This document shows, piece by piece, positions 1 to 64,000 of a stretch of 64,000 bases of DNA (its first letter is position 1; every line of letters begins with the position of its first letter). The translations under genes were made by a program, and so were the position numbers. Location of the stretch: IMG/VR virus record IMGVR_UViG_3300002030_000016. One strand, given 5' to 3'. The stretch comes from an uncultured virus (IMG/VR IMGVR_UViG_3300002030_000016) (lineage: Duplodnaviria > Heunggongvirae > Uroviricota > Caudoviricetes). The notes beneath the pieces were generated by a model. That model had not been told where the DNA came from. It did no database searches and saw only the letters and a program-made list of their open reading frames with translations.

Positions 1-41
1 GTTTCCTTGGGGGTGACGGCTTTCGCCGCCGGGGGGTTCAT
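1..41 (-). CDS. 5' fragment of a gene running off the left edge (probably the next head gene, e.g. prohead protease or scaffold)
   Basis: ATG at 41 preceded by SD-like GGGAG; reads MNPPAAKAVTPKE to the edge; product inferred only from gene order. Confidence 0.35.
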   Translation of the reverse strand, partial: MNPPAAKAVTPKE

Positions 42-204
42 GGTTCTTCTCCCGCTGGGTCTTCAAAGCCCAACTCTAAGCTGTTGAGCAATCCTGACCC
101 AGATCGATGCGGGTGTCAAAAGAAGAAGCCGCACCAGCACATCCAGCGCCCATCGCGCCAGTATGATCGAAGATGGATGTGTTCGTCCGCTATGTTCTGG
201 CACA

Positions 205-420
205 TCAGGAAAATCCAGTCCCGTCTGTCTCGGCTTCGATGGCTTCGATGGCATCAGCGGACAATGGGGCGTCCCCTGATCGCCATGTGTCGAAGGCCAG
301 AAGGTGGAAGTCACGATCTGGCGTGTCCCCCAGCTTGCTGATGGGGTTGTCCGGGTAAAGCTGATTGTAGTCAGCCATAGCCAGCTTCAGCTTTTCTTCC
401 TGTTCTTCGGCATACGTCAT
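205..420 (-). CDS. small acidic protein, candidate immunity protein for the MuF peptidase
   Basis: 71 aa, ATGA-coupled to the MuF stop; this position matches MuF toxin-immunity pairs. Confidence 0.55.
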   Translation of the reverse strand: MTYAEEQEEKLKLAMADYNQLYPDNPISKLGDTPDRDFHLLAFDTWRSGDAPLSADAIEAIEAETDGTGFS

Positions 421-2237
421 CCTTCATCCCCTTCTTCGATGATCTGACGGAATTTCGCGATTGTGCGGGGGGCCATGCTTTCCATCATCCAACTGACGAA
501 TGCTGGATGGATCGAATGGCCTAGAAGCGCATTGGCGAACGCTTCAGTGGTGTTGCCCACGGTCACGTTCCCCTGAACTTTCGGGAACTGGGCATAGTAC
601 GCCTTGCTGTGACCCGCGCCACGCTCAAGGTTCGTGACAGCGCCCAAGAAGTCCAAGGTCATCTGCATCATGTAATCATTCAGATAGGCATCATGCAGGT
701 CTTCAACTGTCGCGTTCTGGTCCAGCTTCCGAATGGACGCACGCAGCGCCGCAATGGCCTCTTCGAAGTTTCCTTCATCGAAGGCCACATGGAAGTCGAA
801 TTCAGCCGCGCTGTCACCTTTCAGGATTTCCTGAAGCTGGGCGTTGGCCTCTGGGGACATTTCTGACGTGGGCTTGGTCCGCTTGGCGCGAAGTTCACCC
901 CTGTCTTCCATGATTTCGTTGACCATCTTGGTCGATTTGGCTTTCAGCAGGTCTTCGCCTTTGCTCAAATCGATTCCCGATGGCCCGAAATCGACCGCGT
1001 GGCCTACTTCGTGGAAGAAGGTGCCAACCCACTTCTTGCCCATCGCGGAATTTTCCCAATCCCTTGGAATTTTGATGGTGTGATCGTGCGGGGTGTAGAC
1101 GCCACCCTTGGTGCTGCTTCTGATCGTGACGCGCTCCAATCCCTCCATAGCGCGCTTGTAGATCGCATCCCCTTGGAACCGGGAAAGGTACGTTTCGACA
1201 ATGGATGGGGCGAATGCGGATTTCGTCTTCCGCTGACGCACCGGCGGGATGGGCGTGCCACCGGGGTCCACACCTTGGGCCACAGTGACAGGTTCGTCTG
1301 GGTCCGGTGCCGGGGTAGCGCGACCTGTTCCCCGCGCCGGTGCCGGGGCAAGCGCACGGGAAAGCTGGCCTTCCAGTTCGTTTTCCGGGTCTGGGTTCAC
1401 GTTCAGATCGATTTCCGGTGGTTCGGTGCCCAGAATGGACGATAGATCGATCTTCCGGCTTAGATAGCACCGGCACCCGTGCCGTTCTTCCGACGCTGCC
1501 AGTGGATCACCCGGATAGCGGATAAGGCTATGCAGCCCTTCGAATGGCTCGCCTTCCTTGCGCTGCTGACCGTGCATGTGGACATGGCTGTCCCTGACCT
1601 TGCCATCGCTCACGGATTTCCATGTGACCGTGATTTCATCAGCCGTGATGTCCCCGGTGTCCAGATACTGGGCATAGGATTCAATCTGACCTTCGTGGTG
1701 CGCCGCAAGGCTTTCCTGACGGGCCACTTCCTTCGCCCGGTCATCCAGCGTCTTCTGGGTGTATCGATCAACCATCCGGTCAATCTGTTCCTTGGTCAGT
1801 GGCTTTTCGCCGCTCAAGGCTTTGTTGATTGTCCGGTCAAACCGCTTGTCGCGACGGGCACGCTTCAGCGCCGCCTTATCGCCGGTTTCCAGCGCGGTGC
1901 GGAAGTTCTCGACAGCCTTGGCGTCCCTGTTGGTCAAACCGATGACAGAGCGAAGCTGACGCTTCCGGGTGTCACGGTCGATGGAATGCGCGCCACGTTC
2001 AATGGCCATCCGCTGGGCGGTGTTCAGGCGCTCCATCAGCGACCGGCGCGATGCGTCGATGGACGCAGCAGCACGACGATGGGTCACATCGAACGATGCG
2101 CTGTCCAGACCCAGTTGCTGCAGCATCTTCGCTTCACTCTCAGCAGAGGCGATGAACGATGCAGCATTGGCAGCCGCAACACGCGACATGACGACTTCGA
2201 TGCTTTCCATCGCTTCATCGAAGCGTCCGGCCTGCAT
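417..2237 (-). CDS. phage head morphogenesis protein (MuF / SPP1 gp7 family) with C-terminal zincin metallopeptidase domain; frame stays open upstream to 2456 with no ATG/GTG/TTG
   Basis: MuF motifs TWKSVSDGKVRDSHVHMHGQ...F...IRYPGDP...ERHGCRC; Pro-rich linker; FFHEVGHAVD (HExxH) plus GHSKAYY...TEAFA; located just after the portal. Confidence 0.85.
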   Translation of the reverse strand: MQAGRFDEAMESIEVVMSRVAAANAASFIASAESEAKMLQQLGLDSASFDVTHRRAAASIDASRRSLMERLNTAQRMAIERGAHSIDRDTRKRQLRSVIGLTNRDAKAVENFRTALETGDKAALKRARRDKRFDRTINKALSGEKPLTKEQIDRMVDRYTQKTLDDRAKEVARQESLAAHHEGQIESYAQYLDTGDITADEITVTWKSVSDGKVRDSHVHMHGQQRKEGEPFEGLHSLIRYPGDPLAASEERHGCRCYLSRKIDLSSILGTEPPEIDLNVNPDPENELEGQLSRALAPAPARGTGRATPAPDPDEPVTVAQGVDPGGTPIPPVRQRKTKSAFAPSIVETYLSRFQGDAIYKRAMEGLERVTIRSSTKGGVYTPHDHTIKIPRDWENSAMGKKWVGTFFHEVGHAVDFGPSGIDLSKGEDLLKAKSTKMVNEIMEDRGELRAKRTKPTSEMSPEANAQLQEILKGDSAAEFDFHVAFDEGNFEEAIAALRASIRKLDQNATVEDLHDAYLNDYMMQMTLDFLGAVTNLERGAGHSKAYYAQFPKVQGNVTVGNTTEAFANALLGHSIHPAFVSWMMESMAPRTIAKFRQIIEEGDEG

Positions 2238-2365
2238 CAGATCATCGATCTGGTTGATGTAGCGGTCTGTCTTCAGGATTGCGGTGGCGTCCCTGAACGC
2301 TTTGTAAATCCGGCTATCCGCCGCCTTCAGAAGTGCAAGAATGCGCCCTTCGTCATCAGGCTGGA

Positions 2366-3799
2366 CTAACTTGTCCCCGACCTTGGCGGTTCCGGCTTTT
2401 TTCCGGGTACGGGTGCCGCCGCGTTCTTGCCTGAAGGGTCCGTGGCTGCCTGAACTTCAGCGGCCTGCTTCCGCAATTCTGCCAGTTCCTCTTCTTCTGG
2501 CGTGGGGGGAAGGACGCCTGCTTCTCTTTCGTCTTCGACCTCTTCAACGTGCTGTTCGATGTTGGGCAACACCCCATCATTCGCAATCATGCTGACGAAC
2601 GACCGTTTCAGCGCCTCTGGGTCAATCAAGCCTGTTCTGTGGATCACAGACACCGTGCCCGCGCGCTTGCTGGCAGTGTCCGATTTTTCCTTATCAGTCG
2701 GCTGCCACAGCGGGTTCCAATCATAGTAGGATTCGGCTGGGTCAGCGCCCAGCGCGTGCAGCTTTAGCGCCGTGTCCAGCGGGGCGATGTCCGGTTCAAT
2801 GTCCACTTTTTGAATAGACGCGATGCCGTCATAATAGTTGCGGATTGACCCTTGGGCGCTATCCCCCAAGGACGCGGCTGAAACATCAGCAAGGCGTTCC
2901 ACGGGGATGTCAGCGGCACCGGCTGCCACCTTGATAGAGATTTCGATAACTTCAGGGATACCTGCGAAGTTGTAGGTCTTCTGTTCCCAGTTCTCTTCGT
3001 CGTCCAAAATCACGGCACCGTTGATGCCCTTGATCAGCATGGCGGCATCGAACCGCTTCAGCAGGGCTTCGATTCCCTTCTTGTTGGCGACGTGATCTGC
3101 AAGGTCTTTGACGTGGATGATGTCGGACTTGGCGTCGTGGATCAATTCAGCGATGGCAAAGCACATCCGGGCGATGTTCATCACCTGCTGGTGACAGGAT
3201 TGCAGGACGCTGTGCCCCCAGACACCATCGTTGATGCCAAATGCGGTGTCTTCGGCAACTGGACCCAAGAACTTGATCACCCGGCTGGGGTGGACTGACA
3301 CGAACTGGGTGTTGTCAATCGGGATTTGCCACATCTGAGGTTCGCCATACCAAGGGTCAGCGATGTCCTTGCGAACGTCATCGTAGGCGACTTCCTCACG
3401 GTCGAAGACGTGCAGATATTTGATGCTTCCCTTCGTCATCTTGTCGATAAGAAGGGGCTTCCTTGGGTCTTCGGCACCGTCGCCAATCAGCAGCAGAGCG
3501 CCGCCGCGCAACCGGGCCAAACGGCTGACCCGCTCCAATTTCCGAAGGATGCCCAGTTGCTTTTCGGCGTCTTCGATCTTGGACTGGTCTGTCCCTTCCA
3601 TGCCGTTCCACGTCCGCCATTCGCGGAATGCGTCACGCGCGGGGATGTTCACGATCTTCCGGGCAAGCCAGTCGTCCCGATACATGCGGAACAGTTCTGA
3701 TGGGCCAAGCGGTGCGAGTGCGTAACTGTCAGCGCCTGCGCGCCCCTGCATCGCCATCAGGTTTTCAGCCAAGGTGACTGCGTTATCCAACATCTTCAT
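2366..3799 (-). CDS. phage portal protein (DUF1073/HI1409-like)
   Basis: MYRDDWLARKIVNIPARDAFREW, VHPSRVI, GAADIPVERL, NYYDGI, WNPLWQ motifs; immediately after TerL. Confidence 0.9.
   Translation of the reverse strand: MKMLDNAVTLAENLMAMQGRAGADSYALAPLGPSELFRMYRDDWLARKIVNIPARDAFREWRTWNGMEGTDQSKIEDAEKQLGILRKLERVSRLARLRGGALLLIGDGAEDPRKPLLIDKMTKGSIKYLHVFDREEVAYDDVRKDIADPWYGEPQMWQIPIDNTQFVSVHPSRVIKFLGPVAEDTAFGINDGVWGHSVLQSCHQQVMNIARMCFAIAELIHDAKSDIIHVKDLADHVANKKGIEALLKRFDAAMLIKGINGAVILDDEENWEQKTYNFAGIPEVIEISIKVAAGAADIPVERLADVSAASLGDSAQGSIRNYYDGIASIQKVDIEPDIAPLDTALKLHALGADPAESYYDWNPLWQPTDKEKSDTASKRAGTVSVIHRTGLIDPEALKRSFVSMIANDGVLPNIEQHVEEVEDEREAGVLPPTPEEEELAELRKQAAEVQAATDPSGKNAAAPVPGKKPEPPRSGTS
2396..2402 (-). 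other. candidate programmed -1 ribosomal frameshift site (A AAA AAG) joining the portal to the MuF frame
   Basis: Portal codons GGA AAA AAG; the -1 frame (AAA AAA GCC GGA ACC...) is the MuF frame and is open to 417. Confidence 0.6.
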
Positions 3800-3808
3800 G
3801 ATGCACCT

Positions 3809-5047
3809 TCACAATCCATCGTAGATGGACCGTCCTTTGTTCTGAATCAGCGGTGAAAGCGCATAACGCCCCGCGTCGATGGTGTGGTTTTCCTTGTCCA
3901 CGATGTCAGTCAAGATGTCGCCTGCCTTGTTGATCTTGTAGCTGTAGAGCCGGAATTCGCGGTGAACGCGAGGGCACGCCGGATGGATGACGTGCTTGTA
4001 TGTTCGCAAGAATTCGACGCCATCTTCAACGGACCCTTTCCACTTATCGACGCCTTCCAGTCGTCTAAACCCTCCGTTGCGTCTAACATAACTAATCGTC
4101 TCAGGTCGCGCATTGTCCGCACGGACTTTGAAATCAACGGCTTCTGGGATGTCCTTCTGCCAATTCGGGCCGATGTCCTCCATTTCCCACTTCACGCCAC
4201 CCGATTCCCGGCACCAGTAGATCACCCCGTCGAAGACGTACATTTCGACCAGATACGTTGGGTCCACGCTGAAGCCCCAGTCAGCGCCATAGTAGGGTCC
4301 GTCCCATTCGGGCTTGATGTCGAATTCTTCGACCCGGAACTTGCCAGAGAAAATCTGTGCTTCTGATCTGGTGTTGTAGCCACCAAGCCAGACGTGTTCG
4401 AACGTCTCCCAGTCGCCTTGCCGGTCGTGTTCGATTTCGATGGACAGCGCGCCCAGCGGGTACGGGTTGTCCGTGTAGTTGACCTGAATGGCGATGGTGT
4501 CCGGGTTGCCGCCTTCCAGCGCCCCGTTCTCCATTTCGTTGCGGAAGAAGTGGTCAATCGCGTCATCAGGCTGGTTCGGGTTCCACGATGCCCAGATTTG
4601 CGAACCTTCCTTACGGATGGTGGGGCGAAGCAGCGTCCACGACCGCTTGGACAGGCTTTGGGCTTCTTCGATCCATGCCCAGTCCATCCCTTCCAGCGAC
4701 TTGATGGATTCGGCATTGTGTTCCTGCATCCCCGCGAAGATGATGAAGCCCTTGCCACCCTTCCGCTTGATGACGGTTTCTTGGATTTCGAACAGGTGGG
4801 CCACGCCCAACTTGCTGATCTTCTCTTCAATCAGCGCCTTCGAACTGTACTTCAGAGATTTCTGCGTCTCACGGATACAGACCCCTTTGCAGTTCGGGTC
4901 GATGACCAGACGTTCAACTCCCATTTCAGCAAATTCATGGGACTTGCCGGACCCGCGCCCACCGTAAGCGCCCAGATAGCGGTGCGCTGGTGTCATGGGC
5001 AGCGCCCAGCGGGGCCGCTTCCGGGTAAAGGTCGCACCGTCAATCAA
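3809..5047 (-). CDS. terL: terminase large subunit (PBSX-type)
   Basis: Walker A YGGRGSGKSH, Walker B WIEEAQ, coupling motif SWNP, nuclease motifs ADWGF and NHTIDAGRY. Confidence 0.95.
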   Translation of the reverse strand: MIDGATFTRKRPRWALPMTPAHRYLGAYGGRGSGKSHEFAEMGVERLVIDPNCKGVCIRETQKSLKYSSKALIEEKISKLGVAHLFEIQETVIKRKGGKGFIIFAGMQEHNAESIKSLEGMDWAWIEEAQSLSKRSWTLLRPTIRKEGSQIWASWNPNQPDDAIDHFFRNEMENGALEGGNPDTIAIQVNYTDNPYPLGALSIEIEHDRQGDWETFEHVWLGGYNTRSEAQIFSGKFRVEEFDIKPEWDGPYYGADWGFSVDPTYLVEMYVFDGVIYWCRESGGVKWEMEDIGPNWQKDIPEAVDFKVRADNARPETISYVRRNGGFRRLEGVDKWKGSVEDGVEFLRTYKHVIHPACPRVHREFRLYSYKINKAGDILTDIVDKENHTIDAGRYALSPLIQNKGRSIYDGL

Positions 5048-5056
5048 GGTTTTGGG

Positions 5057-5302
5057 CTACTCTTGCTGTTGCTCTAACAGCTTCCTGCCATTTTTCGTAA
5101 TCATGTCAAAGGTAAACCCAGAGCGACGGACACGCTTGATCAAGCCATTTTCTCGCAACGCCACCATCAAACTGTGGTGTTCGAAGATGTCTTCTACCGC
5201 CCTGCTGAAGCCAGCCTGACCATCGACCCAGCGCAGGGTTTGGATGTGATTTGCCGAAAACTTCACTTTTCGCTTGGAACCTCTGTTGACGCTGTGCCCC
5301 AC
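5057..5302 (-). CDS. hypothetical protein (possible small winged-helix)
   Basis: Co-oriented ORF ending just before terL; LRENGLI...ITKNGRKLL resembles a wHTH end. Confidence 0.45.
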   Translation of the reverse strand: MGHSVNRGSKRKVKFSANHIQTLRWVDGQAGFSRAVEDIFEHHSLMVALRENGLIKRVRRSGFTFDMITKNGRKLLEQQQE

Positions 5303-5514
5303 TGCATCACCCCATCAGGGTGCAGTTCGCACACCCGGTCGAATTCAGCAGCGGTCAGGTCGTCGCCACCGGGCGTGGGGCCGGGGATAGCACGCCATTC
5401 CCCGTCTTGCCCCAGACGCTCGCATCCGAACCGATAGGCACCGGACGCTGATCTGGTGATGTAGCTGCGAACCCCATCCTGCAGCGGGGAATCCTTACGC
5501 CAAACAACGGTCAT
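5263..5514 (-). CDS. hypothetical protein
   Basis: ATGA-coupled to the upstream ORF. Confidence 0.45.
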   Translation of the reverse strand: MTVVWRKDSPLQDGVRSYITRSASGAYRFGCERLGQDGEWRAIPGPTPGGDDLTAAEFDRVCELHPDGVMQWGTASTEVPSEK

Positions 5515-5708
5515 TCGATTGTCCTGTTTCGGCGCAACGGGTGCAGGGCGTCGGCTGCGAAGCGGTTCACGGCATCAACGCGAAGATGGAACGGGCGCAC
5601 CGGCATGGGTGGTGGCCTGCAGCCCAGTTCGATCTGGTCAGGCCCATCGTAGGGCACGCCATCGATGTAGACCCGGATGGGGCTTTTGATGTTAACGACC
5701 TTGGCCAT
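5511..5708 (-). CDS. hypothetical protein
   Basis: TGATG-coupled start (MAKVVNIKS). Confidence 0.45.
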   Translation of the reverse strand: MAKVVNIKSPIRVYIDGVPYDGPDQIELGCRPPPMPVRPFHLRVDAVNRFAADALHPLRRNRTIE

Positions 5709-6118
5709 CAGTAATCGGGGATTTCTTGGGTTTCCCCGGTAAACCACCAACGCCAGTCACTACGAATTTCAGCGACCCGGCCATCAATGACCAGTTCCGG
5801 CGGGAACATCACGCCATTGGGGCCATAGGAAAGATTGGCGTCTTTGGTACGGCCATGAATGCGAAGAAGAGACACATCCCAGTCCAGACGCTGGATGAAG
5901 AATTCAGCCCCTCCCAGCGTGACTGGGGTGGTCAATTTGGGCGGAAATCCCAGCTTTTCGAGTGAGACGGAACACTCGAATTCGAACCAACGATTGATCA
6001 AAACCTTTCTGGTCAGTTCAGCCTTTGGCGGCACTGCAGCAGCCGCGACATCGACACGCAGCAGGGCGGGGACAGCAGGTGCCACCCCAATCATCTTCAG
6101 TACGTCACGACGCTTCAT
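5708..6118 (-). CDS. hypothetical protein with twin-arginine (Tat)-like signal peptide
   Basis: MKRRDVLKMIGVAPAVPALL...AAAA; strong RBS AAGGAATGCCCA. Confidence 0.6.
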   Translation of the reverse strand: MKRRDVLKMIGVAPAVPALLRVDVAAAAVPPKAELTRKVLINRWFEFECSVSLEKLGFPPKLTTPVTLGGAEFFIQRLDWDVSLLRIHGRTKDANLSYGPNGVMFPPELVIDGRVAEIRSDWRWWFTGETQEIPDY

Positions 6119-6287
6119 TGGGCATTCCTTCTTCTGAGGGTTCTATCCCTACTTCATCTGGCCACAAGAACAAGTGGCATGTTGGGCATTGGACCTGATC
6201 TTCACCTGCTGCCATCAGCCGTTCAGCCTTCGCGTAGGAAGCGAAGAACGACAGTCTGGGCGCGTGGTGGGCGCATCTATCGACCAT
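6105..6287 (-). CDS. small Cys/His (zinc-ribbon-like) protein
   Basis: MVDRCAHH...QVQCPTCHLF. Confidence 0.5.
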   Translation of the reverse strand: MVDRCAHHAPRLSFFASYAKAERLMAAGEDQVQCPTCHLFLWPDEVGIEPSEEGMPNEAS

Positions 6288-6522
6288 TCCGCTTCCTTGC
6301 TTCGATGATCTTCTTGGCCCGCTTCTTCTGCTGCCTGTTCGGGACAGAGGCTTCGCCGGGTTGCAGTGGTTCCGCATCTGGAAGGCCATGCACCGGCATC
6401 CTGACCGCGACTTCCGGGTCATCCACGCTGGACAACCAGACCCAAGGGATGGGGTTGTGAGGGGACGGGCCATGCACCGTCGCAGCCCGGTACGTCTCGC
6501 CTTCGATCACGTAATGGCTCAC
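6277..6522 (-). CDS. hypothetical protein
   Basis: GTGA-coupled to the upstream ORF. Confidence 0.5.
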   Translation of the reverse strand: MSHYVIEGETYRAATVHGPSPHNPIPWVWLSSVDDPEVAVRMPVHGLPDAEPLQPGEASVPNRQQKKRAKKIIEARKRNGR

Positions 6523-6992
6523 GACGCGGCACCGTTGGAATTGGCCACTGACGCCATCCGGGCCTGCTCACGCTCGCCACGGTCCATTTCATGGTTCATC
6601 GCTTCCAACTGAAGGGGCAGAACGTCCGGCTTCAGCACATCGTTGATGCCCATGATCTGTTCGTCACTCGCCTTTTTCCAGACCACCAACTTGACCTTGC
6701 CTTCCAGCAGATCGTGCGGTGTGAAGGTAACAGTACGGCCTTTCAGCACTGCAGCTTCGATCTGGCCAGCGGGGTCAACCACATTGCCGATACGCGCCGC
6801 GACCAACTCGGCAATGGCGTTGGTATCCACCAACCCATCCAAGATCACGTCAGAAGACGGTTCATCTGAAGCATGGATCGATTTGCTGTCTTCGAATGCG
6901 ACATACGGGGCATCAAGCCCATCGTCCTGACCCTGCCTGATCAGTTCTTCCCGTATCGCGGCCTTGATGATGTCAGTCAGCGAACTAGCCAT
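6519..6992 (-). CDS. hypothetical protein
   Basis: 157 aa ORF in the operon, protein-like composition. Confidence 0.6.
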   Translation of the reverse strand: MASSLTDIIKAAIREELIRQGQDDGLDAPYVAFEDSKSIHASDEPSSDVILDGLVDTNAIAELVAARIGNVVDPAGQIEAAVLKGRTVTFTPHDLLEGKVKLVVWKKASDEQIMGINDVLKPDVLPLQLEAMNHEMDRGEREQARMASVANSNGAAS

Positions 6993-6996
6993 AATG

Positions 6997-7461
6997 TCAA
7001 TAATCCTTGTAAACCCCGTGGCCCAACTTCACCAATCGGTCGTTGATGCTCAACTGGTGGCCTTCTGAATAGATCAGCGCCAGATACCGGCCATACTTCC
7101 CGGTTTTGTCTCGGAACGAAACGAAGGTGATCGTCTTTCCGAGAATTTCGGAACGTAGCCAATCCCGCGCAACCAGACCCTGTGGACGCTCCACCCCGCG
7201 CAGTTCCCACGTATCGATGCCGTGAAGGCGAAGGCGAAGACTGATCGTGACGTTGAACCCCAGATCAACCCGGACGGTGATGGTGTCCCCGTCGTAAATG
7301 TCCGTGACCGTGGCGCTGTAGTGGAATGGCTTGATGTCCGCCTGATCAGCCGTGACGTACTTGGGCTGCCAGTCTTGGGCGATTGCATGGGTGCTGGCCA
7401 CCAAGACAAGCAAAACGATCAGTTTGCCCGTTTTCGCAAACCATCCCCATAGCCGGTTCAT
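6997..7461 (-). CDS. thermonuclease (SNase) family protein with N-terminal signal peptide
   Basis: IYDGDTI, LRLHGIDTWE, DKTGKYGRYLA, INDRLVKLG; start 7461 is ATGA-coupled; hydrophobic leader ending AIA-Q. Confidence 0.85.
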   Translation of the reverse strand: MNRLWGWFAKTGKLIVLLVLVASTHAIAQDWQPKYVTADQADIKPFHYSATVTDIYDGDTITVRVDLGFNVTISLRLRLHGIDTWELRGVERPQGLVARDWLRSEILGKTITFVSFRDKTGKYGRYLALIYSEGHQLSINDRLVKLGHGVYKDY

Positions 7462-7610
7462 CGTTGTGTGAAGCATTCTTCGGCCTCTTCCTTGGTCAGT
7501 TTCATCTTGCAAAACCGGCAATATGCGGTGCCGTCCGCTTTCCGAACCCAATGGTGCAGGGCACCGGGTATCTTCGATTCCTCGCACTCGAATGACCAGC
7601 GACTAATCAT
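7458..7610 (-). CDS. 50-aa Cys/His-rich protein (not in the ORF track)
   Basis: MISRWSFECEESKIPGALHHWVRKADGTAYCRFCKMKLTKEEAEECFTQR; stop overlaps the nuclease start. Confidence 0.55.
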   Translation of the reverse strand: MISRWSFECEESKIPGALHHWVRKADGTAYCRFCKMKLTKEEAEECFTQR

Positions 7611-7980
7611 GGGCAGGTTCCTTCCGAATCAGACCCCCCGATCTTGTCTTGATCGCTGGGTTAACCTTTCGCCAACTAAACCCATCGTACTCGATTTCAC
7701 GACCAAGATTTTCTGGGTCCGGCATCCGGTTCGGGAATTCCACCTGTTCAGTCTGTGGCGTTCTGGACGGCACGGACAAGGGGAGACACCAAGCATAAGG
7801 GACAAACCCAATCGCTGTGGCTTGGTGTCTTCCAAAATGCCAGCCTTCCCACCTTTCGGTGTCTTCGTCCCACCGCCCCATGACCACCATGTCAGTGTAT
7901 CTGGGCGTTGCGGACGTGAAGTAACCGGCCAACTGCAGCGGAATTCCCTTGGGGGCACCGTCCATTCCATAGAACCACAT
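7603..7980 (-). CDS. hypothetical protein
   Basis: TGATG-coupled start MWFYGMDGAPK. Confidence 0.5.
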   Translation of the reverse strand: MWFYGMDGAPKGIPLQLAGYFTSATPRYTDMVVMGRWDEDTERWEGWHFGRHQATAIGFVPYAWCLPLSVPSRTPQTEQVEFPNRMPDPENLGREIEYDGFSWRKVNPAIKTRSGGLIRKEPAHD

Positions 7981-8222
7981 CAGGTTTTTCCTTTCGTTAC
8001 AGACCAGCCGCACCACCGGCACTTCAGGCAATCGATCAGCCGTCCGGGTCCACCGGGGGACATCGTGACGCAATCATCAGCGCCACCGAAGTCCAACATG
8101 CCGCTGGTGAAGGTCTGGGCGATGGCCTTGCCCGGTGTCAGCGACAAATGGCACTTGGGGCAAACGATGGGGTTCTTCCGCGTCGTGTCGCGCCCCACCA
8201 CCAGTTCAAGCGGGCTGGTCAC
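7980..8222 (-). CDS. zinc-ribbon protein
   Basis: CPKC ... CLKCRWCGWS. Confidence 0.55.
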   Translation of the reverse strand: MTSPLELVVGRDTTRKNPIVCPKCHLSLTPGKAIAQTFTSGMLDFGGADDCVTMSPGGPGRLIDCLKCRWCGWSVTKGKT

Positions 8223-8461
8223 TCCCAGTTTCCTTCCGCTTCGCTCACATCGAACACCACATAGCCATCAGAAACCTTGAGTTCAGAAACGAATGGCGCT
8301 CTTGTAAAAAACGCACAACCTATGCAGCCCGGAATAGCCGTCCCACGGGCATCACGCGCATCTTCGCTCATACACCACCACGAAACATGGCCTTCAAGAT
8401 TCGCGCAGTTAGAACATTGATTTGGAACATCCCTAACCGGACCTTCGAACGCCACTTTCAT
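8219..8461 (-). CDS. Cys-rich hypothetical protein
   Basis: CSNC...WWC...CIGC; ATGA coupling. Confidence 0.55.
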   Translation of the reverse strand: MKVAFEGPVRDVPNQCSNCANLEGHVSWWCMSEDARDARGTAIPGCIGCAFFTRAPFVSELKVSDGYVVFDVSEAEGNWE

Positions 8462-8742
8462 TGGTCATATTCAATCATGGTCAGATGCAGGGTCGAACCT
8501 TCGGCAACCACGCTGCCACCAACGTAGATGCGGTATCGATCCATGAAATCCATCGAACCCGGCATATCGCGAGTGATGACGATTCCCTGAATGGTCTGGC
8601 CTTTCCAGTTCCCGCCCACAACAACCGAAGACCCATCCACCCAATCAATTCTGGCAGCAGCGCGCGGGATGCACCCAGAATCGTTCAGGTGTTCATGTGT
8701 TGGGCGGGGTGGGCGGATTTTCTCAATATCAGGTGCAGTCAT
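8458..8742 (-). CDS. hypothetical protein
   Basis: RBS GAGGAATGCCCC-ATG directly after the tRNA. Confidence 0.55.
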   Translation of the reverse strand: MTAPDIEKIRPPRPTHEHLNDSGCIPRAAARIDWVDGSSVVVGGNWKGQTIQGIVITRDMPGSMDFMDRYRIYVGGSVVAEGSTLHLTMIEYDQ

Positions 8743-8764
8743 GGGGCATTCCTCTTCTGACGTT

Positions 8765-8840
8765 TGGAGAACGGGGCGGGGTTCGAACCCGCGTCAATCT
8801 GGGTTTGCAATCCAGCGCATAGCCACTCTGCCACCCGTTC
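8765..8840 (-). tRNA. tRNA-Cys (GCA)
   Basis: Acceptor stem GAACGGG/CCCGTTC, discriminator U, encoded CCA; D-loop TGGCAGAGTGG; anticodon loop TTGCAAA; T-arm GCGGGTTCGAACCCCGC; A31-C39 mismatch. Confidence 0.92.
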
Positions 8841-8845
8841 GGTGA

Positions 8846-9082
8846 TTATTTTTCCCGTTCGATCTTGTCGTGAACCCGTGGGGTGTGCCCTTCAAGCCGC
8901 TTATAGTGCGGATTTAGAACAGCCAACCCAACTGCGTCGTGCATCGCAGTATCCAGCGTTGAACGCTCATTGATGGCCAGCATCTTCGAACAGAACGCTT
9001 TGTGGGCTTCAAACTGTTCGTCGCAGAGGGCTTGAAGTTCTTCCCGCAATTCCTCTGCTGTGGTGATGGGGCCATCAGCCAT
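8846..9082 (-). CDS. hypothetical protein
   Basis: Start MADGPITT overlaps the end of the upstream ORF. Confidence 0.5.
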   Translation of the reverse strand: MADGPITTAEELREELQALCDEQFEAHKAFCSKMLAINERSTLDTAMHDAVGLAVLNPHYKRLEGHTPRVHDKIEREK

Positions 9083-9473
9083 CGTTCTTGTTCTCAGCTT
9101 CCTGAATAGCATCAACCGCATCATCCATCGACGGAAGAACAAGAATCCAACCGTGTTCTTCGAATGCTGCGAACGCACGACGGGATATTTCGCAGGCTCT
9201 GGCGACTGTCTCCGCAGGCGTCGATACTTCCAGTTTTTGGCGACCGGCGGTGTCTTCACCTGCAGGTCTTGCCGCCACCATCCCCCAGCGTTCGATGCAA
9301 GACATCGCAAAACGGGCTTCAGGGGACAACTCACGCCGCGCATGGGACAGGGTGTGGGCCGGAATCCCTTCGCGTGGGAAATCAGGACGAAACGCATGGT
9401 AGTCCGTCCAAGGGGTCGATTTTAGTTTGGGTGCTGATGGCATCGCTGGGTTCCTTTTTGATTTTCCGAACAT
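9075..9473 (-). CDS. hypothetical protein
   Basis: RBS GAGGA; first ORF after terS. Confidence 0.6.
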   Translation of the reverse strand: MFGKSKRNPAMPSAPKLKSTPWTDYHAFRPDFPREGIPAHTLSHARRELSPEARFAMSCIERWGMVAARPAGEDTAGRQKLEVSTPAETVARACEISRRAFAAFEEHGWILVLPSMDDAVDAIQEAENKNDG

Positions 9474-9485
9474 CGGAATTGTCCT

Positions 9486-10061
9486 CTACTTCGGTGGTTT
9501 GGGCGGTTCCGGCGGTTTGATTGCCGGTTCCATGACTTCGTAAACGACCTTGACCGGGGCAGCGAGCGTGACCGTTTCGTTGCTTTCGGTCTTGTCCGTC
9601 AGGCCCAGATCACGGGCAATGATGTTGGCGTTGAACTGGTCAGCAGCCGCGCCTTCGAACTTCTGGGTCTTGATGATTTCATAGGCCATCGCCGTGACCC
9701 CTGAAAAATCGGCACGTTGAACGTAGTCCACCCACGTCTGTTCCCCGATGCCCAAGAAGATGCGAAGGCCACTCAGGGTCATTGCACGCAGCTTGGGAAC
9801 GTCGGCATGAACGACCTTGCCGCCATTGTGGAAGACCTTGCGTTCGTACAGTGGGTTTGCCTCTACCCACTCGAAATATTCGACGCACGCGGACCATAGG
9901 TCTTCAGGTGTTTCGAAGATGGGCTTCCGGCCATGCGAGGACCGGGCCTTCCAGAAGTTGTTGCCCGGTAGGAATTTTCCATCAACGGACTTGCCTTCGC
10001 CACCCGGCTTTGGGGGCTTGCTTCCGTCTTTAGACGCTGGGGGTGCGGTTGTTTCTGGCAT
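9486..10061 (-). CDS. terS: terminase small subunit (P22 gp3-like DNA-packaging protein)
   Basis: GNNFWKARSSHGRKPIFETPEDLWSACVEYFEWVEANPL...RAMTLSGLRIFLGI...QKFEGAAA...NANIIARDLGL closely resembles P22 gp3. Confidence 0.9.
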   Translation of the reverse strand: MPETTAPPASKDGSKPPKPGGEGKSVDGKFLPGNNFWKARSSHGRKPIFETPEDLWSACVEYFEWVEANPLYERKVFHNGGKVVHADVPKLRAMTLSGLRIFLGIGEQTWVDYVQRADFSGVTAMAYEIIKTQKFEGAAADQFNANIIARDLGLTDKTESNETVTLAAPVKVVYEVMEPAIKPPEPPKPPK

Positions 10062-10064
10062 CAG

Positions 10065-10313
10065 CTATCGTCCTTCGTCAGCGTCGTGCATCGCGTGATC
10101 TTCAGCGGCAAGATCGATGGGGAAGCCCCCCTTGCCCTTGCAGGTTCTGCAGGTGGCAGGTTCTGGGTGCAGACAGCAGCAGGTGTCTTCGAACGCCTCG
10201 CACTGGCAGGTGTCGTCAATCACCCCTTCGCCGTGGCAATCCTCGCATTCATCCCACAGTCCATCGTCGTAGTGGTCGCCACCCTGTTCGCCGGGGGGTT
10301 CGTTGGAAGTCAT
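10065..10313 (-). CDS. DnaJ-type CxxCxGxG zinc-finger protein
   Basis: CEDCHGEG ... CRTCKGKG. Confidence 0.6.
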   Translation of the reverse strand: MTSNEPPGEQGGDHYDDGLWDECEDCHGEGVIDDTCQCEAFEDTCCCLHPEPATCRTCKGKGGFPIDLAAEDHAMHDADEGR

Positions 10314-10501
10314 GACTTCTTCCAGCTACATGATATTGAACGCGCGGCATCCCCGGCTTTTTCAGCGACAGCCTTTGCTTGATCCATAGTAATCTGGCCA
10401 AATGCAGAATGCGAAATCATCGACGCGATGACCCGTTCTTGGACACCGTTCGAAATTTCAGTGATCTGCTCTGAAGTCAGAAGGTATTCTGAGTTTGGCA
10501 T
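10310..10501 (-). CDS. hypothetical protein
   Basis: TGATG-coupled start MPNSEY. Confidence 0.45.
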   Translation of the reverse strand: MPNSEYLLTSEQITEISNGVQERVIASMISHSAFGQITMDQAKAVAEKAGDAARSISCSWKKS

Positions 10502-10959
10502 CAGAAGTCCCCCGGCGCGACTTGGCAGCAGATCAGACCCTGTTCGCGCCACATATCGACCACGGATTTCCGGTCTTCGAACACCAGTTCTGGGTTGTAA
10601 CCCTTAGCCTTCATGTCTTCCAACATCAGCATCTTCACGACGAAATCCGGTCGCCTGTCGTCAGCCGCGCGCATCCAGAGCAGGGGTTTGATTGACCAAG
10701 CTGTGTATCCAAGGTGCTTGGATAACCAAGCTGCAGTGGCTTCCCGGTGGTTTTCGGAACGACCTGTCGCGAACAAAATCCTGCTTTCGCTGAACTTATC
10801 CCCGGCCATAGATTTCAACAGCGTGATCATGGGGGCAATCGGCTTGTCATCCGCTATCGTGGCGTAGAATGCGTCCCAGTCCTTCACATCGCCCTGAACA
10901 TGGGCCACGCGATGATCGCAGTTGGCCAGCGTGCCGTCGATGTCGAAAATTACGTCCAT
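10501..10959 (-). CDS. HAD-superfamily phosphatase resembling the 3'-phosphatase domain of T4 polynucleotide kinase
   Basis: FDIDGTLA, ATGR, MRAADDRRPDFVVK, VFEDRKSVVDMWR...QVAPGDF. Confidence 0.85.
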   Translation of the reverse strand: MDVIFDIDGTLANCDHRVAHVQGDVKDWDAFYATIADDKPIAPMITLLKSMAGDKFSESRILFATGRSENHREATAAWLSKHLGYTAWSIKPLLWMRAADDRRPDFVVKMLMLEDMKAKGYNPELVFEDRKSVVDMWREQGLICCQVAPGDF

Positions 10960-11110
10960 AGGTGTCGTCCTCGCCTTCAGGTGTCCCAATGCTTGGAATT
11001 TAGGACCATAAACGGTATCAGTGGTCAAGGTTAAATCCCTGTACACAGTGCATGATGCCACCTGACCAATCCCAGTTACTGTTCCGGCACCCCCGGCATG
11101 TACAAAAAAT

Positions 11111-11168
11111 AATCACAGTAAATGTGATTTAGGGGGTTGCGCTATATCTGATGTCAGGGTTATATCCG
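11111..11168 (+). promoter_or_regulatory. early promoter 1: AATCACA-N5-TGTGATT palindrome, -35 TTGCGC, -10 TATATC inside operator GGGTTATATCCG
   Basis: AT-rich divergent intergenic region; near-duplicate of 13950-14005. Confidence 0.65.
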
Positions 11169-11197
11169 TTAAATCGAGTAATCAAGGGATGCCCACC

Positions 11198-11491
11198 ATG
11201 ATGACCTACAACAAGACAGATGATGAAGTGCGCGATGCCATCGAAGCCATCCGCACAGATCGTGAGAACCCCCGCGCCGCGCCGGGGGGCAGGCTTTCGT
11301 CCTTCTTGCCCGGTGATGGATTTGATAAATTCGGCGCACCGATGCTGGACGCCTACCTTGAACGGCTGGGCTACACGGTCACTGACCGTAAACGTCTTGG
11401 ACCTGACCAGTTCCACACCGTCAGCACCGAATGCGGCATCACTGTTGCCCGGAATGGGGCGTGCTTTGTCCGTGAATTGGAGTGTGCATGA
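11198..11491 (+). CDS. hypothetical early protein
   Basis: First ORF after promoter 1; RBS AAGGGA. Confidence 0.6.
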   Translation: MMTYNKTDDEVRDAIEAIRTDRENPRAAPGGRLSSFLPGDGFDKFGAPMLDAYLERLGYTVTDRKRLGPDQFHTVSTECGITVARNGACFVRELECA

Positions 11492-11707
11492 TGGCTGATG
11501 AAAATACCTTAATCAAAGGCGACCCGATGAAGCCTGATGACCTTGATCTGATCGCCCAGCAAAAGTGGCTTCCAACAGAAGACGCAGTTCCTGATGGGTG
11601 GAGGATTCTAACCGGAAACAACCACCGCAGCTTGATCGCTCGCTTGGCGTATCGCTTCGAAATCGAAGGTGGGACTTAACCAAATCTAATATTGAGGAAC
11701 CGAGCAA

Positions 11708-11986
11708 ATGAAAATGACGATGGCAACCATCGCGTTCATCCTGACTTCCCTGCCTGTCCAGCCCAACCAAGGCGTTCCGGCACAGTCTGAACTGGAAGCG
11801 CACCCGGAAAACTTTACCCGGTGCGGATACAAGCACACGACGCTGGCAGAAGGTCTGGTCAAGACTGAAGCCATCTGCGTCTGGACCGATGATGTCGGCA
11901 ACGCCTACGTGGTCGCGGTGCCGGTCGAATGTGACGATGAATGCGTCCCGTCAGGTGCGCCCCGCGTCACTGAATTTTACGAATAG
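11708..11986 (+). CDS. hypothetical protein with possible signal peptide and 4 Cys
   Basis: RBS GAGGA; hydrophobic N-terminus. Confidence 0.55.
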   Translation: MKMTMATIAFILTSLPVQPNQGVPAQSELEAHPENFTRCGYKHTTLAEGLVKTEAICVWTDDVGNAYVVAVPVECDDECVPSGAPRVTEFYE

Positions 11987-11997
11987 AGGAACACGGA

Positions 11998-12309
11998 ATG
12001 CCTGAGAACTTTAGCGTTATCCGTCGAAATTTTGGACACTGGGACATCGTTCAAAATGAGAAAGGCCGGGTCTTCCGGTTGCGTGGCGGACCTTCCCAGT
12101 GGGATGTCATCGATGAACGTGTTGGCAAAGGTCAGAATTCGTCCATGCAAGCATTCAAGGATCAATCAGCGGCGATGGCCTATATCTGCGCTGAACTGAT
12201 GCACGAATTGCTGACTGTCGAAGGCCAAGAGCCGCACGTCATGGAAAGCTGGAATATCAACTTTACATCAGAGCGCGACCCTATGGGGCCAACACTGGGC
12301 GATTCCTGA
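11998..12309 (+). CDS. hypothetical protein
   Basis: RBS GAGGA; coupled to the next gene. Confidence 0.6.
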   Translation: MPENFSVIRRNFGHWDIVQNEKGRVFRLRGGPSQWDVIDERVGKGQNSSMQAFKDQSAAMAYICAELMHELLTVEGQEPHVMESWNINFTSERDPMGPTLGDS

Positions 12310-13313
12310 TGGCCTATGAACAGTTCGAAAATTTCAATTTCAAGGAAGCCAGCTTGGCGACCCTTGAGACTGCAGACAGCATCATCCGTGAGTACCGGCA
12401 AAAGTACGACATGGGCCTGACCCTTCGGCAACTCTACTATCAGTTTGTTGCGCGTGATCTGCTCGAAAACACCCAGCGCAACTACAACAACCTTGGCACC
12501 CTGATCACGAAAGGCCGGAAGGCTGGGGTCATCGACTGGTCCGGCATCCACGACGAAGGCCGGTCAGCCAAGAGGCGCTGGGGGGACCAGACACCTGAAG
12601 CCGTGGTGGACAATATTTCGTCCCTGCTGATCATCGACCCTTGGAAAGATCAGGACGCCTATGTCGAAGTCTGGATTGAAAAGCACGGCATGGCGGGCAC
12701 AATCAGCAAGGTCTGCGATGACCGGCGCGTCACTTGGCTGACCTGTGGCGGGTACGTCTCGGCATCAGAGGCGTACAAGGGCGGCAAACGCTTCAGGCAG
12801 GCTGCAGAGGCAGGCAAGCGCCCTGTGTTGATCCATCTTGGGGACCATGACCCATCAGGGCTAGACATGACGCGGGACAACGGGGACCGCATTGGGCAAT
12901 TCGGGCGCATCGGGTCATTCGAATATGGATACGAAGACCTGTCCCAGATCAGTCTGGATGTGCAGCGCATCGCGTTGAACTATCCCCAGATCGAAGAACA
13001 CAGCCCACCCCCGAACCCAGCCAAGATGACCGATTCCCGCGCGGCTGATTACGTCGCAGAGCATGGATATTCTTCGTGGGAATTGGACGCCTTATCGCCG
13101 GACATCATCAGGGACATCCTTGATGCCGCAATCATGGATTATGTCAGTGATTACGAAGAGTTCACTGGGACATTCGAACGCGAAGAACGGGCCAAAGAAC
13201 ACCTTGACCAGCTTCACGGTGCTTGGGGTGATGTGACTGACTTTCTGGATGCTCGCGAAAAAGCGCCCGGACGGATCATTGATGAAATCAACGATATTTT
13301 GGAGGAAGGCTGA
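12309..13313 (+). CDS. wHTH-TOPRIM protein related to topoisomerase VI-A/Spo11/JetD-type domains
   Basis: TLRQLYYQ, VEVWIEK, GYVS, HLGDHDPSGLDM, RIALN, WELDAL. Confidence 0.75.
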   Translation: MAYEQFENFNFKEASLATLETADSIIREYRQKYDMGLTLRQLYYQFVARDLLENTQRNYNNLGTLITKGRKAGVIDWSGIHDEGRSAKRRWGDQTPEAVVDNISSLLIIDPWKDQDAYVEVWIEKHGMAGTISKVCDDRRVTWLTCGGYVSASEAYKGGKRFRQAAEAGKRPVLIHLGDHDPSGLDMTRDNGDRIGQFGRIGSFEYGYEDLSQISLDVQRIALNYPQIEEHSPPPNPAKMTDSRAADYVAEHGYSSWELDALSPDIIRDILDAAIMDYVSDYEEFTGTFEREERAKEHLDQLHGAWGDVTDFLDAREKAPGRIIDEINDILEEG

Positions 13314-13615
13314 TGGCTGGCGACATTGGATTTGTCCACTCAGATCGATACCCCAAGCACGAAGGTCCGAAAGGCCAGATGTTCGGGGGTGAATGCAATC
13401 GGACTGCCTGCACACGGCACGGTGCCCGGTTCTACAACCGGCACACATTCGGGCTTTATTGCGGGTTTTGCGCGGAAGCCATCAACATGCCGGATGACAT
13501 CCTGCCCACCTGCATTGAAGTTGACGAAAAGCCAGACCGGGATGGGATGGGATACCACATGGAAGCGTGGGTCAAAGCCTATGCGAAAAAACGAGAAAGG
13601 GAACGCAATGGGTGA
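13313..13615 (+). CDS. Cys-rich hypothetical protein
   Basis: KGQMFGGECNRTAC...YCGFCAEAIN. Confidence 0.6.
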   Translation: MAGDIGFVHSDRYPKHEGPKGQMFGGECNRTACTRHGARFYNRHTFGLYCGFCAEAINMPDDILPTCIEVDEKPDRDGMGYHMEAWVKAYAKKRERERNG

Positions 13616-13937
13616 ACATGCTAAAGCCCATCTATGGGGCGAAATGAACGGTCGCGACATGGACAGCCCAGAAGACTATCTGGACTATTACGAAGACACG
13701 AAGCCAGCAGAACCACACTTCATCCACAGCGAAGCCCAGATGCTTTTGGGCTGCTTCGATGAACACATGGACGAAGACAGCCCACCCAAACGCTGGGAGA
13801 TTGTCACGGCACTGTTCCCTGACATGAAGCCGGAAGACGCCCAGTCCCTGATCAAAGGGCTGGAAGCATTAACGGCACTTCCAGAGCCTGAATATGAACC
13901 TGATGAAATCACAGATGATTTGGGCGAACCCTTCTAA
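13608..13937 (+). CDS. acidic hypothetical protein
   Basis: Start MGEHAK overlaps the previous stop. Confidence 0.55.
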   Translation: MGEHAKAHLWGEMNGRDMDSPEDYLDYYEDTKPAEPHFIHSEAQMLLGCFDEHMDEDSPPKRWEIVTALFPDMKPEDAQSLIKGLEALTALPEPEYEPDEITDDLGEPF

Positions 13938-13949
13938 TAGACGACTTTT

Positions 13950-14005
13950 ATCACATAAATTGTGATTCAGGGGGTTGTGCTTTTCGTAAGTAAGGGTTAT
14001 ATCCT
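13950..14005 (+). promoter_or_regulatory. early promoter 2: ATCACA-N5-TGTGAT palindrome, -35 TTGTGC, 17-bp spacer, -10 TATATC inside operator GGGTTATATCCT
   Basis: Same architecture as 11111-11168. Confidence 0.65.
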
Positions 14006-14038
14006 TTATATCGAAGCGACACAGCAAGGAATGCCCAG

Positions 14039-14215
14039 ATGCTCAATATCAACTTCACTGCAAAAGAAGCCCTCGCCATCATCGCTGGTGATGTTGATAT
14101 GTTCGTCCATGCTGAATTGGCTGCCCTTCGCGGTGAAATCGAAGCATTGCCGCCATACAAGCGTTTGTCCGGTGATCTTAACGACCGTTTCGAAGAAGCG
14201 TTCATGGCTGGTTAA
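14039..14215 (+). CDS. 58-aa early protein (not in the ORF track)
   Basis: RBS AAGGAATGCCCAG-ATG; MLNINFTAKEALAIIAGDVDMFVHAELAALRGEIEALPPYKRLSGDLNDRFEEAFMAG. Confidence 0.65.
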   Translation: MLNINFTAKEALAIIAGDVDMFVHAELAALRGEIEALPPYKRLSGDLNDRFEEAFMAG

Positions 14216-14254
14216 TTCCAGCCCAGACGTTCTGACATAGAAGAGGAATTCCCC

Positions 14255-14560
14255 ATGACCGCAACGCCCCAAGAAATCGTCAAGTTTGAAGCTGACCGTA
14301 CCTACTTTCAGCACAGCATTTGTGACCATGACACCGTTTTTGAAATCACAGTCGCGCGCCGTACCGCCAAGACGATATGGACCACTTGCGGGAAGCAGCT
14401 TCGCATCAGCATCTGGCGTGGTGTTGAGCAGGTGAAACCACATGGAAACTACAGCATGTGTACGATTATCGGCGCTGAAAAGGTTCGCGACCTGAAACCA
14501 ACCCTTGCCCCCAATGTTATCGACTTTGCAGCAGAGCGCGCCAAGCGCGTTGCTGCGTAA
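14255..14560 (+). CDS. hypothetical early protein
   Basis: RBS GAGGA; YFQHSICDHD...RRTAKT. Confidence 0.65.
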   Translation: MTATPQEIVKFEADRTYFQHSICDHDTVFEITVARRTAKTIWTTCGKQLRISIWRGVEQVKPHGNYSMCTIIGAEKVRDLKPTLAPNVIDFAAERAKRVAA

Positions 14561-14581
14561 CCACCACAGAAGGAATGCCCA

Positions 14582-14989
14582 ATGACGAAATCATCTAACC
14601 CCATCGACATCCACGTTGGAAGCCGTGTCCGGCTTCGGCGCATGATGATTGGCATGTCGCAGGAACGCCTTGGCGAAAAGCTGAATCTGACCTTCCAGCA
14701 GGTCCAGAAGTACGAAAAGGGGGCCAACCGCATCGGAGCAAGCCGCCTTTTCACCATTGCGAGCATTCTTGATGTCCCCGTGCAATTCTTCTTTGAAGAC
14801 ATGCCCGGTGCCGCAATCGAAAATCTTCCCGGTTCTGCGGAAGGAATAAAAGAGCCTGATCAGACGGAATACGTCATGGGCTTTGTAAGCAGCGCCGAAG
14901 GTCTGCAACTGAACACAGCGTTCAGCAAAATTGGCAACGTAGAGACCCGCCGGAAGCTGGTTGATCTGATCAAGACCTTGGTGGACTGA
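14582..14989 (+). CDS. praR: XRE-family HTH regulator, PraR/PhrR-like (host-type)
   Basis: NPIDIHVGSRVRLRRMMIGMSQERLGE..TFQQVQKYEKGANRIGASRL..ILDVPVQFFFE..FVSSAEGLQLN.AF.KI...RRKLVDLIK matches the conserved rhizobial PhrR/PraR pattern end to end. Confidence 0.8.
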   Translation: MTKSSNPIDIHVGSRVRLRRMMIGMSQERLGEKLNLTFQQVQKYEKGANRIGASRLFTIASILDVPVQFFFEDMPGAAIENLPGSAEGIKEPDQTEYVMGFVSSAEGLQLNTAFSKIGNVETRRKLVDLIKTLVD

Positions 14990-15243
14990 TGGCTGTTCTG
15001 GCGATGACAGATGACCATTTCGTGGAATTCGATTGCGGCATCTTCACCATATCCCGCTACACGGATGGCCACTGTCTCGCCATCAAAGCCAAGGGCGTTG
15101 CCGGGGATTTTCGGCACGCCGTCAAGAAGAAGGGCGTGGATCACGCCATCGTCCTGTTCACCAGCATTGCCATCGCGACCGGCGCTGACTGGGAACCGCT
15201 TTACAAGCCACATCGAATGCCCAGAAAGGAAACGACACCATGA
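14989..15243 (+). CDS. hypothetical protein
   Basis: TGATG coupling. Confidence 0.55.
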   Translation: MAVLAMTDDHFVEFDCGIFTISRYTDGHCLAIKAKGVAGDFRHAVKKKGVDHAIVLFTSIAIATGADWEPLYKPHRMPRKETTP

Positions 15244-15509
15244 CTAGGACCATTGGTGACATCAAGATCAAGATCGAAAACAAGGCCAAGATGATTGGCC
15301 AGACCCTATGGCGTCAGGAAGGCCCAGAAGGCACGATCATCCGGCACCATGCGATGCTGATGTTTGGCGCAACCATGATCTACGTTCAGTCGTTCGAAGA
15401 CGGGGGCTGGGAAGCGTTCGTTCAGGCGACGACATCGAACGAAACGAAGGCGACATTCGACGCCATCTTGTCGCACATCAACGCCGATGAAATGGCAGGT
15501 GCCCAATGA
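15240..15509 (+). CDS. hypothetical protein
   Basis: ATGA coupling. Confidence 0.55.
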   Translation: MTRTIGDIKIKIENKAKMIGQTLWRQEGPEGTIIRHHAMLMFGATMIYVQSFEDGGWEAFVQATTSNETKATFDAILSHINADEMAGAQ

Positions 15510-15760
15510 CGGCTTTCGTTGGATATGTTGGCGACAGCGACGACAACATGATCCCCATCGCGACCGGGGACAGCTACGAAGATTGCTTCACCAAGACATT
15601 CAACCGTTTGGTTGATGCCTGCGAAGGTGATCGATGGACGCTTTCGATGGCCCAAATGGCCGTTAGAGAACGCGACATCACCCCAGCACAGGCAGCCGAA
15701 TTGGACGCCTTAATCGAAGCCCAGATCAAAAAGTGGAAAGACGATGGCACCAAGACCTGA
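15506..15760 (+). CDS. hypothetical protein
   Basis: ATGA coupling. Confidence 0.55.
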   Translation: MTAFVGYVGDSDDNMIPIATGDSYEDCFTKTFNRLVDACEGDRWTLSMAQMAVRERDITPAQAAELDALIEAQIKKWKDDGTKT

Positions 15761-16139
15761 AACGAAAATAGCCCCGTTCGCAGCCGAAAAAGGGAAGACC
15801 AGAACGTCCGGCCTGCTGTCCATAGCCATCTTGCCCTTCGTAGCAAGTGGTGGGCTGGGTGAGAATTTGGCGATTGTTGGGACGGTTTTGGTTCACGCTC
15901 TGGGGTGCCTGATCTGGGTGAGGATTGGAGCAATAACGACCGGCACCCAGACGGTAGAATCTGACACTCCAATATGGGCAAATTTCCTGAAACTTGTCGC
16001 TGTAATGCCAATGGCTCACTTCGGTTTTTGGGTAACTTTCATCGCGCTGGTGGTTAATTGGATTCAGGTCACGCTAATTGTCTGGGGCCATCAAGGTGCA
16101 GACTACACCGAAGCAAAGGAATCCAAAAATGACGGGTGA
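15744..16139 (+). CDS. membrane protein
   Basis: Three to four hydrophobic segments. Confidence 0.55.
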   Translation: MAPRPETKIAPFAAEKGKTRTSGLLSIAILPFVASGGLGENLAIVGTVLVHALGCLIWVRIGAITTGTQTVESDTPIWANFLKLVAVMPMAHFGFWVTFIALVVNWIQVTLIVWGHQGADYTEAKESKNDG

Positions 16140-16377
16140 TCAGTTCTGCGAATGGCTGGACGCCATGCGCGCAGCCGGGAAGATCGTGCTGGACAAGGAC
16201 GCTGGTGTCCTGCTGGGGCTTCACCCCAACAGCATGACAAGTCTCAAGAAGAAGGGCGGTGATCGTCGCCTGTCGCTGGCCTGCCAGTGTCTGTATCGGG
16301 GGCTTCCAGAATGGGGCGGTGATCTGGGTTATCCAGCCGGACCAGATAGTCAGGAAGAGGCTCGAAAACCCGGCTGA
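16129..16377 (+). CDS. small HTH-like DNA-binding protein
   Basis: RBS AAGGA; MTGDQFCEWLDAM...DAGVLLGLHPNSMTSL...RRLSLACQCL. Confidence 0.55.
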   Translation: MTGDQFCEWLDAMRAAGKIVLDKDAGVLLGLHPNSMTSLKKKGGDRRLSLACQCLYRGLPEWGGDLGYPAGPDSQEEARKPG

Positions 16378-17023
16378 AGTCTTCGATTCCGAAGGCGATT
16401 TTAAGCTGCAGAACGGACCACCCAAACGCCTGATTGACCGTGAATAGGGTGTTCGATCTGCAGCCCCACTGGTGACGGGCCAAAATCTCCTTTGGCTTCA
16501 CCCACCTGACCCCCACATCATTCAGGACCGTCAGTACCGGCATCGCGCGCCGCGTCCGGCTGATCGTCTTCGACGGGTGCTGGACGTAGACCCCGCGCAT
16601 GTAGGCCAAAACCCGACGCAGTTCAGCGGCATCAGCAACCCTCTGCGTCACGCCGCCGTCGCTCAATTTCCCGCCATCGACCGGGGAATCCAACTCGACT
16701 GCAGAGACAGCGCCAATCTTTTCGCCAAGACCGATGTATCGATCAAGGGCATGGCCACCGCCCAGAGACAGCATCTTGATGACTGCTGGTTGACGGTTGC
16801 GGCTGACGTGCATCAGCTTCACAGCCACCTTGCCGCCACCCACTTCGACAGGCACCGGCACATAGGCGCTTTCTTGCTCTGGTCGTCCATGCCCGTCTGG
16901 GCCGGTATCGCCCCCACGGTCCAAATTTACGGGCGTTGGTGCCGCCGGTAGTTCAAGGGATGCTTTGTAATCCGCTTTGCGTTTCTGCATTTCTTCAGTG
17001 GATAACCGTTCCCGGTTTGACAT
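16244..17023 (-). CDS. hypothetical protein, possibly a late-gene regulator (last gene of the replication operon)
   Basis: 259 aa ORF; function inferred only from position and a helical C-terminal half. Confidence 0.5.
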   Translation of the reverse strand: MSNRERLSTEEMQKRKADYKASLELPAAPTPVNLDRGGDTGPDGHGRPEQESAYVPVPVEVGGGKVAVKLMHVSRNRQPAVIKMLSLGGGHALDRYIGLGEKIGAVSAVELDSPVDGGKLSDGGVTQRVADAAELRRVLAYMRGVYVQHPSKTISRTRRAMPVLTVLNDVGVRWVKPKEILARHQWGCRSNTLFTVNQAFGWSVLQLKIAFGIEDFSRVFEPLPDYLVRLDNPDHRPILEAPDTDTGRPATGDDHRPSS

Positions 17024-18677
17024 TCGCTTCTTCCCTGCTCAACACGGCTTGCGCCAACATTTTTACCCGGCTTTCATCGCGCTGCTGTTCTGGCAACGCC
17101 TTTCCGGGGTCGTTGATCCCCCGCGCCTGATCTGCCTTAATCCCGTTCACTTCCATCAAAACAGGGTCCGAACCCTCTTCAACGTATGGATAATAGACGT
17201 TCACTTGTCGAGACTTTCCGCCACGACGGACGCGACCGATGATTTGCTTGTGGACCTGTGGCGACCAATCGAATTCACCAACCACCACGTCATCGCAGTA
17301 TCTTTCCAACCCATCAACACCAGCACCGGAACGCAGCGACAGCATCAGGATACGCGCATCGCCTTTGCAGAAGCGGTCAATGTTTTGGTTCTTCTTCTTG
17401 GTCGTTTCAGACCCGGTGTACATGGCCGGGTCGAAGTCACTCAGGACTTCTTGCCAGATGTCCCAAACCTCACGGTGCCACCCGGCAAGGATCAACTTCT
17501 TCACCCCGCCTTCTTCCAACAGCATCCGGCAATAGGCCGCGACCGCTCGCGACTTGGCCACCCCAGTTGCCTGACGCATCTTGGCATCCAGTTCCCGCGC
17601 GGCCTGCCCCGATTCGTGGAACGATCCATTCAGGACCAGATTGGCCAGTTCGTTCACATGCGCTGAATTTTCATGGAACACACGATCATCCCACGGCACC
17701 GCCTGCATCACCACGTTGGGCGGTGGCATGGCCTTATCGACATCATGTTCAGTCCGGCGAAGCATGGCGTTGCACTCTCTCAGATACTCGCCAAGCGCAT
17801 CTGGGTTCTGAACGATGCGACCACCGATGCACCATTCACGAAGGAATTCTTCCCAAGTGCCCAGAATGCCGGGGTCCAGATACTGCATCACATTCCAGAT
17901 TTCGGACCCGTAGTTATAGATAGGCGTGGCTGTCAGCCCCATCCGGTATTGGCACATATCGGCAAGAACGGCTGATGCAGACCCTTTGGCGGTGCCGGTG
18001 CCATGCCTCAGTTCCTGCATTTCATCCCAGAACACCGAACGATAACCCGCCCCGGCGAACGTGTCGGACCACCCGGCAACATTCGAATAGCGGAAGATGG
18101 TGACATCTGGGACCGTGCGCTTCAGGTCCGGCTTTACCGTTTCGATGACCTCGCTGGTCAGGTCTGTGAATTCTTCCAACCTGTCCTGCCATTGCTTCGC
18201 CAAGTGGGGCTGGACAACAACCGCTGCAGGTAGCGCGTCTGGGGCACCCATGCACATCGTCGCGAATGCTGAAATGGTCTTCCCAAGACCCACATCGTCC
18301 CCCAAGAGTAACCGGCCTGTTTCAAGGGTGATCGCAGCCGCTTGGCTTTGATAGGTCCACGGCTCTTGTCCCTCACGAAACCCGGACGCCCCGGAAGGCT
18401 TCCACCCTTCACCCAAGATGCCATCGATCAGTTCTTCCTGATCGCGCATGTCCATCACGCCTGCCTTCAGCTTGTCGCGGTGCTTCGTCTGAAGGGGCCA
18501 TCGATCCAAGAACCAATCAAGGTCAGCGCGTAGCTGCAAGCTGTCAGCCATCAGGTGCGATACCCCGCCGGACTGGACGCGAGGGAACAGGCGCTTGAAC
18601 ATCATGGCGCATGGTGGGGTCAGGTCACGGACCCGCCACAGCGTCCCATTGAATTCAAGAATTCCGTAGGTTCTCAC
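16995..18677 (-). CDS. SNF2-like DEAD/DEAH helicase
   Basis: LLGDDVGLGKT, WDEMQ, LTATPIYN, SGAGVDGL, QIIGRVRR; GTGA-coupled start at 18677. Confidence 0.9.
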   Translation of the reverse strand: MRTYGILEFNGTLWRVRDLTPPCAMMFKRLFPRVQSGGVSHLMADSLQLRADLDWFLDRWPLQTKHRDKLKAGVMDMRDQEELIDGILGEGWKPSGASGFREGQEPWTYQSQAAAITLETGRLLLGDDVGLGKTISAFATMCMGAPDALPAAVVVQPHLAKQWQDRLEEFTDLTSEVIETVKPDLKRTVPDVTIFRYSNVAGWSDTFAGAGYRSVFWDEMQELRHGTGTAKGSASAVLADMCQYRMGLTATPIYNYGSEIWNVMQYLDPGILGTWEEFLREWCIGGRIVQNPDALGEYLRECNAMLRRTEHDVDKAMPPPNVVMQAVPWDDRVFHENSAHVNELANLVLNGSFHESGQAARELDAKMRQATGVAKSRAVAAYCRMLLEEGGVKKLILAGWHREVWDIWQEVLSDFDPAMYTGSETTKKKNQNIDRFCKGDARILMLSLRSGAGVDGLERYCDDVVVGEFDWSPQVHKQIIGRVRRGGKSRQVNVYYPYVEEGSDPVLMEVNGIKADQARGINDPGKALPEQQRDESRVKMLAQAVLSREEANVKPGTVIH

Positions 18678-18886
18678 TGATAAAGCCCATTCGTGTATTC
18701 GTAGACGGAAACCATCCCTTCGTTTCCGCCGGTGTAAGCCACCGTTATCCAATCAAACCCATCGGAGATTTCCAAGGCTTTGACCGCCTTCATCGCCTCT
18801 TCTTCGGTTCCACACGATGTCACGAAGTCACCCAGACCCTTTGATGGATAGTATTCTTGACCAGCGAAGATGTGGTATTCCTTCAT
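18674..18886 (-). CDS. hypothetical protein
   Basis: MKEYHIFAGQEYYPSKGLGDF; ATGA-coupled. Confidence 0.6.
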   Translation of the reverse strand: MKEYHIFAGQEYYPSKGLGDFVTSCGTEEEAMKAVKALEISDGFDWITVAYTGGNEGMVSVYEYTNGLYQ

Positions 18887-19245
18887 AGCCATCCCATCCC
18901 CACCGAAACCACGACCACCGGCACCCCGCCGATGTCTGAAGGCAGGGATACAGCCTTTGCGCTGACCAACACCAAGCATTTTATTTCATCGTGGTCCGAA
19001 TACCTCAGAAGTTGGCGCATGAAAGCCATTTGGCTGCCCTGCACCTTGGCTTCAATTCCCACCGGACCAGCCATAAAGTCGATGCGGTCACGCTTGGATA
19101 GCTGGACTTCGTGCTGGTGATCGATGCCAGCGCCGGTCAATGCCTCTGCTATCGATGCGTGAAGGTGGGCTTCAGTCGAAGCTGACAGACGCGCGCCGGT
19201 CAGCGCGCCTATCACTGGACCGAGTTCTTTAGGGGTCGATTCCAT
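18883..19245 (-). CDS. PD-(D/E)XK nuclease-like protein
   Basis: HEVQL..RDRIDF...VGIEAK....QLLRY. Confidence 0.7.
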   Translation of the reverse strand: MESTPKELGPVIGALTGARLSASTEAHLHASIAEALTGAGIDHQHEVQLSKRDRIDFMAGPVGIEAKVQGSQMAFMRQLLRYSDHDEIKCLVLVSAKAVSLPSDIGGVPVVVVSVGMGWL

Positions 19246-19284
19246 TGCTATGTCCTTGGTCTTGAAAGGAATGGGGTCGAGTTC

Positions 19285-19776
19285 CTAGAACGGGATTTCG
19301 TCGTCCAAGTCCTGATTGAAGTTCCCGCCGCCCTCGCTGAAGCCGCCACTGCCACCGTTGCCGTAGGTGCCGCTACCTTCGCCGCCACGGTCATCGTAGC
19401 CGCCGCCACTGCTGTCACCATCGCCCCGGCTGCCCAGCATCACCAGTTGGCCATTGAACGGTCGCAGCGTGATTTCGGTGGTGTATTTCTCGACGCCCTG
19501 CTGGTCTTCGTACTTCCGGGTTTCCATCTTGCCTTCGATGTAGACCTTGGACCCCTTCCGCAAATATTGCTCTGCAACCCTGACAAGACCTTCATTGAAG
19601 ATCGCGACCCGGTGCCATTCCGTCCGTTCTTTGCGCTCGCCAGAGTGCTTGTCTTTCCACGATTCCGATGTGGCGATGCTCAGATTGCAGACCTTGCCAC
19701 CGTTCTGAAACGTCCTGACTTCCGGGTCACGACCCAGATTTCCAACCAAGATCACCTTGTTTACACTTCCAGCCAT
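19285..19776 (-). CDS. ssb: single-stranded DNA-binding protein
   Basis: [42 protein letters not shown]-terminal LDDEIPF. Confidence 0.97.
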
Positions 19777-19979
19777 CAGAACAATCCTTGAATAAATGCG
19801 CCTACCATCCGCGCGAGAATGAACACCATGAACGAAGCATGGATGACGAATGTTGCAGCAAATAGACCTATTTGCCTGTAGGTCTTCAGAATCTTGCTGG
19901 CGTGAACGAAAGCGAATAACGCCAGTCCAATCACACAAAATGTGAGGGTTAGATAATCTGCCCAGCTAATCACTATCAT
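19776..19979 (-). CDS. small two-TM membrane protein
   Basis: Two hydrophobic stretches; coupled to ssb. Confidence 0.5.
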
Positions 19980-20279
19980 TAGGATTTTCCCTTCTTCGGT
20001 TTCGATTTCAGGCCAGTTTGTGTGGCCAATTCTTCAAGCATCAGCGACTGCGAAAGGGACAACGAAGGGTCAGACATTGAAATCATTATGACGCCGTATT
20101 CGCTCAGGACGCGACGTGCCGTCACCTTGAACCGTTCGCCTTCCAGCGGGTCGCTGGACCCGCCACCTTCAATGGACCGCTCTATCATCGGAAGGTTCTG
20201 GTGCGATGTCCTGATGGGGATGTCGCGCTTTCGATCTGGTCGCGGTCCTAGCTTCTTGTTTTCGCGGGTGAACGTCACG

Positions 20280-20909
20280 TCAGGCGTCCTTCCGGTTCGT
20301 TGGAACCCGTCGCAAAACCTTCGCAGCAAAAGCCTTCCGTCGCTCCACTTCCTCTGGGGTCCGGGTCAATGTTTCAGCGTTGCGCCGGTCTTCTTCTTCC
20401 CTCGCTTCTTCGATCTTTTTGGCCCGGTATTTGACCGCATGAACCTTGCAGTTCTCGGCTTCGATCACTTCGGCTAGTTCGGGAACCGATGGTGGGAATG
20501 CACCTTTGAAGGGGCAGGACTTCCGGTCGATAATCGCTGCTACGGTGGTGTTCAGCGCCCCTTCGAACGTCTCGGCATACTGATCAACCAGATCGTCACG
20601 GACTTCCTGCGACCACGAATTCGCGCTGGGGAAGAAGGCCAGAAGCGCACCACCTGCCTTGATGCAGTCGATGGTGTTGGCCACTGACGCTTCAGCAGCT
20701 TCCGCTATGGCCAGCGCAGACTGGACCACTTCCACCGATGGCACAGCACCTATCCACGCCTGTCCTAGCGGGTCATACCGGCCATCCAGCGTCTTCAAAG
20801 CATCACCCAGCGCCCTGTGATCTGCCGCCCCGCCGTTTGAGGATACGGGCAGTTTGTGGGTCGATTTCGCCGGTAGCGACGGCATGGTCTTCTGCGGTTT
20901 CTGGGACAT
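20280..20909 (-). CDS. hypothetical protein, possible helicase loader (follows the initiator)
   Basis: Position, plus FPPSVPEL motif typical of phage replication accessory proteins. Confidence 0.5.
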   Translation of the reverse strand: MSQKPQKTMPSLPAKSTHKLPVSSNGGAADHRALGDALKTLDGRYDPLGQAWIGAVPSVEVVQSALAIAEAAEASVANTIDCIKAGGALLAFFPSANSWSQEVRDDLVDQYAETFEGALNTTVAAIIDRKSCPFKGAFPPSVPELAEVIEAENCKVHAVKYRAKKIEEAREEEDRRNAETLTRTPEEVERRKAFAAKVLRRVPTNRKDA

Positions 20910-21789
20910 CTTCTTCTGCCTCTATGAATTGGTTGATCGTTGGCTTGCCGCGTCGTTTCTCAGTTAAGAATGAAAGGGTTAGTCGCCAGTTCTTGTACTC
21001 GCCAGTCAGGTGTTGTCGTCCGCTGTAGTGCCCATGACGGGTGATCTTTCGAAGCTGGGCGTGCCAATCAGCAACCCCGCCACAGGCATTGACGGTCTTC
21101 ATCAGGGCTTTACTCAGATCAGCGGTCATCTTCCCGCACCGGACTGGGAATCGTGGGGCGTCTGGGTGTTTGTCTCGAATGGCAGCGACCATCATGTTGT
21201 AAAGTTTCGCAGCTTCCATGACATCGCGAGGGGCATCGAAGTCGCAGGCCGGATAGAACTTCGCGAATTCGTCGTTTTCCGGTGGGCTGAACTTTTCAGT
21301 GGCTTCAGGCATCACCAGATCAAGTTTTGGCGCGGCATCCGCCGTGCCTACTTGCTTAGGTTCCTGTTCCTCTTCCTGTTCGTTACTATTTGTGTCCTGA
21401 GAGGGGACACTATCTGTCCTGAGAGGGGACACTACACTGTCCTGAGAGGGGACACTACGATCTGGGTCAGACGTAATGTCCTCTACGGGGACACTTTCCG
21501 TAGTGTCGGCAACGGGGACACTACGGGCCGCTTCGATCAGGTAAACCGTGGCTCTGTTTTCCAGCTTGCCAGTATCGATGATGTCACCCAGTTCACGCAG
21601 CTTCGCGAGGGCTTCGGAGACAGACGAACGGGACGCATTGCAATCACGGGCAAGGCTGCCAGCCGATGGCCACGACAGGAAATCACCCCGTCCTTCATTC
21701 ACCCGCATAGCCAAAACCATCAGGACCATCCGGGTCAGCCCTTTGCTTTCGGAATTCGCAAGAGCGTTGAAGGCAGTCCTTGCACTCAT
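20803..21789 (-). CDS. phage replication initiator (N-terminal HTH, internal iterons)
   Basis: MVLMVLAMR...SWPSAGSLARDCNASRSSVSEALAKLRELGDI; central iteron array as in lambda O. Confidence 0.8.
   Translation of the reverse strand: MSARTAFNALANSESKGLTRMVLMVLAMRVNEGRGDFLSWPSAGSLARDCNASRSSVSEALAKLRELGDIIDTGKLENRATVYLIEAARSVPVADTTESVPVEDITSDPDRSVPSQDSVVSPLRTDSVPSQDTNSNEQEEEQEPKQVGTADAAPKLDLVMPEATEKFSPPENDEFAKFYPACDFDAPRDVMEAAKLYNMMVAAIRDKHPDAPRFPVRCGKMTADLSKALMKTVNACGGVADWHAQLRKITRHGHYSGRQHLTGEYKNWRLTLSFLTEKRRGKPTINQFIEAEEDVPETAEDHAVATGEIDPQTARILKRRGGRSQGAG
21393..21523. repeat. iteron array (probable replication origin)
   Basis: TGTCCTGAGAGGGGACACTA exact at 21393, 21415 and 21438; degenerate copies at 21477 and 21504; each has TGTCC/GGACA dyad symmetry. 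Confidence 0.85.
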
Positions 21790-21963
21790 AGCAGGCCAAC
21801 ACCGTTAAAATTGACAGCATTTGGCGCATCATCAGCGTTGATTTTTGGCGGATATACTATATCTAGCATTGCGGACCCTCTGACGGTCTTGCGCTTGTGA
21901 AGAGGGCGGTGCGAGAGGGCATTCCCGCCCCGCCTTTTCCTTTTAAGATCACACCGATAGCCA

Positions 21964-22716
21964 TCATAGCAAGCTGCCTTGTGGGCTGGCACCATCTTCC
22001 TGTCGATACAGCAACCCGAATTCAGGCTTCCCGCTGGGGTGCTGCGATGGCTTCTTCCTGTCCCACACGAACCACCCGTTGTTCTGCGGTGGCGACCCGT
22101 CGCCAGTGAAATCGATCTTCCAGCAACACAGGTAAACGCGCGCCGGTGGGTATTGCGCCCAGTGCGATGCGTGACCGGCTGCAGCGGGCCAAGACCACGA
22201 CAAAAGCGCCGCAAAATATTCCAGTTTTAATTCTTCCCACCCGTACCGAAGCCATCGGGCGTGCCCATCACGCCAGTTTATTTCCTGATAGGGCGGGTTT
22301 GTGACGACCGCCGGGGCCGGTGCTTCCTTAAAATCGTAGAAGCTGCGAAGGATCACGCTGTCAGCGCCACGGTCGATGATGTCGCTGTTGACGACCTCGT
22401 GGCCAGCCCGAACCAGTTCGCGAGAGATTGCCCCATCACCGGCGCACGATTCCCAGATCACCGGATAGTCCTGCAGCCGGTCGCGTTCCGCGTTGATGAA
22501 TGATCGTGTGGGTTCTGGTGGGGTCGCGTTGAAATCGTCTTTCTCACGCTCACGCGGGGCGCTCTGGTGCCCCATTGCCTTGAACAGCCCGCTGGCCACC
22601 GGGGCGGGGCGGTTGTCGATGGGCGCGTCATAGACACCCGATGCCTGATCACACTCGCCATCAGCACAGACGATGCCGTCCCGACGCTGGCAGACGATGC
22701 CATCGCATTTACCCAT
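21964..22716 (-). CDS. SAM-dependent DNA amino-methyltransferase (N6-adenine type)
   Basis: DDFNATP, IWESCAGDGAI (motif I), VVTNPPY (motif IV), WFVWD. Confidence 0.85.
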   Translation of the reverse strand: MGKCDGIVCQRRDGIVCADGECDQASGVYDAPIDNRPAPVASGLFKAMGHQSAPREREKDDFNATPPEPTRSFINAERDRLQDYPVIWESCAGDGAISRELVRAGHEVVNSDIIDRGADSVILRSFYDFKEAPAPAVVTNPPYQEINWRDGHARWLRYGWEELKLEYFAALLSWSWPAAAGHASHWAQYPPARVYLCCWKIDFTGDGSPPQNNGWFVWDRKKPSQHPSGKPEFGLLYRQEDGASPQGSLL

Positions 22717-23005
22717 TTAGACCACCGCGCGTGACAGCTTCGTCAACACATCGCTTCCAGAATGGTGGCCAGCAATGCCCCCGCTTTCGAAAGAACCTCA
22801 GATGGGCACGCCGAAACTTTGGCGGGACGTTGCGCCAGTGCGGGCTGCATATCCATTCCCATGACCATTCAGGGTGCGTCTTCCGGTGTTCCAACTGCTG
22901 CAGCCGTTCTTTTTCAGACAGCTTGCTGGTGCGGTTACAGAACGGGACCAAGCACCTGACCCGCTCACCTGCTTCGATCTGACGCTGTTTTTCAGCCTTG
23001 TTCAT
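22709..23005 (-). CDS. Cys/His-containing hypothetical protein
   Basis: CLVPFCNRT...ICSPHWRNVP. Confidence 0.55.
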   Translation of the reverse strand: MNKAEKQRQIEAGERVRCLVPFCNRTSKLSEKERLQQLEHRKTHPEWSWEWICSPHWRNVPPKFRRAHLRFFRKRGHCWPPFWKRCVDEAVTRGGLNG

Positions 23006-23396
23006 TGCCCGGTTCCTCAGATGTCAGGAAGACCGGCTTCATGCCATAGTCTTCCAATGCGCGGTCAACTCTAAACCGCAACGCCTCTTGGTGGGCGCGT
23101 ATCATTTCCCAGCTTCGGCACGTCCGTTCAGCGTCACAGATCAGCAGGACAAGGCCGCGAAGGGGGTCATCTTCCCCGACATCCTTGATCTGACTGGGCG
23201 TCACATCTTCGCTGTAGCCTGATAGACGACGAAGTTCCGAGACATCCAGACCTGTGCAGCATCCGCGTTCCGCGATGATCGCGACACGAAGCACCAGTTC
23301 AAACCCGGCACCCCATCGCTTGTCGATGTAGGATGGTTCGCCGGGAAGCGCAGGGACCGTCACTTTTGCCCACGCACCTTCATCAGATACTGGCAA
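22992..23396 (-). CDS. hypothetical protein
   Basis: Co-oriented 134 aa ORF. Confidence 0.45.
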   Translation of the reverse strand: MPVSDEGAWAKVTVPALPGEPSYIDKRWGAGFELVLRVAIIAERGCCTGLDVSELRRLSGYSEDVTPSQIKDVGEDDPLRGLVLLICDAERTCRSWEMIRAHQEALRFRVDRALEDYGMKPVFLTSEEPGNEQG

Positions 23397-23631
23397 TGAT
23401 CGCGGACCTGCCTGCCAAATTCGGTCAGGTATCCTGCACCATTCGCAAGACCGGCGTATCTCTGTTCAAACCACGGGGCCGTGGACCCGGTTGTTTTGGC
23501 CAGTGACCTTCTATGGTCAGGGTTCATCACAAATGCCAGCGCCTTCGCGGTTTGTGGGGTGAACCCGGTCGATACGGGGACAACTCGGCAAATTCTACAA
23601 TGGGGCATCATTGTTCCTCACTCTTTTCCAG

Positions 23632-23802
23632 TTAGACTGTTTCGCAGTATTCTGCAGCGGAAAGAAATAATCTTCTTGCTATTTTCTTTGGATTTTCACC
23701 CAAAGATAAAGATTCAGCATCTATTACTGGGGTATCCTCTCCCAGATCGAAGCATATACTGATCGCTTCTTTCAATTTTGCTGTTGCAATTTCTCTTTGC
23801 AT
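23632..23802 (-). CDS. 56-aa AT-rich ORF (not in the ORF track)
   Basis: MQREIATAKLKEAISICFDLGEDTPVIDAESLSLGENPKKIARRLFLSAAEYCETV, starting 1 nt after the ruvC-like stop. Confidence 0.5.
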   Translation of the reverse strand: MQREIATAKLKEAISICFDLGEDTPVIDAESLSLGENPKKIARRLFLSAAEYCETV

Positions 23803-23803
23803 A

Positions 23804-24349
23804 TCAAAAAACCTTCTTAGATCGCTCTAAAATGCGCCGCGCGCCGCGCTGGTTCCCACGATGTAAGTGGGTATAGAGCCAAACGCCGATGGCGTCTGCT
23901 TCGTCATCGTTCCGCACCTTAAAGCCCAGTCCCTTCGTGAACCGGACGGATGCTTCCTTGAGTGCGTCACGACGGCTGACATTCTTCCCTTGCATTGGGT
24001 CGTAATAGCCATTGACCGTCCCGCGCCCCCAGATGTTTTTTCGCCAATCATTGATCGCGACAGGCACTGTCTTCGCCCCTCGGATTTCGGATACCGCTTC
24101 CGTGATTGCAGCCAAGCCAAACAAGACCTGTGTGGTCTTCGGATTGATCCCTTGGAACGCAGCTTCGTATCCCACGATTTCAGGCTGATGCTCTTTCAGT
24201 CTGGCGCTTAACCACTTGAGATAAACGGCATAGCGTTTGTTGTCGTGAGACAGATCGTTGAATGAAAGCGACCCAAAGATAGGGTCGCCTTCCGCATCAC
24301 CGATGCAATAGCCGGTGCTGCCAAAACTAAGGTCCAGACCTACGATCAC
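23804..24349 (-). CDS. ruvC: RuvC-like Holliday junction resolvase
   Basis: IVGLDLSFGSTG, VGYE, NDWRK, NDDEADAIG. Confidence 0.85.
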   Translation of the reverse strand: MIVGLDLSFGSTGYCIGDAEGDPIFGSLSFNDLSHDNKRYAVYLKWLSARLKEHQPEIVGYEAAFQGINPKTTQVLFGLAAITEAVSEIRGAKTVPVAINDWRKNIWGRGTVNGYYDPMQGKNVSRRDALKEASVRFTKGLGFKVRNDDEADAIGVWLYTHLHRGNQRGARRILERSKKVF

Positions 24350-24951
24350 GTAAATTTGGCCTCTGCATCATCCTTGGCTTTCTTCGATGCGTCAGTCTTG
24401 GCATTGTCATCCAGCGCGTCGTCATCTTGGGTCTGCTGGTTGTCACGTTCGTTGGCTGCCTTCAGCGCATCGTTCAGGACTTTTTGACCTTCGTGCCATG
24501 CAGCGTTGAACGCTTGGATCAATTCCTGATCTTCATAGTTACACTTCATAGCTTCATCAGCGCGACCGGCGGTGAAGCCCTTGTTTTTGGCATAGTCGAT
24601 TTCGTTCTGACGAACCGTGTCTTTTGACGGCTTCTTCCCGGCATCGAACGACAGTTCAGTCTGGAAGCCAACGGGCATCCGCATCATCCGCTTCAACGCA
24701 CGGGCCTGCGATTCCTGACGTTCCTGTTCTTCGGGCGACAATTTGTTCAGCTTCCGCACGGCATCCAAGACACCAAGCATCACGCCTTTGGATTTGATTT
24801 CCTGACGGACTTCATTCTTCTTGGCCTGCAGCGCCTTGATCTGGGCGTCTAACTTTTCTTCCCGCCCAACCAAACCTTGCAGTTCTTCCGGCTGGCAGTT
24901 GATGCCGGACATTTCCGTGATGCCGTTGTTGTGGTCTTTCGCTTTAGCCAT
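24346..24951 (-). CDS. GapR/DUF2312-like DNA-binding protein with C-terminal RMF-like domain
   Basis: LQGLVGREEKLDAQIKALQAKKNEVRQEIKSKG..LGVLDAVRKLNKL..EEQ resembles GapR; KGFTAGRA...CNY...AFNAAWHEG resembles RMF. Confidence 0.6.
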   Translation of the reverse strand: MAKAKDHNNGITEMSGINCQPEELQGLVGREEKLDAQIKALQAKKNEVRQEIKSKGVMLGVLDAVRKLNKLSPEEQERQESQARALKRMMRMPVGFQTELSFDAGKKPSKDTVRQNEIDYAKNKGFTAGRADEAMKCNYEDQELIQAFNAAWHEGQKVLNDALKAANERDNQQTQDDDALDDNAKTDASKKAKDDAEAKFT

Positions 24952-25255
24952 TTTGGGTGTCTACCTCTTGAGTTTCAGCAGCTTCAGTGCGCCGCTGGGC
25001 CATGATGATCCGCGCACGACGCGCAGTGTCGTATGTGGTGGTGGGAACCTTCTTGCCCTTGTATTTTCGGGGGTGGTTCCGTGCATCGATAGCGGTACGC
25101 AGCAGGTTGACCCACTTGGTATCGCCAGTGACAGCGACCCCCAATTTCGATTTGCTGCAGATGCCTTCTGACAGGAATGCTTCGACTTCAGCGACGAACG
25201 CGATGAAATCGTGGTCTGGTTGAAGGGCTTCTTGGGTGTCCGATGTATCAGTCAT
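24944..25255 (-). CDS. Cro-like HTH regulator
   Basis: FVAEVEAFLSEGICSKSKLGVAVTGDTKWVNLLR; first gene of the replication operon, beside three operators. Confidence 0.55.
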   Translation of the reverse strand: MTDTSDTQEALQPDHDFIAFVAEVEAFLSEGICSKSKLGVAVTGDTKWVNLLRTAIDARNHPRKYKGKKVPTTTYDTARRARIIMAQRRTEAAETQEVDTQNG

Positions 25256-25265
25256 AGGCACAAAG

Positions 25266-25345
25266 GGGATAAAACCCGCCCCGTTGTCAAGATTTTATCG
25301 CGGGATAGAACCCTTAAATAATTCTTGATTGCAGGGTTAAATCCG
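25266..25345. promoter_or_regulatory. divergent control region with three 12-bp pseudo-palindromic operators
   Basis: GGGATAAAACCC (25266), GGGATAGAACCC (25302), GGGTTAAATCCG (25334); TTGACA on the minus strand at 25285-25290. Confidence 0.7.
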
Positions 25346-25386
25346 TTATTTGTGTTTTTGGGTTTGGCACATTGGAGCGCGACGAA

Positions 25387-25755
25387 ATGCAGACTAACCG
25401 TAAAAAAGTTGCCTGTGACGGATGCACCAGATGCTGCCAAGGCTTCCAGCAGATCATGCTTCAAGCTGAAGATGACCCTGATCAATACCAAACCACAGCG
25501 ACCATTTCCGCGCTAACTGGGGAACCCGGCATCGCGCTGGTCCAGAGAGCCAATGGCGACTGCATCTATCTTGGGGATGCAGGCTGCACGATCTACGACC
25601 GCGCCCCGGTTTTATGCCGGAACTTCGACTGCAGAGGCATGGCCAAGCTGCTTCGCTCCAAGACAACCAGAGCCGAATTCCGGCGCGTTGTCCGGGCTGA
25701 AAAAGCTGGCGTTCTGCAACGTGGAATCGAACTTATGAGGGAAGACACCCAATGA
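25387..25755 (+). CDS. YkgJ-family Cys-cluster (Fe-S/Zn) protein
   Basis: CDGCTRCC...CIYL...CTIYDRAPVLCRNFDC. Confidence 0.85.
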   Translation: MQTNRKKVACDGCTRCCQGFQQIMLQAEDDPDQYQTTATISALTGEPGIALVQRANGDCIYLGDAGCTIYDRAPVLCRNFDCRGMAKLLRSKTTRAEFRRVVRAEKAGVLQRGIELMREDTQ

Positions 25756-26882
25756 CTGATGATACCGAAAAGAAACTGCTGCCACTTGGCGTTCACTTTG
25801 GACTGCCTGATGAAATGTATTTCGCTGACCCCGGCCTTGGGTCAACCCAAGTGAAAGAATTGAACATCGACGCGCTGGAATATTGGTGGGCGTCTTCCAT
25901 GAACCCGTATCAGGAAGAACGCAAAAGCACTGATGCGATGACGTTTGGAACGGCTATCCACCGTGTCGTCTTGGAAGGCCCGGAAGCGTTCAAAGCCAAG
26001 TTTTCTATCGCGCCTCGCAAGTCAGATCACGAAGGTCTTTTGGTCACGAATGATGATCTGAAGAAATGGCTGGATGCGCGCGGACACTCTACCAAAGGCA
26101 CCAAGCCAGTCCTGATCGCAGCGGCACAGGATGGGGGATGCACTTGGCCTATCTGGGATGTCCTTCTGGACGAACACAAAGCCGATTGCGAAATGCGCGG
26201 GACCGAAAGTCTGGACGCAGATGTCGCAGACCAAATCCTGATGCGGACCCGCGTGATCAATGCAAACCCGCAAATCAAAAAACATCTGACCGGCGGTTAC
26301 TCCGAAGTCACGGTGATCTGGGAAGACGAAGATGGCGTTCGCTGGAAGGCCCGCATCGATTACGTCCGAAAAGACGGTCAGGCGGACCTGAAATCTTTCC
26401 AAAACCAGTTCAAGGAACCAATCATCAAGGCCATCGCCAAAAGGATCACTGCGCTACAGGGCCACATTCAGGTGAAATTGCACTGGACCGGCGTTCAGAT
26501 GGCCAAGCAAATGATCATCGATCATGGCGCTGATGCGGTGTTCTCTCACCACCCAGAAGAACCGCTGATGCGAAGCGGCTGCATCGATGGCCACACCCCA
26601 GATGAACAGTGGCTGATCGATTTCGCATCAATGCCGCCGGGTGGGTTCCACTGGGTTTTCGTCCAATCCACCAACGCGCCAGTCGTTCGGGCGCTGCAAT
26701 GTCCGCAATCCAACAAGAAGGAAGTTTCGGACGTTTGGAACGACGCTTCCCTGAAGATCAGCTACGCGAAGATGCTTTGGATGAAGTGCAAAGAACAGTT
26801 CATCGACGGTGAAGCGTGGATCGATACCGAACCACAGGAAAAGCTGGAAGACTGGCATTTCCCCCCTCACATCATCGGATAG
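25752..26882 (+). CDS. RecE/exonuclease VIII-like PD-(D/E)XK exonuclease
   Basis: YFADPGLGSTQVK, AMTFGTAIHRVVLE, SEVTVIW, KARIDY, ADLKS. Confidence 0.85.
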   Translation: MTDDTEKKLLPLGVHFGLPDEMYFADPGLGSTQVKELNIDALEYWWASSMNPYQEERKSTDAMTFGTAIHRVVLEGPEAFKAKFSIAPRKSDHEGLLVTNDDLKKWLDARGHSTKGTKPVLIAAAQDGGCTWPIWDVLLDEHKADCEMRGTESLDADVADQILMRTRVINANPQIKKHLTGGYSEVTVIWEDEDGVRWKARIDYVRKDGQADLKSFQNQFKEPIIKAIAKRITALQGHIQVKLHWTGVQMAKQMIIDHGADAVFSHHPEEPLMRSGCIDGHTPDEQWLIDFASMPPGGFHWVFVQSTNAPVVRALQCPQSNKKEVSDVWNDASLKISYAKMLWMKCKEQFIDGEAWIDTEPQEKLEDWHFPPHIIG

Positions 26883-26891
26883 GACCGGAAA

Positions 26892-28057
26892 ATGAGCGAC
26901 GAAGAATTCATGATAGAAAAGGCAGTCCGTCAGGCGCTTCCGCTGATGATTGGCCTTTACGGGATGTCCGGGTGCGGGAAGACGCTTTCCGCGCTGAAGC
27001 TGGCGCGGGGTCTTGCTGGACCAGATGGCAAGATTGGCGTGATCGATACCGAGAACCGCNNNGCCGCGCCCAGCTTTATGCTGGGCGTCCTGAAATCGGT
27101 GAATATATCTGCATCACCCTCTATGAGCCGTTCCACCCAGATCGCTTCAAACAAGCCGTTAAACGCCTTGAAGCGGAAGGTTGCGCGGTCATCATCGTTG
27201 ATAGTGCCAGCGCCGAATGGGAAGGGCCGGGTGGTGTTCTGGACATGGCTGACAGTGAGAAGGACCGGACTGGAAAGACCGGCCTTCACATCTGGAATAA
27301 GCCGAAGATGAAGCACAAAGCGATGGTCCAACGCATCATCAGATCACCGGCGCACATCATCTGCTGCTGTCGCGGCAAGCACGAAATGATCCAACAGGGC
27401 AACAATGTTACCCGTGGTGACATCGTGCCAATTCAGGAAAATGGCTTCATCTACGAAATGACGATCCACATTCGCCTGCCAGATGTGAAGACCAACCTTC
27501 CTGAACTGACGAAGTGCATGGATGAACTGAAACCATACGTTGATCTGACAAAACCAATCTCTGTCGATACAGGGGCCAAGATCGCTGAATGGGTCAACAA
27601 GGGCGCAAAGGTCGATGATGATCTGAGACTGCTTTTGCTGACAGCTACCGATGCCGCCGAACGCGGGAAGGAATCGCTGAAAGCGTTCATTACATCCCTG
27701 ACTGAAGTGGAGCGCGGCCAACTAAGGCCGTATCAGACTGAAATGAACGACCTTGCCCGGTCTGCTGACCAAACGACTGAAAGCGAACCGGATGGGAATG
27801 GGGAACCAGACCCAGAGAAGGCAGCAGCAGCAGCGGCTGCGTTTGCCAAGAAGGAAAAAGGCGAAGACCCGCCGCCGGAAGAGACAGCGAAGACAGAACG
27901 GGCACCGGGGGATGACGGGAAATCACCGATGTTCCGAAAGGGGCACAGGTCGCATGGCCTCAACATCGGCTTTGATGAATACCCCGGTGATCCTGCTATC
28001 CCCAATTCCCTAGAAGACTGGCAGGCGGGCTGGAAAGCCGCTGAAGCTGGCGAATGA
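26892..28057 (+). CDS. AAA-family (Sak4-like) ATPase/recombinase; frame broken by the NNN at 27060-27062
   Basis: Walker A GMSGCGKT and IDTEN in one frame, Walker B IIVDSAS and later motifs in another; the switch coincides with the ambiguous bases. Confidence 0.85.
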
Positions 28058-28092
28058 CCGCCTGCACTTACAACGAACGGATAGGAAGCCCA

Positions 28093-29385
28093 ATGGCGAA
28101 CAAACCAAAGAAGACCAACCCCAAGAAAGCCAAGCCCACTGACGATACCGATGTCATCGAAGTGGACCCATCCCAGATCGATGATGCGGACGCCCCGATC
28201 AAACCACAGATCGATCCAAAACAGGTCGAAATGACTGACACGGGCATCGTGGTCCACGGGTCCGGCATCACGTTGGCAGATGTCTTCAAAGCTGAAGACG
28301 GTGTGGAAGTCGTGATCAAGGCCATCGAAGAAAGGGTGGCGAATGAAACACCTGATCTGACCACCCAGAAGGGCCGCGATGCCGTGAGAAAGCTGGCAGC
28401 CGATGTGTCGCGGGCCAAGGTGGCGCTGGATAACGCTGGCGACAAGGTGAAGGAAGACGCCCAGAAGGTCGTGAACGCCGTCAACGCTGATCGTAAGTTG
28501 CTGCGTGAGCGACTGGACAACTTGCGAGACAAAGCCCGGAAGCCGTTGACGGATTGGGAACAGGCTGAAGAGGCACGCAAAGGCGCATTAGCCACCCGTC
28601 TTCGCGAACTTGAATCGCTCAATAAGGTTGACCAGCAAGATAGCGCCGAAGTGCTTCAGGACCGCATCGATCAGGTCGAAGCCATCGTCATCGATGATAG
28701 CTGGGACGAATTGATCGAAGAAGCGCAAGCGTCCAAAACCTTCATCCTGACCGCTTTGAACAATGCACATGGCGTTGCTGTGGAACGTGAGGCTGAACGC
28801 GCCGAATTGGAAGAATTGCGCGCAAAACAGAAACAGCGTGAAGAGGAAGAAGCCGCTGCTGCTGAAGCCGCTGCTGCCCAAAAACGTGAAGAGGAAGAGG
28901 CAGCACGCGCGAAGGAAGAAGAGGAACGCCGCGCGAAGGAAGCTGAAGAGGCAGCAGCTAAGGCCAAAGCCGATGCTGAAGCCGCCGCTGCCAAAGCCGT
29001 TGAAGATGCAGCGCAGGCACAGCGGGAAGCCTACGAAAAGAAGGAACGGGAAGCCGAAGCGGCACGGGAAGCTGAACGGGAAGCTGAAGCCAAGCGGATT
29101 GCCGATGCAGAGGCTGCCCAGAAAGCCGCCGAAGATGCTGCCAAAGAAGCTGCTGATGCCGCTGAGAAGGCCGCACAGGACGAACGTGACCGTGTGGAGC
29201 GGGAACGCCGCAAGGAAGAGGCAGAGGAAGCCCAGCGCCGCGCTGATGCTGAACACAGGGACAAGGTGGTCACGGAAGCTGCTGAAGCGATTGCCGGGGC
29301 CACCGGCCTTGGGCTGACACGATCAAAGGCAGTCATCGAAGCCATCGCAGCGGGGAAAATCCCTAATGCTTCGATGAAGTTCTGA
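28093..29385 (+). CDS. long coiled-coil phage protein
   Basis: PDLTTQKGRDAVRKLAADVSRAK followed by an E/A/K/R-rich coiled coil; a common recombination-region gene type. Confidence 0.75.
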   Translation: MANKPKKTNPKKAKPTDDTDVIEVDPSQIDDADAPIKPQIDPKQVEMTDTGIVVHGSGITLADVFKAEDGVEVVIKAIEERVANETPDLTTQKGRDAVRKLAADVSRAKVALDNAGDKVKEDAQKVVNAVNADRKLLRERLDNLRDKARKPLTDWEQAEEARKGALATRLRELESLNKVDQQDSAEVLQDRIDQVEAIVIDDSWDELIEEAQASKTFILTALNNAHGVAVEREAERAELEELRAKQKQREEEEAAAAEAAAAQKREEEEAARAKEEEERRAKEAEEAAAKAKADAEAAAAKAVEDAAQAQREAYEKKEREAEAAREAEREAEAKRIADAEAAQKAAEDAAKEAADAAEKAAQDERDRVERERRKEEAEEAQRRADAEHRDKVVTEAAEAIAGATGLGLTRSKAVIEAIAAGKIPNASMKF

Positions 29386-29387
29386 AT

Positions 29388-29639
29388 ATGCTGTCAGAAG
29401 CGATGCTAAAGGAACTGTCTTTCCACGCAGCAGAGCCTGTTGCGTGGGCATTCCGTAGTTCGAAATGGAGAAAACCTCAGAGCCTCGGAACAGCAAGACT
29501 TCTTGCCACTCATGAGCTTCTTGAAGCCAGAAGATTTTCTGAACTAGCAGAGCGCGGGAAGCCCCGCCGCATTCATTGGGTAGAATTTGCGATTACAGAT
29601 AAAGGACGTGATGTCCTTGAGGCTTGCAATGCTGATTAG
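29388..29639 (+). CDS. hypothetical protein
   Basis: ORF filling the operon gap. Confidence 0.45.
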   Translation: MLSEAMLKELSFHAAEPVAWAFRSSKWRKPQSLGTARLLATHELLEARRFSELAERGKPRRIHWVEFAITDKGRDVLEACNAD

Positions 29640-30333
29640 AGTGGTTGATTTCGAGACAACGGGGCTGGGCGATGATGCCGAACCCGTCGAAGTCGGATGG
29701 ACTGACGTGATGGACGGGAAGGTGGGGTTGACCCGCTCTGTCTTTGTGGCCCTTGATTTCCCCGTCGTGATCGAACCAGAAGCCCGCGCCGTGCATCACA
29801 TCGACCCCAACGACGTGATGGCCTATGGCGTATCGCTGGACCGTATGAACCAGCACTTGCGCGAAGGGACGCCAGACCTTTTGGCGTCTCACTATGCCGA
29901 ATTCGACCAGAGGTTCTACAACCCCCCGGCGGGGACGGTTTGGGTTTGCACCGAAAAATGCGCCAGAGCCGCATGGGAACACGCCCCCAGCTACGGGAAC
30001 CAGACCCTGCGCTACTGGTTGAACCTGCTGGAAGTCTGCCCCATGCGCGCGACACCCTCGCACCGGGCCGGTCCAGATACCTATGTGACCGCGTTTCTGC
30101 TGCTGGCCTTGCTTAACCGATTCTCATTGGACCAGCTTATCGAGTGGACCAAAGCGCCACGGGTTTTCTGGAAGATGCCGTTCGGGAAGCACCGGGGCAA
30201 ACGGTTCGATGACCTGCCATACGACTATTTGGAATGGATTCTTTCACCCAAGGCATCCGACATGGACCCGGAAATCCGACTGGCAGCGCGCAGGGCGATG
30301 AACAAGATGGAAGGGCATTTGCCGTTCGTATGA
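29629..30333 (+). CDS. DEDDh 3'-5' exonuclease (exonuclease X-like) with C-terminal MPFGKH domain
   Basis: VVDFETTG, HYAEFD, HRAGPDTYVTA, MPFGKHRGK. Confidence 0.9.
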   Translation: MLIRVVDFETTGLGDDAEPVEVGWTDVMDGKVGLTRSVFVALDFPVVIEPEARAVHHIDPNDVMAYGVSLDRMNQHLREGTPDLLASHYAEFDQRFYNPPAGTVWVCTEKCARAAWEHAPSYGNQTLRYWLNLLEVCPMRATPSHRAGPDTYVTAFLLLALLNRFSLDQLIEWTKAPRVFWKMPFGKHRGKRFDDLPYDYLEWILSPKASDMDPEIRLAARRAMNKMEGHLPFV

Positions 30334-30761
30334 CAGATCGCATCAAACGGAAGGGCGCAACGTACCGGCTGGCGCTGCAGATCATCGCGCTGCAACTGAA
30401 GGACATGGGGGTCGAATTGATCTGCCCCCTTTGCGAAAAGCCCATCAGTTTCGAAGACCTCTACACCACCAAGAAGACTGAACGCGAACACATGATCGCG
30501 CTGATCTTCGATGGACCAGACACACCAGAGAACCAGCGCATTGTTCATTTCAAGTGCGCCAAGAAGAAAACCCACGGCAAGCGAACGAAGGGCGCTCTGG
30601 GTGGGGATATATCTGAGGGCGCACGCTCAAGGCGTCTACGGAAAAAGAATTCACCAGACTACGTGAAGCCACCGTCGCGGCTGAAATCGCGAGGGTTCCA
30701 ACAACATCCCGATCTGGTCAGGGGACCGGATGGGAAAGTCAAACCAAGGAAGCAAAAATGA
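30330..30761 (+). CDS. HNH endonuclease-like protein
   Basis: CPLC...EREHMIAL..GPDTPENQRIVHFKCAKKKT. Confidence 0.75.
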   Translation: MTDRIKRKGATYRLALQIIALQLKDMGVELICPLCEKPISFEDLYTTKKTEREHMIALIFDGPDTPENQRIVHFKCAKKKTHGKRTKGALGGDISEGARSRRLRKKNSPDYVKPPSRLKSRGFQQHPDLVRGPDGKVKPRKQK

Positions 30762-31186
30762 ACGACGAACCAGAGAAGCCAAAACTTGAAGGCAGCGACT
30801 ATTTCGGGGTGGTGATGGCAGAGGATGACCGCCGGTTGCTTCGAAACCCGCGCGTCTCTTCCGCTCTGGCCAGAGCCGGTAGGCTGGCGAAAAAACACAA
30901 CAAAAAGTTCTTCGTCCTGAAGGTGGTCAGAATGATCACCCACGAAACAGAACACGAAGGCAGACATCACGATGACCAGAACCGCCGGGAATCTTGGGAT
31001 GCGGCCTGCGCGGTGATGCAGCGAGAACGTCAACACGCCATTCGAAGCCTGAAGAAAGCAGCCAAACTGCTTAAAAGACAGTTGGGTGAAGGCGATGTCA
31101 CAGACGAAATGTCAGAACTTTCGTCTGCGATACAGACCGCAAAAGGCATACTGGATGGCAGCATCAAGCTAGATCAGGCAGAGTAA
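30758..31186 (+). CDS. hypothetical protein
   Basis: ATGA coupling. Confidence 0.55.
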   Translation: MNDEPEKPKLEGSDYFGVVMAEDDRRLLRNPRVSSALARAGRLAKKHNKKFFVLKVVRMITHETEHEGRHHDDQNRRESWDAACAVMQRERQHAIRSLKKAAKLLKRQLGEGDVTDEMSELSSAIQTAKGILDGSIKLDQAE

Positions 31187-31201
31187 AAAATATCAAATAA
31201 A

Positions 31202-31257
31202 GGGTTTGATCCCTGAATTAAGATGTGATTAAGCTGCCCCGTCCACTGAGAAGGACG
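31202..31257 (+). promoter_or_regulatory. promoter of the ter module: operator GGGTTTGATCCC over -35 TTGATC, -10 TAAGCT, then a 5' hairpin CGTCC-N8-GGACG
   Basis: AT-rich intergenic region; operator consensus match. Confidence 0.55.
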
Positions 31258-31280
31258 AAACCCTTAAATGGAGATACCCT

Positions 31281-31841
31281 ATGTTTCAACTCACGAAAGA
31301 CCAGCCGTTTGATCTGAAGAAATCGGACGGGTCAGCCGCGAACAACGTACTTGTTGGTGCGGGCTGGGATGCTTCCACTGAAGGTCAGACTGTAGACCTT
31401 GACCTTGCCGCAACCGTGTTCAACGGCACTTCAGTTGTGGACATGCTTTTCTTCGGAACGACCAACACCAACGCTGATGGCAAGAAGTCCATCGCGGGCA
31501 TGTTCCACAGCGGCGATGACCTGACCGGCGAAGGTTCGGACGATGGCCCGGACGAAGAAATCAACATCGATCTGTCTGGGGTCAATGGCGACCGCGTTGA
31601 ACTGGTCTTGAACCTCTACAACGCAGGCGACCGCAACCTTGGCATCGCCAAGAACGCATTCGTCCAAGTCAGCGGTGATGTCGAAGATGCGCGCATGACG
31701 ATCACCGAAGACATGACTGGCCATTCCATGCACATCGGCACGCTGAAAAAAGGCGATACCGGCTGGGTCTTCACGCCGCACGGCACGATGCTGGGCGATG
31801 TGGACCTGAATGGAGCGAATACCGCCCTGTCAGGCGCGTAA
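31281..31841 (+). CDS. terD: TerD-family stress protein
   Basis: VGAGWD, VDLDL, HSGDDLTGEG..DGPDEEINIDLS, NAFVQ, GWVF. Confidence 0.88.
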   Translation: MFQLTKDQPFDLKKSDGSAANNVLVGAGWDASTEGQTVDLDLAATVFNGTSVVDMLFFGTTNTNADGKKSIAGMFHSGDDLTGEGSDDGPDEEINIDLSGVNGDRVELVLNLYNAGDRNLGIAKNAFVQVSGDVEDARMTITEDMTGHSMHIGTLKKGDTGWVFTPHGTMLGDVDLNGANTALSGA

Positions 31842-31870
31842 ACCCTTCCTTCTGGCCTTTCAAACAAGGG

Positions 31871-31895
31871 GGGCAGGCATTTCAAACCCTGCCCC
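31871..31895 (+). other. GC-rich intergenic hairpin (GGGCAGG...CCTGCCC) after terD
   Basis: Inverted repeat with no U-tract; may stabilise or attenuate the mRNA. Confidence 0.4.
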
Positions 31896-31904
31896 ATTCA
31901 CATC

Positions 31905-32432
31905 ATGATTAGCATTGCTTTCACTATTTTTTCAGTGCTGGTGGCTGCACTGTTCATCTATCTGCTGGTGCCCGTGTTCAAGAAGAACAAGGCGACCGGC
32001 ATCATTTGGCTGGTGGTGCTATCCGCCGTCTGGATGGTATTTGAAATCGCACGCCCCCACGTCACTTACGAGACGATCACCGGAACAGAAGTCCGGCGGA
32101 TTGATGAAGATGGCCTTGGCCCGCTTCCGTCAGTCGATGTCCAATTCATCTACACTGCAGATCAGGCATTCCAGAACATGGATAGCTGGTGGTGGCTGAA
32201 GAAGAATTCAGACAACCTCTACCGTGACGCGAAAACGATTGAAGGGACAGATCAGTCCATGTGGATCGTTTACAACGGGGCACGCTCCACCCCGCTTTCT
32301 TGGTGGGGTAACATCATCGGGATGGGCACGTCCTTTCCGATGTTCACAGCGGTCAGAATATTCGTTTTCTACCTGATCGCACTCTTCGTGATTGGCGGCA
32401 TCGGCACACTGGTTCGACGGACCACGCGCTGA
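31905..32432 (+). CDS. DUF1523-like membrane protein
   Basis: ITGTEVRRID..DVQFIY..FQNMDSWW.LKKNSDNL..G.R..LSWWGNII flanked by TM helices. Confidence 0.7.
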   Translation: MISIAFTIFSVLVAALFIYLLVPVFKKNKATGIIWLVVLSAVWMVFEIARPHVTYETITGTEVRRIDEDGLGPLPSVDVQFIYTADQAFQNMDSWWWLKKNSDNLYRDAKTIEGTDQSMWIVYNGARSTPLSWWGNIIGMGTSFPMFTAVRIFVFYLIALFVIGGIGTLVRRTTR

Positions 32433-32474
32433 CACCCCGATCTTCCAACGACACCACCTATGGAGACATGACCA

Positions 32475-32912
32475 ATGGGCTTTTTCTCGGATAAACTTGG
32501 CGCTTTTGGCGCTTGGCTGGACAAGGCGAAAGAACAACTGGGCGGGAACCTCGCAAAATTCCAAAGCAAAGCGCAGCTTGAACGCCTTGCCGCCTGTGCC
32601 TTCTTGATTGCCAATTCTGATGGCGAAATCGATGCTGACGAAACAGACAAGTTCGTGGACATCGTGAAGCGCAACGCGCCCCAGTTCAGTGACGACGATT
32701 CCCGCGCGGCCTTTACCAAGGCAAGGGAGAACGGGGACACCAACAGCTTGCTGACTGAGATTGGGAAAGCCCCGGCTGAAGAAGGCGATACGCTGGTCAT
32801 GGCTGCCATTGCGATTGGCAGTGCTGACGGGGACTTCGATGACAAAGAAAAAGCGATGACGAAACGTATCTGTAGCGCGCTATTCATCCAGCCATCGAAG
32901 TTCGATCTGTAA
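32475..32912 (+). CDS. terB: TerB-family protein
   Basis: ACAFLIANSDGEIDADE ... AIAIGSADGDFDDKEK...ICSAL. Confidence 0.85.
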   Translation: MGFFSDKLGAFGAWLDKAKEQLGGNLAKFQSKAQLERLAACAFLIANSDGEIDADETDKFVDIVKRNAPQFSDDDSRAAFTKARENGDTNSLLTEIGKAPAEEGDTLVMAAIAIGSADGDFDDKEKAMTKRICSALFIQPSKFDL

Positions 32913-33136
32913 TGGCCGCGCCTGACATCAATGGCTTAATCGACAAGTTGAGCGGACCCCAGCGTGAACGTCTGGCAGGTATCGAAGCTGATGTCACTGG
33001 GCGGGCCACTACCATTGCGGTGCTGCGTCGGATGGGCCTTCTGAAAGAAGAGGAAGGCCGGTTCAAGCGCAGCGCCCCCCGGACACCATTGGGGCGCAAG
33101 GTGACAAAGAAGCTGCGTGAAATGGGCTATGGTTAG
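32912..33136 (+). CDS. hypothetical protein
   Basis: TAATG coupling. Confidence 0.5.
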   Translation: MAAPDINGLIDKLSGPQRERLAGIEADVTGRATTIAVLRRMGLLKEEEGRFKRSAPRTPLGRKVTKKLREMGYG

Positions 33137-33620
33137 ACAGCATGTCCCATGCGCGCATTGCAGGCACCCTTCGCGGCTGACCGATGGCCGCGAAATTTAC
33201 CCAAACCGGCGTGATCTTCGTGAACTGAAGTTCTGGCGTTGCGACCGATGCGATGCCCACGTTGGATGTCACAAGCCGGATGTGGGGCATGGTGACGGAA
33301 CCGTCGCCTACGGATACCCGGCGAACAAGGAATTGAGACGTGCAAGGAACTGGCTGCACAACAAATTTGATCCAATATGGATGGCCGCGCCGCGCAACAA
33401 GCGCCGGACCACGCGCCGCCGCCTTTATCGGATTTTGTCCCGTGGCCTGCAGATCAGCACCACTGAAAGTCACATCGGCATGTTCAACCTTCCGCAGTGC
33501 AGGAAGTGCTGGGTCTTGTTGGACAACGTGACTTGGGAACACGCCTTCGAACAGGGACGATACGACCCGTCCCTTGATCGAAATGAAACACTGGTCGTGA
33601 GAGAAGAAGGAACGGATTGA
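33129..33620 (+). CDS. DUF3268-like zinc-finger protein
   Basis: CAHC..GREIYP..WRCDRCDAHVGCH..ANKELRRAR..HNKFDPIW..HIGMF..QC. Confidence 0.8.
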   Translation: MVRQHVPCAHCRHPSRLTDGREIYPNRRDLRELKFWRCDRCDAHVGCHKPDVGHGDGTVAYGYPANKELRRARNWLHNKFDPIWMAAPRNKRRTTRRRLYRILSRGLQISTTESHIGMFNLPQCRKCWVLLDNVTWEHAFEQGRYDPSLDRNETLVVREEGTD

Positions 33621-33850
33621 TGGGATATTTACTGCTACTTTTGGTCTGGGGCTTGGGCATGATCCCCGCTTCAGACCGCTTCAAGAACAAGATTGCCAAA
33701 GTCGAAGGCGAGGATGACGGCAAGGATGCTGACGAAGCCACGTCAGACGCCAAGGACACGCTGTATTTGGTTTCAGTGATCCTGTGGCCTGTTCTGGTGC
33801 TGGTGCCGCTGTGCAAGCGCCTATACCGCATGTTCAACGAACTGACCTGA
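33617..33850 (+). CDS. small two-TM membrane protein
   Basis: Two hydrophobic segments. Confidence 0.5.
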   Translation: MMGYLLLLLVWGLGMIPASDRFKNKIAKVEGEDDGKDADEATSDAKDTLYLVSVILWPVLVLVPLCKRLYRMFNELT

Positions 33851-33856
33851 CCTGCC

Positions 33857-34198
33857 ATGCCTCGGAATATGTCATTCGCCATGACGACCGAGCAAGTCCG
33901 GGCACGCTCGAAAGACGTGACCCGGCGGTTTGGGTGGTGGTTCCTGAAGCCCGATGACATCGTGAACGCGGTGGAAAAGAGCATGGGGCTGAAGAAGGGC
34001 GAAAAGATCGTCCGGCTTTGTCAGATCAGGATCGTCAGCACCCGCGCCGAACCTTTGAACCAGATCGCGGTTGAAGACATGCCCCGCGAAGGGTTCCCAG
34101 ACATGACGACCAGCGCCTTCGTTCAGATGCTGGTCGATAACTACCGATGCGACCCGGCCAAGACGGTCAACAGAATTGAATTTGAATATTTGGAGTGA
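33857..34198 (+). CDS. ASCH-domain protein
   Basis: MSF...SKDVTRR...LKPDD...EPLNQI..EDMPREGF...VNRIEFEY. Confidence 0.8.
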   Translation: MPRNMSFAMTTEQVRARSKDVTRRFGWWFLKPDDIVNAVEKSMGLKKGEKIVRLCQIRIVSTRAEPLNQIAVEDMPREGFPDMTTSAFVQMLVDNYRCDPAKTVNRIEFEYLE

Positions 34199-34419
34199 AC
34201 GGTATGCCCACCGAAAGCACTTGCGACGACTGCAGCCATTGCAAATTGAAGACCGGCGGGGGCGGGACTTGTTACCGATACCCGCCTTCATTCTTCCCTG
34301 CACCAAACCCCCATGATCCGCGTATCTTGGACGATACGGTTTCGATCCGTCCTTGGGTTTCCCTGAAGGAACCGTCTTGTGGTGAGTTCAACCGGGCTGT
34401 CGTGGATCAAAGCCTGTGA
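34195..34419 (+). CDS. Cys-rich hypothetical protein
   Basis: CDDCSHC..GTCYRYPP..PWV..CGEF. Confidence 0.6.
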   Translation: MNGMPTESTCDDCSHCKLKTGGGGTCYRYPPSFFPAPNPHDPRILDDTVSIRPWVSLKEPSCGEFNRAVVDQSL

Positions 34420-34604
34420 TGCAGCACATCTTCAATATTCTCGCTACCCCACTTCTATTTTGGCTGTTCATGTGCTGGACGGACAATGAACCGAAAAGAA
34501 AGCTGGGACTTCTATTCCTTGGCGTTCTTGGCGTGGTCGCAACCATGCAAGGCTTTGGATTTGTAGTTCAAATAACCCCAGAAGGATCACCCGATGCCCG
34601 ATAA
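34416..34604 (+). CDS. small two-TM membrane protein
   Basis: Hydrophobicity; coupled to neighbours. Confidence 0.5.
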   Translation: MMQHIFNILATPLLFWLFMCWTDNEPKRKLGLLFLGVLGVVATMQGFGFVVQITPEGSPDAR

Positions 34605-36588
34605 ATTTCACCACTTCGCAACCGCCGTTGCCGCCCGGTTCGATGCGCTATCTGAACATGAACTATACGTCATGGACAGCGAGCGTGACGCCATCTGGGC
34701 CACGTATCTTGCTGCATTCCCCCAAGGTTCAAACGAAATCTACCGGGTCAACACCCAGCATGACTGTTCATGTTGCCGCCACTTTGTCCGCACCATCGGC
34801 AATGTGGTCGCAATCATCGACGGTCAAATCCAGACCGTCTGGGACATCGAAGGTCTTGAACATCCCTATGATGTAGTTGCAGCGTCGATGGCTGAACACG
34901 TCCGGTCCCTAAAGGTTCGAAGTGTCTTCCGAACCAAAGAACGCCAGTTTGGGGCAGCCCAGACCCGCGAACTGCTGGAAGATCAAACCACCCACACTTG
35001 GCACCACTTCGTTGCGAAGATCGCTGACCGGCACTTCAGCGCAGAAGCTGATACCCAACGTGGTCGCATTTCCAGCACGGCTGGCGTCTTCCGTCGTGGA
35101 TTGGAAGAATTGGCACCTGATAGCCTTGAGACGATCAGCGACCTGATTTCTGCCAAATCGATCTATCGCGGGGAAGAACATGATTTGGCAGTCACTTCCT
35201 TCTACAACCTTCAGCTTCAATACCGGGCAAGTGAGACGAAAGAACTGTTCGTCTGGGAGAACATCCGGTCGCCATACGCCACCTTCCGCAACAGCGTGAT
35301 TGGAACGCTGGCGCAAGATTTGAGCGAAGGCAAAGACCTTGAAGCAGCGGTCAAATCGTTCGAAACGAAGGTGGCCCCAGAGAACTACAAACGCCCAACG
35401 TCTCTGATCACTCCACGCATGATCGATGACGCGATGGCGACCATCACAAGTCTGGGCTTCGAAACCGCCTTGGAACGTCGCTACGCTCGCCTGTCTGATG
35501 TCAGCATCAACGATGTCTTGTTCGCTGATAACTCAGTTCGTGATGTGATGAAGGATGGTGGGCTTCGCGGTGCCCTGATGGAAGAAGCGGTGAAGTCCGC
35601 ACCCAACATGGACAATGCAGTCGAAATTGGGATTGACGAATTCTTGGCGGATGTTGTCCCGAAAACAACCGCTCTGGACCTGCTGGTTGAAAATTCGATG
35701 ATGGGCAACTTTGTTAGCCTGACCGCGCCGATCCACTTGGACGCGAAGCTGATCTTCAAATGGCGCAACCCCTTCGCATGGTCATACGATGGGGACGTTG
35801 CCGATTCCGTGATCAAAGATCGCGTGAAGCGCGCCGGTGGGAAGGTCGATGCTGATCTTCGCGTTAGTCTCGCATGGTTCAATCACGACGATCTGGACAT
35901 CCATGTCCGTGATCCACGCGGACGGCACATCCACTATGGCAACAAGCTGGGCCTTCTTGACGTAGATATGAACGTCAGCCCTACCACACGGACCCCTGTT
36001 GAGAACGTCCGCTGGGACAACCCGGCGGATGGGGACTATGTGGTCAGCGTTCACAACTTCACCCACCGTGAAAACCGCGATGTGGGCTTCGTCCTTGAGA
36101 CTGAAAGCGAAACCGGCGCAATCGAGACGTTCACCTACGACCACGAAGTCAGGAACAACCGGGAAGTCCAATGCCTGACCCTGACGGTCGAAGGTGGGAG
36201 ACTGAAAGGCGTGAAAGTCGAAAAAGGTTTGACCCGCGATGCCGCCGGTCAGGAAAAGTGGGGCGTCCGCACCCAATCAATGGTGAAGGTCAACACCCTG
36301 ATGTTAAGCCCGAACCACTGGGGCAACGCATCGACCGGCAACCGCCACTTCATCTTCATGCTGGATGGGTGCAAGAACCCCGGAACCACGCGGGGCATCT
36401 ATAACGAATTCCTGCCATCGGCACTGGAAGGCCACCGCAAGGTCTTTGAAGTGCTTGGCGCGAAGACCAAATGCCAGCCCGCTGACGAACAGCTTAGTGG
36501 TCTGGGCTTTTCCTCCACCCGCGATGCCAACGTGATGTTTCATGTGAAACATTCGGGTCAGCAGCGCGCCTATAGCGTCAAATTCTGA
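34594..36588 (+). CDS. large conserved phage protein with a YfaP/DUF2135-like C-terminal domain
   Basis: HDCSCCRHF near the N-terminus; LRVSLAWFNHDDLDIHV..LDVDMN..PVENVRW..Y.VSVHNF. Confidence 0.75.
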   Translation: MPDKFHHFATAVAARFDALSEHELYVMDSERDAIWATYLAAFPQGSNEIYRVNTQHDCSCCRHFVRTIGNVVAIIDGQIQTVWDIEGLEHPYDVVAASMAEHVRSLKVRSVFRTKERQFGAAQTRELLEDQTTHTWHHFVAKIADRHFSAEADTQRGRISSTAGVFRRGLEELAPDSLETISDLISAKSIYRGEEHDLAVTSFYNLQLQYRASETKELFVWENIRSPYATFRNSVIGTLAQDLSEGKDLEAAVKSFETKVAPENYKRPTSLITPRMIDDAMATITSLGFETALERRYARLSDVSINDVLFADNSVRDVMKDGGLRGALMEEAVKSAPNMDNAVEIGIDEFLADVVPKTTALDLLVENSMMGNFVSLTAPIHLDAKLIFKWRNPFAWSYDGDVADSVIKDRVKRAGGKVDADLRVSLAWFNHDDLDIHVRDPRGRHIHYGNKLGLLDVDMNVSPTTRTPVENVRWDNPADGDYVVSVHNFTHRENRDVGFVLETESETGAIETFTYDHEVRNNREVQCLTLTVEGGRLKGVKVEKGLTRDAAGQEKWGVRTQSMVKVNTLMLSPNHWGNASTGNRHFIFMLDGCKNPGTTRGIYNEFLPSALEGHRKVFEVLGAKTKCQPADEQLSGLGFSSTRDANVMFHVKHSGQQRAYSVKF

Positions 36589-36598
36589 AGGAAAGAAA

Positions 36599-36901
36599 AT
36601 GCGTAAACTCTATAAATATCACGAAGATTGTGGCCGGATGGGAAGCCTTGAAGGCTTGGTGATCCTCACACCTGAAGAACTATCATGGCTTAAAGCGCAC
36701 TCCGAAAAGCTGCGTTGGGATGAAGTTCTTGGGAAGCATTCCAGCGGAACCTATGTGTTCGATGACGATACACTGAATCTGGTTCCAATCACTGACGCCG
36801 CTGTTGAAGAACTTTTCGCAGCCCTTGGCAGCACGTTAAGCGGCTGCATCGATATGCCATCCTTGAAGGAATTGGCCAGCTACCAAGTCGAAGAAAACTA
36901 G
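36599..36901 (+). CDS. hypothetical protein
   Basis: RBS AAGGA; DCGRMGSLEGL..EVLGKHS. Confidence 0.65.
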   Translation: MRKLYKYHEDCGRMGSLEGLVILTPEELSWLKAHSEKLRWDEVLGKHSSGTYVFDDDTLNLVPITDAAVEELFAALGSTLSGCIDMPSLKELASYQVEEN

Positions 36902-36906
36902 CCAAC

Positions 36907-36929
36907 CCTGTTGCATTTTTTGCAACAGG
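36907..36929. other. perfect 9-bp inverted repeat CCTGTTGCA-TTTTT-TGCAACAGG (hairpin or protein site)
   Basis: Seen directly in the intergenic gap. Confidence 0.55.
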
Positions 36930-36950
36930 CCAACCACAGGAGACGACACC

Positions 36951-37376
36951 ATGACGAAAAATATCTTTGAACGCGCATCGCGCAAGAAGACCCGGTTTCA
37001 ATCGACGCGCGGGGAACTGACCGTCGAAAATCTCTGGGATACGCCCCTTACGTCCAGCGACGGGTTCTGTCTCGACAAGATCGCCCTGCAGATCAACGGG
37101 GAACTGAAGGAACTGGAAGAAGGCAGCTTCGTCAAGACGAAGCCTGACCCCCGCGTGGGTCTGCTGACGCTGCAACTGGACATCGTGAAACACATCATCG
37201 CTGTTAAGCTGGAAGACGCTGAGAAGGCGAAAACCGCTGCAGAGCGCCGCCAACGTCGCGCCAAGATCATCGACGCTCTTGGTGAAAAGGAAGATGCCGA
37301 TCTGGCCAAGAAGTCACGCAAGTCCTTGCTGGCAGAACTTCAGGGTCTGGACGAAGAAGAACCTACCGAAGAATGA
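36951..37376 (+). CDS. conserved hypothetical phage protein
   Basis: RBS AGGAG; IFERASRKKTRFQSTRGELTVENLWDTPL..LDIVKHII. Confidence 0.75.
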   Translation: MTKNIFERASRKKTRFQSTRGELTVENLWDTPLTSSDGFCLDKIALQINGELKELEEGSFVKTKPDPRVGLLTLQLDIVKHIIAVKLEDAEKAKTAAERRQRRAKIIDALGEKEDADLAKKSRKSLLAELQGLDEEEPTEE

Positions 37377-37436
37377 CGCTGTGGTGTCCGCCCTTGCGGG
37401 GGCGGCATCCAGAGCGTCATCAGATAGGAATGCCCC

Positions 37437-38645
37437 ATGACCACCAATATCAGTTGGACCGATGAAACTTGGAATCCTGTTGTGGGCTGCACGATTGTCA
37501 GCCCCGGCTGCACCAACTGCTATGCGATGAACATGGCAAGACGCTTGGAAGCAATGGGCGTAGATCACTACAAAGGGCTGACCCGGATGTCTGGTGGTCG
37601 CGCCATCTGGACGGGGAAAGTTACAACCGCACCAGATCACGTCTGGGATAAGCCCTTCAAATGGCGGGAACCACGGATGATCTTCGTGAATTCTATGAGC
37701 GACCTTTTCCACAAGTCTTTTTCAAATGAAGACATCGACCGGGCCTTGGGTGTCATGGCGGTGGCAGGGCAAAAATTTCAAGGCGCTGGGGATGGGTACA
37801 CCGTAAGCGGTTCTTGGACATCTTCGAAAGGGCACGAAGTCCCGATAAGGTGGCCAAACCAAAAGTCGGGACCGCATGTCTTCCAGATACTGACCAAGCG
37901 CGCTGACCGGATGCGGGAACACATGACCACCCGCCGCGCCCAGATCGCCGCTGCTGCTTACAGAGCAGCCCATAACAGGATTTGCGCTGGTGGCCTTGCT
38001 GACGCCATAGAAAACGGAAGCAACTGGCCATTGCCGAATGTTTGGCTGGGCATCAGCGCAGAAGACCAAGCTACCGCCAACGAACGCATTCCTGATCTTT
38101 TGGCCACCCCGGCGGAAGTTCGGTGGATTAGCGCCGAACCACTACTGGATCGTATCGATCTGGCATCTATCAGAACCATGAAATTTCGCGGGGCAGAAGG
38201 CGTGAATGCCTTCACTGGCGATTTGATGGATTTCATGGGCGAACCTGTAGGAAAGACCAACACTATCGATTGGATGGTGGTGGGTGGTGAGAGTGGACCC
38301 AAAGCACGCCCCATGAACCCAGACTGGGTGATCGAACTGGAAATCCAGTGTGAACAGTCGGGCATCCCTTTCCACCTGAAACAGTGGGGCGAATGGATTT
38401 CTTATGACAACTTCGGTGCGAACGGCTGGCAACACACCAGAATGAAGGGCGGCAAGAACCTTGGAAAGCTGGTCTTCGGTGGTTTTGGTCAAAGCACGCT
38501 GTCTGATCGTGAGTACGAAACCCGCTATCCGTGGGCTACCGAACACAGACCCGGACCCTGCATGGTTCGCGTAGGAAAAAAAGCGGCTGGGCGCAAATTG
38601 TTTGGGAAGGTCTATGACGCATACCCAGAAAGGGACGCCGCATGA
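37437..38645 (+). CDS. phage Gp37/Gp68 (DUF5131) family radical-SAM-like protein
   Basis: ISWTDETWNPVVGCTIVSPGCTNCYA, FVNSMSDLFH, FQILTKR, NVWLGIS, ISAEPLL, VVGGESG, FHLKQWG. Confidence 0.92.
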   Translation: MTTNISWTDETWNPVVGCTIVSPGCTNCYAMNMARRLEAMGVDHYKGLTRMSGGRAIWTGKVTTAPDHVWDKPFKWREPRMIFVNSMSDLFHKSFSNEDIDRALGVMAVAGQKFQGAGDGYTVSGSWTSSKGHEVPIRWPNQKSGPHVFQILTKRADRMREHMTTRRAQIAAAAYRAAHNRICAGGLADAIENGSNWPLPNVWLGISAEDQATANERIPDLLATPAEVRWISAEPLLDRIDLASIRTMKFRGAEGVNAFTGDLMDFMGEPVGKTNTIDWMVVGGESGPKARPMNPDWVIELEIQCEQSGIPFHLKQWGEWISYDNFGANGWQHTRMKGGKNLGKLVFGGFGQSTLSDREYETRYPWATEHRPGPCMVRVGKKAAGRKLFGKVYDAYPERDAA

Positions 38646-39205
38646 AGTACGTCATCGGTCAGAACGTCCCGTGGAATGCGTCGTGGTCAGCAGAAGCTGA
38701 CACCGGCTTCAAGGTTAAGCGGTGCCAGTTCTCGCAAGGACAGCGGGCCATCTGGCAGATCGAAAGGCCGGGGGTGGGCGTTCCCATATTCGCAAAGCCA
38801 CACCCGGTCAGACAGCGCCAGTCCATCGATCAGATGCTTTGCACCGTTTGCGGAAAACCAACCCTTGAAGGAATGGGGGACCGCTGGTGGTTCGGATTTG
38901 GGATGCTGAACGACGGGCATTTCATGACTTCCGAATCGCCAGTCCACCATCGATGCGCCAAAATATCGGAACGGCTCTGCCCTCGCATACGGGCATTCAG
39001 CTTGAAGCCCCAGCCTTGGCCTGATGGTTCTCGAAAGCTGATGGCGTTTGTTGGCGGCAAGGAAGTCGAAAACGATTTTGGGATTCGGGTGAAGACAGGT
39101 CAGATCGTCGTGGGGTCTTTGAAGCTGGGCTGGCCTATCGCAGAAGCGATGAAGATACCGGAAATCGCACGCCACATCCGCCCTGAAAATCTGGTGAGTT
39201 CATGA
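38642..39205 (+). CDS. Cys/His-containing hypothetical protein
   Basis: VPWNASWSAE..HPVRQR..LCTVCG..VHHRCA..LCP. Confidence 0.65.
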   Translation: MKYVIGQNVPWNASWSAEADTGFKVKRCQFSQGQRAIWQIERPGVGVPIFAKPHPVRQRQSIDQMLCTVCGKPTLEGMGDRWWFGFGMLNDGHFMTSESPVHHRCAKISERLCPRIRAFSLKPQPWPDGSRKLMAFVGGKEVENDFGIRVKTGQIVVGSLKLGWPIAEAMKIPEIARHIRPENLVSS

Positions 39206-39507
39206 CCATCATCATCGATCAAGTCGTCTGGTTCCGTGATCTACGTGGCCAAGATATGAACTGCGACTTCAGCTATCTGGTTATCCACCCGGACGGGAAT
39301 ACCGAGACGCGGGAAGCGTGCGGACAAGACCTTGAAGACCGGGTAAAGGCTGATTTTCCAGATGCGACCTTCCTTTCTCGACAGGTCACAATGTCCCATG
39401 TGGAAGGACGCCCCGAAAAGTCCGAATTGAATGGTGATCTGGACGCATTGCGCTTGTCACATCCAGAGGCGCACGCAATCCTTGTTGGCCGATTCGTAAA
39501 ATCTTGA
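39202..39507 (+). CDS. hypothetical protein
   Basis: ATGA coupling. Confidence 0.55.
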   Translation: MTIIIDQVVWFRDLRGQDMNCDFSYLVIHPDGNTETREACGQDLEDRVKADFPDATFLSRQVTMSHVEGRPEKSELNGDLDALRLSHPEAHAILVGRFVKS

Positions 39508-39520
39508 AGAGGACGGACCT

Positions 39521-39817
39521 ATGAGACTGAGAGACGTTACACCCGGAACGATTATCAAGCTGGATGAAGGGTTCACCTGCCACGGTGGCGGAATGACCCG
39601 CGTTCGAAGAGACGATGGCGGACTGTATTTCAAATGCAAGGATGGCAAGCACTACCTTGAAGGCCAACTTCCCTTTGACCCAGCGGACGATGACGAACTT
39701 GTGGGCATCAGCAGGGCCACATTATTCGACCGTTTGCATGGCCCAACGGTCTGCATGATCTTGCTCGCTGCAGCATTTGCTTCCGCGTATTGGCGCTTTG
39801 GATTTTTTGAGGGTTGA
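39521..39817 (+). CDS. hypothetical protein with C-terminal TM helix
   Basis: RBS GAGGA; DEGFTC..LYFKCKDGKHYLEGQ. Confidence 0.6.
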   Translation: MRLRDVTPGTIIKLDEGFTCHGGGMTRVRRDDGGLYFKCKDGKHYLEGQLPFDPADDDELVGISRATLFDRLHGPTVCMILLAAAFASAYWRFGFFEG

Positions 39818-39857
39818 AACCCTTTTTCTATCGTGCCATTGGTGAGGGATGAAACCC
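39811..39857. promoter_or_regulatory. tandem operators GGGTTGAAACCC (39811) and GGGATGAAACCC (39846)
   Basis: Match to the genome-wide operator consensus; directly upstream of the 39849-41827 gene cluster. Confidence 0.6.
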
Positions 39858-40097
39858 TCAAACGAAGACTATCGCGAAGGAAGACGGGCCGGGTTCTTAG
39901 CAGCAGCGAATTCTTTGGATGTGCTGATAATGCAATGTGAAGATTACGCAACATCATCGCCCCGTCACCTTGCCCCAGCGTTCGATGCCTTGGCTTTAGC
40001 CTACACGAACGCGCAGCTTCACATCCGCGATGTGGCTGAAGGCCGGACACCAGAAAGGACACAGATCGATGATCCGCACATTGACCCTATTGAATGA
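39849..40097 (+). CDS. hypothetical protein
   Basis: 82 aa ORF whose start lies inside the second operator. Confidence 0.45.
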   Translation: MKPSNEDYREGRRAGFLAAANSLDVLIMQCEDYATSSPRHLAPAFDALALAYTNAQLHIRDVAEGRTPERTQIDDPHIDPIE

Positions 40098-40434
40098 ACG
40101 TGGCGACACCACGCTTGCTTGGGACGAAGACAGTGACGAACGCATGATCGCCCTGATCGATGCCAAGATCAAAGAAGGGATGACTTTCTTTCTGCTGAAG
40201 CCGAAAGCCAAGCCCACGGTGAAACAGAGGAAGCTGAAATCAGCCAAGGACGCCCTGCCAGACCGCGCCGTGGTGATGTCTGACCAAGACTTCGCTGAAA
40301 TGCTCACCAGCGGTGCAGCGACCGCGACAGACGCGCCTGAAGGCGAATTAGAGGTTGTGGACACGGCAACGACCGGGGCGGACGTGGTGAAGCACGGCAC
40401 CGCCGCTGCAGCGAAGCCGATGCGGGGCGGGTGA
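40069..40434 (+). CDS. small protein ending in Gly-Gly (candidate ubiquitin-like modifier)
   Basis: RBS GAAAGGA; MIRTLTLLNERGDTTLAWD...EGMTFFLL...AKPMRGG-stop. Confidence 0.65.
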   Translation: MIRTLTLLNERGDTTLAWDEDSDERMIALIDAKIKEGMTFFLLKPKAKPTVKQRKLKSAKDALPDRAVVMSDQDFAEMLTSGAATATDAPEGELEVVDTATTGADVVKHGTAAAAKPMRGG

Positions 40435-40607
40435 TGTCGCCTGTTGTCGCACTGCTGATTATCAGCATCGAAATGGCAGCCATCGGCTGGATGGTGGGTC
40501 GCATCGAAGTCCTTGGGAACCCCAAGGAAGTCTTCCGTGCCCAGCGGGCCTACTACTTCGCCATGATGATTGCGTTCTTTGGGGTGGGGAAAACATGGTT
40601 TTCCTAG
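40434..40607 (+). CDS. 57-aa two-TM membrane protein (not in the ORF track)
   Basis: TGATG-coupled; MSPVVALLIISIEMAAIGWMVGRIEVLGNPKEVFRAQRAYYFAMMIAFFGVGKTWFS. Confidence 0.55.
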   Translation: MSPVVALLIISIEMAAIGWMVGRIEVLGNPKEVFRAQRAYYFAMMIAFFGVGKTWFS

Positions 40608-41827
40608 TCGATAGATTGCCCCCTGAAATCCAATACGCGATGGACAACATCGTGGAACTTTGTGACGTGACAGCGGACGTTGCCACTTTCTTCAGGCACC
40701 ACGACGAAAAGGCGCGGGTCTTCTACGACTTCACGGCTGAAGAATGCGATTTCCACGGCATCCCATTTGATCACGCCCTGCCCCGGCTGCTTGACCAGAG
40801 ATACATGCAATGGAGGAAGACAGCACCGCTGCATGATCGCATCGACTGCCTGCTGTCTGGGGCCGGGTGCCTGACCATGCAGATCGATGAACTGGCGCAC
40901 GGCATTTCAGATCATGGCATCGACAAGCTGTTGCAGGGCGGGAAGCGGTCCCAGCGCCGCGCCAGATCGCCAGACGCGGTGATCCGAGCCGGGGCAACTG
41001 AACGCAGCCGGAATTTTGCTGTTGCCATAGAACGGCTTCGCGGCCTGATCGCTGATGATGTTGCAGAGGCAGCGGGCCAAGAAGACCACGTTCTGGATTT
41101 ACTGGCGACCGAACGACAACTGACGATGCAAGCTGAACGACAGCTTGCTGAAGAAGTCCGGCGCGTATTCGAACGACGTGTGAAGCGCCCACCCCGTTCA
41201 GTACGGAAGCAGAAGGCCAAGGCCATGTTGCGGGCCTTCAACTTCGCGTCGTCGCTGATTGGCCGCGAGACAGTCAGCGCGTTTGTTCAAGGCGACAGGA
41301 TCACCATTGCTGGACGGAACATGGATTTCATCATCAAGCCGAAAGGTCTTTGTGACGGATACGGTGGATGGTTCATCGAAGTCGCGGACAAGACCGGCGT
41401 GGTGATGTGCGAACTGTGCGTCTATCAGGAAGACGTGAACACGCTAGATCAGGTCGCAGCACTCGCCATGCACGTCATGGCCGGTGATGAAGAAAAGGTC
41501 TTTGCCATCGGGAACCTGCACCAGACCCACACCCCAAACCATCCATTGATCATCCAGCGGTCTGAACTTCGTGATGAAATCAAACCACCGCAACAGCATG
41601 TGCCTTGGGACATGAATGATGTTCGTCTTCAGATCGATGGCCCCGCCGGGTGGAACCCATCAGATCGAACGATGATGCGCCGCGAAGTCCGACATCGCAT
41701 CCAGCGCCGGTATCGATCCATCAGCTATTCGATGGATGATTTTGTCCCTGATGACATCGTGGAAGCCCGGAACCGGGTTCGTGCAGGACGTGAACAAAGA
41801 GAAAGGGTCATCGCCCATGCTTCGTGA
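40595..41827 (+). CDS. hypothetical protein; C-terminal domain with LC...D...DE..F...N pattern
   Basis: 410 aa ORF; ELCVYQEDVNTLDQVAALAMHVMAGDEEKVFAIGN. Confidence 0.65.
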   Translation: MVFLVDRLPPEIQYAMDNIVELCDVTADVATFFRHHDEKARVFYDFTAEECDFHGIPFDHALPRLLDQRYMQWRKTAPLHDRIDCLLSGAGCLTMQIDELAHGISDHGIDKLLQGGKRSQRRARSPDAVIRAGATERSRNFAVAIERLRGLIADDVAEAAGQEDHVLDLLATERQLTMQAERQLAEEVRRVFERRVKRPPRSVRKQKAKAMLRAFNFASSLIGRETVSAFVQGDRITIAGRNMDFIIKPKGLCDGYGGWFIEVADKTGVVMCELCVYQEDVNTLDQVAALAMHVMAGDEEKVFAIGNLHQTHTPNHPLIIQRSELRDEIKPPQQHVPWDMNDVRLQIDGPAGWNPSDRTMMRREVRHRIQRRYRSISYSMDDFVPDDIVEARNRVRAGREQRERVIAHAS

Positions 41828-42122
41828 ATTGAAACAGTGGATTGGAAGACTGATGCCAAGAGCCGCGCCCAGCAACCCAGTCACCAACCTTCCCCCAGAT
41901 CACGGTTTCGAAGAAGATGAACCATGTGGACGCGGGGACGCCTGCCCCGGCATCCTTGAACTTAGCCAAGAACCGGGCACGAACTGCACATGCCATCTTG
42001 GACATGCGCCGTGCAGTTCCTGTGAAACAGACTGGACGTGGTGCCCTGAGTGCGGGTGGGAAGCACGCGACGAACCGCCCTACCAATGGAAATCCGTGGG
42101 TGATCCACGCCCCCGGCACTAA
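41817..42122 (+). CDS. Cys-rich hypothetical protein
   Basis: CGRGDACPG..NCTCH..APCSSC..CPECGW. Confidence 0.6.
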   Translation: MLRELKQWIGRLMPRAAPSNPVTNLPPDHGFEEDEPCGRGDACPGILELSQEPGTNCTCHLGHAPCSSCETDWTWCPECGWEARDEPPYQWKSVGDPRPRH

Positions 42123-42139
42123 ATCAAAAGGAATGCCCC

Positions 42140-42511
42140 TTGCGATACGATCTGAAAAAACCCTGCAAGAACTGCCCCTTTGCGCCCACGGAAACCCGCA
42201 TCAGGTTTTCCTGTAAAGAGCGGGCCGAAGAAATAGAGGAAAGCGCATACCGGCATGGGTTCCCGTGTCACTTGAGCGCGGAACACCGTGAAGGTGAATT
42301 CGATGACGGATTTATAGCAGGGGAAAATACCCAACTCTGCATGGGTGCCGCGATGATGTACTTGGCATCTGGGCAGACCAGTTGGCCCGGAATCGATAAC
42401 AACGAAGAAATTGCCGATAAAATCGCAGGCAATGCCGATTGGAACGCTCCGCATTACGATAACGAAGACGCCTTCATAGCAGGTGCAGTTGAACCAAGGA
42501 CCAGATCATGA
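42140..42511 (+). CDS. Cys-containing hypothetical protein
   Basis: RBS AAGGAATGCCCC-TTG; KPCKNCPF..FPCH..QLCMGA. Confidence 0.65.
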   Translation: MRYDLKKPCKNCPFAPTETRIRFSCKERAEEIEESAYRHGFPCHLSAEHREGEFDDGFIAGENTQLCMGAAMMYLASGQTSWPGIDNNEEIADKIAGNADWNAPHYDNEDAFIAGAVEPRTRS

Positions 42512-42909
42512 CCGCAATGACCGCCCAGAAAGACGATGGCATTCAAGCGCCAGTCACGCTTCAGCAGATCACTGATGCGATGAAAGCCGCGAAAGCCAGC
42601 ATGGACGCTATGGGCAAACCCCCAGAAATCCGCGCCACGATCACTGGCGAAGCGATTCTGGCGAGACACACAGACTTTGTGAACCTGAAAGAAAACCTGT
42701 TCGGTCTTGCCAGCGTTCCGGTGATTTCGAAGAAGAAGCTGGCGCTGATGGCGATTGTCGAAGCCCGTGAATTCTACCCGGATGGCAACATCAAATCTGT
42801 GATTTCGATTGGACCGATGGGCAGCTTCAAGTTTTCCCCGGAAGGTATGCACCCGGAAGTTTGGAAAGGCATACTGGCAGCGATTGAAGAGGCTGACCGC
42901 GATGACTGA
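42508..42909 (+). CDS. hypothetical protein
   Basis: ATGA coupling. Confidence 0.55.
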   Translation: MTAMTAQKDDGIQAPVTLQQITDAMKAAKASMDAMGKPPEIRATITGEAILARHTDFVNLKENLFGLASVPVISKKKLALMAIVEAREFYPDGNIKSVISIGPMGSFKFSPEGMHPEVWKGILAAIEEADRDD

Positions 42910-43318
42910 TGAAGAACTGATCAGATTCGCCAAGGAATTCAGAGACGGCATCCTTGATGGTCGTGACCCATCCAGAACCTGCTACATGGTCAGCGCCCCT
43001 CTTGCCCCGCTTCTGAGGGTCAGCGGTGTTGAATGTAGCATCGACGGCTGGCAGACCGAAGAAGAGAACCATTATTTCGTGCGACTGAAAGACAATCGAA
43101 TTCTGGACCCAACCATCGATCAGTTTGCCGGGTGGGAAGAAACGCCGGTCTATCTGGGCACCGGCATCCCCAAAATCCACAAAGTCTACCTGCGCGCCGG
43201 GGGGTGGTTTGCTGAGACGACCGAAGGTTCCGGTCCTTGGCGGACTAAGGCAGCAGCGGACGAAGCCTTTCATGGATACTTCGAACGGGCGCATGAACTG
43301 GACGCGATGTCGCCATGA
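42902..43318 (+). CDS. transglutaminase/papain-like Cys-His-Asp protein
   Basis: TCYMVS (C), NHYFV (H), ILDPTIDQF (D), in the order and spacing of the transglutaminase-like fold. Confidence 0.6.
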   Translation: MTDEELIRFAKEFRDGILDGRDPSRTCYMVSAPLAPLLRVSGVECSIDGWQTEEENHYFVRLKDNRILDPTIDQFAGWEETPVYLGTGIPKIHKVYLRAGGWFAETTEGSGPWRTKAAADEAFHGYFERAHELDAMSP

Positions 43319-43518
43319 AGCCCAAACGGTCAGCACGGGCTGAAATCGATGAAGCATTGGCAGATGGAAAAATCACATGCCGGTCTTGCCCAACCGTCGT
43401 GCTGCAGCCGGGGACATTTTGCCGGGAATGCCAGATGTACTGGGATGACGTTGATGCCGGTCTATTCGATGACCCAGTTGAAGAGTGGTATGGGTATGAT
43501 GACGATGATGAAGGATGA
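43315..43518 (+). CDS. small zinc-ribbon acidic protein
   Basis: CRSC...FCRECQ. Confidence 0.5.
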   Translation: MKPKRSARAEIDEALADGKITCRSCPTVVLQPGTFCRECQMYWDDVDAGLFDDPVEEWYGYDDDDEG

Positions 43519-43734
43519 ACGGAAGCCCGGTGGAGGGCGTGGCCAAATGCCCTTCAACTATTCTCCAAAAGTCCGGGCTGCCCTACTGCATCGGACCTAT
43601 GGACGGGTTCCTGATGGAACCCACCCCCACACGATCTTCAGCATGTTCCGGCGCGGGCTGATCGATAAAGACGACAAGATCACGCAACTGGGCGAAGCAG
43701 CAGCCAAGCTGGTCGAATTGGATGAAAGGAATCG

Positions 43735-44235
43735 GTGATGGCACTGGACATGATCACCATCAATTTGAGTGAGTGGCCAGAACAATGCCCCATTTGCGGG
43801 GAATGGGAACCCGGTCATCTTAATCACGCCGTCGCCTTCTGCTGCGAACCTACCCACGATGAAATCGGTGATGAAAGCAGTGTCTATCCGGGGCACACCG
43901 TAGGCGGTATGTCATGCTGCAAGACCTGCCACGACAACCACTATTGGATGCTGCACATGCGCCATGCCGCCGTTGCCCGGAACACCAAGACCAATCGCTT
44001 CCACCCAATCGTGTTCAAACCTGAGACAGCACCGGGCCGCGCCCAGCGCACAGCAGGCGGGGGAAAGATCAACCACATAGCCTTCCGGCACCACAAGGAA
44101 GGTTTCGAGACAGAGCCTGAAGCACGGACCTACATTGGCCACCACAGCCACATCCTTCAGGATTCTGGGCTACTCTTCGACTGGTCCGGCGAAGACGAAC
44201 CAACAACGTCATGGTTTTTTCCCGCCTTGGGATGA
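43735..44235 (+). CDS. Cys/His-containing hypothetical protein
   Basis: CPICG...CCKTCHD. Confidence 0.55.
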   Translation: MMALDMITINLSEWPEQCPICGEWEPGHLNHAVAFCCEPTHDEIGDESSVYPGHTVGGMSCCKTCHDNHYWMLHMRHAAVARNTKTNRFHPIVFKPETAPGRAQRTAGGGKINHIAFRHHKEGFETEPEARTYIGHHSHILQDSGLLFDWSGEDEPTTSWFFPALG

Positions 44236-44642
44236 TGCCATGATAAAAATCAACTCTCAAAATGAGGTAAAAACGATGCAGAACCTATCAATCTTCGCAC
44301 TGGCAATCGTTCTTTCGACCCCAGCAGGCGCTGAAACAGTTTTGTTTGAATCTGGCCCTGTTGTGCTGGAAGGTGGCGCAACCACCGTGACATTTCACAA
44401 ACCGGCGGACCCTGAAATCCAAGTGTGCGAACAGCACTATGGTCAGGATGTGATCCTTTGCGGTCCTTACCTGATCGTGTTCGGTTCATCGGGGACCGGC
44501 GATGCCCACTGGCAGACGACAGAAGAACTGATGGATGACCAAACCAGATCAGCCACTGATTAAACCTGCAGGGGGAACGGCAGTGAAGCCGGGGGAAGAC
44601 CGGCTTCACCAAAAGACCCGCAAATTTCAGAGGAACCACTAA

Positions 44643-44888
44643 ATGACCCCTTCAAGACGCCAATTTATGTCCGGCGCAAGCGCCGCTGTTGCAGCGCCAT
44701 TCCTGCCACCTGTTCCGTCATTGTTGGCAACAACGCCTGTCGAAGACCTGCCAGTGATCGAAGGTGGATGCCCGTGCATCGCCATCGCTGTTGCTTTGGC
44801 AGGAATCGTTGTCACTGAAATGCGGGAAGCTGCAGGCGAAGAAGGTGGTGGGCCGGTGTTTGCTGCCCTGATGTATCAGCCGTCCTGA
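44643..44888 (+). CDS. small protein with Tat-like signal and a TM helix
   Basis: RBS GAGGA; MTPSRRQFMSGASAAVAAP. Confidence 0.55.
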   Translation: MTPSRRQFMSGASAAVAAPFLPPVPSLLATTPVEDLPVIEGGCPCIAIAVALAGIVVTEMREAAGEEGGGPVFAALMYQPS

Positions 44889-44891
44889 CAC

Positions 44892-44919
44892 AAAAAAAAG
44901 CCCCAGCCAAAGCCGGGGC
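44892..44919 (-). terminator. Rho-independent terminator for the late tail/lysis operon
   Basis: Minus strand GCCCCGGC-TTTG-GCTGGGGC followed by a T-tract, between convergent operons. Confidence 0.75.
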
Positions 44920-45022
44920 GAAAGTCTAGGGAGGATACCCTATTGATTGAGACGGGTTTCATACAGGCAAGAAACCTATCGAGCAGTAAGGGTTCCTACC
45001 CTGAGTTTGAAACGGATGTCAA

Positions 45023-45853
45023 CTACGTTGATGCAGTTTCGCCACCCATCAGGATGTCCCAGACATCAGCAAGTTCCACGATGTCGTGCGATTTCTCGCC
45101 AGTCGGGAACGCCGAATTCAGAGTGACCAAGACCGCAACCGCGATTTCGAACCCTGATTTCGTCTGAACAGCACCCGGAACTGGGCGCTGAACGATCTGA
45201 GAACCGCAACCGCCGGACATCCCGCCAATCACGATGGCCTGCTGCATTCCCGGCAACTTGCCTACATCGTGCAGGACTTGCTTGATGATCCATGATGGAG
45301 CATCGCCCCCACGGAATTCTTCAGGCCGGTCCAGATAGGCTTCGCCCAGCCGGGTTTCATAGTGACCGTTGATCGTGACGCCACCCGGATAGCCGCGAAC
45401 CGCCATCTTCATCCCAACAGTGATGTTGGGTGGACGGTCTTTTGGCAGGATCACACCGAACAGCGCGACATCCAGACCGCCGGGGCGAAGGATGATTTCG
45501 TCGTCCGAATACTTCTTCGTGAATTCGGGCCACTTGGATCGATCCATCCCCGGCTTCCAGAACGCCCCACCGGGCCATTCTTCGACAACGTGGGCCGCTG
45601 TCATGTCGCCTTGCTCGCCATGCTTGGGGTTTTCATCACCCCATTTCCACCGCGTTCCAAACGATGTGCCGTGCCCCTGAACGTCGTTGACGATCACAGA
45701 CAGGCCAAACGTGGGCGTCTTCGGCTTTACCGGCTGATCTGATGGACCGGCGTTGTTGGTGACGTTGACGGGTGCCGCGCGGGCTTCCATCAAGTCAGCT
45801 TCTGCTTCAGCAAGTTCTGCACTCGCCTGAAGGAAGCGTTCCCGCAAACCCAT
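45023..45853 (-). CDS. trypsin-like serine protease with N-terminal coiled coil
   Basis: MTAAHVV (His), LDVALF (Asp), GYPGG, GGMSGG (Ser). Confidence 0.7.
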   Translation of the reverse strand: MGLRERFLQASAELAEAEADLMEARAAPVNVTNNAGPSDQPVKPKTPTFGLSVIVNDVQGHGTSFGTRWKWGDENPKHGEQGDMTAAHVVEEWPGGAFWKPGMDRSKWPEFTKKYSDDEIILRPGGLDVALFGVILPKDRPPNITVGMKMAVRGYPGGVTINGHYETRLGEAYLDRPEEFRGGDAPSWIIKQVLHDVGKLPGMQQAIVIGGMSGGCGSQIVQRPVPGAVQTKSGFEIAVAVLVTLNSAFPTGEKSHDIVELADVWDILMGGETAST

Positions 45854-46224
45854 CAGACGCACCCTGCATCAGCTTGGATGCCGCGAAGAACAGAAAGCTG
45901 GTCCGGCTGGTCAGCAATCCGGCGGGCATAGACATTGAAGTCAGCGCACGCCTTATCGATACCCCGGTCATAAACCGCACCAGAGACGGGGAGACGATCA
46001 GCGAGGGACTTGCAGCCTGCAATCAGGATGTCCGTGCCGATGACGGCTTCAACGGGGATGCCCCGCTTGGCAGCAGCGGACGCGGCAAGGGCAACACCTG
46101 CAGTGCAAAGGCTGCCTTTGATGGTCGTTGATGCTTCCTTCACCACCGGGTCATCAACAATGCCGGTGTCGCCACATGCAGCGAGGGTCAAGGATAGAGC
46201 AGTCGCGATAGCAATCATTTTCAT
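45853..46224 (-). CDS. lipoprotein (possible o-spanin-like lysis protein)
   Basis: RBS AAGGA; MKMIAIATALSLTLAAC lipobox. Confidence 0.65.
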   Translation of the reverse strand: MKMIAIATALSLTLAACGDTGIVDDPVVKEASTTIKGSLCTAGVALAASAAAKRGIPVEAVIGTDILIAGCKSLADRLPVSGAVYDRGIDKACADFNVYARRIADQPDQLSVLRGIQADAGCV

Positions 46225-46310
46225 GGTGTCTGGTTCCTTATTGGACAGGGACAGGCGCAACAGGCGCGTTCACGCACAGCGCCGGGTCAGCGCAGTGTGA
46301 TGGGTCATGG

Positions 46311-46637
46311 TCAGTTGTGATCTTCAGGCTGCTGCACGCTGCCATCATCACCATTGCCGCCACCGGCAACAAAGTCGTCATTCGCATTGGCTTCGTCTCC
46401 ATTCTGGGAATCGGCAAATTCCGGTTCCTGCTTCAGTGGCCCCAGCGGGTCAGCGGGGGCTTCGGACACACCTTCCGGTGCGTATTGCTTGGCATCATCG
46501 CCTTGCCATTCGATCCGTTTGAACCGTTCAAGTTCCCGATAATCGACGCCTTCGATCATGGGAACTTCGGTTCCAGCTTCCTCTTCAGGACCGTAGGGGG
46601 TGCCTTCGAAACGAAGCCGTTCTTTTGCGTGCCACAT
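46311..46637 (-). CDS. acidic hypothetical protein
   Basis: RBS AGGAG; follows the endolysin. Confidence 0.55.
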   Translation of the reverse strand: MWHAKERLRFEGTPYGPEEEAGTEVPMIEGVDYRELERFKRIEWQGDDAKQYAPEGVSEAPADPLGPLKQEPEFADSQNGDEANANDDFVAGGGNGDDGSVQQPEDHN

Positions 46638-46658
46638 GGCGTGGTTCTCCTAGTCTGG

Positions 46659-47519
46659 TTAAGCGGTTCGGGTTTTTAGGGCTTGCATGGTCTTGCGACC
46701 GGCGATGCCGTCCACAACCAGCCCAGCGTCGTATTGGAACCAGCGCAACGCCTGTTCCGTCAGTGCGCCCCACACGCCGTCCAGCGGGCCGGGGCGGTAT
46801 CCAGCGGACATCAGAAGGCTTTGGAGACGCCACACGTCGTCCCTTGTCCGTCTGATAGCCACGACAGGCGCGTCCGGCTCTTGCTTGGACATGGCCGCGA
46901 TGGACAGTTCAGCACGACGCAGCCGGTCAGGGTGCCCATTTGTGCCGCCGTTGATGCCCCGCGTGACATCTTCGACCCTGCCCTTCCGGGCCAACTGCAC
47001 CAAGGTCTGCCCCCGGCGCTTTCGGCTGGTCAGATACCAGTTAGCGATGCGCCATGCGTGTGTGGGCTTTCTCGCCAGATCAGGACGCCTGACATAGTTG
47101 AACCCGCAAGCATCACTTGCACGTTCGAAGTTGGCCAGCCCGGTCAGGTGGATATAACCGGACCCGCGATAGCGCCACCCATCACCCTTGCGCTTATTTC
47201 CAAGGCCGGGGTGACTGTCATACAGGTGCGAAGCCAGAGCCTTTGGGCCACGACCCAAGACCGATGCGGCATGGTCGATGTCATCGAATTTATGCGGGAA
47301 GACATCCATCAAGCGTGGCGCGCTATAGGCCATGCTTTCTTCGACCTTGTTGAATTCCCCGCTTTCGTGGGCAAGCTGACCGAACACGACACCGGCGGTG
47401 GTCACGCTGTCCAGAAATTCCATTTCACCTTGGACCTTGCGGAAGGCATCCAAGCATTCATCTGGGACTGAGTAGGCCGCGCCGCGAATCCCTTTGATGG
47501 CAGTTTCGATCTTGATCAT
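46659..47519 (-). CDS. endolysin, glycoside hydrolase family 19 with C-terminal peptidoglycan-binding domain
   Basis: FGQLAHESG..EE, LGN...GDGWRYRGSGYIHLTG..N, TRGINGGTNG..DR; LQ..L...GY.PGPLDGVWG..T...FQ...GLVVDGIAG. Confidence 0.93.
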   Translation of the reverse strand: MIKIETAIKGIRGAAYSVPDECLDAFRKVQGEMEFLDSVTTAGVVFGQLAHESGEFNKVEESMAYSAPRLMDVFPHKFDDIDHAASVLGRGPKALASHLYDSHPGLGNKRKGDGWRYRGSGYIHLTGLANFERASDACGFNYVRRPDLARKPTHAWRIANWYLTSRKRRGQTLVQLARKGRVEDVTRGINGGTNGHPDRLRRAELSIAAMSKQEPDAPVVAIRRTRDDVWRLQSLLMSAGYRPGPLDGVWGALTEQALRWFQYDAGLVVDGIAGRKTMQALKTRTA

Positions 47520-47716
47520 TTCAGTCCCCGATTCGCAGCTTCCATGAACACGTCGCTGATAGTTTCGCCGGGTTCAACCACGATGCCCCAGCAACCGTGA
47601 TGGTATGCGCTCTGCTGCATGATCTGCCCTGCTGAGTGCGCCGCTACTGCAATGGTCAAAATCGCTAGACCAGATGACAGCAGCCCCAGACGGGCGGTTT
47701 TTGTTTGAAGGGTCAT
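47516..47716 (-). CDS. small membrane protein in the lysis cassette
   Basis: One TM segment; ATGA coupling. Confidence 0.5.
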   Translation of the reverse strand: MTLQTKTARLGLLSSGLAILTIAVAAHSAGQIMQQSAYHHGCWGIVVEPGETISDVFMEAANRGLK

Positions 47717-48066
47717 TCTTCATCAGTCCCCATCTTGCGGTCCAGCCACTTTGTCAGGCGGCGACCTGTTTTGGGTGACGATAGCCACCTTGCGAATGCT
47801 TCAAGAATAAACCAGACACTGAAACCAGTCGCTGCACCAGCGGCAAGCCAGTCATCCCACCCATTCCCACTGAAGAACGGAACAATCCGCATCGTTGTGG
47901 GGGCAAAGATGACACCCGCGATTGTTCCAAGAACAATGCGGTAGATCGCTGATCGCGTTCCTTCTGGGGCAATCATGGCCATTGAAATCATCACGCCGGA
48001 AAGGCTGCCTAGTAACTTCGCAACCCAGTCCGACGCCAAAAGTTCCTTGAGTAGAGTATCTGGCAC
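47713..48066 (-). CDS. holin-like membrane protein (DUF6107-like)
   Basis: Three TM segments (WVAKLLGSLSGVMIS..P..) upstream of the endolysin. Confidence 0.65.
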   Translation of the reverse strand: MPDTLLKELLASDWVAKLLGSLSGVMISMAMIAPEGTRSAIYRIVLGTIAGVIFAPTTMRIVPFFSGNGWDDWLAAGAATGFSVWFILEAFARWLSSPKTGRRLTKWLDRKMGTDEE

Positions 48067-48074
48067 GGTTCCAC

Positions 48075-48521
48075 TTACGCCTTCTGTTGTCCGGTATCTT
48101 CGGACGACCCAAGGGCCGCACCCACAATCCGGGTTTCGATGATCCGACCCAAGGCACCACTGGCAGAAATCGCGCCGTGTTCGTCCTTGACCGTTAGACC
48201 CAACCGCCTTGCCGCTTCAGGCGCTCGCTGCATCACGTAGTTCGTGATCGATGCTGTCTCTTCGGAAACCCCGCCAATGGTCATTGGACCTTTTTTGGCC
48301 ACGACTTCGCGTGCTTTGGCTTCCACCGCATCCAAAAGAACGCGCCGGTCAATCTCCAAACCGACACGCTTCAGAAGCGCCCAGATGACGCCACTGATGA
48401 CACCGGCTGCAATCGGGACAACAATTTCAGAAATCAGCGGGGCGAAGTCGATGACGCCTCCATCAGCAGCATGGACCGGGCTACAAAAACAAATTGCAAA
48501 AAACGCAAAAAGATACTTCAT
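48075..48521 (-). CDS. membrane protein with signal peptide plus TM (holin- or spanin-like)
   Basis: MKYLFAFFAICFCSPVHA-ADG...IVVPIAAGVISGVIWALL; TGATG-coupled. Confidence 0.6.
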   Translation of the reverse strand: MKYLFAFFAICFCSPVHAADGGVIDFAPLISEIVVPIAAGVISGVIWALLKRVGLEIDRRVLLDAVEAKAREVVAKKGPMTIGGVSEETASITNYVMQRAPEAARRLGLTVKDEHGAISASGALGRIIETRIVGAALGSSEDTGQQKA

Positions 48522-49264
48522 CAGGTCGTTCCTTCCTCTGGTTCTGGACCCGCCATAAAGGCCAGAATTGGCTGGACGGCATCCATCATGTCTTCCTTCG
48601 CTTGCGAGACTACCCCGTCGATGTCCTCCACATTTTCGATAGCCGCCACAGTCACACTGGCAACCATCCGGTGCTTTTCGATCTGACCATTTACCGAAGA
48701 CCACATCTTGATCTGGCCTTCAATCGCTTTCACAACATTGGGTAGATCAGGTGCTGTGATACCAACCTCCGCTTCAAGGTGCGGATAATCGCCTTCTTCA
48801 TGGGTATCCGTCGCGCGGTATCTGGCCACTTCCAACTGCTTTTGAACGACGGTCAGTGCGTATCGAACACCCGGCTTCAAGATCATCATTGCCACACGAT
48901 CAGCATCATCGTTGATCCGAGACAGAGCGCGATTCCTGATGCGCTCAAGGTCTTCTTTGTCCGCGTCATCATACCCGATGACAGGAAGGGTCTCTGGCCA
49001 ATCCGGCGGGGATTGCATCAGGCCCAGAATCTGAGAAGAAACGCCCATTTCGTTGATCAGAACTTCACGACGGGACGCTTCCAAGGTCATCAAACATCGA
49101 ACCAAGATCGCGACCATTCGCCCCTGACTACGTGACTTCATTTCAGAAACGAACTTCACGGCCTCCACGAAAGCACGGGGCCATTCATGGGCTTCCGGGT
49201 TCTCCACCCGTGAATATTGGTCTTCAATTTGCGCGGTGATTGCTTCGATCAAATTACGTGCCAT
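48521..49264 (-). CDS. tail fibre-associated protein (assembly chaperone-like C-terminus)
   Basis: KQLEVARY...YPHLEAEVGIT..W...IEKHR motif; position after the fibre. Confidence 0.55.
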   Translation of the reverse strand: MARNLIEAITAQIEDQYSRVENPEAHEWPRAFVEAVKFVSEMKSRSQGRMVAILVRCLMTLEASRREVLINEMGVSSQILGLMQSPPDWPETLPVIGYDDADKEDLERIRNRALSRINDDADRVAMMILKPGVRYALTVVQKQLEVARYRATDTHEEGDYPHLEAEVGITAPDLPNVVKAIEGQIKMWSSVNGQIEKHRMVASVTVAAIENVEDIDGVVSQAKEDMMDAVQPILAFMAGPEPEEGTT

Positions 49265-49276
49265 GCGGTTTTTCCT

Positions 49277-49783
49277 CTACCGTGCGCCTTCCATCAACGC
49301 ATTGATTTGTTCAGGTGTTAGACCGGCTTCCCCCAATTCAACGATAAGCCCATCGTGGGACAAGCCGTTCAAAATTACAGTGACTTTCACAGTGTCCCGT
49401 TCCGTCTGCAGAGCCTTTCGGGCACCACGACGCATCTTTTCGATAATGGGTCCAACAGTCCTGAATGCTTCTGCGCGGGTCAGAACTGCGATGGCCGATT
49501 CCATCATGGTTCCACCATCCACCGCGACATCAGCCGCCATGAATGGGAAGTCGCCATACTCTTCAGGAAGCGGGTTCTGAGATACAAAGTCCGTAGCTTC
49601 ACGCAGTTTTTCCGCATAGGTCAGTTCGATACCAGCGCCGGGTGGGACAAGAATTTCGCGAAGCAGACCAGCACGAAGATCAATTTCGCGAAGCAGACCA
49701 GCAACATCTTCTTCGCCATATTTGGTCAGATACCTGAGTGTTACGCCATTGTGCTGACCAGCAAAAGTTGTCTCTCTCACCAT
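49277..49783 (-). CDS. tail fibre-associated protein (paralogous motif to the next gene)
   Basis: TYAEKLREA..FPFMAAD..IEKMR. Confidence 0.55.
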   Translation of the reverse strand: MVRETTFAGQHNGVTLRYLTKYGEEDVAGLLREIDLRAGLLREILVPPGAGIELTYAEKLREATDFVSQNPLPEEYGDFPFMAADVAVDGGTMMESAIAVLTRAEAFRTVGPIIEKMRRGARKALQTERDTVKVTVILNGLSHDGLIVELGEAGLTPEQINALMEGAR

Positions 49784-52704
49784 CACGTCACCTTGTAAAT
49801 TCGCCAGTCCACCGGGAATGTCCCACCCGACCCTGAGATTGACTGAACATTCTTCTGGTAGATGTCTAACCTGAGACGCAAAGTTTGGGGGGCACTCCAA
49901 CGTGTGGCAGGAATGATTGTAGCCCGGACCCCCCAGTAGTTATCGGGGTTCGTCGCGGGATTTACCGTCACGGTAATACCGTTGCCAAAACCAGCTTCCG
50001 CAACATACGTCTCTTCCAGACCTTGCCATGCAGTCAGATTTACCGCTGTTGTCTCAACGTAAACTGTCTTTTCGATTTCCCACGATCCACCAGTGCCCCC
50101 GGTATTCGTAACTAGAATAGTCCCACTATCGACTTCGAGTTGTCGCGAAAGAACGACCCCATAAAATGTCGCGGACCCATCCGGGCGAAGCTGAAAGCCT
50201 GTTTCGTTGGCCACGCTGTAGTTTGATGATTGCGTGTTCCCGCTGATCGTCAACGCGCCGGTGTTCGTCACGATGGCTGACAGAGTGTTCACGTCGATTT
50301 CGGTTGCAGTGACAGCACCGGCTGCAAGCTGTTGGGTTTCAATAGACCCAGCGACGATTCTTTTTCCGGTAATCAGTCCCGCGTCAACGTCACTGACCGA
50401 AGTGTTCGTCATGTAGGCATTTACAACGCTGGTTTGATCTAAAGAACCAAACCGCAATCGCGCCTGAACCGCTCTTTCTGGAATTCTTAGAGTTCTGGTC
50501 GCTCCTACAGGCGTAGCCTCAGCCGCTACGTGGAATCCGGCCATCGTTCCGTCAATATCGACGCGGCCATTCACTCCCGTCACATTGTAAAAATACGGGT
50601 TGCCGCTTCCGGCGTCCCAAGCATCCCCCGCCGCATTCAGAATGTCATGTTCGCTTGTGATGTTCACGCCATCACGGTCGTAGAACAAGACGCCGAAGTA
50701 CCGACGCCCATCAGCGTGCGCGCAGTAAATCGAAGCGTTCACCCGATATGATTTACTCGCATCAACGTCGAAATAATCAGAATAAACATTGGCGTTAGCG
50801 TTATCTGGTCGAATGCGAAGGGCATTCACTGTCCCAAGATTTCCGTAATCAATTTGAAGACTATGAACGTCGCCCGTCCAACTGATGTCCGCCGTTGCTT
50901 GAAGGCGTGCAGGGTTCTGCACTCTGGAAATTGCAGATGCGTGAAGCTGGCTTGCGAAGATCGATCCTGTCGCTACCAAGTCCATGTTGAAATATGCGCT
51001 ATCCCCATCAATCGAGAACATCGGCTTTTCGGTTCCAGTGGTTGATGCGAACAGCTTCAGCCGGTCAGCCATCATCACAATGTCATTGACCGTCGTTCCG
51101 TCTGGATTTGCTAGACTGAAGAAGTCAATGCCGGTCATGGCTCGCACGCCGCCGGTCACAGCCTGCGTGCGAATCGTGTAGTTCGATTCGGCTAGACCTT
51201 CGCTGGACACCCGCGCCGCCGTCTCGACAGCGACCGCCGCTGAAACCTCAGTATCGATTTCATCACCAACATTGAACGCTCGAATTTCTTCTTCGGACGA
51301 TTCCCGAACATCAAGAGAGTGGATGCGATAAATCTTATTGTATGCGTGATCCCCACCAACTGATGTCGAATGACGACCCCAGAAATAAATCGAAAAATTG
51401 GTTACACCAGCCGCAGACGTGGGCCTTTTAAGAACCTTCTCAATTCGGATGATCTGTTGATGTGGGGCTGGTTCGTATTCTTCCCCGATGTCGATACGGG
51501 CACTAACTGAGGGCGTTCCAATCCAAGTGGCTTGGATCGTTGCCCCGACAAAGTTATTAGACCGGCGTTCTACCTCGCATGTGACTGTCACATATTCAGG
51601 GTTGATCTGCCCAACCAAATTCCCAGACGAATTTGTTGCTATGATGTAGGGACGGTTCTCAGCGACCGTTCCCGTATGCAACTGGACCGCATGATTATAT
51701 TTGGCACCACCCGCCGAAGTGATCCGATTGATAGCACCATCAGCACCTGCAACTACGGGCCAGTGTGTCGGGTCGTCATCGCCTGATGGCCAATCAAGGA
51801 ATGTTGGATCAACAGACATCCCTTGCTTGTTCAGACGCGCGACGATTCCTGCTGTCTCTGTCGCTTCCGCTGATGCAGCTTCAGCGTCATCGCGTGCTGT
51901 CAGGGTGGTGTTTCGGTACGACAGGGCATTCGCTTCAGATGTTGCGGCCTGACCTGCGCTGGTCGATGCAGCCGTGGCAGAACTTCCAGCCGCTGTCGCT
52001 TCAGTGCTGGCAGTGTTCGCTGACGACAGTGCCGCTGCTGCGTGCGTATCGGCATCGTCACGGGCGCTTTCCGCTGATGTCTGTGCCGTTTGGGATGCTG
52101 ACGCTGATGTTGCTGCGTCAGTCTCAGAGATGGCCGCATTGCTCGCTGATGTTGCAGCCGCGTCCGCCTCGTTTTCGGCTCTTAGACTTTCGGTGATGTC
52201 CTCCAAACGAAGATCAGTCCAGCGGTGGTCCCTGTCCACTGTACTAGAAGGCACACGGACCCACGGTCGAATGGCGACACAATCTTCTTGAAGCGTCAGT
52301 GAGACATCGAAGGTTGACCATGCAGAGAGCGGACCAGAACCAATGTTCGGGGTGTGAGTGAACGTGGTTCCATCGGCTCGCGTTCCCTGAACACCAGCAA
52401 GGCCAGCAGTAGCAGTTCCCAAGATACGTGCGAACCCTGTGAACCGCAGAGTTCTACCGCCCCAGTCCCCCGGAATTCGGTCGTCATGGGTGCCCTGCAA
52501 GATATTGACTGAACTGATTGCCCGCATTGCCCGTAGCAGTGTCGGGTGTGCAATTTGCCCGACAGTGATTGGTGGCCCGGTCCAAATTCCAACGCCGTTG
52601 TCTTCAAATTCACCTTTGTAAATCAGGTTGCGACCAGCAAGCGCCCCTGCTGCCAAGGCTGCTGCTTCCGCGTCTTCTGCGCTGGAAACTGCAACGCCGG
52701 ATTC
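49783..52704 (-). CDS. C-terminal part of the central tail fibre (further CBM-like modules); probably the same gene as 52623-57035, split by a 1-nt frameshift
   Basis: Frame open from about 52710 (ESGVAVSSAEDAEAAALAAGALAGRNLIYKGEFED) and continues the repeat pattern of the upstream ORF. Confidence 0.75.
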   Translation of the reverse strand, partial: ESGVAVSSAEDAEAAALAAGALAGRNLIYKGEFEDNGVGIWTGPPITVGQIAHPTLLRAMRAISSVNILQGTHDDRIPGDWGGRTLRFTGFARILGTATAGLAGVQGTRADGTTFTHTPNIGSGPLSAWSTFDVSLTLQEDCVAIRPWVRVPSSTVDRDHRWTDLRLEDITESLRAENEADAAATSASNAAISETDAATSASASQTAQTSAESARDDADTHAAAALSSANTASTEATAAGSSATAASTSAGQAATSEANALSYRNTTLTARDDAEAASAEATETAGIVARLNKQGMSVDPTFLDWPSGDDDPTHWPVVAGADGAINRITSAGGAKYNHAVQLHTGTVAENRPYIIATNSSGNLVGQINPEYVTVTCEVERRSNNFVGATIQATWIGTPSVSARIDIGEEYEPAPHQQIIRIEKVLKRPTSAAGVTNFSIYFWGRHSTSVGGDHAYNKIYRIHSLDVRESSEEEIRAFNVGDEIDTEVSAAVAVETAARVSSEGLAESNYTIRTQAVTGGVRAMTGIDFFSLANPDGTTVNDIVMMADRLKLFASTTGTEKPMFSIDGDSAYFNMDLVATGSIFASQLHASAISRVQNPARLQATADISWTGDVHSLQIDYGNLGTVNALRIRPDNANANVYSDYFDVDASKSYRVNASIYCAHADGRRYFGVLFYDRDGVNITSEHDILNAAGDAWDAGSGNPYFYNVTGVNGRVDIDGTMAGFHVAAEATPVGATRTLRIPERAVQARLRFGSLDQTSVVNAYMTNTSVSDVDAGLITGKRIVAGSIETQQLAAGAVTATEIDVNTLSAIVTNTGALTISGNTQSSNYSVANETGFQLRPDGSATFYGVVLSRQLEVDSGTILVTNTGGTGGSWEIEKTVYVETTAVNLTAWQGLEETYVAEAGFGNGITVTVNPATNPDNYWGVRATIIPATRWSAPQTLRLRLDIYQKNVQSISGSGGTFPVDWRIYKVT

Positions 52705-55700
52705 GACTGGGCATCATCACGGGCCGTAACCGCTTCATTCCGATAGGTCAGGGCATTTGACGCTTCGGTTGCAGCAGCGTTCGCGTGTGTTTGGGACAGC
52801 GTTGCCGATGCAGCCGATGCGCTGGCTTCCGAAGAAGCGATAGTTGCGTCCGCCTGTGCAGCCGACGCTGAAAGACCAGACTGATAGCTTTGATCGATGT
52901 CTTCGATGCGAAGAAGGGCGAACCGGGCTTCAGTCCCAGAACCGCTACCACCAAGATCAACGCGCGCACGGATACCTTCCGCGTCAGATCGAACGGTGTC
53001 TTCAATGTCAAATTCAGTCCAAGTGTTCGCCGCCGCCAACGTATAGGACATATCGGTCGTGTTGCCGGTGCCGGACCTTTCGACGTTCAAGCCAAACCGT
53101 GCGGTATCCACTCCATTGCACCAAGCCCAACCACGCAGGCGAATCCGACGACCAGCCCACGGGCCGGGGATGAAGGTTCCTTCGTTAAGGACACCTGTGA
53201 CCTGCAAAACCTGTGTTTGCCCCGGCGCTCCGGTGTCGGCAACAACAGCCGCTGTCGCGGGCCAAGGCGTGATGTCCCCATCATTGAAGGTGCCCTTCCG
53301 CACAATGTTCTGGCTTGCCGCTGACACTGCAATGTTGGCCTGAACAGACGCATCAGCAGAATGCCCTTCAGCGTCGTCACGGGCTGTCAGCGCCGTGTCC
53401 CTGTAGCTTTCCGCGTTGCTTGCTGCTGTGGCAGCAGATGCAGCTTCGCTGGTCGCTGTGGATGCGCTCTGGGTGGCTGAAGTGGCTGACGCGGCTGCGC
53501 TGGTCTGGGATGACGCAGCAGCCGTCGCGCTGGCACCTGATGCGGTTTCCGCTGCTTCAGCGGCAATCCTGCTATTCTCTGATGCCGTCGCGCTGGCAGA
53601 CGAATCGTCAGCGAAGCCAGATGCCGATGTGGCGCTGGCAGCGGCTGACAGCGCAGACGTGTCCGCCTGATCACGCGATGCTTCAGCGTCAATCCGATGA
53701 GTATCAGCAACGCTGGCGCTGTTCGATGCGTCTGTTGCCGACGCCCCAGCGTTCGTTGCCGATGTCTGGGATGCTGTTGAGAATCCTTCCGATGCGTCCC
53801 GTGCCGCTTCGGCTTGGACCTGTGCTGATGTCGCAGACGATGCCGCTGTCTCCGCTTCCGTTTCGCTGGTCAGCGCCAACGCAGCCGATGATGCAGATGC
53901 CACCGCATGGTTTTGGGCCGCAATTTCGGATGTCACTTCCGACATCCGAAGATGGGTGTAATCGACCCATTCACCGGCATTGGTGTTCAGTGCCCGAATT
54001 CTGGGTCTTGCCGCTACAGCATTTGCGGGGATGGTGACTTCAAAGCTGAATGGGGTCCAGCTTTGTGCTGACGGTAGAACCTGCCAAGCGTTTCCAAATG
54101 TCCCGTCCTGCCTCTCATAATTGAAACCAATCTGTCCTTGGACAGCCGCATTGGTCGCATCAGTCCGATAATCGCCACTAATTCGAATGGTCTGCCCTGC
54201 AAGGTGATAGGCATAACTGTTCGCCTCAAGTGCCGATGCGTTCCCATCCGTGTCATTGTCGGTTAGCCTGATCGCCTCTGCTGATCTAGCTGATGAAATT
54301 CCGGTGATCTGCTCAACAGAATCCCCACCTGCAGCAGTCCACCCGGAAGTGCCATCAGAGAAATTCCAGTTCGTGATCAGATTTCCGGCGGCACGCGCTT
54401 CAGACGCTTCCGCACTAGAAGCCGCGACTGCTTCAGACGATGCAGCCGCCGTGGCGCTGGCAGCCGCTGCCACGCTTAACGCATCGGCGCTGGCCTCCGC
54501 AGTTTCAGCCGCCGTCTGCGCCGCTGATGCTTGATTGCTGGCACTTTCAGCCGCCGTCTGGGCCTGTTCGGATAGCCCTTGCGCCGTCTCTGAATTAGCC
54601 TGTGCTGTTGCCGCTGCAGTTGCTGCAGCTTCAGCCGCGTTCTTGTCGGCAAGCGCGGACTGTGCCGCATCAGTGATCGAACCGGCAACTTCTGTGGACA
54701 GGCTGGCAGGTGACACTGCACCATTTGCAAGATGCGATGCTTGGATACTGTTGGCTGATACTTCCGCGTTATCAAGAACGCCAGAAATCTCCGGTGCGCT
54801 GACCGGCGTGGTGGTTCCTGAAACAGATGGGTCCGTTCGGGCGCTTTCGTTGCCGCTGTCATCCAGCGCACGCAGCCAATAGTGGTAGGTGGAATTGAAC
54901 CCAAGCGCGCTGTCTACATAGCTGCTGTTTTTCCCCGGCTCGCCACGGACTTGAAGGATTTCGGTGGCGTTCGAAAAGTTTCCACTTGGGCCACGATAAA
55001 TCGCAACCCGGTCAAAATCTTCGTTGTTGGGGTTCGTCCATGTCAGCGTGTTCTGACGGTAGCCGGGGGTGACGGTCAGCGCCGTTGGTGGGTCTGGGAT
55101 GGTTCCATCGCCAGATGCCACAACATCGCTGGCCAAAACCCAAGGCGAATCCTTCCCATTGACCGTGACCGCGCGCACTCGGACGAAGTACGCTTCACCT
55201 TCTCCGACCGGGGAAATCTCATAGAACCCAGTGCTGGAAAATGCGTTCTGGGTCGTGACGAATGCGTCTTTAGACCACTGGATTTCAGTGTTGTCCGTCT
55301 CTGGCGATGCCGTCCAGTTGACAGCAATGATGGACAGCGATGTCCGGTCTTTTTGCAGGACGTGGGCATAGTTAGCACTGACAGCCGTTGGGGGCGCGAT
55401 GTTGAACGGTGAAGGCAGCCATGATGGCGGACCTGTCACGTATGGGTTTTCAAGCGATGTGGTCCAGTCCCAGATCGCAGGGCCGGTTTCCTTGCCCACG
55501 ATGTTGATGCCGATTTCGCCATTATCAGCAATGCTGAAATTCCAACTGACAACTTCGAATTGCTTGTTGGTCCAGCCGTACTTTTCATGACTGAATGCGA
55601 TGGTGTCACCAACCACCACATCCATCGCGTCCAGCGTCATTGGCAGCGCGACCGTCATCATCTGGCGAGACTGCAATAGCGCAAGATGGGCAATGCGCTG

Positions 55701-57035
55701 TGCTGCAGACGGGGACGACGTGTAGTTCAGCGGGTAGTCTCGGAACCGAGGTTCCCCGTCTTGCGTAGAATACGTCGAAGAGATGACTGACGGGTAATCG
55801 TTCGGGATAAAATTGTCCGTTTCCGGTCTGAATGTTCCCCGCACCCCGTTGTAAGTGTCACGAATTGATTGCCGGGTTTGGACGTGGATTCCACCGCGCA
55901 GATTGCTGTGATCGAAGTACGCAGTCACAGGACGGTAGGCACCGCCGGTCAGCCGGAAGACCCCGCTGGCATAAGAAATATAGGATGCGTTTGCAGTCAG
56001 CTTGCCTTCGACCAGATCACGGGGCGGGGCGTCCGTGTTGGACCAACCGTTAAGCTGATAACGTGGTTCCGTCCCGCCGCCAGTGATGGCCACAGGTTCA
56101 TCAGCGAGGTTTGCACCAGCGATGAATGATGCTTCATCGATTTCCGATGGAAGCGCGCGAACACCCAGCGTTTGATCAAGCAAATAGTCCCGTTGGATCA
56201 TGGCCGCGTTCTGGGACCAAGCCGTCACGTTCGTCCGGGTGTCCAGAATTTTCTTTCCGCGAACCGTGGCAGTGATGTTGGGGATGCCCGCTGGGTAGAC
56301 CTTCTGCTTAAACCTCAACCGGACATACATATAGGCGATGCCGCGAAGCCGGTGTGCGTTGGTCCAGTTTTCGCTTTCAGAAACCAGATCAGCGTCAGCA
56401 GCTTGGTTCGCCCCGCCGTGGTGGAAATTGATGCGCGCATAGTCGGACCACGGGTCCGTCACCTGTTCGGATGTGGTTGTCGTAACCCGGTCTTCGCCAC
56501 CACCTGTCGAAGTGTGGGTATAGACCGTGCGTTCGCTGTCCCTGACGGATGTGTAACCGCCGTTTTGCCAGACAACCTGATCGTTGAACTGAACGGATTC
56601 GAAGGCATCGATTTCGTGACCGGCAACAGCAAGAACCAAGTGAAGATATTTCTTGTCGTTGGTCACATCGACGTACAGGACCACGGTGTCCGGGCGGCAA
56701 CGGCCATACACCAACTGGCGTGGGCTGATGGGCTGCCTGACCATCCGCGAAATCTCTTTTGGCGTCGGACCCTTCGGCTTCGGTGTCAGAAGCATCTGGG
56801 CACCGGCCAAGAGCGCCGCCACAGCAATCTTCACCAGCACCGCTTTGGTGCCCAGCACCGCAATGGCACCAGCGAGCGTGCTACCGCCTGCCAGTGCGCC
56901 GCCTACAGCGGAAAGCGCAGCAACTGCAGCGGCTGCCAATGGGGGCTGCTGATAAGCGCCGCCGAATTCCTGAACTGCTGACGACGAAAGCGCGGTGCTT
57001 CCAAGAAGGCGTTGCGACATCAGCCCACCTTCCAT
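52623..57035 (-). CDS. tail tip / host-specificity protein (lambda J-like) with FN3 domains and CBM-like modules
   Basis: PRQLVYGR, HLVLAVAGHEID, HRLRGIAY, GIPNITATVRGKKI; FN3 PDPPTALTVT; NLITNWNFSDG..GW modules. Confidence 0.85.
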   Translation of the reverse strand: MEGGLMSQRLLGSTALSSSAVQEFGGAYQQPPLAAAAVAALSAVGGALAGGSTLAGAIAVLGTKAVLVKIAVAALLAGAQMLLTPKPKGPTPKEISRMVRQPISPRQLVYGRCRPDTVVLYVDVTNDKKYLHLVLAVAGHEIDAFESVQFNDQVVWQNGGYTSVRDSERTVYTHTSTGGGEDRVTTTTSEQVTDPWSDYARINFHHGGANQAADADLVSESENWTNAHRLRGIAYMYVRLRFKQKVYPAGIPNITATVRGKKILDTRTNVTAWSQNAAMIQRDYLLDQTLGVRALPSEIDEASFIAGANLADEPVAITGGGTEPRYQLNGWSNTDAPPRDLVEGKLTANASYISYASGVFRLTGGAYRPVTAYFDHSNLRGGIHVQTRQSIRDTYNGVRGTFRPETDNFIPNDYPSVISSTYSTQDGEPRFRDYPLNYTSSPSAAQRIAHLALLQSRQMMTVALPMTLDAMDVVVGDTIAFSHEKYGWTNKQFEVVSWNFSIADNGEIGINIVGKETGPAIWDWTTSLENPYVTGPPSWLPSPFNIAPPTAVSANYAHVLQKDRTSLSIIAVNWTASPETDNTEIQWSKDAFVTTQNAFSSTGFYEISPVGEGEAYFVRVRAVTVNGKDSPWVLASDVVASGDGTIPDPPTALTVTPGYRQNTLTWTNPNNEDFDRVAIYRGPSGNFSNATEILQVRGEPGKNSSYVDSALGFNSTYHYWLRALDDSGNESARTDPSVSGTTTPVSAPEISGVLDNAEVSANSIQASHLANGAVSPASLSTEVAGSITDAAQSALADKNAAEAAATAAATAQANSETAQGLSEQAQTAAESASNQASAAQTAAETAEASADALSVAAAASATAAASSEAVAASSAEASEARAAGNLITNWNFSDGTSGWTAAGGDSVEQITGISSARSAEAIRLTDNDTDGNASALEANSYAYHLAGQTIRISGDYRTDATNAAVQGQIGFNYERQDGTFGNAWQVLPSAQSWTPFSFEVTIPANAVAARPRIRALNTNAGEWVDYTHLRMSEVTSEIAAQNHAVASASSAALALTSETEAETAASSATSAQVQAEAARDASEGFSTASQTSATNAGASATDASNSASVADTHRIDAEASRDQADTSALSAAASATSASGFADDSSASATASENSRIAAEAAETASGASATAAASSQTSAAASATSATQSASTATSEAASAATAASNAESYRDTALTARDDAEGHSADASVQANIAVSAASQNIVRKGTFNDGDITPWPATAAVVADTGAPGQTQVLQVTGVLNEGTFIPGPWAGRRIRLRGWAWCNGVDTARFGLNVERSGTGNTTDMSYTLAAANTWTEFDIEDTVRSDAEGIRARVDLGGSGSGTEARFALLRIEDIDQSYQSGLSASAAQADATIASSEASASAASATLSQTHANAAATEASNALTYRNEAVTARDDAQSNPALQFPAQKTRKQQPWQQGRLLVAT

Positions 57036-57433
57036 GCCCGAAGGGCTTTGGACATCGGCTGATAAGCGACCCCACCGCTTTCACTGACCAATGCCGCCAA
57101 CGGTCCAACGCAGACCCCCAGACCCAGACCAAACCCGGTTTCAAACAAGGCCATGTCACCCCGCTGTGCCAACTTGGGTTCAATCTCTTCAAACTCGGAT
57201 GCCATCGCCTCTTCGACGTTCTCGAATCCGTACCGCTTCAGAGCCTTTCGGGCACCACGGGCGCTATCGTATTCGCCATTCGCTTTGTCGATTGGGCTGT
57301 CCCCGGTCATCGCACGGTGGCAGGCACCGGCAAATCCCATGCAGTCGTGGCCACTTCCCCAAACGAAGGGGCGGTTCGATGCAAGTTCAATTTCCGCTGC
57401 CAAACGCGCAGGCCAGTCTTCAACACGGTTCAT
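57020..57433 (-). CDS. NlpC/P60-like tail protein (DUF6950-like)
   Basis: PFVWGSGHDCMGF...AQRGD...LGVC. Confidence 0.75.
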   Translation of the reverse strand: MNRVEDWPARLAAEIELASNRPFVWGSGHDCMGFAGACHRAMTGDSPIDKANGEYDSARGARKALKRYGFENVEEAMASEFEEIEPKLAQRGDMALFETGFGLGLGVCVGPLAALVSESGGVAYQPMSKALRAWKVG

Positions 57434-57993
57434 CCGCGCCCCCATTCGATGTCGAGTTCCTGAATGCTGTTCACGAATTCCAACCCCTTATCGCCGGGGT
57501 ATAGTTCCTGCTGCGCTGCATCCGTGTAGCGAGGCGCGACCACCAAATCCAAATCGTCCAGACGGGATGTCACGGTCAGCTTCACCGTGGTCTTCCCCGC
57601 GTTGTCATCTTCCAGCGGCATCGTGTCCATGCGCCCACGGAACAGCGTCGTGGGCTGGGGGATGATCGCGCCTTCTTCCGTCATCAAAGCGAAGACGATT
57701 TCCAAGATGCGGCCTTGGTAATCTTCAGTCAGCGCAATCGCGACGTTCTCTTCTGAGACACCTTCCAGAGAAACTTCGATTCCTGTGGTCTTGACCTCTG
57801 CAGTCTCTTCAATTTCTGAGACGCCCAGCAGGTTTCCAACGCCAAGATAGACATCGCCATCGTGGACAATCTCACCAACGCCGGTCCAGACGCGGGTGGT
57901 CCCGCTATCGAAGTAGCCGGTCATCATCAAAAGGGGGTGGACAGTCTGGCTTTTCGCCGCTTCGTCCATCGCTGCTGTCAATCCACGGGTCAT
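57430..57993 (-). CDS. minor tail (hub-like) protein
   Basis: FDSGTTRVWTGVG..YLGVG..FRGRMD..RYTDAAQQELYPGDKGLEFV. Confidence 0.75.
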   Translation of the reverse strand: MTRGLTAAMDEAAKSQTVHPLLMMTGYFDSGTTRVWTGVGEIVHDGDVYLGVGNLLGVSEIEETAEVKTTGIEVSLEGVSEENVAIALTEDYQGRILEIVFALMTEEGAIIPQPTTLFRGRMDTMPLEDDNAGKTTVKLTVTSRLDDLDLVVAPRYTDAAQQELYPGDKGLEFVNSIQELDIEWGRG

Positions 57994-58595
57994 AGTGGGC
58001 GCAAATCCTCTTCCAAGGCCAAGACGTTCAAGTCGTTGGCCCGTTCAAATCTCACTTCAGCAGCCACCTTGTCCTGCTGCAGCCGCCACAATCCTTTAGG
58101 GTCATCAAGAATCACCACCGCGCCGGATGCCGATGTGGTGAAGATCGCAGGGCGAATGTTCAGGGTGGTGGCGGTTCCATCGCCGGTCGCATCATCCACA
58201 ATGCTGTGAAGCCGCGTGCCTATCTGGATGATCGAACCTGCCTTAAATTCTTGGCCTGCCTCAGATGTCACGCTGACCGATTGGCTGCCAGCCGTCGCTT
58301 CAGCCGTCAACGTGGGGTTCGCGCCAGACACGCGAAGACCAAACCCCGGCATCCCGTACCAGAACCGGCCATACCGGCCTTCCAGCTTGAATAGCATCGC
58401 GTACCAAGGCGCGGCTGTCGCAGTCGTCATCGCCTGAAACCGCAGTTCCGACATCCACTTCGTCCGGGGCCATTTGTAGATTTTTGGCGTTCCGCTGTAG
58501 GGCGATTCAGAAATGGCTGTGGTGTTGGTCAGCGACGGGCGGCACAAAATCGGAAGTGGGCAATGTGGCGCGGTCAGTGGGGTGGGGTTTGTCAT
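57990..58595 (-). CDS. distal tail protein-like
   Basis: SESPYSG..W...L.KLEGRYGRF; directly after the tape measure gene. Confidence 0.65.
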   Translation of the reverse strand: MTNPTPLTAPHCPLPILCRPSLTNTTAISESPYSGTPKIYKWPRTKWMSELRFQAMTTATAAPWYAMLFKLEGRYGRFWYGMPGFGLRVSGANPTLTAEATAGSQSVSVTSEAGQEFKAGSIIQIGTRLHSIVDDATGDGTATTLNIRPAIFTTSASGAVVILDDPKGLWRLQQDKVAAEVRFERANDLNVLALEEDLRPL

Positions 58596-58598
58596 CGA

Positions 58599-61500
58599 TC
58601 AGTTCCCTGCCAGTTGGCGACGATAACCACCGCCGTCTTGCGACCTGCTGGCCACTTGGGTCACAGCCATTTCGACGGATTTTTCACCCATCTGTTTGAT
58701 TGCGGCATACATGCCGGGTTCGGTCACACCGGCATCCACGTTGTTCGTCACATAGACGTTTTGCTGTGGAGCGCCGCCGCCGCCGGGTACTTTGGGGATG
58801 ATCGTTCCGCTTGTATCTGGGACGAACAGTTCCGGGCGTCGTTCACCCACGATGTACGGGGTGCCCTTCCTGACGGAACCACCGTGTTCCCTGCCAAAGA
58901 TACTGCTTAGACCGCCGCCCAGCAGAGCGCCAAGCCCACCCAGCGCACCGCCGGATTGACCTGCACCATCGACACCCAGCAACTTTTCGAAGAACCCGGT
59001 TGCGATGATCTTCAGGATTTGGATGCCCAGCTTTTTCAAGCCATCTTCCACGTTGTCCAGATCGTCCAGCAGACCGGCGAACCCTTGGGCAAGCTGTTCA
59101 TTCGCCTGCTGTTGGGCCTTTTCACCCTCTTCGATCTTGTCCCTGCGTTCTTCGATCTTTTCGTTGGTCGTCTCTACCGAGTTTCGATAGTCGATTTCCG
59201 CGCCCTTCAGATCACGCATCCGCTGGATTTGATCTTCCGTGGCGCTTTCACCCAGTTCACGGATGGCCTGTTGGATTTCGAATTCGCGTTCCAACGACAG
59301 GATAAGCCGGTCGCGTTCATCAATGATTGCGGTGATTTCTTCCAGCGTCGTTGCTTCACCGGCCTGTTCGTAGGCATCGTTGATCACGTTCAGCCGATCA
59401 TCACGGCTACCACCGCCGCTGGCGATTTCTTCAAGGCGTTCCTTGATGCGAAGCTGGTCCTTCAGCCGCTCTGTCAGCCGCTCTGTCTCTGCAGTCTCTT
59501 CGCCCAGCTTGACGATCTGCTGGCGAATGGCAGCTTCATCGACTTCAACGCCACCTTCACGCGCCGCATCTGCAATGGCGCGGGCCTTATCGCGGGCCGC
59601 AATCGCTCTGGTTTCTGCCTCATAGGCTTCCGTGCCTTGGGCAGTTGCCGCCTGCAACCTGATCTGATCAGCGAGGTTCTGGCGAAGACCCGCCATGCTT
59701 TCGTTCAGCTTCTTGCGTGCATCAGCGGCCTTTTTCGCTGAAGCTGTGGTCAGGGCTTCCTTTTCAGACAGCAGCCGGTTCGCATTTCCGAGTTCAAGCG
59801 CCAAACGGGTGCCTTCGGCAACAGCTTCAGCATAGGCCACATCCCCACCAGACCGCTTCAGCGCGTCTTCCCTCGCACGGGTGACGGAAAGCCGGTCCTG
59901 CTCTAATTTCAAAGCATCCTTGACGGTCTGGGCGCGCTGGGTTTCGAACCCACCAAGCTGTTCTTGGACAGCGGCAAGGTCTTCCTGCAGACGCTTCTGT
60001 CGCTTCTGGGCGTCTTCACGCTTTTTGGTCGCAGCCTCTGCCTTCTTGGCAGCGTCGTCATCCGCCTTGGCCTTATCCGTGGCCAGCTTCTCACTTTCGG
60101 TCAGAAGGGTGTTGGCCTTCCTGATCTGGATGTTCAGTTCTTCAGCGGCCTTGGCTGATTTCGCGTAGGTTTCATCCCCGTCCGATTCCCTCAAGGCGTC
60201 TTCGTAAGCGCGGGCGATTTGCAGCTTGGCCTGTTCCGTTTCCAGCGCATCCCGTGCGGTCTTGGCCCGTTCACCTTCAAACCCACCAAGGGCTTCTTCG
60301 ATAGACGCCAAATCTTCACGAAGACGGGCTTCATTGCGGGCTGCATCCAACCGGCGTTCACTGGCCACATCCCGCTTCAGACTGGCTTCCTCTTCAGCCC
60401 GCGCGGCCTCTTCAGAAGCAGTCCGTTCATCACGGGCTTGTTCCACTCGCTGACGACCGTATTCGTTCAGAAGCGCGAAGGATGCTTCCCGGCGCTGCTG
60501 CAGCCGGACCACTTCCGCGATTTCGTCAGCTTCGCTTTCGGTTTTCCCTTTGGTCAGCGCATCTTCACGGGCGCGTTCGATGGCAAGGCGCTTTTCCTCA
60601 GTATCGATTCTGCGTTCAGCCGTGTTGGCCAACTCAACATCAACGCCCATGATTTCGCGCTGGATGACCGCGATGTCTTCCTTCAAGCGCCTGATCTTGG
60701 TCAGGTTGCTGATGGTCTTCTTCTCTTCGGTGTCAGCACCGCCACCGCCACCCGAAGCATCTTCGTTGTCTCCGGTTCCGGTTGTGGGGACGAAAGACGA
60801 CTTTTTCGGGTCAAAATTCAAAGCATCGTCAATGGCTTTGCCGGTCTTCTTGGCTTCGGCTTCAAGACGAAGAAGGGCATCGAATTCCTGAATGAACAGG
60901 TTGTCCGCTTCGGTATTCTCGCCTGCAAAGATGCGCGCCCGGACCTGTTCAGCCTTCTTTTCCAGAGCAGCCAAGGCTGCTTCTTCGGAAACCTGATCAA
61001 CCAACGGAACCCGCGCCCCGCCGCGCCCCGGCCTAACACCCCTTGGCGCAATCTCACGAAGGATTGGTTTTTGGAGGGCTTCGCGTGCAACGCTTGCGGC
61101 AATCTGCAGTTCTTGTTGCTTCACCTTCAGGACAGCCGCGATGGTTTTGGCTTCTTCCTGACGTTCTTCGATACGCGCCCGGATGGCTGAAATCTCAAGG
61201 GCAGCCGCGTTCTGGGCGGTTTCACCCTCTTTTTCGACCGCTTGTTTGTACCTGTCAGACGCCTGCTTCAGATCGTTCTTCGACTGCTCAAGATCACGAT
61301 TGACCGATTCCAGACGACTTGCAGCTTCACCGGCTTCAGTGATTTTGGTCTGAAGGTCTTCGAACTTCTCAGAAGTCGATTTGGTTTGATTGGAAAGGTA
61401 GTACATCGCACCGGCAATGGCTGTGATCGCAAGACCGATTGGGCCACCAAAGAAGGCCAGAGCCGCCTGCAGACCACGCACAGCGACCGCTGATGCTGCT

Positions 61501-62423
61501 GCGCGGGATGTCAGGGCAGCCATACCCCCAGACAGCAGACGCCCTGTCCTGTCGGCTTGGATCATCGCTGCCCCGAACCGTCCAACCAAGATGGCCGCGA
61601 TGACCAGAAGCGCATCGCCCAACGTGTCCAGATTTTCGGCAAGCATATCGATGCCGCTGGCAAGCGCCGTCGTGATGCCCAGAGACTGATCAGCAGAACC
61701 GATGTAACGGGTAAAGGCGTTGTTCAGCTTGGTCAGTGCGCGGGGGATGTTGCTTTGCATCCGCTCCGCGATGGCATCGGACTGGGCCGCGTAGCCGTCC
61801 AGAGCATTCAGGACCACATCGGTTGTGACCTTGCCTTCAGATGCGAGGACGCGAAGCTGGCCAACCGTGACCCCCATGCTGGCAGCGATGGCGCGGGCGA
61901 TTGCTGGGGCACCTTCCAAGACGCTGACCAGTTCATCCCCGCGAAGCGACCCACTCGCGAGTGCCTGACCCAGTTGCCGGATGGCAGCCGTCGCACCCGG
62001 CGCGGCCTTGGCGATGGTTTCCGTCAGGCGAAGAAGTTTGGCCTGCGACAGACCCAGACCGTCTGTCGCAACGATCAGGTTTGCGTATGTCTGGGTGACT
62101 GCAGTGATTTCAGAGTTTGAACGCTGGGCCACTTCATAAAGACGCTGCTGCGCTTCAGCGATGGCGTTTTCATCATCGATCACCCGGCGAAGGGTGTTGC
62201 CCAATTCAGACCATGCGTTGGCGTACTTCGTGACCAGATTCGCGGTCAGCCCAACGCCAATCAGCCTGATGGCAGTCTGCACCTTACGCGCCATGTCCTG
62301 AAACTGCTGACCAACATGGCGGGTGTCATTATCGACACCTTGGCGAAACCGTCTGCTGTTGTTTTGGTAGCCCCGGAAGTCGGCATCATAGACCGCGTTT
62401 AGGCGTTCAATTGTAGTTGGCAA
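58599..62423 (-). CDS. tail tape measure protein
   Basis: AIRQLGQALASGSLRGDELVSVLE tape-measure motif, long helical body, GGSV..G.PYIVGERRPELFVP C-terminus; SD AGGAGG before TTG. Confidence 0.95.
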   Translation of the reverse strand: MPTTIERLNAVYDADFRGYQNNSRRFRQGVDNDTRHVGQQFQDMARKVQTAIRLIGVGLTANLVTKYANAWSELGNTLRRVIDDENAIAEAQQRLYEVAQRSNSEITAVTQTYANLIVATDGLGLSQAKLLRLTETIAKAAPGATAAIRQLGQALASGSLRGDELVSVLEGAPAIARAIAASMGVTVGQLRVLASEGKVTTDVVLNALDGYAAQSDAIAERMQSNIPRALTKLNNAFTRYIGSADQSLGITTALASGIDMLAENLDTLGDALLVIAAILVGRFGAAMIQADRTGRLLSGGMAALTSRAAASAVAVRGLQAALAFFGGPIGLAITAIAGAMYYLSNQTKSTSEKFEDLQTKITEAGEAASRLESVNRDLEQSKNDLKQASDRYKQAVEKEGETAQNAAALEISAIRARIEERQEEAKTIAAVLKVKQQELQIAASVAREALQKPILREIAPRGVRPGRGGARVPLVDQVSEEAALAALEKKAEQVRARIFAGENTEADNLFIQEFDALLRLEAEAKKTGKAIDDALNFDPKKSSFVPTTGTGDNEDASGGGGGADTEEKKTISNLTKIRRLKEDIAVIQREIMGVDVELANTAERRIDTEEKRLAIERAREDALTKGKTESEADEIAEVVRLQQRREASFALLNEYGRQRVEQARDERTASEEAARAEEEASLKRDVASERRLDAARNEARLREDLASIEEALGGFEGERAKTARDALETEQAKLQIARAYEDALRESDGDETYAKSAKAAEELNIQIRKANTLLTESEKLATDKAKADDDAAKKAEAATKKREDAQKRQKRLQEDLAAVQEQLGGFETQRAQTVKDALKLEQDRLSVTRAREDALKRSGGDVAYAEAVAEGTRLALELGNANRLLSEKEALTTASAKKAADARKKLNESMAGLRQNLADQIRLQAATAQGTEAYEAETRAIAARDKARAIADAAREGGVEVDEAAIRQQIVKLGEETAETERLTERLKDQLRIKERLEEIASGGGSRDDRLNVINDAYEQAGEATTLEEITAIIDERDRLILSLEREFEIQQAIRELGESATEDQIQRMRDLKGAEIDYRNSVETTNEKIEERRDKIEEGEKAQQQANEQLAQGFAGLLDDLDNVEDGLKKLGIQILKIIATGFFEKLLGVDGAGQSGGALGGLGALLGGGLSSIFGREHGGSVRKGTPYIVGERRPELFVPDTSGTIIPKVPGGGGAPQQNVYVTNNVDAGVTEPGMYAAIKQMGEKSVEMAVTQVASRSQDGGGYRRQLAGN

Positions 62424-62435
62424 TGGGTCAGCCTC

Positions 62436-62663
62436 CTAAACGGGGTGTTCGCCCCGTCTGATCAAATCAGCAGCGCGTCGATATTCTTCGTCTGTCATGG
62501 GCTTCCCTTTGGTCGTGCCGTTCTGCCCCCGTCGTCTGGCGTTGACGCCTTGGGTCAGTTCGATGAATTCGGGAAGTGTCAAATCGCCCAATGCGCTTGG
62601 GCCGATTCCTAGTTCTGCGAGCGCCGCGAGCGCCTGCGATTTCGAGAGCGGTTCCGCTTTTTT
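62436..62663 (-). CDS. -1 frameshift extension of the tail assembly chaperone (G-T type)
   Basis: Slippery A AAA AAG at 62663-62657; the -1 frame reads AEPLSKSQALAALAELGIGPSALGDLTLPEF...RGEHPV to TAG at 62436. Confidence 0.8.
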   Translation of the reverse strand, partial: KKAEPLSKSQALAALAELGIGPSALGDLTLPEFIELTQGVNARRRGQNGTTKGKPMTDEEYRRAADLIRRGEHPV

Positions 62664-63076
62664 TTTTCGAAGCGGGGGCTGTCTTCTTCCAAGACTTGGG
62701 CACCCATCATAGCAACGCCGATGATGGCCTGTGCGACCTTGGCCGCTTCCAAAAGGCCCATCCCGTCATCAGAGCAAATACGGTCCACGACGCCACGGGC
62801 TTCACCCGGCTGTGCGCCACCACCGATCAGGGCATGGCGGATAACTTCCGTCACGTCCTTTCCAGAGAAAGAACCGTCAGCCAAGTCCTTCCAAATCTGC
62901 CCAATGGGCTTGGGCCTCTTCCCGTCATCCCCGAAATATCCACAGACATCTTCAACTTCGAAGATGTGTTCCATGCGAAGACGGAATTGACGTTCAGCGC
63001 CCAAGATATTGAGGGTAGTCCCGCCGCGATAAGCATTGCGACGGGCTTCCTTCTCGTGGTCGTTATCCCAGATCAT
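62609..63076 (-). CDS. tail assembly chaperone (GTA gp10-like)
   Basis: DVTEVIRHALIGGG motif; between the tail tube and tape measure genes. Confidence 0.8.
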   Translation of the reverse strand: MIWDNDHEKEARRNAYRGGTTLNILGAERQFRLRMEHIFEVEDVCGYFGDDGKRPKPIGQIWKDLADGSFSGKDVTEVIRHALIGGGAQPGEARGVVDRICSDDGMGLLEAAKVAQAIIGVAMMGAQVLEEDSPRFEKKKRNRSRNRRRSRRSQN

Positions 63077-63522
63077 GCAGCATCAGTCCAAGGGAACGCA
63101 CCGTCGTTGCCGATGGTCAGCGAGACGGTCGCAACATTGGTCCGGTTGCCTTTGACTTCGAAGGTTTCGAGCAACCAGCTTCCAGCCCAGTGACCGCCGC
63201 CCTGTGCGCCAGTACCGCCAACAATCAGGCGACCAGCAGCAGATGCTTTCTGGGCGTGAAGCGTGCGGTAGAGCGACAAGGATTCGCGTGCCAGCTTGCC
63301 GGTCGCTTGGACGTTGCAAGACGTGGACAGCTTATGGCGAAGGATCACAGCCAAGTTGTCAGCGATTGGGTCGCAGTCGTAGACTGTATCGTTCGAAATT
63401 TCCGACTGGAAGTTTGCGGTCCACTCTTCAAGACCACATGGGTCCAGATAAGTCCCCGCGTTGTCCGGGTCTTCAAAAGCGAAGTATAGCTGCCCCGGTG
63501 CAAGGGTTGCAGGTGTGGTCAT
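63073..63522 (-). CDS. major tail tube protein
   Basis: PCGL..TVYDCD..W.GSWLLETFEV..TVSLTIGNDG..W. Confidence 0.75.
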   Translation of the reverse strand: MTTPATLAPGQLYFAFEDPDNAGTYLDPCGLEEWTANFQSEISNDTVYDCDPIADNLAVILRHKLSTSCNVQATGKLARESLSLYRTLHAQKASAAGRLIVGGTGAQGGGHWAGSWLLETFEVKGNRTNVATVSLTIGNDGAFPWTDAA

Positions 63523-63968
63523 GGTCGTTCCTCTTCGATGCTTGCGCCGAATGTGACGCGGATTCGTTCAATGCCGGATAGGCGCTCCGGTAGTGATAGG
63601 GTTGTCGTGTGGACCAGCCGTGCCAGCGTGAAGCCGGTCAGCCGGAAAAGGTCGTTGCAGTGCGCGAAGTGAAGAAGTTTCTTCACCGTCCGCCCCTTCT
63701 CACGGACGAAGACATTTGCCGCTTCGCCATTCAGGCTGGTGTCATCAAGACGCGCCCAGATGTCGATGTGCAGTTCAAAATCATCCATGTCCAAGCCGTT
63801 TGCCCCGTCCTCGTTTACAGGCCCGGTGCCAACGGTGATGGCTGGATAGTCAGTCCCTTTGGGCAGCCAATCCATGTAGATCGATGCCCCAAACGACGGG
63901 TAGATGTCCGGGTTTCTCTTAAATTCAGCATGGACTGCTGCAATCAGTTCAAGGTCTGGCGTGGTCAT
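63519..63968 (-). CDS. tail terminator / completion protein (DUF3168-like)
   Basis: IYMD..P....YPAITVG..LHIDIW...VKKLLH. Confidence 0.7.
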   Translation of the reverse strand: MTTPDLELIAAVHAEFKRNPDIYPSFGASIYMDWLPKGTDYPAITVGTGPVNEDGANGLDMDDFELHIDIWARLDDTSLNGEAANVFVREKGRTVKKLLHFAHCNDLFRLTGFTLARLVHTTTLSLPERLSGIERIRVTFGASIEEERP

Positions 63969-64000
63969 GACGTTGACCTTCTGAAAGCAAGACGAAGGTT
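63965..64000 (-). CDS. 3' end of an upstream head-tail gene
   Basis: NLRLAFRRSTS-stop, ATGA-coupled to the next gene. Confidence 0.4.
   Translation of the reverse strand, partial: NLRLAFRRSTS

Follow-up and report, generated by a model that had tools for sequence, protein, structure and literature searches.

The window, by which we mean the whole 64,000-nucleotide stretch analysed here, comes from an uncultured marine phage and carries on its minus strand a portal gene followed by an open frame for a MuF protein (Table 1). The portal protein matches PF06381 (Phage_portal_3 / DUF1073) over residues 36-384 with 298.1 bits against a cut-off of 33.8, as well as phrog_146, and with the TerL gene (5047-3809) preceding it, it occupies the position expected of a portal gene. 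Its C-terminal ~60 residues form an acidic, proline-rich tail. The MuF frame is open from 2453, behind a stop at 2456-2454, to 417. Its product scores 38.7 bits against PF04233 (cut-off 29.6), matches phrog_3517 with an E-value of 2.7e-60 in an alignment that begins at PDDEG, and adjoins the portal gene downstream, which places it in the MuF / SPP1 gp7 family. It is the sole MuF copy in the window.

Table 1. Features of the portal-MuF locus and of the tail assembly chaperone locus used for comparison.
Feature	Position	Strand	Remarks
Large terminase subunit gene	3809..5047	(-)	directly upstream of portal gene; PF04466 E 6.3e-33, PF17288 E 1.4e-10
Portal gene, zero-frame product 477 aa	2366..3799	(-)	stop TAG 2368-2366; PF06381 Phage_portal_3 E 9.2e-89
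Slippery heptamer A_AAA_AAG, proposed -1 shift site	2396..2402	(-)	portal frame GGA AAA AAG at 2404-2396
Dual-coding overlap	2366..2395	(-)	frame 0 portal tail PEPPRSGTS(stop); frame -1 linker AGTAKVGDKL
Hairpin of the initial annotation	2358..2383	(-)	letters present; unsupported as stimulator
MuF N-terminal coding sequence VQPDDEGRILALLKAADSRIYKAFRDATAILKTDRYINQIDDL	2238..2365	(-)	without usable upstream start codon
ATG taken as MuF start by gene callers (606-aa product)	2235..2237	(-)	internal codon in homologues
MuF (head morphogenesis / minor capsid) domain following the putative slip, 332 aa	1401..2396	(-)	PF04233, phrog_3517
MuF C-terminal domain, zincin-like	420..1244	(-)	HEVGH at 1013-999; after Pro-rich linker
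Tail assembly chaperone G (63076-62609) and its -1 extension T, which ends at TAG 62436	62436..63076	(-)	flanked by the genes of the major tail protein and the tape measure

How are the two reading frames connected? The junction is not a single-ORF fusion, as the portal ORF terminates at 2368-2366 while MuF lies in the -1 frame, and the same holds for L003, a diverged relative. The initial annotation proposed that a -1 slip at 2402-2396 joins the frames, and its coordinates all hold: the heptamer lies in the X_XXY_YYZ phase of the portal ORF, nine sense codons separate it from the portal stop, and a slip would enter the MuF frame exactly. The product would run from ...PVPGKK into AGTAKVGDK... 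and count 468 + 659 = 1127 amino acids. AAAAAAG as such is not rare in the window (7 found, 9.5 expected), which counts against recoding. What goes beyond chance is the frame of the heptamer and its position exactly at the onset of MuF homology.

The same heptamer is used a second time by this phage. Behind the major tail protein gene (63522-63073) and ahead of the tape measure gene (62423-58599), two overlapping ORFs at the place expected of a G/GT chaperone pair are joined by a -1 slippery site, A_AAA_AAG at 62663-62657, which sits in a ten-A run (62667-62658). The 9-mer CGGAACCGC stands after each in-frame heptamer, at 2394-2386 and at 62656-62648, and occurs three times in the window against 0.89 expected. 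The near-duplication of the chaperone-site context described earlier is real in the window; the L003 genome keeps A10-G-CGGAACCGC at its chaperone site, but CGGAACCGC is absent from its portal site and the context is not conserved there, which counts against recoding.

The stretch ahead of the ATG at 2237 had been read as a normal MuF N-terminus in a frame devoid of starts. Indeed, 72 codons (2453-2238) precede this ATG without any ATG, GTG or TTG. The -1 frame is open into a downstream coding region that lacks its own start, and in five of five homologues the alignment begins at window positions 2357-2336. A phmmer search returned 3881 homologues at E<=1e-3, with hits that pair query residues 11-21 with target residues 2-20, and the methionine of the homologues aligns with the post-slip linker or the slip site. 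An AlphaFold (AF2) model of the post-slip MuF (pLDDT 92.3) has residues 1-11 disordered, followed by helices at 15-41 and 44-55 (pLDDT 96-98) that start before M54 and are both kept in 66 aligned homologues.

Comparison with L003, the only diverged relative available (MuF 85% and portal 73% identical), points to selection in the MuF frame. Between 2365 and 2238 we counted 15 substitutions, 14 at MuF codon position 3 and one synonymous at position 1, with no residue change. Ahead of the heptamer, portal codon position 3 accounts for 68 of 115 substitutions. The overlap itself (2366..2395) differs by eight substitutions and one 3-nt indel. With homology to MuF N-termini and purifying selection in the MuF frame, the earlier reading stands, and by these marks the pre-ATG stretch is translated MuF coding sequence.

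The slip site is kept as well. L003 carries the heptamer A_AAA_AAA, in a run of A7C4 where the window has A6G, in the same alignment column and with the same frame offset despite changed flanking bases, and its MuF frame runs for 85 codons without ATG, GTG or TTG up to a first candidate start. Heptamer, overlap and missing start are thus conserved in the one diverged relative (1/1). Conservation of the site is a matter of one comparison because L003 is the only diverged relative with this layout; no further one was found, and the layout is known in two lineages only. All 75 of the 75 more distant relatives in which a stop lies upstream possess a start of their own, which counts against recoding. 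An extra A at 2396-2402, which would make the fusion constitutive, was not found: contigs of two studies bridge the A-run without an indel, one of them from a strain with 4 SNPs at a depth of 18.8, although assembled contigs hide minor A-run variants. The IMG/VR contigs L001 and L002 are identical to the window across the junction. The sequence-level predictions by which the initial annotation proposed to test the frameshift all came out in its favour.

The same cannot be said of the downstream hairpin. Its predicted fold is reduced to a 4-bp GGAC/GUCC core, with a stability that does not exceed that of shuffled sequence (z -0.01 in the window, -0.85 in L003), and its spacer of 12-17 nt from the heptamer lies outside the 5-9 nt of a stimulatory hairpin or pseudoknot. 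An upstream SD-like motif (GGAGG) was not found before the heptamer either. No stimulatory element of these kinds was thus detected at the -1 site, which counts against recoding. Such an element is not known to be obligatory at phage G/GT-type sites.

The C-terminal domain is a putative peptidase. The motif HEVGH is invariant between the window and L003, as is KKWVGTFFHEVGHAVDFGPSG, while overall identity is 58%, but the matches to PF18818 (MPTase-PolyVal) reach only 17.8 bits in the window and 20.6 bits in L003, both below the cut-off of 27.5. The atlas lead for the domain is "zincin-like metallopeptidase" with a score of 0.94. A PDB sequence search with the domain gave no match, and the fold model (pLDDT 37.7) is too low to use. 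In the related contig L094, a 97-nt deletion truncates this domain.

We propose that a programmed -1 ribosomal frameshift at the heptamer yields a portal-MuF-zincin fusion of 1127 amino acids, a reading to which we give a probability of about 65%. The frameshift would be the only, or the main, route to MuF because MuF is without a start codon of its own.

Could the slip occur one step earlier, during transcription? An RNA polymerase that adds one A in the A-run would produce the same fusion from some of the mRNAs. A homopolymer is present at the site in both genomes (A6 in the window, A7 in L003), the G/GT site of this phage is itself a ten-A run, and polymerase slippage is known at this length from Thermus dnaX and IS elements. 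Every comparative finding in favour of the fusion fits this equally well, and sequence cannot separate the two kinds of slippage. However, runs of 6-7 A are below the ~9 usually required for appreciable slippage, and both A_AAA_AAG and A_AAA_AAA stand in the exact X_XXY_YYZ frame, which a polymerase does not require. We therefore regard transcriptional slippage as unlikely, even though it fares best among the alternatives.

Slightly less probable is that no recoding takes place, and that an internal start (ATG 2237, CTG 2330 or the TTG of L003) gives a shortened free MuF while the upstream conservation has another cause. Gene callers do choose internal starts (P0001, 606 aa; P0151, 645 aa), and the L003 TTG, the first candidate start there and located at the place of window CTG 2330, is a canonical codon with a weak GAAGGG 15 nt upstream (duplex -4.1 kcal/mol); it could yield an N-terminally clipped MuF, which counts against recoding. 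Neither start is conserved, though: ATG 2237 is CTG in L003 and aligns with L, I or F of the homologues, and the L003 TTG is CTG in the window. Between the portal stop and CTG 2330, five of five substitutions are synonymous MuF third positions. Initiation at 2237 would moreover remove both N-terminal helices, and initiation at 2330 would cut the first. As the initial annotation had remarked, ATG 2237 has no Shine-Dalgarno sequence (duplex energy +0.3 kcal/mol, where the median over genes is -5.35), an argument tempered by similarly weak ones at several other genes of the phage.

It is considerably more doubtful that a free full-length MuF arises from an unconventional start codon located after the stop at 2456-2454 and before the conserved LVQPDD, or from reinitiation that follows termination at the portal stop. 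MuF homologues are normally free proteins whose methionine aligns just here, and the L003 linker holds an ATC. This ATC is GTC in the window, however, where the codons of the MuF frame between 2453 and 2346 include no CTG, ATT, ATC or ATA any more than the three usual starts; the first alternatives are an ATT and then CTG 2330, with none upstream of the conserved LVQPDDEGR. Reinitiation would lack a start-like codon beside the portal stop. Least probable of all is an artefact or decay, i.e. a one-base assembly error in an error-prone homopolymer that masks a constitutive fusion, or a start-less MuF pseudogene as the deletion in L094 might suggest, given that A6G recurs in the window, L001, L002 and the contigs of both studies including the 4-SNP strain, that the differing L003 run preserves the frame offset, and that MuF, without a second copy in the window, is under strong purifying selection over its whole length (85% amino-acid identity, many synonymous changes).

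How would the ribosomal frameshift work? Most ribosomes would pass A_AAA_AAG and complete the 477-aa portal protein. A minority, having moved back by one base, would translate a short disordered linker and then MuF with its C-terminal zincin-like domain. The number of cargo-bearing subunits in the portal 12-mer would be set by the slip rate. We expect few, which agrees with SPP1, where a capsid holds 1-2 copies of gp7 (PMC5576092). The cargo would lie inside the head at the DNA channel, positioned to exit with the DNA, and the zincin domain may cut it free.

The closest parallel is the tail assembly chaperone G/GT -1 frameshift, reportedly described by Xu, Hendrix and Duda in 2004 for lambda and most long-tailed phages. 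There, too, a heptamer lies near the end of the upstream ORF, a start-less downstream ORF is read as a -1 extension, and slippage determines how much long product is made relative to the short one. Here, in contrast, the genes are portal and MuF of the head module, the 659-aa extension exceeds the upstream protein, and the long product would be a structural or cargo subunit of a 12-mer instead of an assembly chaperone. In the tau/gamma frameshift of E. coli dnaX, lysine tRNAs slip in tandem by -1 on A_AAA_AAG; the heptamer is identical and the mechanism is the one we propose. Yet at dnaX an SD-like element lies upstream and a stem-loop downstream, neither of which is detectable at the portal site, and the dnaX shift truncates the protein whereas the portal shift would extend it.

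Covalent portal-MuF links are tolerated in nature. The protein P0282 joins portal, MuF and Acb1 in a single ORF of 890 aa, with a portal of the PF06381 family at 34% identity; the "portal protein" profiles phrog_2662 and phrog_859 match the MuF part; and fused portal-MuF genes are reported for Microbacterium phages of subclusters EA3, EA5 and EA8 and of cluster EB (PMC7302621). Portal and MuF follow each other on one polypeptide there, as we propose here, but these fusions are constitutive and all 12 subunits carry MuF, whereas the two frames of the present locus would yield plain portal by default and the fusion as a minor product. MuF-anchored effectors, both the polymorphic toxins (Jamet et al. 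2017, PMC5576092) and the phage polyvalent proteins (Iyer et al. 2017, PMC5512222), combine a MuF domain with a variable C-terminal enzymatic domain, an architecture that our MuF with its zincin-like domain appears to share. In polyvalent proteins the most frequent domain of this kind is the zincin-like MPTase, with self-processing or attack on host proteins as proposed roles. These effectors, by contrast, are translated from a start of their own, and non-covalent binding to the portal, for which SPP1 gp7 and gp6 are the model (PMC6316719), is the presumed way in which they reach the head. In the accessible parts of PMC5576092 and PMC5512222 the word "frameshift" has 0 occurrences each, and the literature we searched holds no description of a portal-MuF frameshift.

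The closest cultured MuF relatives, at 35-36% identity, belong to Xiamenvirus-type siphophages (Roseobacter phages RDJL Phi 1 and Phi 2, Ruegeria phage Tedan), which resemble our phage in genome size (~62-64 kb), MuF family and marine habitat. In RDJL Phi 1, however, the MuF protein gp70 has its own start and no C-terminal zincin domain, and two small genes lie between it and the upstream 480-aa gp67, which is annotated as hypothetical and is a putative portal by position only; this arrangement counts against recoding.

Is recoding from portal to MuF more than a peculiarity of this locus? We speculate, with somewhat less than even confidence, that it may represent a second conserved class of frameshift in tailed-phage morphogenesis beside G/GT, which would dose a covalently tethered, ejectable cargo (here MuF plus zincin-like peptidase) onto few of the twelve portal subunits at the DNA channel, the zincin then releasing it for delivery to the host together with the DNA. 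If the frameshift is real, the annotation of the head module changes, as the 606-aa and 645-aa "MuF" calls take arbitrary internal codons for the start and overlook the 1127-aa product. The slip rate would provide a simple genetic answer to the packaging of few copies of a portal-bound cargo, and the arrangement would be a tunable intermediate that links constitutive portal-MuF fusions with MuF-anchored effectors.

Translation of the three frames bears out the anatomy claimed for the portal-MuF junction in the initial annotation (see table). The portal frame ends with ...CCC GGA AAA AAG CCG GAA CCG CCA AGG TCG GGG ACA AGT TAG and, since it reads GGA AAA AAG, the heptamer A_AAA_AAG (2402-2396, minus strand) is phased as X_XXY_YYZ, and nine sense codons remain before the stop. 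The -1 frame is the MuF frame, which is open from 2453, 72 codons ahead of ATG 2237, without an ATG, GTG or TTG. The post-slip junction reads ...PVPGKK followed by AGTAKVGDKLVQPDDEGRILALL..., and the product has 468 + 659 = 1127 residues. We regard a -1 ribosomal frameshift yielding a portal-MuF fusion as the best reading, with a probability of roughly 65%. A tRNA-Lys able to modulate slipping on lysine codons is absent from the window.

Coordinates of the genes and of the additional slippery site referred to in the text
Feature	Coordinates	Strand	Remarks
Large terminase gene	5047-3809	minus	first of three genes in order
Portal gene	3799-2366	minus	PF06381, E 9.2e-89
MuF-domain ORF, 606 aa as called	ATG 2237 to 417	minus	PF04233, 38.7 bits vs cut-off 29.6
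tRNA-Cys (GCA)	8765-8840	minus	sole tRNA gene of the window
Further in-phase slippery site, A_AAA_AAA followed by G	38576-38582	plus	in gene 37437-38645

The same fusion would also result from RNA polymerase slipping on the A-run; we consider this improbable, as it is less likely on 6-7 A and leaves the exact phase of the heptamer unexplained. For ribosomal frameshifting, the window itself offers a comparator, two ORFs flanked by the genes for the major tail protein and the tape measure, in the canonical G/GT arrangement of tail assembly chaperones. Frameshift sites of G/GT pairs are generally used. Here, G (63076-62609) reads TTC GAA AAA AAA AAG CGG AAC CGC, and its -1 frame ends at TAG 62436, 13 nt ahead of the tape measure start. 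The slip site lies within a ten-A run (62658-62667, minus strand) that is identical in the genome of L003, the only diverged relative with the same layout, where A10-G-CGGAACCGC of this site is also found; a run of this length also permits RNA polymerase slippage. If the G/GT site of the window is used, host ribosomes would slip on A_AAA_AAG.

Is the stretch ahead of ATG 2237 genuine MuF coding sequence? Homology, alignment, structure and selection agree that it is. The alignment to PHROG family 3517 (head morphogenesis) begins at PDDEGR, 40 codons upstream of this ATG and at position 7 of the 371 in the profile. With the 332 post-slip residues as query, phmmer returned 3881 matches at E<=1e-3 among 1.84 billion representatives; the best 150 of these were nearly all free proteins of about 310-340 aa, and their residues 2-20 pair with query residues 11-21. 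Five of these matches (P0005, P0014, P0016, P0133, P0150) have at least 77 extra N-terminal residues; they were rejected, as none contains a portal domain. In a 13-sequence alignment, the initiator Met of the homologues stands opposite the window linker AGTAKVGD, directly after the slip site, and ATG 2237 opposite an internal L/I/F. In tblastn against the window, 5/5 homologues begin at 2357-2336, and no second MuF copy was detected with the five. An AlphaFold2 model of MuF (66 sequences; mean pLDDT 92.3, pTM 0.88) combines disordered residues 1-11 with helices at 15-41 and 44-55 (block means 96-98), both ahead of Met54, the residue of ATG 2237. According to this model, which gave no match at E<=0.001 in a PDB fold search, a start at 2237 would delete both N-terminal helices and one at CTG 2330 would cut into helix 15-41.

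Comparison with L003 extends this picture (85% identity in the MuF domain, 73% in the portal). This IMG/VR contig has a length of 72,271 bp, carries terminal repeats and is rated complete. Upstream of the heptamer (2797-2403), portal codon position 3 takes 68/115 substitutions; from the portal stop to the ATG (2365-2238), 14 of the 15 fall at MuF codon position 3 and the remaining one is a synonymous CTG/TTG exchange, leaving zero residue changes; downstream of the ATG (2237-2100), MuF position 3 takes 21/35. Thus, the periodicity follows the portal frame up to the overlap and the MuF frame beyond it. Judged by these counts, the codons before the ATG are constrained at least as much as those after it. 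Neither candidate MuF start is common to both genomes: the MuF frame of L003 has 85 open codons without ATG, GTG or TTG, then TTG where the window has CTG 2330, and it carries CTG at the place of ATG 2237. Because the candidate starts are not conserved, gene callers arrive at differing MuF lengths (606 aa vs 645 aa). The heptamer column in L003 is A_AAA_AAA, with frame offset and portal stop position the same as in the window, and it is kept despite base changes on both flanks and two 3-nt indels nearby. Both the missing MuF start and the slippery heptamer, on which the frameshift had originally been proposed, are therefore preserved in the one diverged relative. Internal initiation alone is doubtful, since its starts are not conserved, the changes upstream are synonymous only, and it is at odds with the structural model. 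Unconventional upstream initiation is very unlikely for want of a candidate codon, CTG, ATT, ATC and ATA all being absent from the MuF frame between 2453 and 2346 (codons read from the window).

The A-run is not an assembly error, a concern raised in the initial annotation: contigs from two studies, as well as L001 and L002, carry no extra A. L001 and L002, two IMG/VR contigs, match the window exactly across the junction, and Logan contigs of both studies (X1 record 2; X2/X3, from a strain that differs by 4 SNPs, word depth 18.8) span 2396-2402 without an indel. This check covers assembled contigs, in which minor length variants and transcripts are not visible; X4 does not contain the junction. 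The run in L003 differs (A7 then C4) yet keeps the same frame offset. An artefact or pseudogene is hardly credible, as independent assemblies agree and the sequence is under purifying selection.

AAAAAAG is not enriched in the window (7 vs 9.5 expected). By a crude gene model, in-phase A_AAA_AAR sites number three, in the portal gene, in G and at 38576. The last, 23 codons ahead of the stop in the gene of a 402-aa Cys-rich protein (ATG 37437), was set aside: its -1 frame closes after 41 codons (38575-38700), and nothing points to its use. CGGAACCGC directly follows both in-frame A_AAA_AAG sites, at 2386-2394 (portal) and 62648-62656 (tail chaperone) on the minus strand, and occurs once more at 9503-9511 (3 in the window vs 0.89 expected); its position after both heptamers is hard to ascribe to chance. 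It is present at the G/GT sites of the window and L003 but absent at the L003 portal site, and was rejected as a conserved stimulator. The near-duplicate context pointed out earlier for the two sites thus holds within the window and fails at the portal site of L003. The downstream hairpin, also put forward in the initial annotation, did not withstand analysis as a stimulator: it begins 12-17 nt past the heptamer, the minimum-energy fold retains just 4 bp of it as a core, and its stability does not exceed that of shuffled sequence (z -0.01 in the window, -0.85 in L003).

Is this arrangement widespread? From the searches, the portal-MuF layout without a MuF start appears confined to a small clade. 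No members beyond L001, L002 and L003 were found by blastn against cultured phages, in the nearest record G001, or in scans of viral contigs (portal protein, portal alignment, C-terminal domain). Generic patterns in metagenome contigs gave no further clade member among the matches listed, a scan of genome contigs gave none, and protein searches turned up nothing else closely related to MuF or to the portal. We also inspected 80 viral loci of MuF relatives that are more distant (30-46% identity). Apart from 4 that are cut off by the contig end and 1 that is the L003 contig, all of them (75/75) have an ATG, GTG or TTG at or before the equivalent of query residue 14. In Roseobacter phage RDJL Phi 1 (HM151342.1 40301-48242), the closest cultured relative, the small genes gp68 and gp69 lie between gp67 (480 aa, annotated as hypothetical, a putative portal by position) and MuF (gp70), whereas the window lacks counterparts of both and MuF adjoins the portal gene; the junction therefore probably arose by deletion. 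Many PF06381 portals at 33-41% identity (e.g. P0159, P0175, P0221, P0277, P0282) have C-terminal domains in the same ORF: Acb1 (anti-CBASS), ADP-ribosyltransferase or PF18812. P0282 is a single-ORF portal + MuF + Acb1 and, therefore, a covalent portal-MuF link is tolerated in nature; such a link is described for Microbacterium phages as well (PMC7302621). The long portal homologue P0281 (1133 aa) is not a MuF fusion, and P0152 (618-aa MuF) was rejected, its C-terminal domain being different.

The last ~275 residues of MuF follow a Pro-rich linker, contain an invariant KKWVGTFFHEVGHAVDFGPSG and show 58% overall identity to L003. They likely form a putative peptidase, as first annotated, with matches to PF18818 MPTase-PolyVal staying below the cut-off (17.8 bits in the window and 20.6 in L003, cut-off 27.5). 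In the protein atlas, clusters of zincin-like metallopeptidases come up with a score of 0.94, which serves only as a lead; searching PDB sequences with the C-terminal half gave no match, and AF2 of the domain on a 2-sequence alignment reached pLDDT 37.7, unusable as a fold. According to Iyer et al. 2017 (PMC5512222), the MPTase domain is the commonest in phage-packaged polyvalent proteins, and self-processing is proposed, from which we infer that a zincin-like domain could release the cargo. The otherwise near-identical contig L094 (IMGVR_UViG_3300000976_000031) has a 97-nt deletion at the equivalent of window ~976-880, just after HEVGHAVDFGPS. The deletion, which has a 13-nt repeat at its flanks, puts the reading frame out of register and cuts the zincin-like domain short; it is either a natural variant or a mis-assembly.

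Full-text searches of the literature outside subscription journals turned up no account of a frameshift from portal to MuF, in keeping with the initial view that recoding is undescribed at this junction. The finding is real, and the frameshift interpretation originally given to it is the best supported. Documented by one strong pairwise comparison, that with L003, rather than by a broad phylogenetic sample, it concerns a known mechanism, at a junction for which we saw no earlier description.

Follow-up and report, generated by a model that had tools for sequence, protein, structure and literature searches.

Within the window, the whole stretch of 64,000 nucleotides that was analysed, a run of closely spaced plus-strand genes includes a 121-amino acid protein that ends in Gly-Gly and a 410-amino acid protein that we designate its partner. 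The features of the locus are as follows.

39810..39823, no strand assigned: perfect palindrome AGGGTT-GA-AACCCT (0 mismatches), copy 1 of a paired motif
39845..39858, + strand: copy 2 of the paired motif (AGGGATGAAACCCT), overlapping the ATG of the 82-aa ORF
39849..40097, + strand: 82-aa ORF outside the conserved pair, sharing 29 nt with the beginning of the GG gene
40069..40434, + strand: 121-aa protein, putatively ubiquitin-like (beta-grasp-like), C-terminus KPMRGG-stop
40434..40607, + strand: 57-aa hydrophobic ORF with translational coupling to both neighbors; a variable insert that separates the core genes
40595..41827, + strand: 410-aa partner, overlapping the 57-aa ORF by 13 nt

The first-pass annotation had described the 121-, 57-, and 410-aa ORFs, and all three were found in these places. 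The 121-aa ORF, hereafter the GG protein, reads MIRTLTLLNERGDTTLAWDE...AAKPMRGG-stop. A longer alternative begins at the ATG at 40030; a homologue with 98% identity (P0001) begins at MIRTL. Upstream, the motif AGGGWTGAAACCCT was found at 39810 and 39845. When two mismatches or fewer are allowed, it matches nine times in the window versus 0.75 expected, and further pairs lie at 31201/31251 and 44928/44989. Copy 1 (39810..39823) overlaps the stop codon of the upstream ORF (39521–39817) and is followed by a run of T residues; a hairpin scan placed a terminator-like hairpin there (39809–39824). The two copies had been read as a pair of operators. The repeated motif is real, while its operator role stays putative because copy 1 also reads as a terminator-like hairpin.

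The two small ORFs that flank the GG gene are lineage-specific additions. The 82-aa ORF is specific to this phage lineage, and at the retrieved loci it is related only to the N-terminal part of a decayed fusion (P0003) in the closest relative, L001. The 57-aa ORF had no family match in library searches; its start codon and the GG stop codon overlap as TGATG. It was previously described as a coupled protein with two TM segments; the coupling is evident, and the second hydrophobic segment is weaker than the strong first one. A small membrane ORF between the two genes occurs only in the window and in one other locus (L021), where a 50-aa membrane ORF at the same position is unrelated to the 57-aa ORF; elsewhere, the space holds different inserts or none. 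The earlier proposal that the small membrane protein belongs to the module was dropped, since the ORF is not conserved with the gene pair across loci.

Linkage and distribution of the gene pair

Related loci were searched with a 22-sequence subset of the GG-family alignment. A partner homologue lies directly downstream of the GG gene in 21 of 21 loci with room for it (the window, Atu_ph07, Phosso, and 18 viral or genome contigs) and likewise in all 20 metagenome loci that have room, at least five of which duplicate the viral loci. The first-pass annotation had stated that GG proteins recur beside proteins with the pattern LC...D....DE..F...N, and these counts bear out that linkage. The partner is the only neighbor common to all loci. 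The two genes are usually coupled through stop/start overlaps such as TGATG and TAATG, and in one protein (P0048) a frameshift has fused them. The idea of a readthrough or fusion precursor cut after the GG was dropped in view of stop and start codons in different frames and inserts between the genes. AAA ATPase and NUDIX genes were also dropped as core components, each being present only in subsets of the loci.

The carriers are tailed phages of Alphaproteobacteria and Bacteroidota whose genomes span sizes from 60 kb (siphovirus-like) to 600 kb (jumbo); Atu_ph07 and Phosso are cultured jumbo phages. The cassette occupies the early or accessory gene region, at an insertion hot-spot with variable inserts. 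It is decayed in L001, and therefore appears to be dispensable. The nearest virus record (G001), a 24%-complete fragment, is without the partner. Searches of INPHARED phages with the region (blastn) and the partner (tblastn) returned no match. Matching sequencing runs comprised five DNA runs from two studies labelled algae and marine metagenomes; no RNA run was among the matches listed.

The Gly-Gly protein

The GG-protein family comprises 399 representatives at E ≤ 1e-3 (clusters at 50% identity). In the best 150 of these, 144 end in Gly at the exact end of the protein (GG in 132, AG in 9, SG in 3); the remaining six are a fusion, truncations, or altered ends. Across 144 aligned family sequences, G121 never varies and G120 is conserved in at least 90%, within the conserved flexible tail pattern [RK]-P-x-[RK]-G-G. 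The fetched loci agree, with GG in 21 of 23, SG in one, and a decayed copy in one, as do the metagenome loci (n = 25), in which all 21 complete ORFs end in GG. The terminal GG is far above chance and, as had been proposed, is a hallmark of the family. Judged by sequence, these proteins carry the exposed C-terminal Gly(-Gly) that characterizes ubiquitin-like (Ubl) modifier and carrier proteins.

The AF2 model of the GG protein (pLDDT 70, pTM 0.65) shows the strand and helix order of a beta-grasp fold with an inserted disordered loop of ~20 residues. Exhaustive comparison of this model with the PDB (VIA) gave a best Z of 3.8 (RMSD 3.1, 66 residues aligned). Most of the 50 VIA rows list what we take to be beta-grasp proteins (PB1, SUMO, ISG15, ubiquitin, TtuB, and Mth1743), and many of the alignments extend to the last residues of the model. 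Foldseek found nothing better than E = 1 in the PDB, and PDB sequence profiles gave no match. The topology of the model agrees with the ubiquitin-like fold suggested in the first-pass annotation; the scores are weak, and the beta-grasp assignment is correspondingly tentative.

Neither the GG protein nor the partner has a family in Pfam, PHROGs, PADLOC, or NCBIfam, or a usable match in the ESM Atlas. A weak match to phrog_10854 (E = 0.027) did not recur among 144 family members. Existing annotation of the GG-protein family reads only "hypothetical protein."

The partner and the predicted complex

The 410-aa ORF contains the motif ELCVY...LDQVAALAMH...DEEKVFAIGN, as reported in the first-pass annotation. 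Its product combines a PPEIQY..D motif in the N-terminal part with long helices and an alpha/beta domain towards the C-terminus (approximately residues 200–330). Comparison of 28 distinct partners revealed that C275, N307, G233, and G257 are invariant and that D285 is present in 27. No histidine is invariant; H256 is found in 26 of 28 (it is Tyr in the window) and H293 in 15 of 18. The partner matched no peptidase family and, with an invariant Cys but no invariant His, does not fit a Cys-His(-Asp) deubiquitinase or Ubl protease.

The N-terminal half of the partner was modelled as all-helical at low confidence, with long coiled-coil-like helices and no evident nucleotide-binding fold. Searched with the partner model, Foldseek and VIA returned helical-hairpin matches (Z ≤ 6.4). 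The Cys domain had no clear fold match (Z ≤ 4.3) in a whole-PDB search swamped by the helical half, and no E2 domain aligned to it in the fold-search lists, which that half dominated. Sequence searches gave a similar result: UQ_con and Prok-E2 matched none of 18 partners even at E ≤ 10, hhalign of the Cys domain against six Prok-E2_B (Cap2-like) sequences yielded a probability of 0.5%, and PDB sequence profiles produced only chance-level helical matches (E ≥ 0.14). In the BFVD fold search only the Atu_ph07 homologue stood out, and word-indexed searches with the partner recovered only itself and then two Atu_ph07-like proteins.

Structure prediction of the GG protein-partner complex scored 0.64, compared with 0.00 for the best of three controls. 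In calibration, 116 of 157 solved complexes attained the score mark, as did 2 of 215 mismatched pairs; these counts apply only roughly here because our prediction used our own alignments. Contact agreement between runs was at least 85%, and the pLDDT of the partner chain was at least 74. The predicted interface comprises partner residues 206–223, 275–282, 285, 288–298, 302, and 305–307 and Ubl residues 6, 8–13, 39, 41, 88–99, 113, and 115–121. Because of these positions, conserved residues of both proteins would meet around the GG tail: partner residues 275–282 contact Ubl residues 115–121, which places the tail on the Cys275 loop. The docking of the tail at the ELC cysteine, suggested earlier, is thus predicted, and in this model the cysteine conserved in 28 of 28 partners is contacted by the Ubl tail in a manner that would suit an E2-type enzyme. 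Docking is no proof of conjugation, because MoaD, a carrier that does not conjugate, binds MoaE likewise.

The same complex could belong to an ordinary obligate heterodimer, such as an early-infection regulator or scaffold that performs no carboxylate chemistry. Gly would be kept to fit a narrow groove, and the cysteine would be structural or redox-sensing. All evidence for chemistry is indirect, the partner has no recognised catalytic fold, and long coiled-coil-like helices are typical of scaffolds. However, 144 of the best 150 members stop precisely at their final Gly, and in the predicted complex an invariant Cys and Asn and a near-invariant Asp surround the tail, a pattern seen in active sites more often than in mere packing. 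We regard a purely structural pair as improbable.

Known systems and possible functions

The observations of the first-pass annotation are confirmed and its interpretation, a phage protein-tagging system or a decoy for host Ubl-based defence, is supported in part, with covalent tagging and the decoy role both hypothetical. That annotation saw no E1/ThiF or JAB gene. Indeed, Pfam searches for ThiF, JAB, and UBC matched none of 96 window ORFs, and neither ThiF (PF00899) nor Prok-JAB matched any of five jumbo-phage records with the cassette; the control search for PF00899 was positive in 12 of 14 genomes. No cognate E1-like adenylating enzyme (ThiF/MoeB/UBA) is therefore apparent in the window or these five records, and a host enzyme might possibly act in trans. 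More broadly, neither the sequence searches nor the fold searches linked the pair to E1, E2, JAB, ThiS/MoaD, Bil, or CBASS proteins.

The explanation that we tentatively place first, as possible rather than probable, is a non-canonical phage Ubl/Cys-partner pair that acts via a free GG terminus and is activated in trans. The core would be a two-gene phage cassette. Its first product would be a beta-grasp-like protein of ~120 amino acids whose translation stops exactly at Gly-Gly and which would therefore bear a free carboxylate on a flexible tail, as does mature ubiquitin. The second, of ~400–500 amino acids, would bind the small protein through its C-terminal alpha/beta domain, with the GG tail laid along the loop after invariant Cys275, beside Asp285 and Asn307. 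We infer that an adenylating enzyme not encoded by the phage activates the GG carboxylate; candidates from the host are an E1-like enzyme of the MoeB/ThiF type and the E1 of a Ubl-based defence system. The partner cysteine could then hold or pass on the small protein as a thioester, and the partner would act as a non-canonical E2-like acceptor or as a ligase that tags host or phage proteins early in infection.

In eukaryotes, the basic R-G-G free terminus of ubiquitin forms a thioester with the cysteine of an E2 (UBC). The phage pair resembles Ub-E2 in its small, tentatively beta-grasp-like protein with a basic ...R-G-G free end, in the predicted position of the tail next to an invariant Cys that Asn and Asp flank, and in the predicted packing of the Ubl sheet on a partner helix. 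It differs in that the cassette has no E1, E3, or DUB, neither sequence profiles nor the fold-search lists gave a UBC match for the partner, and the Ubl carries the disordered insert of ~20 residues. The partner Cys also lies at a strand end, and the residues follow the order C..D..N rather than N..C..D as in E2. We counted the missing E1, the weak beta-grasp scores, and the unmatched Cys domain against the transfer of a GG-terminal thioester, along with the lack of an invariant His, the dispensability of the cassette, and the in silico nature of all evidence.

A counter-defence role that involves no covalent chemistry, directed at host Bil/Bub or type II CBASS Cap2 immunity, is unlikely in our view. 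Here the small protein would mimic a host Ubl or tail and titrate, trap, or block the host E1 or E2, or the partner would be a Cys-dependent de-conjugating enzyme bound to a substrate mimic. Such a role fits a phage-borne, dispensable, and decaying cassette among early or accessory genes at an insertion hot-spot, in phages with no E1 of their own among the window ORFs and the five jumbo records. The spectrum of GG, AG, and SG ends is also like that of the CD-NTase tails used by Cap2. However, a pure decoy should need no always-linked 400-aa partner with invariant residues predicted to face the decoy's own tail, and the Cys-His protease signature is absent. In PADLOC, the Ubl, the partner, and their relatives had no significant match, whether to Bil and CBASS or to other defence proteins.

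Bil/Bub defence consists of host-encoded four-gene operons for a Ubl, E1, E2, and JAB (bioRxiv 10.1101/2023.09.04.556158). Our cassette shares with it a putative Ubl of the prokaryote world with a C-terminal Gly and a setting of phage-host conflict; it differs in its phage carrier, its two genes, and the lack of a PADLOC match, ThiF, or JAB. Type II CBASS Cap2/Cap3 mediates conjugation of the CD-NTase C-terminus (PMC10097602). Both systems have a free C-terminal Gly (or Ala-Gly-like) tail, used in CBASS, and putatively here, by a Cys-dependent transfer enzyme. In contrast, Cap2 is an E2-E1 fusion, to whose Prok-E2_B relatives hhalign barely links the partner (0.5%), and the tail-bearing protein here is no nucleotidyltransferase. 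The cassette does not appear to belong to Bil, Bub, or type II CBASS, as judged by the E1, E2, and JAB/DUB genes of those operons and by PADLOC.

MoaD-MoaE, ThiS-ThiG, and TtuB exemplify beta-grasp carriers of ~70–120 amino acids whose terminal GG tail is inserted into a dedicated partner. A sulfur-carrier/synthase pair of the MoaD-MoaE, ThiS-ThiG, or CysO-CysM type is, to our reading, quite unlikely. In such a pair, the GG terminus would become a thiocarboxylate through the action of an E1-like enzyme of the host and with sulfur from a donor, the tail would bring sulfur into the partner active site with Cys275 as a persulfide relay or catalytic residue, and the product would be a thio-modified metabolite, nucleotide, or tRNA/DNA base. 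The GG terminus, the beta-grasp-like model, and the lack of E2, E3, and JAB suit carriers as well as modifiers; the predicted insertion of the tail into a dedicated partner resembles MoaD docking into MoaE, and in carrier systems, too, the gene for the E1-like activator may lie elsewhere. ThiS/MoaD machinery is widespread in hosts (PF02597 in 16 of 26 genomes sampled from the class of one cassette-bearing genome), and Atu_ph07 has a tRNA-modifying gene ~600 bp downstream of the cassette. However, Pfam ThiS (PF02597) matched 0 of 144 family members at E ≤ 0.01, and hhalign against 22 ThiS/MoaD sequences gave a probability of 10% over 18 terminal columns, aligning the last strand and GG tail only. 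By profile, the GG protein does not appear to be a ThiS/MoaD member. Likewise, profile libraries yielded no PP-loop, rhodanese, MoaE, or ThiG-like match for the partner, whose sequence is unrelated to MoaE, ThiG, and TtuA, and no sulfur-metabolism gene is linked at the loci examined.

The tail assembly protein I of lambda-like phages, encoded in the tail module with the JAB/NlpC protein gpK, contains a Ubl domain with an internal GG, an association reportedly drawn in analyses by Iyer, Burroughs, and Aravind. The cassette is similar in its phage-encoded ubiquitin-like domain with a GG motif. It differs from protein I/gpK in its early or accessory position, its terminal GG, and its lack of a JAB.

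To our knowledge, bacterial Ubl conjugation has so far been described only as a host weapon (Bil/Bub, CBASS Cap2) or in sulfur-carrier metabolism. Full-text searches of the literature listed no report of a phage-encoded, GG-terminated Ubl with such a partner. If our preferred reading of a Ubl/Cys-partner pair were true, viruses as well as hosts would bring Ubl chemistry to their conflict, here through a dedicated Cys partner of no known class, and a new enzyme class would work on the GG terminus. It would raise the question of which enzyme activates the tail, given that no E1 is encoded. In its broadest form, which we consider doubtful, tailed phages of unrelated hosts would own a minimal transfer system that tags host or phage proteins, composed of a Ubl and a new class of Cys-enzyme that replaces E2 (and perhaps E3), and charged through a hijacked host MoeB/ThiF-type or immune E1 or through a new route that needs no E1. 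Since Atu_ph07 and Phosso are cultured and carry the family, the hypothesis is directly testable. The GG protein and its partner form a widespread, unnamed pair, possibly a new protein-tagging or carrier system of viruses.

Conservation and linkage of the two genes

The window, a piece of a tailed-phage genome, carries genes for terminase, portal, tape measure, central tail fibre, and endolysin on its minus strand. Replication, recombination, and small unknown genes form one block on the plus strand (~25.7 to 44.2 kb). Within this block lie four coupled ORFs that include the genes for the Gly-Gly-terminated small protein (GG protein) and its partner, together designated the cassette.

ORFs of the cassette region
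39849-40097, plus strand: 82-aa ORF, first of the four
40069-40434, plus strand: 121-aa ORF ending AAKPMRGG-stop, second of the four (GG protein)
40434-40607, plus strand: 57-aa hydrophobic ORF that starts within a TGATG overlap
40595-41827, plus strand: 410-aa ORF that overlaps the preceding 57-aa ORF by 13 nt (partner)

The ORFs of 121, 57, and 410 residues described in the first-pass annotation are present, and their overlaps couple the cassette genes as an operon. For the GG protein, the MIRTL start is preferred over an upstream ATG at 40030 because of a 98%-identical homologue (P0001). The cassette region was found as DNA in sequencing runs labelled algae and marine metagenomes; none of the runs listed as holding it was an RNA run.

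A word-indexed search with the small protein returned only five relatives; when 1.84 billion representatives were searched with a profile, 399 were recovered at E<=1e-3 (232 at E<=1e-10). Almost all of them have 115-145 residues and align through the last one. Among the best 150 of the 399, 132 end in GG, 9 in AG, and 3 in SG, so that 144 of 150 terminate in Gly; the remaining six comprise P0048, a frameshift fusion, P0113, which runs 21 residues beyond an internal ...KGG, and others with truncated or altered ends. The terminal Gly-Gly is therefore a hallmark of the family. The 144-sequence alignment shows no variation at G37, F40, or the terminal G121 and at least 90% conservation at G12, D13, W18, D72, and G120. 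Arg is the commonest residue at -3 (53/132) and Pro is frequent at -5 (89/144). No family in Pfam, PHROG, NCBIfam, or PADLOC covers the protein, and all named members are annotated "hypothetical protein". Some members (among P0022, P0036, P0090, and P0113) have N-terminal extensions of 80-135 aa, some of which are Cys-rich, yet retain the GG ending.

The linkage to a Cys-domain gene described in the first-pass annotation is borne out. Among the window and 22 fetched loci, every locus with room for the partner gene (21 of 21) has it directly downstream of the GG gene; outside this count are L022, which ends 73 nt past the GG gene, and L001, which holds remnants only. Among 25 metagenome loci, at least five of which duplicate viral loci, the 21 GG-protein ORFs that are complete all end in GG, and the partner comes next in 20 of 20 with room (four are cut within the small gene and one has 130 nt remaining). 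Two jumbo phages, Sinorhizobium phage Phosso and Agrobacterium phage Atu_ph07, have GG proteins 31-34% identical to that of the window, and in both the very next gene encodes a protein of 418 or 397 aa; these two proteins share an N-terminal P-P-D-I-Q-Y..D motif and an LCVY...D...H...G.E motif. P0048 (568 aa) is a frameshift fusion of the small protein with a 410-aa-protein homologue. Apart from the partner, no gene is common to all fetched loci. These findings establish a widespread, phage-borne two-gene cassette.

Predicted structures of the GG protein and its partner

The AlphaFold2 (AF2) model of the small protein (pLDDT 70, pTM 0.65) contains strands at residues 3-7 and 14-18, a helix (20-35), a strand (39-45), a disordered basic insert (49-70), a helix (73-81), strands at 85-87 and 94-100, a helix (103-109), a strand (111-115), and a free tail. 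Exhaustive VIA comparison returned 50 rows that, by our reading, are mostly beta-grasp proteins (PB1, RBD/RA, SUMO, ISG15, ubiquitin, TtuB, Mth1743, and archaeal Ubl), and many alignments extend to the final residues of the model. We read the model as a ubiquitin-like topology of the proposed beta-grasp kind, but the scores are too weak for proof: the best Z is only 3.8, and Foldseek found no PDB match better than E=1.

Across 28 distinct partner sequences G233, G257, C275, and N307 are invariant, and D285 and D17 are near-invariant (27/28 each); H256, which is Tyr in the window, and R213 are found in 26/28 and 25/28, respectively. The AF2 model has an overall pLDDT of 65; its N-terminal half is modelled as helical with low to moderate confidence, and its C-terminal domain (residues 200-330) is confident (pLDDT 83-96). 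In this domain, two helices precede a four-strand meander that ends at Cys275; a further pair of helices, a strand at N307, and one last helix follow. Searches gave no family or fold match for the partner, and the helical half dominated the whole-PDB comparison.

Docking of the GG tail at the ELC cysteine had been suggested, and the predicted complex agrees. The complex was modelled from partner residues 1-335, with an 18-row alignment, and the small protein, with one of 144 rows; it scored 0.64, compared with 0.00 for the best of three controls. Of 157 solved complexes, 116 reach the score mark, as do 2 of 215 mismatched pairs; these counts apply only approximately here because we made the alignments ourselves. 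The runs share at least 85% of contacts, with partner-chain pLDDT of at least 74. The interface involves partner residues 206-223, 275-282, 285, 288-298, 302, and 305-307 and small-protein residues 6, 8-13, 39, 41, 88-99, 113, and 115-121, which places the GG tail on the loop after Cys275 and includes partner R213, D285, and N307 and small-protein G12/D13. The model supports, without proving, specific binding between the two proteins that sets the tail at the Cys. Small-protein W18 and D72/D74 are conserved but lie outside the predicted interface, a pattern that might reflect a third binding partner.

Variable neighbours and decay of the cassette

Two copies of a palindromic motif, AGGGWTGAAACCCT, lie upstream of the cassette ORFs (39810 and 39845). 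With up to two mismatches, the motif occurs nine times in the window (0.75 expected), including pairs at 31201/31251 (31201-31264) and 44928/44989 (44928-45002) and copies at 6137 and 10591; most copies are paired, 35-61 bp apart, in intergenic DNA. The repeated motif reported as a pair of operators is real, but the copy at 39810 also scans as a terminator-like hairpin, and the motif is best described as a candidate phage-wide regulatory or terminator element.

The junction between the GG and partner genes is an insertion hot-spot for unrelated small ORFs in different phages. Membrane ORFs occupy it in the window (40434-40607) and L021 (5363-5515) with unrelated sequences, and other inserts are found in L010 (5374-6125), L011 (5360-6059), and L012/L018 (5358-5512). 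The membrane protein, initially regarded as part of the module, therefore belongs among its variable items. Seven jumbo-like loci (L012, L014-L019; e.g. L017 4405-4908) have a NUDIX hydrolase gene just before the GG gene; in Atu_ph07, a gene annotated as ADP-ribose pyrophosphatase lies 3.6 kb upstream. Classical AAA ATPases (PF00004) 0.5-2.5 kb upstream bring to mind Ubl/AAA-unfoldase pairings. They occur at three distinct loci only, and the linkage is not conserved.

AAA ATPase genes (PF00004) upstream of the GG gene
L004: 2930-4483
L005/L026: 2941-3894 in L005
L021: 576-2279 and 2443-3909

The window phage's closest relative, L001, has a decayed cassette (5866-6837). There, a GG gene without its first strands and tail has become fused to the 82-aa ORF, the membrane ORF is missing, and only about 50 N-terminal partner residues remain, joined to a SpoU-methylase-like C-terminus, as read by eye. 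Directly after the partner gene in the window, ORF 41736-42122 encodes a Cys-rich motif (CxCH...CxxC...CPxC) with a weak Sina_RING match (E=0.0038) and a phrog_22771 match (6e-11). Its counterpart survives in L001 (7219-7833) despite the decay and is therefore probably independent of the cassette; a RING-like zinc protein adjoining a Ubl pair is nevertheless worth a look. Elsewhere, the window carries a gene for DUF5131 (phage Gp37/Gp68) at 37437-38645, 1.4 kb upstream of the cassette, a tRNA-Cys gene near the packaging genes (8765-8840), and, in the early block, a tellurite-resistance-type stress module of consecutive TerD, DUF1523, and TerB domain genes (31281-32909; Pfam).

Possible chemistry of the pair

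As first noted, no E1/ThiF or JAB gene is visible: ThiF/E1, JAB, and UBC families were not found in the 96 window ORFs, nor PF00899 and PF14464 in any of five cassette-bearing jumbo-phage records (two deposited complete genomes, two 97-100% complete, and one 72% complete), with controls positive in 12/14 and 8/14 genomes, respectively. Comparison of the partner with six Prok-E2_B (Cap2-like) sequences by hhalign gave a probability of 0.5%. We found no paper on the pair at the level of titles and abstract openings.

A plain heterodimer is an unlikely reading of the pair. We hold a similarly low opinion of a non-covalent counter-defence mimic, close to the decoy for host Ubl-based defence raised at the outset. 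A sulfur-carrier pair in the style of MoaD/ThiS is the least probable: none of the 144 family members matches ThiS/MoaD, and hhalign against 22 such sequences aligned the last strand and GG alone (probability 10%). We tentatively favor non-canonical Ubl transfer, in which the free carboxylate of the GG protein would be the site of chemistry, its activation would be supplied in trans, and the partner, with its invariant Cys and Asn and near-invariant Asp, may serve as Cys acceptor or ligase.
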